A stretch of DNA of 33,216 nucleotides, taken from contig NMRA01001261.1 in NCBI GenBank assembly GCA_002633005.1, forward strand, positions 1-33,216, read 5' to 3'. A program made the position numbers and the translations under genes. This document shows, piece by piece, positions 1-33,216 of this stretch. Position 1 is the stretch's first letter. The number at the start of each line of letters is the position of its first letter. Below the pieces are notes generated by a model, which made no database searches, had not been told where the DNA came from, and worked only from the letters and a program-made list of their open reading frames with translations. This stretch comes from Phoronis australis (lineage: Eukaryota; Animalia; Phoronida).

Positions 1-59
1 TACGAGCGTAAATTAAATTGGGACATAAGAAGCGGGGGTGGGGCATATGCTTCCCTTAA
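1..59. mobile_element. Possible terminus of a Kolobok-like DNA transposon (rest lies outside the window)
   Basis: Ends ...ggggcatatgcttccc-TTAA, which on the minus strand reads TTAA followed by a GG-starting terminus. Only one end is visible. Confidence 0.3.
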
Positions 60-1076
60 GTTTTCAGGCGTCATAATTAGTCCGTGTTAACGTGTATGGC
101 GTGGACTACCAAGGATAACGGCGAAAAGCAAGACAGGGAAACAAACGGAAGAGAAAATTCATGAATGTTTGTCAACTACCATTGTCTGATTTACCCTTTA
201 AGAGCACTAGCCAGGACATCATTGCTAGAGTGTCCAATTGTTTGCGACACAGAGAGCATTGATGCTTTTCTTAAATTTGCACTTAGTCGTTTGTGCAGGT
301 ATTTCAGGTATTTCAAAAAGTCGAGAAAGTTTTTAAAGTACAGAAATTGAGAACCTGACAGATAGCAACACTGTTAATTGAAGTAATAGATCTTTTCATA
401 TTGAGGGAACCGGCGTTGGTATAAATGCGGTCACCCATTTTGTGTTTTTATTGAAAAAAAACGCGGCTCACGGAGAGAAGGCAGAATGGAATTGATTACC
501 TCTGTAATCCGTTTTTTTTTTAATTGCACACTTTTTTGTTACAGAACGTGACTTCTTGGAAGGTTGCTCGATGATGGAATTAACCTTCAGTTTTGCATAT
601 GTCAACCAGATTGTCGGAGGTCCAATTTTTATGACCGTGTGCAGTGAACACGTCTAACGGATTAAGGTACTTAAAATACTGTACCGTAAATGTTCCCTTA
701 TTCATAAACAAATATTTCAGCGGATTTTGAGTTCGAGTCTATTTCATGAACCGCAATAGCTAGCTCTGGGATGAACCAAAATATCACAGCAAGGACATGT
801 TTATGACAGGCTAGATAGAGTTCATAGGCTTATTTCCAGATTTCCGTGTTTGAGTATAAGCAGGAAGAAAATGGCCGTTTTCGCAATTGATCATGTCAAT
901 GTTGAAATTCCGCTGAAAATATCCCGTTCGAGTAGTTTTGATTTCTGATAAGCGTGTGTCTTAAAACCACGATAAATGAAGGAATAATTATGAATTTATT
1001 TTCCTGATCTGTGGATCCAAGAGGCTGAAATTCAATCCGATGCTAAAGTGGGAAAATTATTTTTCTCACATCACCT

Positions 1077-1396
1077 GGAATGTGTTACGACACGACTGGT
1101 TAATAACACGGAGTACGTATAGTTTTTCTGATATTACATGGGCGAATCACAAAGTAGTGCAAAGTAGAAATCCATACGCCTTGCGTTTTATCGTCTGCAA
1201 AACACTTAGGCCTATACCAAAAAGGAAACGCGCGGCAACCAAACAATGCCGGAATTCCATGAAGGTGACAAAGTTATGATTGACAAATCAGTTGTCGCAA
1301 CTGTACCTACTCCCAAACAACTTCTTAAATGGACCCATCTTCGGCGGAGAATTGCATATCCATGTTCATTCAAACGAAGACGAGCCCCGACTCAAA
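1077..1396 (+). repeat. Dispersed repeat family E, copy 1
   Basis: Aligns by eye with 2240-2396 plus 2621-2785 (shared strings include catgggcgaatcacaaa, aatccatacgcctt, gaaggtgacaa, cccatcttcggcgg). Confidence 0.85.
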
Positions 1397-1917
1397 ATGC
1401 TGTAGTTAAAAAACTAAGACCTCTTTCAAAAATCTGAGACACGGTTCCCCCGAAAATGCCGTTATCAGTATATTGACAAACAACCAATATGATTGGAGGA
1501 ACAATATTTTTGAAATCTCTGTTTAAAGAAAAAAACGCATATCTCATGAAAAATAAGGACAGGTATGTAAGAATAATACGTTTTGTTAGGAAATTAATTC
1601 ACCTTTCAGAAAATATATACTTTGTAGGGGTTAGAGCAGAGTTTATGATATTTGCACATAAGTACAACCTGGTAAACAAGATTCACAGTTTTTGTTATCT
1701 TTAATATAGAATCGTCGTCTGAAATATTCTAGAGCCCAGAGTTTGCAGAACAATTGAGTAGATTCTGGAAATTTCTCAGAATGCGCCAAACTGCCAAAAC
1801 ACCCAGCCACGGTTAGGAACAGTCAGTTGAGTTAGAGTTGAGACTAGTTAACGTTACTGTTTCATACAGAAGCAGAAGCTAGAGACACCTGGTAATTAAT
1901 TCAGCGAATGTAACGGC

Positions 1918-1951
1918 CATAGACATCACATACAGTATTTAGATGTCTATG
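1918..1951. mobile_element. 34-bp P-element-like remnant or excision footprint
   Basis: CATAGACATC...GATGTCTATG inverted termini, flanked by an imperfect 8-bp direct repeat gtaacggc (1910-1917) / gtaacatc (1952-1959). Confidence 0.6.
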
Positions 1952-2239
1952 GTAACATCTCAGAACAGGCATTACGTCGGTCGTTTTGTTTGAGTAGAAT
2001 TTTGTTCCTACGGTCGAGATTTGAACCAGTCTTCAATCTATCCCACCGAAAGCTAGTAGCACCGGTCAGTGACAATCTGCGCCCATCATGGCAAGTCATT
2101 CGTTGCAAAATTCAGTGTTCAGCTTATGTATATTCGATATGACAAATTTATATGCACTAGGAATCACGCTCATTCGATACAGTAGTCGTCATTTTCCTTA
2201 CGACGTTATAATGTATTTTTTACGTAGAGCTTGAGAAAC

Positions 2240-2785
2240 GGAATGTGTTACACGACTTGTTAATAACACAGAGTATGTATTTTGATACTACATGGGCGAA
2301 TCACAAAATAGTGCAAAGTAAAAATCCATACGCCTTACATTTTATTGTCTGCAAAACACTAAAACACCCAAACGCGTGCCAACCAAACAATGCCGGCAGT
2401 GGCAAATCTAAGTTTTCAGTAAGGGGGTTTAGGATTCGAGCGAATCCGAGGCGCATAGCGCCGAGCGGAAGGAAGGTCGGGAGGGGGGAAACCCAAAGAT
2501 TTTTTTGTGGTTTTTTAGTAGCTGATTTCGTTTTTCTGGCGAAATTTTGTTCAATTTTTATTTTTGACCCTGTCCCGAGGGGGGTTTCAACCCCCTGAAT
2601 CCCCTATAGATCCGGCTCTGACTCGGAATTCCGCGAAGGTGACAAGGTCATGATTTACAAATTGGGTGTCGGAACTGTACGTACTCCCAGTCGGAAGGAC
2701 ATGCAAACAACCTCTTAAACGGGCCCATCTTCGGCGGCGAATTCCATATCCACATTCATTCAAATGGAGACGAGCTCTAGCTCAA
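2240..2785 (+). repeat. Dispersed repeat family E, copy 2, interrupted by a MITE at 2397-2620
   Basis: Collinear with 1077-1396. Copy 1 shows the empty site aatgccggaattcc. Confidence 0.85.
2397..2620. mobile_element. CAG...CTG MITE (hAT-like non-autonomous element)
   Basis: Imperfect TIRs CAGTGGCAAATCTA / TAGATCCGGCTCTG with G/C-run subterminal tracts. Absent from the paralogous copy at 1077-1396. Confidence 0.75.
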
Positions 2786-3006
2786 GAAACGAAGTGAGAC
2801 TTTCTAGCTGTGCTGTCTCAAGGCCAATTCGACGCTCACGCGCGGGGATGTCTTGCTGACTTCTATTTATAAGCATTTTTTAAGTTTTAATAGTACAACT
2901 GAAGACTGTTTATTATATTCTAACTTGAATATTTGCTACGAAAGCTGAATGCAATTTACAATTGTTAACCTTAAAAAAATTATTATCAAAAAGTAACTGA
3001 ATTACT

Positions 3007-3256
3007 CATGCGCGCACCCAGAAGGGGGGCTCGGGCTCCTCGAACGACACCCCCCATTAGGAGAAGTGGGCAAAAAGGTCCGCCTCAGAGGAACAAAAAG
3101 TCCTAGAAAACGAGACAAAAGTCCATTAAAAAGGCAGGAACTACTAAAATTCGGCGAACGCACAATTCACAGTTCTGAACATACCTGTGTTTTTAGTAAA
3201 ATGTCCACATTCCCAAATATTCGAGCCCCCCACTTTTTAGGCTGGGTGCGCACATG
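3007..3256. mobile_element. MITE with 15-bp TIRs and a 5-bp TSD
   Basis: TIRs CATGCGCGCACCCAG / CTGGGTGCGCACATG (1 mismatch), flanked by a TTACT direct repeat (3002-3006, 3257-3261). Confidence 0.85.
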
Positions 3257-3711
3257 TTACTTTACATTGCGCAAGCGTGTTTTTACAAAAGTTGCGTCGT
3301 GTGGTTGAAAGTTTTAGACTTGACGAGTTTTCAGAAAAAAAGATCGTTTTTGCGGTTCATGTGAGAAATCAAATTCTCTATTTATTTCGTCTACGCCACT
3401 CTCGGCCCGTTTGTGTGCGTATCTTTTTTCATTTCAGTGTCAAATCCTGACAGCGCATGTTCGCTGCGTGCGTCATGCCAACAGATTGTCTATGATGCCA
3501 AGAGCACAAAGAAATGTTTCTCTCAATAATGAGATTGCACGTGCTTTAGTCCTGCATGTTATCACAGAGATATCTTCTATATAAATCTAATTGATCATAG
3601 ACAACAGCTTCGCAACTCCCGGTTTCCTCAAGTACCATACATGTACTCAGCCTCCGGTAAGTGTAGAAAATTCTTACATCTATTTTGCTGCCTAGTACTA
3701 CAGCAACACAA

Positions 3712-3823
3712 AATTTCGGCACTGAAACGCTTACTTGTTTATGGCCCACAGCGTTTGCGTGCGAAACCTACTTCTTTTTGCAATGCATATTACACTTTTT
3801 ATATTATATGCAATCAGTTCGTA
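3712..3823 (+). repeat. Detached fragment of repeat family A
   Basis: Reverse-complement match to 24355-24465 (acagcgtttgcgtgcgaaacctacttctttttg ... tgcaatcagttcgta). Confidence 0.85.
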
Positions 3824-4195
3824 ACAAATTTGTACGTATCGAGCGTGGCGTACATGAAATAATATCCCAGGAGACATTATTCCGCGTACCGACCTTGACC
3901 TTCGGTCTCGATACGCGGAGTAATGTCTCGTGTGATATTATTTCATGTACGCCACTCAAGGTACGTTTTGTATTTATCCCATACGCATCGAATTCGTGAG
4001 TTTCTTTTGTTTTCCTTCGGCATTTTATAAATACTTCACCCTGACTGTTTACGTGGCTAATCACAACCTATTGTATGTGTACGTGCGCATTATGTTGCTA
4101 ACTTACTATAGTAAAAGAAAACAGTTTTAAATGTAACGGTTTATAACTTGAAATTGATAAAAAGTGTGAAAACGACAGTTATCGTGCATTGAACC
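3824..4195. mobile_element. Repeat with a ~145-bp palindrome (Crypton-like non-autonomous element, tentative)
   Basis: Perfect 22-bp arms 3845-3866 / 3934-3955 inside a longer imperfect hairpin centred on GACC-TTC-GGTC. Its right flank recurs inverted at about 11060-11310. Confidence 0.55.
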
Positions 4196-4717
4196 TGTAT
4201 CATATTTCGAAAATAAGTTGATAACAAAAATATTTATAACATTGTAAAATCCTCATCGGGTTGCTGCACTGATTCATGAAACTAGGCCATTGACCGGAGC
4301 GCGTAGCCTACACGTCGTCTGCTTTCACGAAGATGTGCCAGCGTTGATGACAGCTGCGGCGAATATGTCTATTGTAGCGTTGTTGCAGGTACGTTGTCGT
4401 ATTTCTACGAATTATGTAGCCTTGGTACAAAGCTGTGTGCTAAATATACGACAGTCTGTTGATACAGCTAGCTGGCTGGCTACGGATTCTGTAGCGTGGA
4501 TAAGTTCATGTGTTGCTGGGATGGGACGGTCGTCGTTGCTGCTCGTGTAACACTGTCGCCGATAGTATCGGGTGCTGTCATGGCCAGTGACAACAATGTT
4601 TGATATTGGCGAGGAATCGGTGCCTGAATTGCAGACGATATATCGTAGCAATTGAAAACTGAGACAGAACTGTCATATAGTTAACAGTCCTGTTCCAGAT
4701 GTTACGACTGAGACCTG

Positions 4718-5109
4718 TGCCCGGTCCCTAATCTTTGTACTCGAAACGAACTCGAAACTATTTTTGGCAATTTCTCTGCTCCTTTTGTGCGAACTTAAGA
4801 TAATTGGTTATCAGACTGTACATTATAGTTTATGCATTGGAGTTTCTAGTTCAAGTTTGCCCTTGAAGACCCATATATTCGTGCTACAAACTCGAGTAAA
4901 AACTCGAAATTTCGAGTTCAAACTCGAACTTATTGCTTTAATATTGGGTTTACAAACTGTGAACTAAGGGCAATAAATTATCTTCGTAAGTTATTGTGTA
5001 CTCGAGCATAGAATAATAGACACTTATCTTGAGTTCACCCAAAAGTAGAGTAGAAAATGCCAAACCTAATTTCGAGTTCCATTTCGAGTAAAAGATTGGA
5101 GATCGGGCC
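4718..5109. mobile_element. PIF/Harbinger-like MITE family B, copy 1
   Basis: Roughly 90-bp imperfect TIRs with a (G)GCCCG terminus and a CTG direct repeat at 4715-4717 / 5110-5112. Second copy at 25242-25575. Confidence 0.75.
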
Positions 5110-5136
5110 CTGGTTGCATGTTGAGTGGTATTTACA

Positions 5137-6307
5137 CTGGTAGTTTTCTGAAACTGCTAAAACTCTATCCGAATCTGCCGGAAGAGCTTTGGGCGGTTTA
5201 ATTAATAAATTTAAAAAGAATAAAAATATGAGGTACAGAACGTTCACTACATTATTTAATGCTTGTGTTGTGCCTGTTAGAGATTATTGTGTAGGTGTCT
5301 GGGGCGGCTCTAGTCTACAGGATTATGATGTCATTCAGAATAGAGCCGCGCGATTTTTCTTGGGCGTTCACAAATTCGCTCCTAATCATGCTGTTACGGG
5401 TGACATGGGGTGGGAATTCCCCAGTGTTAGGCGGAAAATTGAGCTTTTGAGAATGTGGAATCGTATTATTAATTTCGAGGATGATAGACTAACATACCGA
5501 ATATTTTGGTGAGACTACACTACTTGTACTAATAATTGGTTTTCTGAAGTCTAGAGCATTTTTGAAGAATTAGGGATTTCGGATTGTTTTCATAACTTAC
5601 GTTCAGTTAATCTGTCTCACTGTAAGAATATTTTGCATGATTTAGCCTGTAATTGGTGGTTGTTTGAAAGCCGTTCGAAACCAAAGTTAAGAACCTATGT
5701 TTTGATGAAGACTGTCTTTGCAGTTGAGCCTTACGTGCATTTAGACTTAGCTCGGCCTACATGTAGTAGGTCAATTCTTGCTCAAATTAGAACCGGAACC
5801 CTACAGCTATTGGTTGAGGTTGGGCGTTTTCGTGTTCTCTAGATTTTGATGATAGAATTTGCTGTCTTTGTCACACTGGTCAGATCGAAACTGAACTACA
5901 TTTTCTGTTTGAGTCCCCGTTTTTCTTAGATGCCAGAAACACCTTTTACTGTCAAGTTGAGATTAAATATCCACGATTCCGTGCAGAAAGCTGTGAAAGT
6001 AAATTAATTACAATCATACAAAAAGATGTTATTAGAAAAACTTCAGTTTTCATCAAAAATATTTTTGAGGTAAGGAAAAGTTATATTTATTTATGATCAC
6101 TTTTATCTCGGCCTTCTCTTTCCGGTCCTCTTGCGATGCGTGTACACTTGTCTTTTCTTTTTTGTATCATGTATCTAAAGTGACTTATAAGCCCCGTGGA
6201 GGGCTGGGTGTTCCTAGTCTTTGTAAGTATTCATTGTTTAAATTCATTTGAACACATGTCACTATAATAAAAAGTTACTTACTTGCTTACTTACTTACTT
6301 ACTTGCT
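5137..6307 (+). mobile_element. 5'-truncated, decayed non-LTR retrotransposon (RTEX-like LINE): ORF2 C-terminus, 3' UTR and microsatellite tail
   Basis: Translates to LFNACVVPVRDYCVGVWG, IQNRAARFFLGVHKFAPNHAVTGDMGW, KPKLRTY, RSILAQIRTG, VEVGRF and a degenerate C-terminal Zn-knuckle (ICCLC..IETELHFLF), with in-frame stops. AATAAA at 6266-6271 is followed by (TTAC)n at 6275-6307. Confidence 0.85.
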
Positions 6308-6497
6308 ACAATTGTATTACTTTAAGCTATTTTCCGAAAGTTTGATGATCTAACCGGCTAACGAGGTCCAGTCGACATTGACCTACCTTTTGGGCCTTCA
6401 ATGTCAGAGGTCACTGTTGAAGTATAGTGCGGGAGGTGTATACGGAAAACATTATTACATCGCCGTATTCCCCTCGACAGATTCAAGGCGTAAAAAA

Positions 6498-8232
6498 TAG
6501 TCTTCAATTGCCCAAAAGACCAAGTCCGTTTTTGTGTTGGCATTGCTTCGGAAATCGTCTTAAGTTAAGGTTTAACAAAGAGAGAATTATGAGTTTCTGA
6601 GTGTTTCACTAAGGCTTAGATTAAAATTCACATCTTACCAGCAGCTTCTGTTTTTTCATCGTCATTCAGATTCCACTTTCTTTAAAAAATGAAGTAATTT
6701 TCTTCATTGCACAGTGAAGCAGACGACGGAAACGGAATCGTAGTGCGCAGCGCCACTGCCGGTCACCTGGGATATCGCGGGAGAGCTTATACTTAGCCAC
6801 AGTTCCATTACGATTGAGCCGCGTTCCGAATTTNNNNNNNNNNNNNNNNNNNNNNNNNNNNNNNNNNNNNNNNNNNNNNNNNNNNNNNNNNNNNNNNNNN
6901 NNNNNNNNNNNNNNNNNNNNNNNNNNNNNNNNNNNNNNNNNNNNNNNNNNNNNNNNNNNNNNNNNNNNNNNNNNNNNNNNNNNNNNNNNNNNNNNNNNNN
7001 NNNNNNNNNNNNNNNNNNNNNNNNNNNNNNNNNNNNNNNNNNNNNNNNNNNNNNNNNNNNNNNNNNNNNNNNNNNNNNNNNNNNNNNNNNNNNNNNNNNN
7101 NNNNNNNNNNNNNNNNNNNNNNNNNNNNNNNNNNNNNNNNNNNNNNNNNNNNNNNNNNNNNNNNNNNNNNNNNNNNNNNNNNNNNNNNNNNNNNNNNNNN
7201 NNNNNNNNNNNNNNNNNNNNNNNNNNNNNNNNNNNNNNNNNNNNNNNNNNNNNNNNNNNNNNNNNNNNNNNNNNNNNNNNNNNNNNNNNNNNNNNNNNNN
7301 NNNNNNNNNNNNNNNNNNNNNNNNNNNNNNNNNNNNNNNNNNNNNNNNNNNNNNNNNNNNNNNNNNNNNNNNNNNNNNNNNNNNNNNNNNNNNNNNNNNN
7401 NNNNNNNNNNNNNNNNNNNNNNNNNNNNNNNNNNNNNNNNNNNNNNNNNNNNNNNNNNNNNNNNNNNNNNNNNNNNNNNNNNNNNNNNNNNNNNNNNNNN
7501 NNNNNNNNGGAGAGCCTATGCTTAGCCATAGTTCCATTACGATTGCACCGTGTTCCGAATCTGACACTTGAAATTAGATCTGAGCCCCTCCCCCCAAACA
7601 CACTAAAACTGCACACATTTAAATCTTGTTTCAGCTGTATAATGTTAATTACCGGGGTTAATTAGTAAACTCAACATTTCCCTACGCTCTTGCTGTTTTT
7701 TTTTTGCGGCAGCCAAGTGGGGGGGAGGCCTGGGCCCCCCTAAATCCGCCTGTGTATATGTAGTTGTCTGATGTGATAGTATGTGATAGTATGACGGTTT
7801 GTTTTGAACTTTTTTCCTCAACTTTCTTTCTATATTTGTGTTATTTCAATACGATCTTTAACAGAACAAGCACATTTTTGTGGTGTTTAGGTAGATTTGA
7901 ATGACCATTCTAAATGTCATTGGGCGATACTTACATATTATTTTGACCAATTAGAAGTTTAAAAGAAAATATTCTATGATTATTGTAGAAATTATTTTTA
8001 TGTTGTTGATTTCTTGTGAGATACTATCAACTGGTTGTCTATTAATCAGTGGTTATTTAGTTTAATATATTCCAAAAATAATTCGTGGGGAATGTTCAAT
8101 GGGTTTGTAATGTTGATTTCCCTAAGGCAATATTTTACATCTTTTTGTATGACCAATTTTGAGGTATGTGGGATAAAAGATTAATATTATTATAGAAATG
8201 CTTTAATATTGTTGTTGATTTCCTGCGTAATT
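6498..8232 (+). repeat. Large dispersed repeat (blocks A and H), left copy, spanning the assembly gap
   Basis: 6498-6833 and 7510-7595 are reverse-complement matches to 23952-24354. 7762-8232 is a reverse-complement match to 22395-22854. Confidence 0.85.
6834..7509. other. Assembly gap (676 N)
   Basis: Run of N. Confidence 1.
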
Positions 8233-8289
8233 AGTACAGTGTGTCTTGAAGTGACGTTAAAGACAACATTTTGACTAATCACAATTAAG

Positions 8290-10880
8290 ACTACTTGGGG
8301 AATTTCATCTTTTTGGTCGCCGTTTACGTTTTGGCGAGGCGCGTGACCTGGCGTGTGGCACTTAGAACAGGACCGCGGAGCGTTGAAATGCGCCCACGGT
8401 AACACCGGACACGGTGTGCTTTCTTCTACTATAGGTGTCTTTAGTATCATGAAAATGGTCAGAGGATGGCGGAAAATGCACCAAACTCATCCGAGTTCTG
8501 AAGGTGGCGTCGTCTCTGTAAAACATAACTATTTGCTTTTCGTCATCTGTCATAAGTCACATAGGGACACACATTTCAAATTTCATTATGATCCTGCAAG
8601 ATGTTCATGAGATACAAGCGAGTACGCCGGAGGCCCACTGGCCTAGCAGACGCCGACGGTGTCGTCATCTCTCAAACTTATTTGCCATATTTTATGAAAA
8701 TCTGTCAAAGAACTCCGAAGATACAAAGGCAAACGTAACAAAACTGTTATTAAGAATTACCACAGCAATAGTAGAATAAATAGGAATACAATTGTAAAAT
8801 TTCAATAGCATCTTGGACTGGGTTTATCAGATACAGTCATGCAAAAAATGCCACTAGGGGCACCACAATAGTTGACCCATTTGAAAATCGACGTCAGTCT
8901 TGCTCTTGTCATTAAAATCACATCTGCCAATTTGGCAGATCCAGAAGCAACGACAAATAATCTGACTAAAAATAATTGAACTGGTCACTAGTTGGTGCAG
9001 AAAGGTCGAATCCGTGACAAGGAAAGCTACTGTCGTATTCGTAGTAGAAATTTGTTTGCCCAATTTCATGAAAAAGCATCAAGAAACTCGCAAGTTACAG
9101 AAGCAAACGTAAAGAATAAAATTGCCACTAGGGAGTGCAGCTATAGTTGGATTGGTCCGTCTTAAACTGTCCGTCATCTGTTGCCATCTCCTATATTTCA
9201 GAAAGATCTTGCAAACGGTAAAGGCCGGGGACGCAAAAATTAAAATTGCCATTAGGCGGTAGGGTAGTTGAACACGTCCGAAAATCAACGTCAGCCTTGC
9301 TGATCAGGAACACATCTCCAAATCTTTATTATGGTTCTTAAAGCAGTTTGGTGGATGGAGAGGGTGGTGTCAAAAACGAACTCAAAATTTTAAAATGATT
9401 ACCGAGTGGCACAGTATACGCCAAATCTGCACGGAAATGAGAAGGCGTCGTCTTCTTAATAGAAATGTATTTGCCAAAGTTCATGATAATATTCGCTGTA
9501 CATCGAATCTATCCGAAAAATAGGAACCTTCGACTCTTTAATAGAATTCTTTTCATTGAAATTCATGAAATTCAGCCAAGAAGTTGCAAAGATACAGAGG
9601 ACAACGAAAACATGTCACTATGGGCGCACAGCGATAGTCGGATCCGTCTAAATGTTGTCCGTGGTCAACTTCATATAAATACACTTGTCAAATTTAGTAA
9701 ATATCCTGCAGAGGGTTTGAGAGACGGATACAGCCATAGACGCAGCAAATGCCAATAGGAGGCGATACAGTAGTCAGAGTCGTCCGAAAATCGTCATCAG
9801 CCATCCTATTCACAGCAGAAACATAAACGCTAATATTCAAAATCATCCTCAGAGGGTTTGGTTGATAGAGGGACGTACGCCAAAAACAAACTAGAAAACA
9901 ATAGAAATAGATGGCGCAAAATACGTTCAATCCTCCGGAAAACTGGCACATGTCACCGTTTCTTTAATAGAAAACTATTTACCAAATTTCATTAAAGATC
10001 CGTCAAGGAACTTCAGAGAAACAGAGGAAAGTTGAAAAAATGAAATTTTCACTAGAGGCACAGCGTTCGTCGCATATCTCTGAAAGTCGTCGACGTTCCA
10101 TGCCAAAAAAAACAAAACTGCCTCTTGGAGGCGCCACAGGGGTCGAAGTCGTCAGAATCGTGAGCCGTCCTCTTCACAGTAGGAACATATGTGTCAATTT
10201 TCACAATCATCCTTTAAGTGGTTTGGTTGACGGAGGGGCGGTAGCCAAAAAACACTTGAAAACAGTAAAAATGGCCATTAGGCGGCGCAAAATACCTCAA
10301 ATCCATCGGTAAACAGGAGGTGACGCTGTCACTAACTGATAGAAGCCTTGTGTCTACCAGATTTTGTGAAAATCCGTCGAGGACCTTTGAAGATGCAGAA
10401 GTAAACGTAAAAAACTAAAATGGCTACTAGAGGGTACACCGGTAGTCGGATAGGTACAAAATTCGTCGTCATAGTCCGTCGTCAGCTTCATATAGGAACA
10501 CATCTGCCAAATCTCATCAAGTTCAGGATATGCACACTCACGAGAGTATAAAAATGGCATTGGAGGATTTCAGGTAGTATTTGTTGTATACAATAGTCCT
10601 GTTGGAAGCTAATAACATCAAGGAATACATCTCATCCATCAAGAGCTAGCCAAGTTATACACTTAAGCAGTATAAATGGCGAAAATACCTAGTTTGCGCT
10701 TATGTATTATCTTCGCGTTATTCGTGCGCTTGCGTTTTTTTGATAAAAATTCTGCAAAATGCAGGAGATCGAAAATTTTCCAACTCTTGTGTTCATACGG
10801 TAAGATGTGCTTGAATGACCCTGAAACGGCACTCGCTGGTTCCCTGCGTGTCCTCTAGGGGGAAGTGGACACGCATGAAT
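8290..10880 (+). mobile_element. Non-autonomous Helitron/Helentron-like element built from diverged internal subrepeats (5' boundary approximate)
   Basis: Recurrent ccactagrgggcgc-like and caaatttcat..agatcc-like units. Ends with hairpin TGCGTGTCC (10845-10853) / GGACACGCA (10867-10875). A related fragment lies at about 27490-27660. Confidence 0.5.
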
Positions 10881-11059
10881 CATTCAGCAGCAGTACAAAT
10901 ATCACTCAACATGCAATCAGGTCCAAAACGTAACATCTGGTAGAAAACTTTTAATTATAAGACACTTCTGTCTCACTTTTATTTCCCAAATATTGTATCG
11001 TCTGCAACACAGGCACCAATTTCTCGCTAATTAGAATGTTGTCAGGAAATTTCACAAAT

Positions 11060-11310
11060 TCAATGAACAATTACCGTTGTTTTCGTCTTTGTTATTACTT
11101 TTTCATGAAATAAATTGCTACATTTAAAACTGTTTCTTTTACTAGAGAAAACTTGTACCATAACGCACAAGTACATATTTATAGAATGTCATTTGCCACG
11201 TGAACATTCTGGGTGAAGTACCGGGTATTTAAAAAATCTGCTGAAAAAATAAAAGTAACTTAAGAATTCGAAACGTCTGGGATAAATACAAAACGTACCG
11301 AGAGTAGCAT
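11060..11310 (-). repeat. Inverted partial copy of the 3950-4195 repeat
   Basis: gggataaatacaaaacgtacc and catttaaaactgtttcttttacta are reverse complements (one small indel in the second) of sequence at 3960-4135. Confidence 0.75.
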
Positions 11311-11804
11311 ATTCTACGCCATTGAAGGCACTATCTCAATGATGGTTAGCGTCACATAAATTGTAAGCCTCGCGGGTAAGCTTAACTAGAGTTAAGAACA
11401 AGCATGTTAACACAATTGTTCTAAGGGATCAAATTTCAGTACCGCAGACTATGTAAGAGTCAATTACGCAAATGTCAATACATTGCGCGATATTTCATAC
11501 ATATTCACCACTGACTGCGAAATTGAACGAAAATTTTAAGATAGGCGCTTTGTTACTTTGTTAGCAATCAAACTGAGATCAGATGGAAACGTATCTGGGG
11601 ATGTATTTGCTAATCGACTTGACAAGAGAATAAGAAAGTGAAGGATTTTGCATCTAAAGATAATCATAAGAATAGTTTTTCTTTGTTTTCACTAGTTCAC
11701 CGTCAGGAGTCTCATCTCTTGCTCTAAACTTGACTTGAAAATTGACCATTAATGGTAAACTTACAAAGTTTTACTCGAGTCATGCGACATCAGTGATTGG
11801 TTAA

Positions 11805-13195
11805 AGATGCATAGACTGGTTAAATTGTGAATACGCAAATGAAATACCAACTTACAAAGAATCTCGGGTGCTCTAATGTGTCGGAAACCGTCCGAGAACC
11901 AGTTCCCATTACAATCTCGCGAAAGTCTTGTTTTGAGGCTATGTTTATGTAAATGAGTATGGTTTCTTCGCTACCCCAATGAAACAAGACTCCGTTATTA
12001 TTTGTTTATTTCACTATCAAATAACGATTGTGCAATATTTAGAATTGCTGGGGGTTTTACATTTGTTTTTAAGTGTGGTCTTTTCTATAAAACCGCAATT
12101 TCTTTAAATGTTGTTTCTTTCCTGAATATACTTGTACACACAGTCCTCCAGGATGTCGTTAGGTGGCGCTTGCTGCAAATATAAATATTTCACAGTTTAA
12201 TGAGACAAAAGAACCTTTGAATTTTGAGTCTAAGTCAAGTCATATTCGGCGGAAACTAGATGCTGGGACCTGTCTCATAAATTGAGAGATACCACGACAT
12301 TTCGTAAATTTTGTACGGCCTTATTAGTTTTTCCCAAAAATGTTAATACTACACGTCTTCGATATTCAGTTGCCAAAACAAGAAAAATGAACTCGCCTAC
12401 ATGAAAGAAATTCAAGGTTGACACCCTCACTGATGGAGATTGGGCAACTCGACCAGTTTGCTCACCACAGAATTTGCTGGTTCAGATCAGAGACATCATG
12501 CTGCTGACATTATGGTTCTCTAGATAACGAGACCACCATAAGCACAATAGGGAGGGGGGGGGGGCAATAATGCATTTTTAATTTTGCGTACAAGGAGCGT
12601 GACTTTTACAACCTATATGGTTTGTTTGATCTAGAGATAATATTTCCCCTCATTAATTCTGCTGGGTGCGCCACATATCAAACCACCAGCCAGCTGCTGG
12701 ATTATGGGGTAATCTAAATGTCCTCTTGCAATTCTTAGCACGAAGCCATGTGAATTCAGAAAGGATACGTTCGATTTCCCGGCCGAAAAACGCATTTTGG
12801 TCTTGAAGATGCCGTGTCTCATTGAAACCGTGGATATTCAAAGTTGCACCAAGTGAAGTGCGTGTACACGTACAATCAAGGATAAGTGTAAATGAATTCC
12901 GGTTTTAATGCGAACACCACAACTGATCCACTTAAAAACAAGTGTTACCTTACCAAAAACAAGTAATTCAAAATAGTACGCAATTGTTATTTGATATTGA
13001 AATGAACAAATAATAAAAATTGCCTTATTTCATTAGGGTAACCCATTTACATAAAATAGTCTCGCAAAAGGAGACTTTCAGGAGATTGTAATGGTAACTA
13101 GATCTCGGATGGTTTCCGACACACCGGAAGACGCGGGGTTGTTTGTAAACCAGTACTTCATATGTATATTCACGATTTAATGAGACATATTATCT
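11805..13195. mobile_element. Foldback-type non-autonomous DNA transposon with ~350-bp imperfect TIRs and TTAA TSD (Kolobok-like)
   Basis: TTAA (11801-11804) AGAT... and ...ATCT TTAA (13196-13199). Arms 11805-12150 and 12850-13195 are inverted (e.g. tgtgtcggaaaccgtccgaga vs tctcggatggtttccgacaca). Confidence 0.7.
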
Positions 13196-13199
13196 TTAA

Positions 13200-13660
13200 G
13201 AAGTCTAAAAAAATTGTTTTTAGAAATGGTGGCACTTCGGAAGTCACTCAGTATAAGTCGTAAGCCAGTGTAAATAGCTTGGCCTGTTGTCACTCCAAAA
13301 CTATCTTGGACAAAGGCGACACTTTCAAAGCAAGGGAGAAAATGTCTTATCGCCATTTCTAAATTACGTAACCGATGTCAAAACCTACCACGCGGTCTAT
13401 GTTTTGAGTTATTAGATAAAATGATTATCCATCAATTTGTTATGGGGTTGAAATCTGAGGGTATTAACAGTATAGAACGTTTTCACGTGAAATTCTGTAA
13501 AATGGTACTTGGTGTGAGCACTTTTTGTTCCAATGTAGCCGTATTGAGTGAATGCGGGAGTTTCCTACTGTTTACAAAACATTTTTATCATATGTATAAA
13601 ATATTGGTTTAAGGTACTGAAATTGCCATCGAGCAGGTATGTCCGTGCTGTGTATAACAA
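13200..13660 (+). mobile_element. Heavily decayed RTEX-like LINE fragment (end of RT domain)
   Basis: Frameshifted motifs KSKKIVFRNGG, TPKLSWTKA, LDKMI..CYGVEI, IERFHVKFCKMVLGVSTFCSNVAVLSECG. Confidence 0.75.
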
Positions 13661-14179
13661 TGTTTGTTATTGTACTTTGGACCTCTGGCTTTGATTACAA
13701 TAAAGTATGGTGGAAAAACTAATGCTATCAGAATGAAAAAGTTCATGGAATCCAAAAGTTTCAAATTTAGTGTTGGAGTTTAACTTTCACAGAAAAATCG
13801 ACAAGAATAAACGAAATTTATTGGCATGCCAAATGGAAGTGCAGAATTCACTACTGCCGGCGGGGGACATTGTCATCAGTTCATTGAAAATTGAAAATCG
13901 TACATATCTGAGTCCATATAATGGAATTAAACACAATTCACAAGTCAAGTCATGCCGTGCAACCAGAAGTCATCTTGCCATCAGTGCTGTAGTGGTAAAA
14001 TTAGAGTTAAGTAGGCACCCAGAACCCACCGTATGACCTTGAGTAAGGATATGCAGTGGCGATTTGATTTCAGATGGTCCTGGACTGGAATTTAGGATGA
14101 TCGTAATTCCAACGTGCACAGATACTGTTTTCAACCCTTGGTGACACGATACTAAGTAATTAATGCAATACTGTCCTGT

Positions 14180-14860
14180 GGAAAAACTAGAATGAATTAC
14201 ATGAATCTTGGAAACCTTGTAGTTATTTGTTTGATTCATGTGCATAATTTGTGTCTGCATTTACTGTATTTGCATAAGTTATGCAAATCTATGACGTAAT
14301 GACCAGCAAGCTGATTTCATTAAACTTACTGATCTCGAAAATATGGGTATAAGTACCAAGGTGATTTTCATGAAGCGCTCCCGTAATGCAGTTACTAATA
14401 GCAAAAGATTTTTGCACAAAGTATGCTAATTTAGCATGCAAAAGTTTGCACAATGATTTTATTAAATTAATTGAACATATAAACATGGAAAATGCCATCA
14501 ATATAATTTACTTTTGGTGCTATAAACCTAAGTAGGTTTTTGAATAATGGCGACCTTCACTTGCATAAATTACGAAAAATCACGATTAATATCCACCAGT
14601 AAACTAGCTCCATTGAATTCACTAACCTTGGAAACATAGGTAAAAACATCAAAATAATCTACCTGTGGTACTTGGTAAAGAAGTTATAAGCAGAAACAGA
14701 ATTTTGCATCATAATAGCAGCCTTAATTTACATACTTAAAAAATGCCCAATGTTGTCGTGATCACAACTCTGCTAAAATGCTTCAGGAGGACCACCGCAA
14801 CATAACGCAGTCAAAACACCTTACGTTTAGTACCAAGAAATTTTAAGTCTCCTTTTGGGA
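14180..14860. repeat. Probable old DNA-transposon remnant rich in ATGCAAAT/ATGCTAAT-like motifs
   Basis: Palindromes ATTTGCATAA-G-TTATGCAAAT (14268-14288) and ATGCTAA-T-TTAGCAT (about 14423-14437). Termini not identified. Confidence 0.3.
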
Positions 14861-15757
14861 CCCTATGGGTAGTTACAACAATTCAAGATAGGATAAGCAT
14901 GGTAATATTTTTAAACCCCGAAAGGCTTCGCTAAAGAATTTATCATTGGCAACTTAACAGCAGCAAAATCGCGCGTTAAACTTAAGTACTTCTCAATGCT
15001 TTGAAAGACGTTTTGGCATTCATTTTGAGAAACTTTTAAGCTATTGTGTCGCTTGGGTCTCCAAGGGTTATGTGTTCCACAAAAGTCTTTTAATATTTTA
15101 TCGACTAACTTGGAATATCGACTGTCATCATAGACAATCGATCTTTTCATGAGATAACCCCAACGCTAATATTTGAGATTTTGTTACCCCAACACCTACC
15201 GGTAAGCGAGCTTCAGCCAGACTGTGGCTAACCCGTGCTAATCCGGCGGAGCCTTTGGTGTCAATGCCTAGAAATTCGCTGGATACTCTTGGGTAAAGAG
15301 TGCACTGATACGCCGTAAAAAGTAACAATTGTTTAAAGCGTAACAACTGCTACGTTTTACGTCATTGTTGCATTTTACCATAGATTATAGACAACAGATT
15401 CGGCATATCCTTACGTGCTGGGCTGAACTCTCCTGACCTTTCTGATGCAGTTTCCGGTTAGTGTATTTTGACGAGAAATACTTGCATCTACTTTACTGTC
15501 CAAAACAACGAAAAAAATATTAATTTCGGCATTGAAACGCTTTTCAAAGTTTTTCAATAGTAGAAGTGTTGGTATTGTGAGTACTTTTGGCAAAGCTACT
15601 GGTAATTAATTACAAAATTCAAACTTCGGTGCCGACTAATTGTGTCGTCTGCTTGCCCAATAGCAGCATAATTATCGGACAATTTTTGATTTATGGTTCA
15701 CGTAGGCCTACTGAGAAAACTACGGAAGTATGTTTATAAATCAACATTCTCAAGTGA

Positions 15758-15804
15758 GCAGTTCTTCTGGGAAGTGTTGAGTGGCCCTTAAAAGGGCCGT
15801 TGGT
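15758..15804 (-). terminator. Replication-dependent histone-type 3'-end processing signal (stem-loop plus histone downstream element), orphan
   Basis: Minus strand: accaac GGCCCT TTTA AGGGCC ACTCA acacttccc AGAAGAACTG. The 6-bp stem/4-nt loop at 15783-15798 matches the metazoan consensus, and a purine-rich element starts 15 nt after the stem. Confidence 0.85.
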
Positions 15805-15818
15805 TGTAGCTATAGCGT

Positions 15819-15844
15819 GAAATGGTTCATAAAAGAACCGTTGA
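15819..15844 (-). promoter_or_regulatory. Second, imperfect histone-type stem-loop
   Basis: Minus strand: tcaac GGTTCT TTTA TGAACC atttc (15824-15839). The loop-closing pair is U.U instead of U-A. Confidence 0.7.
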
Positions 15845-15849
15845 ATAAT

Positions 15850-15906
15850 TCAACACAGTATAGTCCGATTACCTCTCGTCGTCAGTCTCCAAAGGTCGTC
15901 CGCCAT
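15850..15906 (-). CDS. Candidate 18-aa micro-ORF MADDLWRLTTRGNRTILC upstream of the tandem histone stem-loops
   Basis: ATG in strong Kozak / YY1-like context (aacaagATGGCGG), with TGA 10 nt before the first stem-loop. Too short to show coding signal. Confidence 0.25.
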   Translation of the reverse strand: MADDLWRLTTRGNRTILC

Positions 15907-18534
15907 CTTGTTTCGCGTGCAGCGCTGCCACGCGGGACTTAGCGTTCCAATTTGGAACGCTCGTCTGCACGTTAGGTACTAACCTCTCGGGAGAAATACG
16001 CATGGAAGAACTGAGACTAAAATTAATGCATTTACCGACTGTTTTTTTGAGACCACTTAAAAACTTGTTGATTTTACTAATGCACTTTTTTGTTCATTTT
16101 CAGAAGATATTTTCGAAATTAAATTTTCTTCAGACGGAACAAAAAGCAACCCAGGGATTGTTTATGCAATGTATCTATTTGTCCCAGGCACTAACCGACA
16201 TCTGTTAGGCCAAAGGAAAAACGCAGCAGACAAATGGAACACGCTGGGTGCTTAACAGTTTCGGCCCACGCCTTGGTCATCAAAATATTGTTCACTTGTT
16301 TTTTTATTGCAAAACACAGTACTGAACTCAACATTTATGTTGAAAATTTTGGTTAAAGCATTTTGAATTTATTTGAAGAAAATTAAAATACTTGAATTGA
16401 TAGAGAATGGCCACCAATAAAGTAAAACATTGACTTTATTTCACTATATTGCATTTGTTACATACAACACAGCATGACATAATCAAAAATAAAAGAAGAG
16501 ATTGAGCAATAAAATTCAAATGCAACTTGGGTATTTATTTATTTATTTATGAATGCAGAAGCCTGTTAAAGATGAGAAAAAATCAAACAATACAATTATG
16601 GGTAATTTATTAGAACAATTGTATCGAGGTTCAATGATCAACTTCCGCCTACCAAGTCTCAAAGGCTTACAGTTCTGTTTTGGCTGACAAGGTGTTAACA
16701 GAGAATGAAGAGAAACTGAAAAGAAAAAGAAGGACAGCAGAGATAAGTGATGTTAAGAACAACAAGAGCAAAAAGTCAAATAAAGAGGTCACAAATACAA
16801 AATAAGTAAGGTCTGCCTGGAATAAAACAATTGTGATTTATTTTCCAGAACTGAAATTCTAAATCAATTTTAATCGATTTAAAAATCGATATCATACCAG
16901 TAAAACAGTTTGTGGTTGAAGTAGAGTTGCTGTAAACCACTTTCCACTATTTTCTTGGCCTTTTTCTGTGTGGTTTTCTGTCCTTTCAAAAGGCGGCAGC
17001 ACATGACGACCATAGGTGTCATTATAAAATGGCTGCCGAAAACCAATGCACAGTTGAACAACTCGGCTTAAGTAAAAGAAAACGTTTGAATCAACGAATA
17101 CTATATATTTGTGAGAGTTAAATCAAGTCCTATTCAGATCATAACTTTGAAGTGGAATAATTGGGTGAGTAAGACAACAAGCCGGTTTTATGCTTAGGCG
17201 GACGACTATAGGGTTTCGGAGTGTATACCATGCTCACTCAAGTACTGAAGGTCCCCTTCATTCAAGTTTTCATCTGGGAAGGTTGGGTGAAAACAGAAGA
17301 GATGACAATATCGATGACAGTTGTAACACCATATATAAATGTTACCGTTCTCCAACGTTATCACGAACCCTGCCTTTTTCAGTTCTTGTTCCTGGATTCA
17401 GAAGTAGCCCTGAACCATAGGCAAAAAAGACATACTACGAAAAAGAAACAAATTGTGAAAATCATCGCCTTCGTGTGATTACGTGTTGCTGTCGCCAGAC
17501 TGTTGTTCCCGTTCCCAACATCAATGTCGGAAATCGACGTTACAAATGATGGAAACTTGTGTCCTTTGTTTCTAACTTTTAACCCATTTTTTAAGAAAGG
17601 GGTGTACTGATTTTGTCAAACGTTGATAGAGCATAACTTGGTTTTTACAATGCATTAATTGTGTTGAATGCATTCATATTAGGTGGCTTCATTGATTTGA
17701 TCAGAAAATAAACTAAATGCAACACAATAAAGCTTTGAAAATAAATAGAACAGTAAAACAGGACTCCCTAAAAATCGAGCTGATTTCGAAAACTTTGCGC
17801 CATTGGTGATCTGATTGGTTCATGCATTTACGGCGGGAAAATAATAGACAAAGTATCGTGCAAGTGTGCACTGTAGCAACACTTTGTATCTTATTCCTAC
17901 TTGGCCAATCTGTTGTTACAGTAAATTTCCTTATTTATGCCCATCCTGATTTGACTGCAACTTGAGCTTGTTGGGTTCTATCATATATTGGGTTGGCATT
18001 GGTACCCACGTGATGCTTACTCAAATGGGCTTCATTTTACCGAGTATTTCAAATTGAGGTGAAGTAAATAAACAAAGTGGATGATTATCACCACCAGAAT
18101 TTCATCATTAGTATCTTTTGCCGGGTGCTCAAATTTTCTCTGAGACTAGGGATTGTCAGATTTGTAAGGTAGAAGTGTTTCGCTGGATTTCCAGGTCTGT
18201 GGCGTTATTTATACCGGACCAAAATTAAAACAACAGACCTTTGTTTAAATCAGTAGCTGCATGATACACATTTATTAGACGTGCGCAGGCATTGCACATT
18301 AATATATAGTTAAACCAAGCTGAGGAGCTTGAAACCTGATTCAAGGCAATTTTTGGCAGTGGTATTTTCTGAAAAATGCTCGTAAGTCGACAACAAAGTT
18401 TGATAGCAATGCACTGCAGCTTTGTAGAAACGCTGTTCATAGGTTACAGATGTGTCACAGAGCGTAACTTTGATGAATTCTAGCTTACGATTTCACCTGT
18501 TTCGGAGACCGGGTTTCAACCACTTTTGGGCTAT

Positions 18535-18601
18535 AATAATGCCCCCTTCCTGAAGCGGATTTTTCTAAGCACCCTGGCCGCTTATTAGGGCGCATACGGT
18601 A
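18535..18601. mobile_element. Single terminus of a Tc1/mariner (Tc2/pogo-like) non-autonomous element
   Basis: Ends ...ccctggccgcttattagggcgcaTACGG-TA, a CCGTA terminus with TA TSD. Partner end not found. Confidence 0.4.
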
Positions 18602-19322
18602 ATATTTCAGAAGGGCAATACTTAGTGTCCTTTATGCACGGGATCCTTGTATTACATTAGGAGTGGGATTGGCTCATCATGTACCCTACAGGTGGCATCG
18701 CCTTCGTATATAGTCTTATTGCTGAAACAACTGCCATTCACGTTGACACAAGAAGTAAGCTTTTCTTCTCAAAGCCGATTATGGGGTCTTCGGATGGTAT
18801 GGGAGCTAATTCTTTTGCATTTCGCGTGTGTGGCCGAACAACCGGCCACACAGTAGCCGACCATAATTAGCAGATGACGTACTTGCCGGAAGTTGCACCA
18901 GAAAATTTAGCCAGGTGTCGCCAGTGAATAATGACGCAAGGGCTTAATGCGTAACTTCACAGATTTCGTCCATTGAAAGTATACGGAGTTGGCGGTCCAT
19001 GTACTATAGTCTATGATTTTACGTTGCTAGACCTCTCTTAAAATGTAAGAAGTTGTTACAAGGTTACAATTTACGTCGAATGCGCATGCGAGAAATGTCC
19101 AATTGTTACATTTTACGAAAGCGACGTCGTATTTCATGACTGAGTTTGCGTGGTATTTGTCACAAAGAAAAACGGTTCACACGCTTTACGTCTTCTTTGT
19201 CGGATTGTATGAATGAAATCCTGCCAAATGTGCCAGCTCGAATTTATAGATTTGTCCCTATGTGCTTTTCATTGTTTCTAAAACGAATAGTTTGTTGGTA
19301 TAGTCAAAAATGTTCCCCGTGC

Positions 19323-19450
19323 CAGGAGCAGATGCCAGATTTTGAGTTAGAGGGTGCCAGAGCAGAGTATTGGCCTGGATTTTTCCTGTCAGACATTCGC
19401 ACCCGGCCCCGAACTGCCAAATGCAATCTGGAATGATTTTAGGGTGGCCG
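19323..19450 (+). mobile_element. MITE family D, truncated copy
   Basis: Shares gtcagacattcgca...ccccgaactgccaaatg.aatctgg with 19652-19818, 26321-26447 and 29881-30044. Confidence 0.75.
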
Positions 19451-19651
19451 AAGCTCATCATCTGTCATGATCAGTTTCATAAGAAATGTCAAATTTCAAT
19501 ATGATCATGCAAGACTCTAGTGGGTAGAAAGAGTGGACGCTTTATCGTCCACTAGCGTGTCGGATTTGCCTAACATATGAATTTCGACCTCTTTTTCCCA
19601 ATGATTAGCAAAACCACCCTTAACGATATGGCTTTGTGGAAAGGTGGAATT

Positions 19652-19818
19652 CAGATAGATTCGGAATTTTGAGTTTGGGGGAACAAGGGCAGAGAATTAT
19701 TCAGGATTTTGCCCGTCAGATATCGCAACCCCGAACTGCCTAGTATGGAATCTGGAATAATTTTAAGGGGGGGGCATGGCCCCTTGCCCCCCCCCCCCNT
19801 CCCCTAAATCCGCCACTG
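19652..19818 (+). mobile_element. MITE family D copy
   Basis: Ends cccctaaatccgccaCTG, flanks gaatt / gcatt (5 bp, 1 mismatch), shared internal core. Confidence 0.8.
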
Positions 19819-20430
19819 GCATTTGTTTTGTACAAGCTCTTGGTTTTGCTCAAAATGTGTCACATTGGGATCAAAAACACGTTTGGCCCATTCGCGATAT
19901 GGACTACTGCCTACGAATCCGTCGGGACAAACTTGTACGGCCTTATACCCCGCTTTATTCTAGATCTCAGGCAGGCCCTCAAGAACAGACTGGAACTCAA
20001 GTTCGGCAGTGCATATCCCAGGCAGTTGCTATCACATACCCCCAAAGTCTAACCAACGCAGGACTGAGCTCATTTCAGAAAACGGAGGACCGAAATAGTA
20101 ACGCTAAAACAACCTTCGTTCCTCTCGGGTCGTCATGTAAAGTGGACAAGTTACCAGCACGAATTGCCAAGTTTTTACCAACCACCTTATTGTGTTTGAC
20201 TAACCTCACCGGAATGGGCTCTTCTGGGTCGACGACCTAGAATTTATCTTGCCCACTAATCAGGGCGCGAATTCAGATTTCCACGGTACATCATGTATCG
20301 TCGCCAGCTGGCAGGAAGGCAAGTGACCTTCAAGGGAACCGGAAAGCATAAAGCTATTTACAGGCTGGGATCGAGGACGTAGTCAAGCCGCTGGCAGTTA
20401 TCTCTCCGCGGCGGATAGGTTGCTGTCTTT

Positions 20431-21078
20431 ATGGAGAACCTTTACTGCTCCTTTGCTCGTTTTATTTTCATCGTATTTTGTCTTCATTCCTGCCACAACC
20501 ATCTAGCAGTTCAGCTAGCCACGGCGCCAGCCGTGAAGGGAACGTCAATAGTGTTGAGTGTTCTTTCTGATACTGACATAACAATACTTTTTGACAAGCC
20601 TCAGAACCAAACTGTCATCGACCATTATGAGCTGATTTGTGTGAAGTATACTGCAGGACACTTTCCTACGGGAGACAGAGTGGTCTTAAAAGCCAACGCA
20701 ACGGATAGAAACATAAGCGTTTCTTACTGGGAAACCATGACTGTGTCTGAAATCCAGTTGCTTGGGACACTGGTTCCAGAAACTCACTACAAGTTTTTTC
20801 TGAAGACTGTAGCGACAGGAGGGCACAACGACAGTGCAGAGGTCGAAATACCGCCAGGAATAGTGCGTACCCGTGAAACACTCGCCACACTTGATTGCTG
20901 GGATAGCATACGTGCAGGGATACAGTTCACTGGACTGCTTTTGGCGATGGTTACAGCGGTGTATGTGCTAAGCCAGGTTTGTTTGGACTGGTTCTGCGAT
21001 AACCGCCGTTACTATATGATTTGGACAGACTATGGAGTTATAGACCAACATGAAGGAGTTAATAAACTGCAATGTTGA
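20431..21078 (+). CDS. Fibronectin type III domain single-pass membrane protein (215-aa ORF; single-exon gene or terminal exon of a larger gene)
   Basis: Uninterrupted 648-nt ORF with an FN3 pattern (SDTDITILFDKP..IDHYELIC...LVPETHYKFFLKTV..GG), four N-glycosylation sequons (NQT, NAT, NIS, NDS), a hydrophobic helix GIQFTGLLLAMVTAVYVLSQVCL and a ~30-aa tail. Confidence 0.8.
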   Translation: MENLYCSFARFIFIVFCLHSCHNHLAVQLATAPAVKGTSIVLSVLSDTDITILFDKPQNQTVIDHYELICVKYTAGHFPTGDRVVLKANATDRNISVSYWETMTVSEIQLLGTLVPETHYKFFLKTVATGGHNDSAEVEIPPGIVRTRETLATLDCWDSIRAGIQFTGLLLAMVTAVYVLSQVCLDWFCDNRRYYMIWTDYGVIDQHEGVNKLQC

Positions 21079-22394
21079 CCTCTATTATGGCGACGCCGTT
21101 TCATTTCTCGCTTTCTTGAAGTTGCAATTACTTCATAGACATGCGCCAGCCTGTCTCAGTCTTAGAACGGCTAACTCGACGTTAATCACTTGATGTTCAT
21201 GTACATCCAATATTACTCATGTGATAATGAAATTTTACAGTTTACATTACACAATTGAGACAACGAAATACACCCGAGACGCTGGCAAACCTACATGCTA
21301 TGTAGCATGTGTGCAGATGTTCTGGCTTAATTTGTGGGTCAGCGCATTAACATTGATACGATACTCATTTATTACGTCATGTATGAACTTGGACAGCTGA
21401 CTACTGATACGCTACTAGTATTCATTTAGTACATAGTAAGTAAGAAAGTAAAATGTTTATTTGACATCAGTATAATTAGGTTAACAGCAAAACATTAGAA
21501 CTAGTGCTATAGTGACAGATATAAATGAGAAATTACTATGTACAAAAAGAGCCAGAAGGGTTATGTAAAGAAAGTATACAAACATGCATGACTTATCAAG
21601 CATCAAAAGACAGTATTTGACCACGTAGGCACTGTTGGCATTCACAAGCTTGGCGTACATAGCGACTTAACTCATTAATATCTTGGCAACATCTTATACA
21701 TTCCCATGCACGCACCCTGCAGCCTAAAAAAAATTGATAGTTCCTGGCGTTTTAGTGAACTTCTGTCTCGACGTTCTCTACTTTTGTTTTAGTGATGGGG
21801 ACCCGTTGCCCCCGAGCCCGAGCGCAAGCTTTTGTCTGGTTGGACAACATGCAGGCCAATTATCTACCAGACTTTATAATTACCGACCACGTTAGACCGG
21901 CAGCCCAGAGCACTTAGCATAGGTGAACGAGTTAGATTAGTTATTCGAGATACCAGCTAAAACTGATTTAAAAGGAACAACAGTAATGCAGTGAACACCG
22001 GAAGACCCATGACAGACAAATTGCACTCTGGAAAGGGTTCGTGAGAAACCCCAAACGGACCCCCAAAAATGAGCTAGCTCGTTCACATTCCGGCCAACCC
22101 GCGATCAAGAACGCCAAGAAGGCGATCGAGAACCAAACTTGGCGCGAGAAGCGAAGCCACGCAAGGTGAAAAATTGATGAATTTTCATTGATTTTACTTC
22201 CAATGTGAAAACAGAGACATGAGTTCAAGACGTAACATATTGAGGAAGAAGGGCAGGTGAACGTTTAGGCTAGTGTCTCTTCCAATTGTTGGAGAAAACC
22301 GAGGCACCGCTTGAGCCGAAGGTGATTTGTATGTCATTTTGGCAAATTGTGGTTATTTTCGGCACTATATCAATACTAAATTGACCATGAAGTG

Positions 22395-22854
22395 ATTATA
22401 CAGGGATCAACAATATTGTAGCATTTCTATAATAATATTAATCTTTTATCACACATACCTCAAAATTGGTCATACAACAAGATATGAAATACTGCTTTAC
22501 GGAAATCAACATTACAAACCCATTTCCTACGAATTACTTTTGGAATATATTAGACTAAATCATCACTGAATCGTGGACAATGTATTTCGGACTGGTTGAT
22601 AGTATAAAAGTCTCTCAAAGAAATCAACAAGATGAAAGCAATTTCTACAATAATCATAGACATATATTTTCTTTTAAAATACTAATAGGTCAAAACAAGT
22701 AAGTACTAAGTGTTAGTATGGTCACTTAAATCTACCTAAACACCACAAAAATGCACTGGTTCTGTTTAAAGATCCGGTTGAAAAAACACATAGAATGAAA
22801 CTTGAGGAAAAAGGTTCAAAACAAACCGTCAAAATAATATCACATCAGACAACT
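22395..22854 (-). repeat. Block H, inverted copy of 7762-8232
   Basis: For example catacctcaaaattggtcataca and tctacctaaacaccacaaaaatg are reverse complements of the left copy. Confidence 0.9.
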
Positions 22855-23130
22855 GCCAACCATAACTCTGCAAATCTGAATAAACTATGACAGTGATTTA
22901 ACAACCTTCACTACTGGACTTAATAATTTCATTGTAGCAGATGAGGCCGGCGAAGCCCTCGGACAGGTTTGCAAGAATGGACGATCTCGCCTTCTGTCAC
23001 GGTCCTCGCTGGGTGTGGACGTAGAGCGAACGGCGTGGAACTGGCTGGCAGGCGATGTTGTTCTTCTTCTTTGATGAGACGTTGGCTGGATGGCAACAGC
23101 ATTGTTGACTTCTTTGACGCGCATGAGGCT

Positions 23131-23277
23131 GGCTTAGTGGCAACAGCTTTTTTGCTTGTCCTGGATGTCTTTATACTGCCTCGTCGGGACAGTTTGACTC
23201 ACATAAAGCCGGCTTAATGGCAACAGCAATCATGTTTGTCCTTGGTTGTCTTTACACTGCCCCGTCGGGACAGTTAC
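23131..23277. repeat. Two-copy ~80-bp tandem duplication, probably in the LINE 3' region
   Basis: ggctta.tggcaacagc...ttgtcct...tgtcttta.actgcc.cgtcgggacagtt occurs at 23131 and 23211. Confidence 0.8.
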
Positions 23278-23337
23278 CAGTTGAGCAGGGCCAGAACCCA
23301 TGGTGCTCCTGGAACAGGCTTGTCACGGAAATGTGGC

Positions 23338-23950
23338 TTAGCGGTGGCAGTATGCATTCCGACGAGCTCGTTTACGGTAGGCTACGCCTGTAGTAGGGCC
23401 TATGTTGGTTGGGAAAATCTGGGCAGTTCTCAGCGCCCAGTTGTGCATTCTCTGTAGTTTTTGAATTGTGGAAGAAGCACAGGTTGAAATATCGATCGAA
23501 TCATATTCGAACAGGGGCCTGGTGAACATTTTGTAGATCAGCAGTAGGCAGTCGCTCCAAGCGCCCCACCCTGTGCCCTTGAATCAATACTGGCCTAAGC
23601 TTGACTCTGGTTGTGGAGGCTGACGGTCACCGTGACACACGCGTGCGACGTGAGATCGTAACGTGAGTCTTTCATCTAGGGTTACCCCTAGCAGACGGTG
23701 GCCTCTGCTTTTGGTGTGAGCCTGACACCCGTAATGAAAGACTGAACGGTCGTAGTTTGCGTTTGCGGTGGAACAGGATGACCTGTGATTTTGCAGCATT
23801 GAGTTTGATGCGCCACTGAGATAGAGCACCAGTCCTCCAGTTTTGATAATGCCCGCTGGAGGCGTGCTTGGACAACTGTCTCTTGTTTGTCACTTGTCGG
23901 CGAACAGGGATATCTGGACTTTGTCCCTTGGGTGAACTGATAGGTCCGTC
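23338..23950 (-). mobile_element. Decayed I-group (Nimb/Ingi/Jockey-like) LINE reverse-transcriptase fragment
   Basis: Frameshifted motifs ISLFAD(K) (the YADD-type motif), LQRALSKLEDWC, WRIKLNAAKSQVILF, LLGVTLDERLT, KGTGWGA..LLLIYKMFTRPLFEY, KLQRMHNWALR. Confidence 0.85.
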
Positions 23951-23951
23951 G

Positions 23952-24465
23952 NGGGGGGGGCTCAGATCCAATTTCAAGTGTCAAATTCGGAACACGGCTC
24001 AATCGTAACGGAACTATGGCTAAGTATAGGCAAGGAGCCTAGTACACTCCTTGGTATTGGCTCTCCCGCGATATCCCAGGCGACCGGCAGTGGCGCTGTG
24101 CACTACGACTCCGTTTCCGTCGTCTGCTTCACTGTGGAATGAAGAAAATTACTTCATTTTTTAAAGAAAATAGAATCTGAGTGACGATGAAAAAACAGAA
24201 GCTGATGGTAAGATGTGAATTTTAGTCGATGCCTTAGTGAATCACTCAGGAACTCATATTTCTCTCTTTGTCAAACCTTAAGACGATTTCCAAACCAATC
24301 GCGTCATTAATGCCAACACAAAATAACGGATTTGGTCTTTTGGGCAATTGACTATACGAACTGATTGCACAAAATATAAAAAGTGTAATAAACATTACAA
24401 AAAGAAGTAGGTTTCGCACGCAAACGCTGTGAACCATAAACAAGTAGGTCTCTCAGTATCAAATT
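23952..24465 (-). repeat. Block A, inverted copy of 3712-3823 plus 6498-7595
   Basis: Long reverse-complement matches such as ccgtttccgtcgtctgcttcactgtg and gaagaaaattacttcattttttaaagaaa. Confidence 0.9.
24031..24053. mobile_element. 23-bp P-element-like footprint
   Basis: CAAGGAG-cctagtaca-CTCCTTG flanked by gtatagg / gtattgg. Absent from the paralogous empty sites at about 6785-6797 and 7513-7526. Confidence 0.75.
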
Positions 24466-25241
24466 ATGAGTGAAATTCAGTCGTGGTGGTGCAGTGGCAA
24501 GGTTTCCCCTAAAGCATCCCTGGCGGTGCTGAGACGCGATCCATGAGCGCTTTGCGTTGGTCTTCTGGCAACAGTTACATGTAGTGGTTTAAAACAAAAT
24601 TTGATTTGGGGGCTGAATGCGGCTTTCTATTTAGAGCACTTTTAGGAAACTTCTTTGATGAACTACGCTCTAGAAAAAAGTGTAGGTTGTTACTGTATGT
24701 TTGTAATAAAGTATTTTTTTAGGAAATTGTCTGCCGCATTGAGTGACTAGGACACAAAAGTTAACCACGTGTTTTTGCCTTTGGGTTTCTTTTATGCAAA
24801 CGGTGTTTCTGACACACATCCAAACTTTGACGCTGGCTGTCAACTGTTAATGTTCACCACTTCCTGCAAGGGGGGAGGGGTCGATATCCTGAGGGGAACC
24901 TGTGCTAGACACCGTACAGGTTTCCGGATAGCCGACGGAGTTTATCCGCTTCTGGTTCATCCATTACATGTATTTAGAAATTGTTTTCAGTCGCATAAAG
25001 TAACCTATGCATTAACATTATACTTTTAACATTAAAATATAAAAACATACACTGAAACCGATTTTCTCTCACTAAGTACCGCGCTCTCAGCTCCACCAAC
25101 TTGGTTTCGCGTAGTCCATTTCCCATAAATTAATACAAAGTTTCTATATGATTATGTTTTCAAAACTGACCCGCGCAAGCGAAATAAGTCCTCGTAATAC
25201 CGGCAACTGAAGGCTTATGATCAAAGCCGTTACTCCTCCTG

Positions 25242-25575
25242 GGCCCGAATCTAATCTTAGTACTCGAAACGAACGCGAAATTGTTTTTGGCCACTTTTGC
25301 ACGAGCCCAAGATAAGTGTTTATCAGACTGTGATCGAATACATTATAGTTAACGCATATGAGTTTCTAGTCCAAGTTTGCACTTGATGACCCTTACATTC
25401 GTGCTACAGACGCGAACTTTTAGCTTTAATGTTGCAAATTGGGACTAAAAATTGTCCACGTAAGTCATTATGCACTCAAGCATAGAATAATTATAGACAC
25501 TTATCTTGAATTCGCACAAAAGTAGAGTAGAAAATGCCAAACACTATTTCGAGTAAATAGATTAGAACCTGGGCC
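25242..25575. mobile_element. PIF/Harbinger-like MITE family B, copy 2
   Basis: GGCCC...GGGCC termini with flanks ctg / ctt. Collinear with 4718-5109. Confidence 0.8.
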
Positions 25576-26320
25576 CTTGACAGCACTCTCTTCTACTAGT
25601 TCTGAGGCCGGGGTCTCAGTGTCTGATCCTCGAAATCAAAAGTCGCGATTTTTGAGACATTCTAGACTTCTGTGCAAACACCAGGTAAGTGGCCATAATC
25701 CTGCGCTTGAGTTCATTACGGTTTTTGAGAGTCCAAATTCCAAAATCTGGTAAAAGCTTGAAATTTCGGCTTCACAGTCGAACCTAGACCTTCAATGCTG
25801 GATTAGACAACGGAGTCGCGTAGTAAACTACATTGTACTCAAGTACAGAACAATAGGCATTCAACTTGAGTTTGTTCTACGGAAAATATAAAACATAATT
25901 TTGATTTCGAGCACAAAGATGAAATCTCGAGCCCGGTACTCTCCCATTACACTCATCCCATGTCAGATACTGAAACTCGTGGAGTGCCTAACTAAACCCA
26001 GCAATCCCAGTCGAGGCATATCATATACACTTAAGTTTCTCCAGATTAAAACGGGCTATCGCCGCCCGACCAGTATTAAACAAGTCTCCCGTTGATGACT
26101 GTGATAACCGACGTCCGTGACACTGAGAAATTTTTTGCCCTGATGTAGGTGTATTAGGCAGGGGGCAATAACCCCCTGCCCCCCGCGGACAAAAACTGCG
26201 CGCTAACTCGGGAGAAACGAAGACAAATCTAGAAGCGCTACATATATCCAATGGGAAAACGCGGGGAAGACATTACAGAACATCATGGTGAACAGCGTGG
26301 ACAGGGAAGTCATTTTGTAT

Positions 26321-26447
26321 CAGTGGCGGATTTAAATGGGGGGCATGCCCCAAACTCTCCCAGATTCCACATGGCAGTTCGGGGATACGGACGCGCCGAA
26401 TACTCTGCCCAGCTCCCCCCTTACTAAAAATCCTGGACCTGTCCCTG
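26321..26447 (-). mobile_element. MITE family D copy with a perfect 5-bp TSD
   Basis: CAGTGGCGGATTTA...TCCTGGACCTGTCCCTG flanked by TGTAT (26316-26320, 26448-26452). Confidence 0.85.
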
Positions 26448-27378
26448 TGTATGGAGATAGATTGAAGGGGCTTGATTTAGACCAAATACCATTCCACGTT
26501 GGAATATGAGAGATACCTAATTTGAGAGTACTACGTCCAATTCGATTTTCGTTTTTAGCCGGATGATAAACACGGCAAACTGAGGCTTTACAGTAAGTGA
26601 CAATTCTGTCCGTGCAGTTAAGCGGACAGAAGCAACAATTCTAGTAGTGTTTGCACGATGCTACATTTTCGCATCACTTGATGCAATTTGAGTTGCATCA
26701 CAAAGTAATTCAAAAACGTACTTCGCCATGATTAGGTGGCCAAGAACAAAAATCGGTCTCTTACTTTCATAAAATCAGCCTCATACTAATACTCCTTAGT
26801 GACAGGATTCTATTTCCGTTAGCGAGAGGACACCGAAACTATCAGAAAATGCTTCCCAACAACTCTAAAACTGCCTATTCGAAAATGGCATATGTACGCA
26901 TTGCTTGTAACTCTATTTGGTAAGCGAAGCAGAACCCTCTTAAAGACAGGAATATTAGGAGATCAGTTGTATTCGTTTTTAGACAGTTAAAGAGTGATAT
27001 GCAACTTTAAGCTAAGGAAGATGTATGTTGAGTTGGACGCACGTTTAATTGTTGATCGTACCCGAATCAGTGAAAAAATCGCTGATAACAGTATGGTAGT
27101 TAAATAGGGTAAAATCTCACAAATTTAGGACACGATATGGCCGACAAGTGAAATTTTATGTTTTCATTCTTCAATAAAAGATAAACAGCACCAAATAAAT
27201 GTTATACCATTTTAAAGGTCTATGCTATACCTCTCTAGTACATTCAGACAATGTTTCTGAGAAATCGTGGACATTCAAATGAATATGAGAACCTTTAGAA
27301 AAATGAAAAAATACCAATTTTGGCAATTGTTTTTGTGCGACATTGATCAGATTTTACCGTAACAGTCGCTGAAGACCC

Positions 27379-27402
27379 TAACATAACATAACATAACATA
27401 AC
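27379..27402. repeat. (TAACA)n microsatellite
   Basis: taacataacataacataacataac. Confidence 0.9.
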
Positions 27403-28791
27403 GACCATTTTGCCCTCATGGAAAAACGAAGACAAAGTTACCACTGAAGGCCCTATAGGTTGCAGCGTTCATCTGAAAGTTGGAAAATGTCACTAGGAAC
27501 TTGGCAGAACACAGCTGCTTACTTTCAAAAAACTGTCCAACAAAATGAAATTCGGACAGAATTGGGCTGGTGTCATCCATTCTTGGCTAGATCCTTTTTG
27601 CCAAATTTCATTAAGATCAGTCAAAGAGCTTGAAAGCAGACACAAAAACCCAATAGGGGTCTTGGCAAGCAGCACTCCAAGCCAACTGACGAACAATAAT
27701 GGCAAGCATGTTGCCTTGGCAAAAACACATCTGCAATTCTGCAAATTGCTTTAAAAATTGTGGTGAAAGCATACGATCACCAAGAACACATTGTCTGTGC
27801 ATGCCTCATGGCGGCCCAACCAGTTGCCAAAACAACACCCATGCACTCCTAGCTGTTTAATACCTGTTGTGAGCTTGTGTTTGGATTTGCCAAAAATGTT
27901 GCTCTTTTTTAAAGATTGAAATTTTTATTTGTCTGACTTCTTCCGACTTGGCTACAACTCGCAAAATCTCACTTCACGAGGACTTGGAACTCTGAGGTTG
28001 CATTTGCTAGCTGCAGGTCATTTAATCTATTATCTTCTCACAGTTCTCTGAACATTTGTGTGATGACGACTCCTAACTTTAAAACTATATCTAGAATGTG
28101 ATTTCAGAACATGAGCTACAGTAAGTCAGACAACAAGTACTTTTTCTGTTTGACTTACATTGAGATGTTACTACATACCAGAGTTTTCTGCAGACAAGCC
28201 AGGGGCATATGTTTCTTAAATACCAGTTTGAGCATAAAAATCCAAATATATGCATGGGTATGTATTTGAAAGTGATGAATGTGTATTTGTATGTATGATA
28301 CTGTAGCTGGCGTCCCAATTGAATCCAAGAGTCGATACATCTCATTGCAGATGTATTATTATTTTACTGATGATTCTGGTGTTCTTTTCAAATTAAAACT
28401 AGAAGCATTAGCTTTAGAATTCAACCGTGAATTCCCCCGATGTATGATTGAGCGTATTTGCCGAAAACTTTCCTTTTTGTGCCCCTGGACATACCTAAAG
28501 ACAAGCGTGTCTGTACAAAAATCCAGTAGTCATCTTTGCAAACTTTGGTGAACACAAGTCCAAAATTGAAGACATTTAGCTTGAGTTCATACACCAGTAA
28601 AACGAGAGAAAAAATTCTAAATAAGATTGAAGATTCAGTTGAAAAATATGACTTTTGGTACAAGTTTTTTGTCCAATATTAATCACAGTGAATACACATC
28701 ATTAGTTTCGTTACTTAAAAGTTAGATGACCTGGCAAAAATAATTTTAACAAGCTCCCATATTTTCACAGCCATTCACGTCTGGTGCTTCA

Positions 28792-29398
28792 TTAAAATAC
28801 TGCATCACAATGGGACGTCCTGCCCACTGACCGTTGCATGCTCGAATACATCGGATGCCACCAGGGCAACACAACCAGTGAAGTAATGGGGTCAATGACG
28901 ATCTCGTGGTTGTCACCGGCAATGCTAAACACCATCTTCAGCTTGTAATAGCGATAGGAGACTGGGCTGACAGACATAACGATCTGACTCAACTTCATAC
29001 CCATAGCTGACGGAAGGTGGATATAGTTCACGCACGATGCCTGTATCACATAACAACCCGAGTCTTCGTTTGCATACAAGTCACATGTCGTGTCGTTCTT
29101 ACGCTTGTAAACCAGGCACGACGACCTGCTACCATCCTTTTTCAACTTGAAGTAATACTGCCACTTGTTAGTGTTCCTCATACAATGCCATGTCACTGTA
29201 CACCTGAAGTCTTTGTTGGTTAACCTGTCCACTTCGAATTGAAAGGGAGCGTAGTCCTTTAACCGGCACCTAAGAGGCTCGTACAAGTAGTGCAATGCCT
29301 TCACCACTCTGGCTTGTAAGCCGTACCTTGTGTCTAGACATCCAAGTTTGAGATCAGATGGTAAATTTGTTCTGTTGGCTTTCGATGGTGTATAGAAT
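28792..29398 (-). CDS. TMEM183A: TMEM183 orthologue, last coding exon
   Basis: Acceptor ttgattgcag|A (phase 2), then (R)FYTPS..LPSDLKLGCLDTRYGLQARVVKALHYLYEPL...WQYYFKLKK...DLYANEDSGCYVIQASCVNYIHLPSAMGM...IVIDPITSLVVLPWWHPMY. This matches my recollection of TMEM183 motifs (LRACVIRSLYHMYEPF, WEFNFKFKK, VILDPVHSVRLFDWWHPQY). Stop TAA at 28792-28794. Confidence 0.92.
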
Positions 29399-29880
29399 CT
29401 GCAATCAAGTAAATTCTGCGACTTATGTAGAAGCGACTTGCATCAGCATTCAGTCAACAATATAGCAGTGGGAAATTGATTGTATAGTTTAACAAGAGCC
29501 ACTCGGGGCAGATCAAGCGACAAAGGTTATGACAAGATCTCACCAATACAACATGGCTGATGAGTGAAATCTTATTTTCTGATATTTCCAAATAAGATAC
29601 GAAGGACCAAATTAATGATTTTCAGCGTTCAAGTTCTGTTACCATAGCTACTACCAGATAATATTTTGAAAAATTCTGGGTATTCGCCACAATGTTAGAA
29701 GCTGAGGGTATGACAATTAACTGAATCGCGATGCAGGAGTGACCGATTTCATTCAATATTATCATGCCAAGGCCATTTCGATTAGATTCGTAGTGTCAAT
29801 TTTCGGCATTAGAAGACTTACAGAATTACCACACATTTGTATCTTTTTACGAGTATTATTGAGATATTGAACAAATAAAC

Positions 29881-30044
29881 CAGGGGCGTATCCAGGATTT
29901 AGAGTTTTTTTTTGGGGGGGGAAGGGGAGAGTATTAGCCAGGATTTTGCCGGTCAGACATTCGCATCCCCGAACTGCCAAATGGAATCTGGGAGAATTTT
30001 AGGGGGGGCCATGGCCCCCTTGCTCCCCTCTAAATCCGTCACTG
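29881..30044 (+). mobile_element. MITE family D copy inside the TMEM183 intron
   Basis: CAGGGGCGTATCCAGGA...TAAATCCGTCACTG termini and shared internal core. Confidence 0.8.
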
Positions 30045-31082
30045 TACAGGACTCATTCATTAGTTGTAATCTTATCACATTTAACAATTTTATTCCTAAA
30101 ATTGTTATTAGTGGTTGGTAAGTTAGCTACTTATATTTGAGAAAAAAACGAATTACTTTCACAAACAAGAATCAAATAAATGATAATCAAATTCCTCCTA
30201 AAAAGTATCTAATCGAGTTGCTAAAAATGTGTATTGTCCACCCCTATGAGAAAACCTAGAAAACTGCAGTCACATTGCTTTTGGATCACGCAAGTATGAG
30301 ACAGTCAGCCTAAGTTAATGAACCTTTTCTCAACAAGCTGCTTGTTCATCCCAAGCCGACACTACACAAAATGGCTGCGTTGCAAAGTTACGGACATCTG
30401 TGATTATGAGCGGAACATGCTATTATCACCAAATTGAGTAGGCTACTTCGTAACGCAACCACGCTGTGGAATGAATATCCCGACTGACTGATCGGCCTGT
30501 CGGGAAACAGTCGTGTCCTTATCAGTTTGACAGTGGCAAACCAGTGTTTACATGGTCCAGCTCTCTTGGTGTCTGCTTTCATCTGATGCTCATGTAATCC
30601 AGCAATTATGTTGTAAACAGCACGCCTGACACTAACCGATATTAAAAAAATACTAAAGGCAAACAACTTTCAACAACTGCCGTGAAGCAGATGTGTTTTG
30701 TAAGAAATACATCAACAAAAAACTTTGAATGGAGAAAAACGGGTGACTGTCAGAGAAATTAGATTAATGAATTTTCTGAGACAAAGTGTGAGCTCTGACC
30801 ACAGTATTGTGTACAAACACAAAAGGCTTGCTTGACAAGTTTAATCAAGCGTCATTCTAGATTAGATTGTGATAGTGGAAATTTCTTGAGTTTACACCCT
30901 ACGCAATGTCATCAAAAGAGCAAAAAAATTAACACAAATGCCATGATTCATTAGACAACAGAAATCACATCTAACCCGAGTGAAAAACACATTAAAACCA
31001 TTTCCAATAAATCACACAGGTAAATTGTCTAAATCCAAAATTATTTTTGATGGATGGCAGAGGCATACTAGCTTCAAGTTAC

Positions 31083-31263
31083 CTTTTATAGATGTTCCTC
31101 CAGAATGAGGCAGTGTGCACCACCTGGTGAGAGCCGCAGCACAGACATGCGAATGTGGCCACAGACTCTGGGTGGATGTAATTGGATAGTATGAACCAAA
31201 CATCCTGTGGATAGACTAGGCCAGTGCTCGGTTCTGTGGTACGCCATTTAGAACAAGCAAGAG
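31083..31263 (-). CDS. TMEM183A: TMEM183 orthologue, penultimate coding exon (F-box-like region)
   Basis: Acceptor ttttctatttttcag|CT and donor AG|GTAACT. Encodes GLVYPQDVWFILSNYIHPESVATFACLCCGSHQVVHTASFWRNIYKR, similar to TMEM183 [44 protein letters not shown]. Splices in frame to 29398. Confidence 0.9.
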
Positions 31264-32739
31264 CTGAAAAATAGAAAACCATGCATTGGTTTGAAGACAG
31301 TATGAATGTTCCTAGACCAGTGCCTGGCTGCATGAAACAGTCCCAAATCTACTGGGTATTTTTGGAGTTGTGAAAACATCGATTGCCCTTTCTTTCATTG
31401 TTTTAGTTTAATTACTAAATCAACTTTTGACTTTGATACAAATTGAGAGTGACCTCTTCCTTGAATTGTCAATATTATCGAAAATAAGTAGGGGTCTTTT
31501 CATGCAACACCCTCAACTTAACGACTGAGTCCCTATTTATTTTCAATGAACTCTAGGCTCAGTTTTTAGTTATATTTTATTAGAAAATGTCATTAATCAA
31601 AAAGCAGCTCATAATAAAGATGAAATAATAGAAAAATATTGCATCTGTGAGTCCATAAAGACACAAATACGCCAAAAAGATTAGAGGCCTTATTCTGCTG
31701 AGTCCCTATTTGGGACTTTCATGCAACCAGTTAAAGGGATCTGTTTCATGAAAAGTGTCTGAATTCTTAAGAAAGAAATTTGCTCTTATGAAATAGCTGA
31801 AAAGGATTAAGCCAACTCACTGTCAGCGTATTAGACTCTAGTTTGGAAATAATTTAAAGGAAGTTTCTCAGTAACTAGGAGTTATACGTAGATTCTCAAG
31901 TGAGATTTAATTGTTTTTCAGAAATATAGTCGTGCGGAGCGTAGGACCAAATTTCAATCTTAAGTTGCTTTTCGTGAAATAGATCCCTGTAGATGCATAT
32001 AGTGCATTTGCCTATTGAATATTTAGTCCAAACACAAAAAGTCCCGAACAGTATAGCTTTGTTTTTTTTTGTTTTTGTCCAGCTGGTTGCTTGTACAGTC
32101 TGCTCTTCATGGTTTTGAACTGTGTTCAAGTAAAACAGACTCACCCATGGAAATCAGTGTTTCTGCACAATTTTGCAGAATTGTGTCAGTTTTTTATTGT
32201 GTATAACATGGATTTTATCTAAGAGAAGTTAGCACTTGAAAATTTTACACAGTCGTTCTAAGGATCATTGGTGTTGAACAATTGTTTCTGCAATTGTATA
32301 TACTCCATTTCAGAGTCGTTCTACAACAGTTTGAGTTAGACATCATAAGCTTTGAAAATGCAATAACTGAATAGAACATGGAGGACATTATAAATAGCCA
32401 CCAGGAGGCACTGCACCAATGGAATTTGCCCAAAAGTTAACATGGGTCTTTCATTTTTTAGAAAAGCGAACCTTATTAATAAATTTCATGCAGATCAGTT
32501 GCTCAGTAGAGTCAACATAAAGAGACTAGTTTTAGCCACTGGTAATGAAATGGATATCGAGCAGCACTTTGCAAAAATTTCGAAAACTTCAAAATTCCAG
32601 TCCCGAGCCTGGAGTCTGATGCCATAGTACTCAAAACTGAACCCAGAATTATTTTCGACTTTTCCTATTCCTCTTTTGTACAAACTCATGATAAGTGCCT
32701 CTTATTCTGTGTGTGACTACATTGTCATTTACTTAGATG

Positions 32740-32850
32740 TCTAATCCAATTTTGCACCTGATGACCCCAGTGTTAAAGCTATGAGTTTACACGTGAACTC
32801 GAAATTTTTGAGTTTGCAGCTCATATCTAGGGGTTATCAAGTGCGAACTG
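32740..32850. repeat. Imperfect hairpin related to the centre of MITE family B
   Basis: ttgcacctgatgacccc / ggggttatcaagtgcgaa arms around aactcgaaatttttgagtt. Resembles 4850-4920. Confidence 0.5.
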
Positions 32851-33216
32851 AAAACGTGACACTCATCCGATTCAACCATAATATAAGAGAGCGCACAAAA
32901 ATAAACAAATCTAAGTCATAATGATTTTGAGTTCCATTCTGAGTACACAGATAATACAACAGGCCTTGATTATATTGAAAACTACTTTATTTGGAATACT
33001 TTGGATCTTGGTATATCAATCCTCACAAGGAGCCACACTGCTCTCAACCAACGGCATTATTATAGACTACGCTCTGAAATTCAATTAATTGATTAATTGT
33101 TTTAAATCTCATAGATGTCTTTTCAAGGCTTGCCCATAGGGGCTACAGGGCTTGCTGAGACTTTTGATTGCACCGATTCACAATAGATGGGGGGGAATAA
33201 TTCTTGCAAAAAATTA

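Follow-up and report, generated by a model that had tools for sequence, protein, structure and literature searches.

Features of the locus

The window (the whole stretch of 33,216 nucleotides that was analysed) carries on its minus strand a histone-type RNA 3' end signal, made up of two hairpins, a predicted cleavage site and a candidate downstream element, together with the decayed body of a small PHD-finger gene and a nested insertion, all within a larger cassette (Table 1). The PHD copy in the window is a dead pseudogene that has been split by the nested insertion.

Table 1. Positions of the signal, the PHD gene and the insertions in the window
Feature	Position	Strand	Basis
Whole cassette, 3.25 kb (about 1.9 kb minus the nested insertion)	15594..18838	.	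Other copies of the repeat around it lack the cassette
Candidate purine-rich histone downstream element, AGAAGAACTG	15759..15768	(-)	Sequence
ACTCA, with predicted cleavage after 15778	15778..15782	(-)	Sequence; site placed as in histone mRNAs
Hairpin 2, canonical histone stem-loop (6-bp stem, UUUA loop)	15783..15798	(-)	Rfam Histone3 and fold
Hairpin 1, histone stem-loop with top pair mismatched in the window copy	15824..15839	(-)	Fold, pattern scan, reads
PHD gene end: its final two codons and the stop codon	15850..15858	(-)	Loose ends at 15855 in X10 and X5
"Micro-ORF", 18 codons, a junction artefact (15 codons in the insertion, 1 spanning the junction; the PHD gene contributes the last 2 and the stop)	15850..15906	(-)	
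Nested insertion, multi-copy, non-coding, 1363 bp	15861..17223	.	Imperfect terminal inverted repeats; TA duplication 15859-15860 / 17224-17225
Decayed body of a standalone PHD-finger gene, about 100 codons	17224..17530	(-)	Pfam, tblastn, profile; 5' limit approximate
Two CCAAT box pairs, possible promoter	17802..18002 (17818, 17806; 18002, 17991)	(-)	Motif listing

Elsewhere in the window, 31082-31348(-) and 28795-29442(-) hold what we take to be two exons resembling TMEM183, for which Pfam gives a weak F-box-like match (E 0.094). A 219-codon frame at 20419-21078(+) has a weak match to fibronectin type III (E 0.011) and a hydrophobic stretch near its end. Decayed frames at 5144-6096(+) and 13274-13612(+), which received no Pfam support, presumably resemble the C-terminal part of LINE reverse transcriptases, and an assembly gap at 6834-7508 lies between pieces of a repeat that is also found at 23953-24351.

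A histone-type RNA 3' end signal

The histone-type RNA end signal at this locus is real. Rfam Histone3 matches 15803-15757(-) with 36.0 bits (gathering cut-off 34, E 4.3e-07) and is the only Rfam family to reach its gathering score anywhere in the window. Scans for chance occurrence were negative: a search for the hairpin pattern with at most one mismatch returned 2 matches where 0.08 were expected, a number reached by 0 of 100 shuffles, and the signal folds with a z-score of -3.89 (0 of 200 shuffles were equally stable). The original prediction of such a signal is thus confirmed, and the coordinates and spacings that it gave (ORF at 15906-15850, hairpins at 15839-15824 and 15798-15783, ACTCA, and an element at 15768) are all present in the sequence, as is the paired CC/GG versus TT/AA change by which the two stems differ. 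The proposed tandem arrangement of stem-loops holds in part, as hairpin 2 is a canonical 16-nt stem-loop at gathering score, whereas hairpin 1 in the window copy has five pairs and a 6-nt loop, its top U-A pair being replaced by U-U; hairpin 1 is canonical in the RNA reads. Despite their differences, both hairpins keep the 5' AAC flank, the stem and the loop.

Hairpin 1 starts 10 nt past the stop codon, and a 25-nt spacer separates the two hairpins. Only hairpin 2 has a purine-rich element of its own, which begins at 15768, the 15th nucleotide past its stem. Seven of the eight letters at 15767-15760 are the complement of the 5' end of human, not host, U7 as printed in PMC11417402.

No histone coding sequence accompanies the signal, in agreement with the original prediction as far as tested: none of the 74 stop-free frames of 15700-18950 matches a histone family in Pfam, and the lone Pfam match at E ≤0.01 among them is a PHD finger. 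A decayed histone gene upstream of the hairpins was rejected on the same comparison. With no histone family among these 74 frames and a PHD gene upstream, the locus does not qualify as a replication-dependent histone gene.

A PHD-finger gene displaced by a nested insertion

In frame 17397-17209(-), Pfam recognizes a PHD finger at E 1.9e-4 and 21.8 bits, under the cut-off of 24. A tblastn search of the window with the related protein P0002 aligned to 17508-17281 (66% over 76 aa, E 1e-29), and by profile the window-type PHD matches PHD family A3 with a probability of 99.2. The window copy contains in-frame stops at 17481-17479 and 17400-17398 and no in-frame ATG; of its Cys ligands, the first pair and one of the last are missing. 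The CCAAT pairs lie approximately 280-470 nt upstream of the gene, and the motif listing shows no TATA box in the interval.

RNA data connect this gene to the hairpins. At least 31 reads of data set X10 and a contig of X5 exit at 15855 into a 30-mer whose final 19 letters, compared by eye, are those of 17223-17241 (the X5 contig has one mismatch there, a synonymous Gly change). Read through this uninterrupted junction, the PHD frame closes on C-x2-C and reaches the same stop codon, which lies 10 nt ahead of hairpin 1; relative to these reads, the window copy is 9 nt short, i.e., by one Cys of the final C-x2-C pair. Since reads join the hairpins directly to the end of the PHD gene, the hairpins are very probably its own 3' end. 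The uninterrupted junction also identifies 15861-17223 as an insertion with a TA duplication, which pushed the body of the PHD gene 1.4 kb from the hairpins. Hence, the signal is not "orphan," as had been thought when the upstream PHD at 17508-17224 was missed, but part of a PHD-finger gene from which an insertion has separated it.

The two ends of the nested insertion align at 18 of 25 letters, TA included, and a 10-nt subterminal repeat at 15895-15904 recurs inverted at 17206-17197, near the other end. Coverage rises sharply to the right of 15860, and at 15857-15859 many reads run out into unrelated flanking sequence (agreement with the consensus 0.37-0.68 in the listed raw-read rows), a diversity that marks the edge of a multi-copy repeat. 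No Pfam match falls inside the insertion among the frames of 15700-18950. The element is MITE-like, being multi-copy and non-coding, with imperfect terminal repeats, a target duplication and an empty site. In X11, about 80-100 reads enter and exit into fixed other sequences at 15878-15985, with depth of about 200-fold on one strand; this pile-up is one transcript from another locus that contains that piece of the nested insertion.

The 18-codon ORF, which had been proposed as a coding part or S-phase micropeptide, is not supported by this structure: codons 1-15 lie in the multi-copy insertion, and the first four overlap its 10-nt subterminal repeat. We also considered that the ORF might be the first exon of a spliced gene whose intron contains the hairpins, as in an autoregulatory scheme. 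A donor-like AG/GTAAT exists, yet this idea was rejected: no joints were listed in the RNA reads, no convincing exons were found downstream, and the ORF sits in a repeat.

RNA reads across the signal

RNA data over 15550-16150 comprised 580, 557 and 481 reads (X9, X10 and X11, respectively) and 17 contigs (X5). About a fifth of each raw RNA run was covered, X9-X11 were chosen by species label, and the read evidence consists of the 24 of 80 loose ends and 40 of 103 variants that were listed. The signal is covered approximately 27-56-fold in X9 and X10. Strand bias differed among runs (X10 towards one strand, X9 balanced, X11 low and opposite).

The base at 15829 that pairs the top of hairpin 1 is present in 27 of 27 reads in X9, 40 of 42 in X10, 5 of 5 in X11 and in the X5 contig, and the mismatch in hairpin 1 is therefore private to the dead window copy. 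For hairpin 2, no variant occurs among the 40 of 103 listed. Among these same 40, the signal region (97 nt) has two variant positions, against 19 for the 166 nt downstream of it (Fisher P = 0.008), while near-fixed differences alone (1 in the signal versus 7 downstream, 40 of 103 variants) do not differ significantly (P = 0.26). The hairpins show signs of selection.

The RNA end predicted at 15778 is not visible in the reads: no depth drop or pile-up was listed there in X9, X10 or X11, for which library selection is unspecified. In X10, for example, depth with the first mate on the plus strand was 33.9, 36.4 and 35.3 in the bins from 15801 to 15739. Unbroken depth at 15778 speaks weakly against efficient cleavage in these samples. 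The argument is weak because, with library selection unspecified, cut RNAs may be lost, and the reads may represent read-through, several copies, introns or DNA.

Relatives of the PHD protein

A first protein search with a 58-aa piece as the query confirmed 0 of 17 candidates. The window PHD frame, with X at the internal stop, matched eight proteins among 1.84 billion representatives. Six of these are small Cys/His proteins; the other two (P0006 and P0009) were dropped as short repeat matches. Of 936 candidates, a profile search retained 29 proteins at E ≤0.001; most are 106-111 aa long, and one is named from the bivalve Dreissena polymorpha. These proteins have an acidic N-terminus and a C4HC3 pattern, the ligands of which are complete in the family, whereas those of the window copy are incomplete and its match is under the Pfam cut-off. 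Of five family proteins scanned, two (P0004 and P0020) exceeded the cut-off for Pfam PHD_NSD. A structure model of the family is confident (pLDDT 84.3), PHD fingers head its fold matches, all of them weak (best E 0.11), and its Atlas neighbours are mostly PHD clusters, with scores <0.9.

Eight metagenome loci (L001-L008), which derive from two assemblies and are not independent, encode members of this family. Directly downstream of the PHD gene, six of the eight carry a transposase-like ORF with DUF7869, in which three Asp-bearing motifs fit a DDD triad; we take this type, with its upstream PHD ORF, to be Sola. The PHD gene in the window is likewise likely to be transposon-derived. At three loci (L002:2165-2172, L004:2341-2348 and L005:180-187), the PHD stop and the ATG of the transposase-like ORF behind it are at most 2 bases apart, a coupling that resembles that of prokaryotic genes but occurs here in an animal transposon. 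Reverse-transcriptase-like frames at L004:1270-2119 adjoin the PHD gene in its middle, which looks like a further nested insertion. No histone hairpin was found in any of the eight loci, and the combination of PHD and hairpin was accordingly not seen beyond this species among them. AATGCCGAA, common to the window and L002, was set aside as it occurs at 3 unrelated places in the window.

In a tree of 26 rows (P0005, P0007, P0008, P0010-P0012, P0033, P0036 and P0040 were omitted as near-copies, partial or extended sequences), the window type (P0001-P0003) forms a separate long branch at a distance of 2.26 from the transposase-linked family, with support of 100/99. With so long a branch, the element type to which the window PHD itself belongs is presumptive. 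A last search for further members of the window type confirmed 2 of 10 candidates, leaving P0002 and P0003 as the only close relatives. Both look damaged too, and no intact window-type PHD gene was seen.

Three scans of viral contigs confirmed no relatives of the PHD protein, and no viral gene was found among the 74 stop-free frames of 15700-18950. A link to Polintons or viruses was rejected, as these scans of viral contigs yielded no confirmed PHD relatives. Hairpin searches of the viral contigs returned 0 matches to a 21-nt pattern and 11 to an 18-nt pattern, mostly in phage-like ORFs or with imperfect stems, and these were treated as chance. Four viral contigs (L011, L014, L017 and L018) have one common sequence with a near-histone hairpin that includes one stem mismatch. 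In prokaryote genomes, 0 of 312 candidate stretches were confirmed.

The surrounding cassette

Reads in X9, X10 and X11 (18-23 per listed loose end) exit at 15590-15593 and skip 15594-18838, indicating that the cassette is absent from other copies of the surrounding repeat. The skipping reads take at least three variant forms, and enter sequence resembling 18841-18870 (25 of 30 letters in an X11 row, by eye). A possible CAA duplication flanks the cassette (15591-15593 and 18839-18841). The cassette is either an insertion, perhaps with this CAA duplication, or a long form of a repeat whose short forms have lost it, and its behaviour is likely that of mobile DNA. The earlier suggestion of a short non-histone transcript or mobile cassette is therefore upheld as regards a mobile-looking cassette that contains no histone gene, but not as regards a transcript of the 18-codon ORF.

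No terminal inverted repeat at the ends of the cassette scored above shuffles (best 40, shuffles 26-54). Searches by tblastn with the transposase-like ORFs of L002 and L005 found no transposase in 15594-18838 (the best match, at E 0.003, lies elsewhere), and the cassette, having no transposase ORF, is not an autonomous DUF7869 DNA transposon. A perfect 10-bp hairpin at 18827-18852, followed by GTAG, straddles the proposed right end of the cassette, and 7 nt at 18851-18857 recur in inverted form at 15595-15601; these may be Helitron-like or terminal features.

Origin and possible use of the signal

We consider it fairly likely that the hairpins and downstream element end a small transposon-derived PHD gene in a likely mobile 1.9-kb cassette, intact copies of which would give rise to a non-histone mRNA processed by SLBP and U7. 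Transcription of an intact PHD copy would start from the CCAAT region. SLBP would bind both hairpins, the downstream element at 15768 would pair with U7, and U7-guided CPSF73 would cut after 15778, yielding a poly(A)-minus mRNA with two hairpins and a PHD product of about 100 aa. Such a message may be under S-phase or oocyte-type control, like histone mRNAs, and its product may serve a transposon family as an accessory factor that recognizes histone tails in newly made chromatin. Because the hairpins lie behind the PHD stop, where the related elements have their transposase-like ORF, the gene would have lost its link to the transposase and acquired a 3' end of its own. More tentatively, and with somewhat less than even confidence, we propose that a transposon-derived PHD chromatin-reader gene gained a histone mRNA 3' end with two SLBP sites and a U7 site, and that the message for its protein is poly(A)-minus and replication-coupled, which would make it a natural non-histone coding substrate of the U7 snRNP.

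Alternatively, mobile DNA (e.g., of a Helitron-like kind) may have picked up a PHD fragment and the 3' UTR of a histone gene by chance and spread the chimera passively, the PHD message never having used the signal. Helitrons capture genes, and a perfect 10-bp hairpin does straddle the proposed right end of the cassette; moreover, all three window-type proteins look damaged, the hairpins are missing from relatives, and RNA reads continue through 15778. Nonetheless, we regard a chance chimera as unlikely, since a remnant of histone coding sequence is absent from the 74 frames and the join sits just 10 nt past the PHD stop. Both hairpins, while differing from one another, retain stem, loop and 5' AAC flank, hairpin 1 is canonical in expressed copies, and the signal has fewer variants than the downstream DNA (among the 40 of 103 listed).

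A domesticated host gene or gene family, encoding an S-phase PHD protein with a histone-type end, would account for the distinct, well-supported long-branch subfamily (100/99), the CCAAT pairs upstream, the 27-56-fold depth of the signal in X9 and X10, and a cassette with neither transposase nor terminal repeats. The window would then hold a dead allele or paralogue in an immobile block. This is improbable given that each of the three raw-read runs contains reads that skip the entire block, that several haplotypes are present, and that just two close relatives, both apparently damaged, occur among billions of proteins. Far less probable still is that sequence just upstream drives an SLBP decoy or a short transcript containing the 18-codon ORF. 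The ATG context and spacing are as originally described and deep reads cross 15865-15990, but that depth is due to other copies of the insertion with diverse flanks, and 31 of about 42 X10 reads at 15855 go into the PHD gene. In addition, two of the three variants listed within the ORF (by eye, among 40 of 103) alter the amino acid.

Comparison with known systems and implications

The preferred reading, a PHD gene with a histone-type end, shares with histone mRNA 3' ends (RF00032, SLBP, HDE, U7 snRNP, CPSF73) the AAC 5' flank, the stem-loop, ACTCA, a purine-rich element 15 nt downstream, and a signal placed close behind the stop of a small gene. It differs in that the ORF encodes a PHD finger and that there are two hairpins, of which the second alone has a downstream element. 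With the DUF7869 elements that have an upstream standalone PHD ORF (L001-L008), it shares a homologous PHD protein of about 108 aa. Those elements have a transposase-like ORF a few bases past the PHD stop (L002, L004 and L005) and no hairpin, whereas the window gene has no transposase, carries hairpins behind its stop, and sits on a separate long branch.

According to PMC5054213, histone mRNAs appear to be the sole mRNAs processed by this route. A connection between U7 and mobile DNA is described in PMC11417402, where U7 snRNA represses human HERV1/LTR12 elements. There, too, mobile-element sequence is complementary to U7, although the 15-nt HDE-like motifs act on transcription and SLBP-type stabilisation is not needed; in the window, a full layout of hairpin and HDE ends a coding gene. 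The literature searched, which excluded subscription journals and Repbase, yielded no work that reports this kind of end on a non-histone or transposon gene and none that describes this PHD family. A term search of the accessible text of bioRxiv 10.64898/2026.10.14.759114 gave 0 occurrences of "non-histone" or "transpos," and the accessible parts of PMC13525598, 10.64898/2026.06.11.731563, PMC6875170 and PMC5751038 hold nothing on such a gene.

For genome scans, the locus illustrates a trap in which a nested insertion makes a histone-type signal look orphan and fakes a micro-ORF. The cassette in the window also offers a concrete candidate substrate for SLBP/U7 processing. If the preferred reading is true, mobile DNA can tap the SLBP/U7 snRNP route, which has been held to finish only histone coding RNAs, and a chromatin reader would be timed to DNA replication or oocyte storage, free of poly(A)-linked control.
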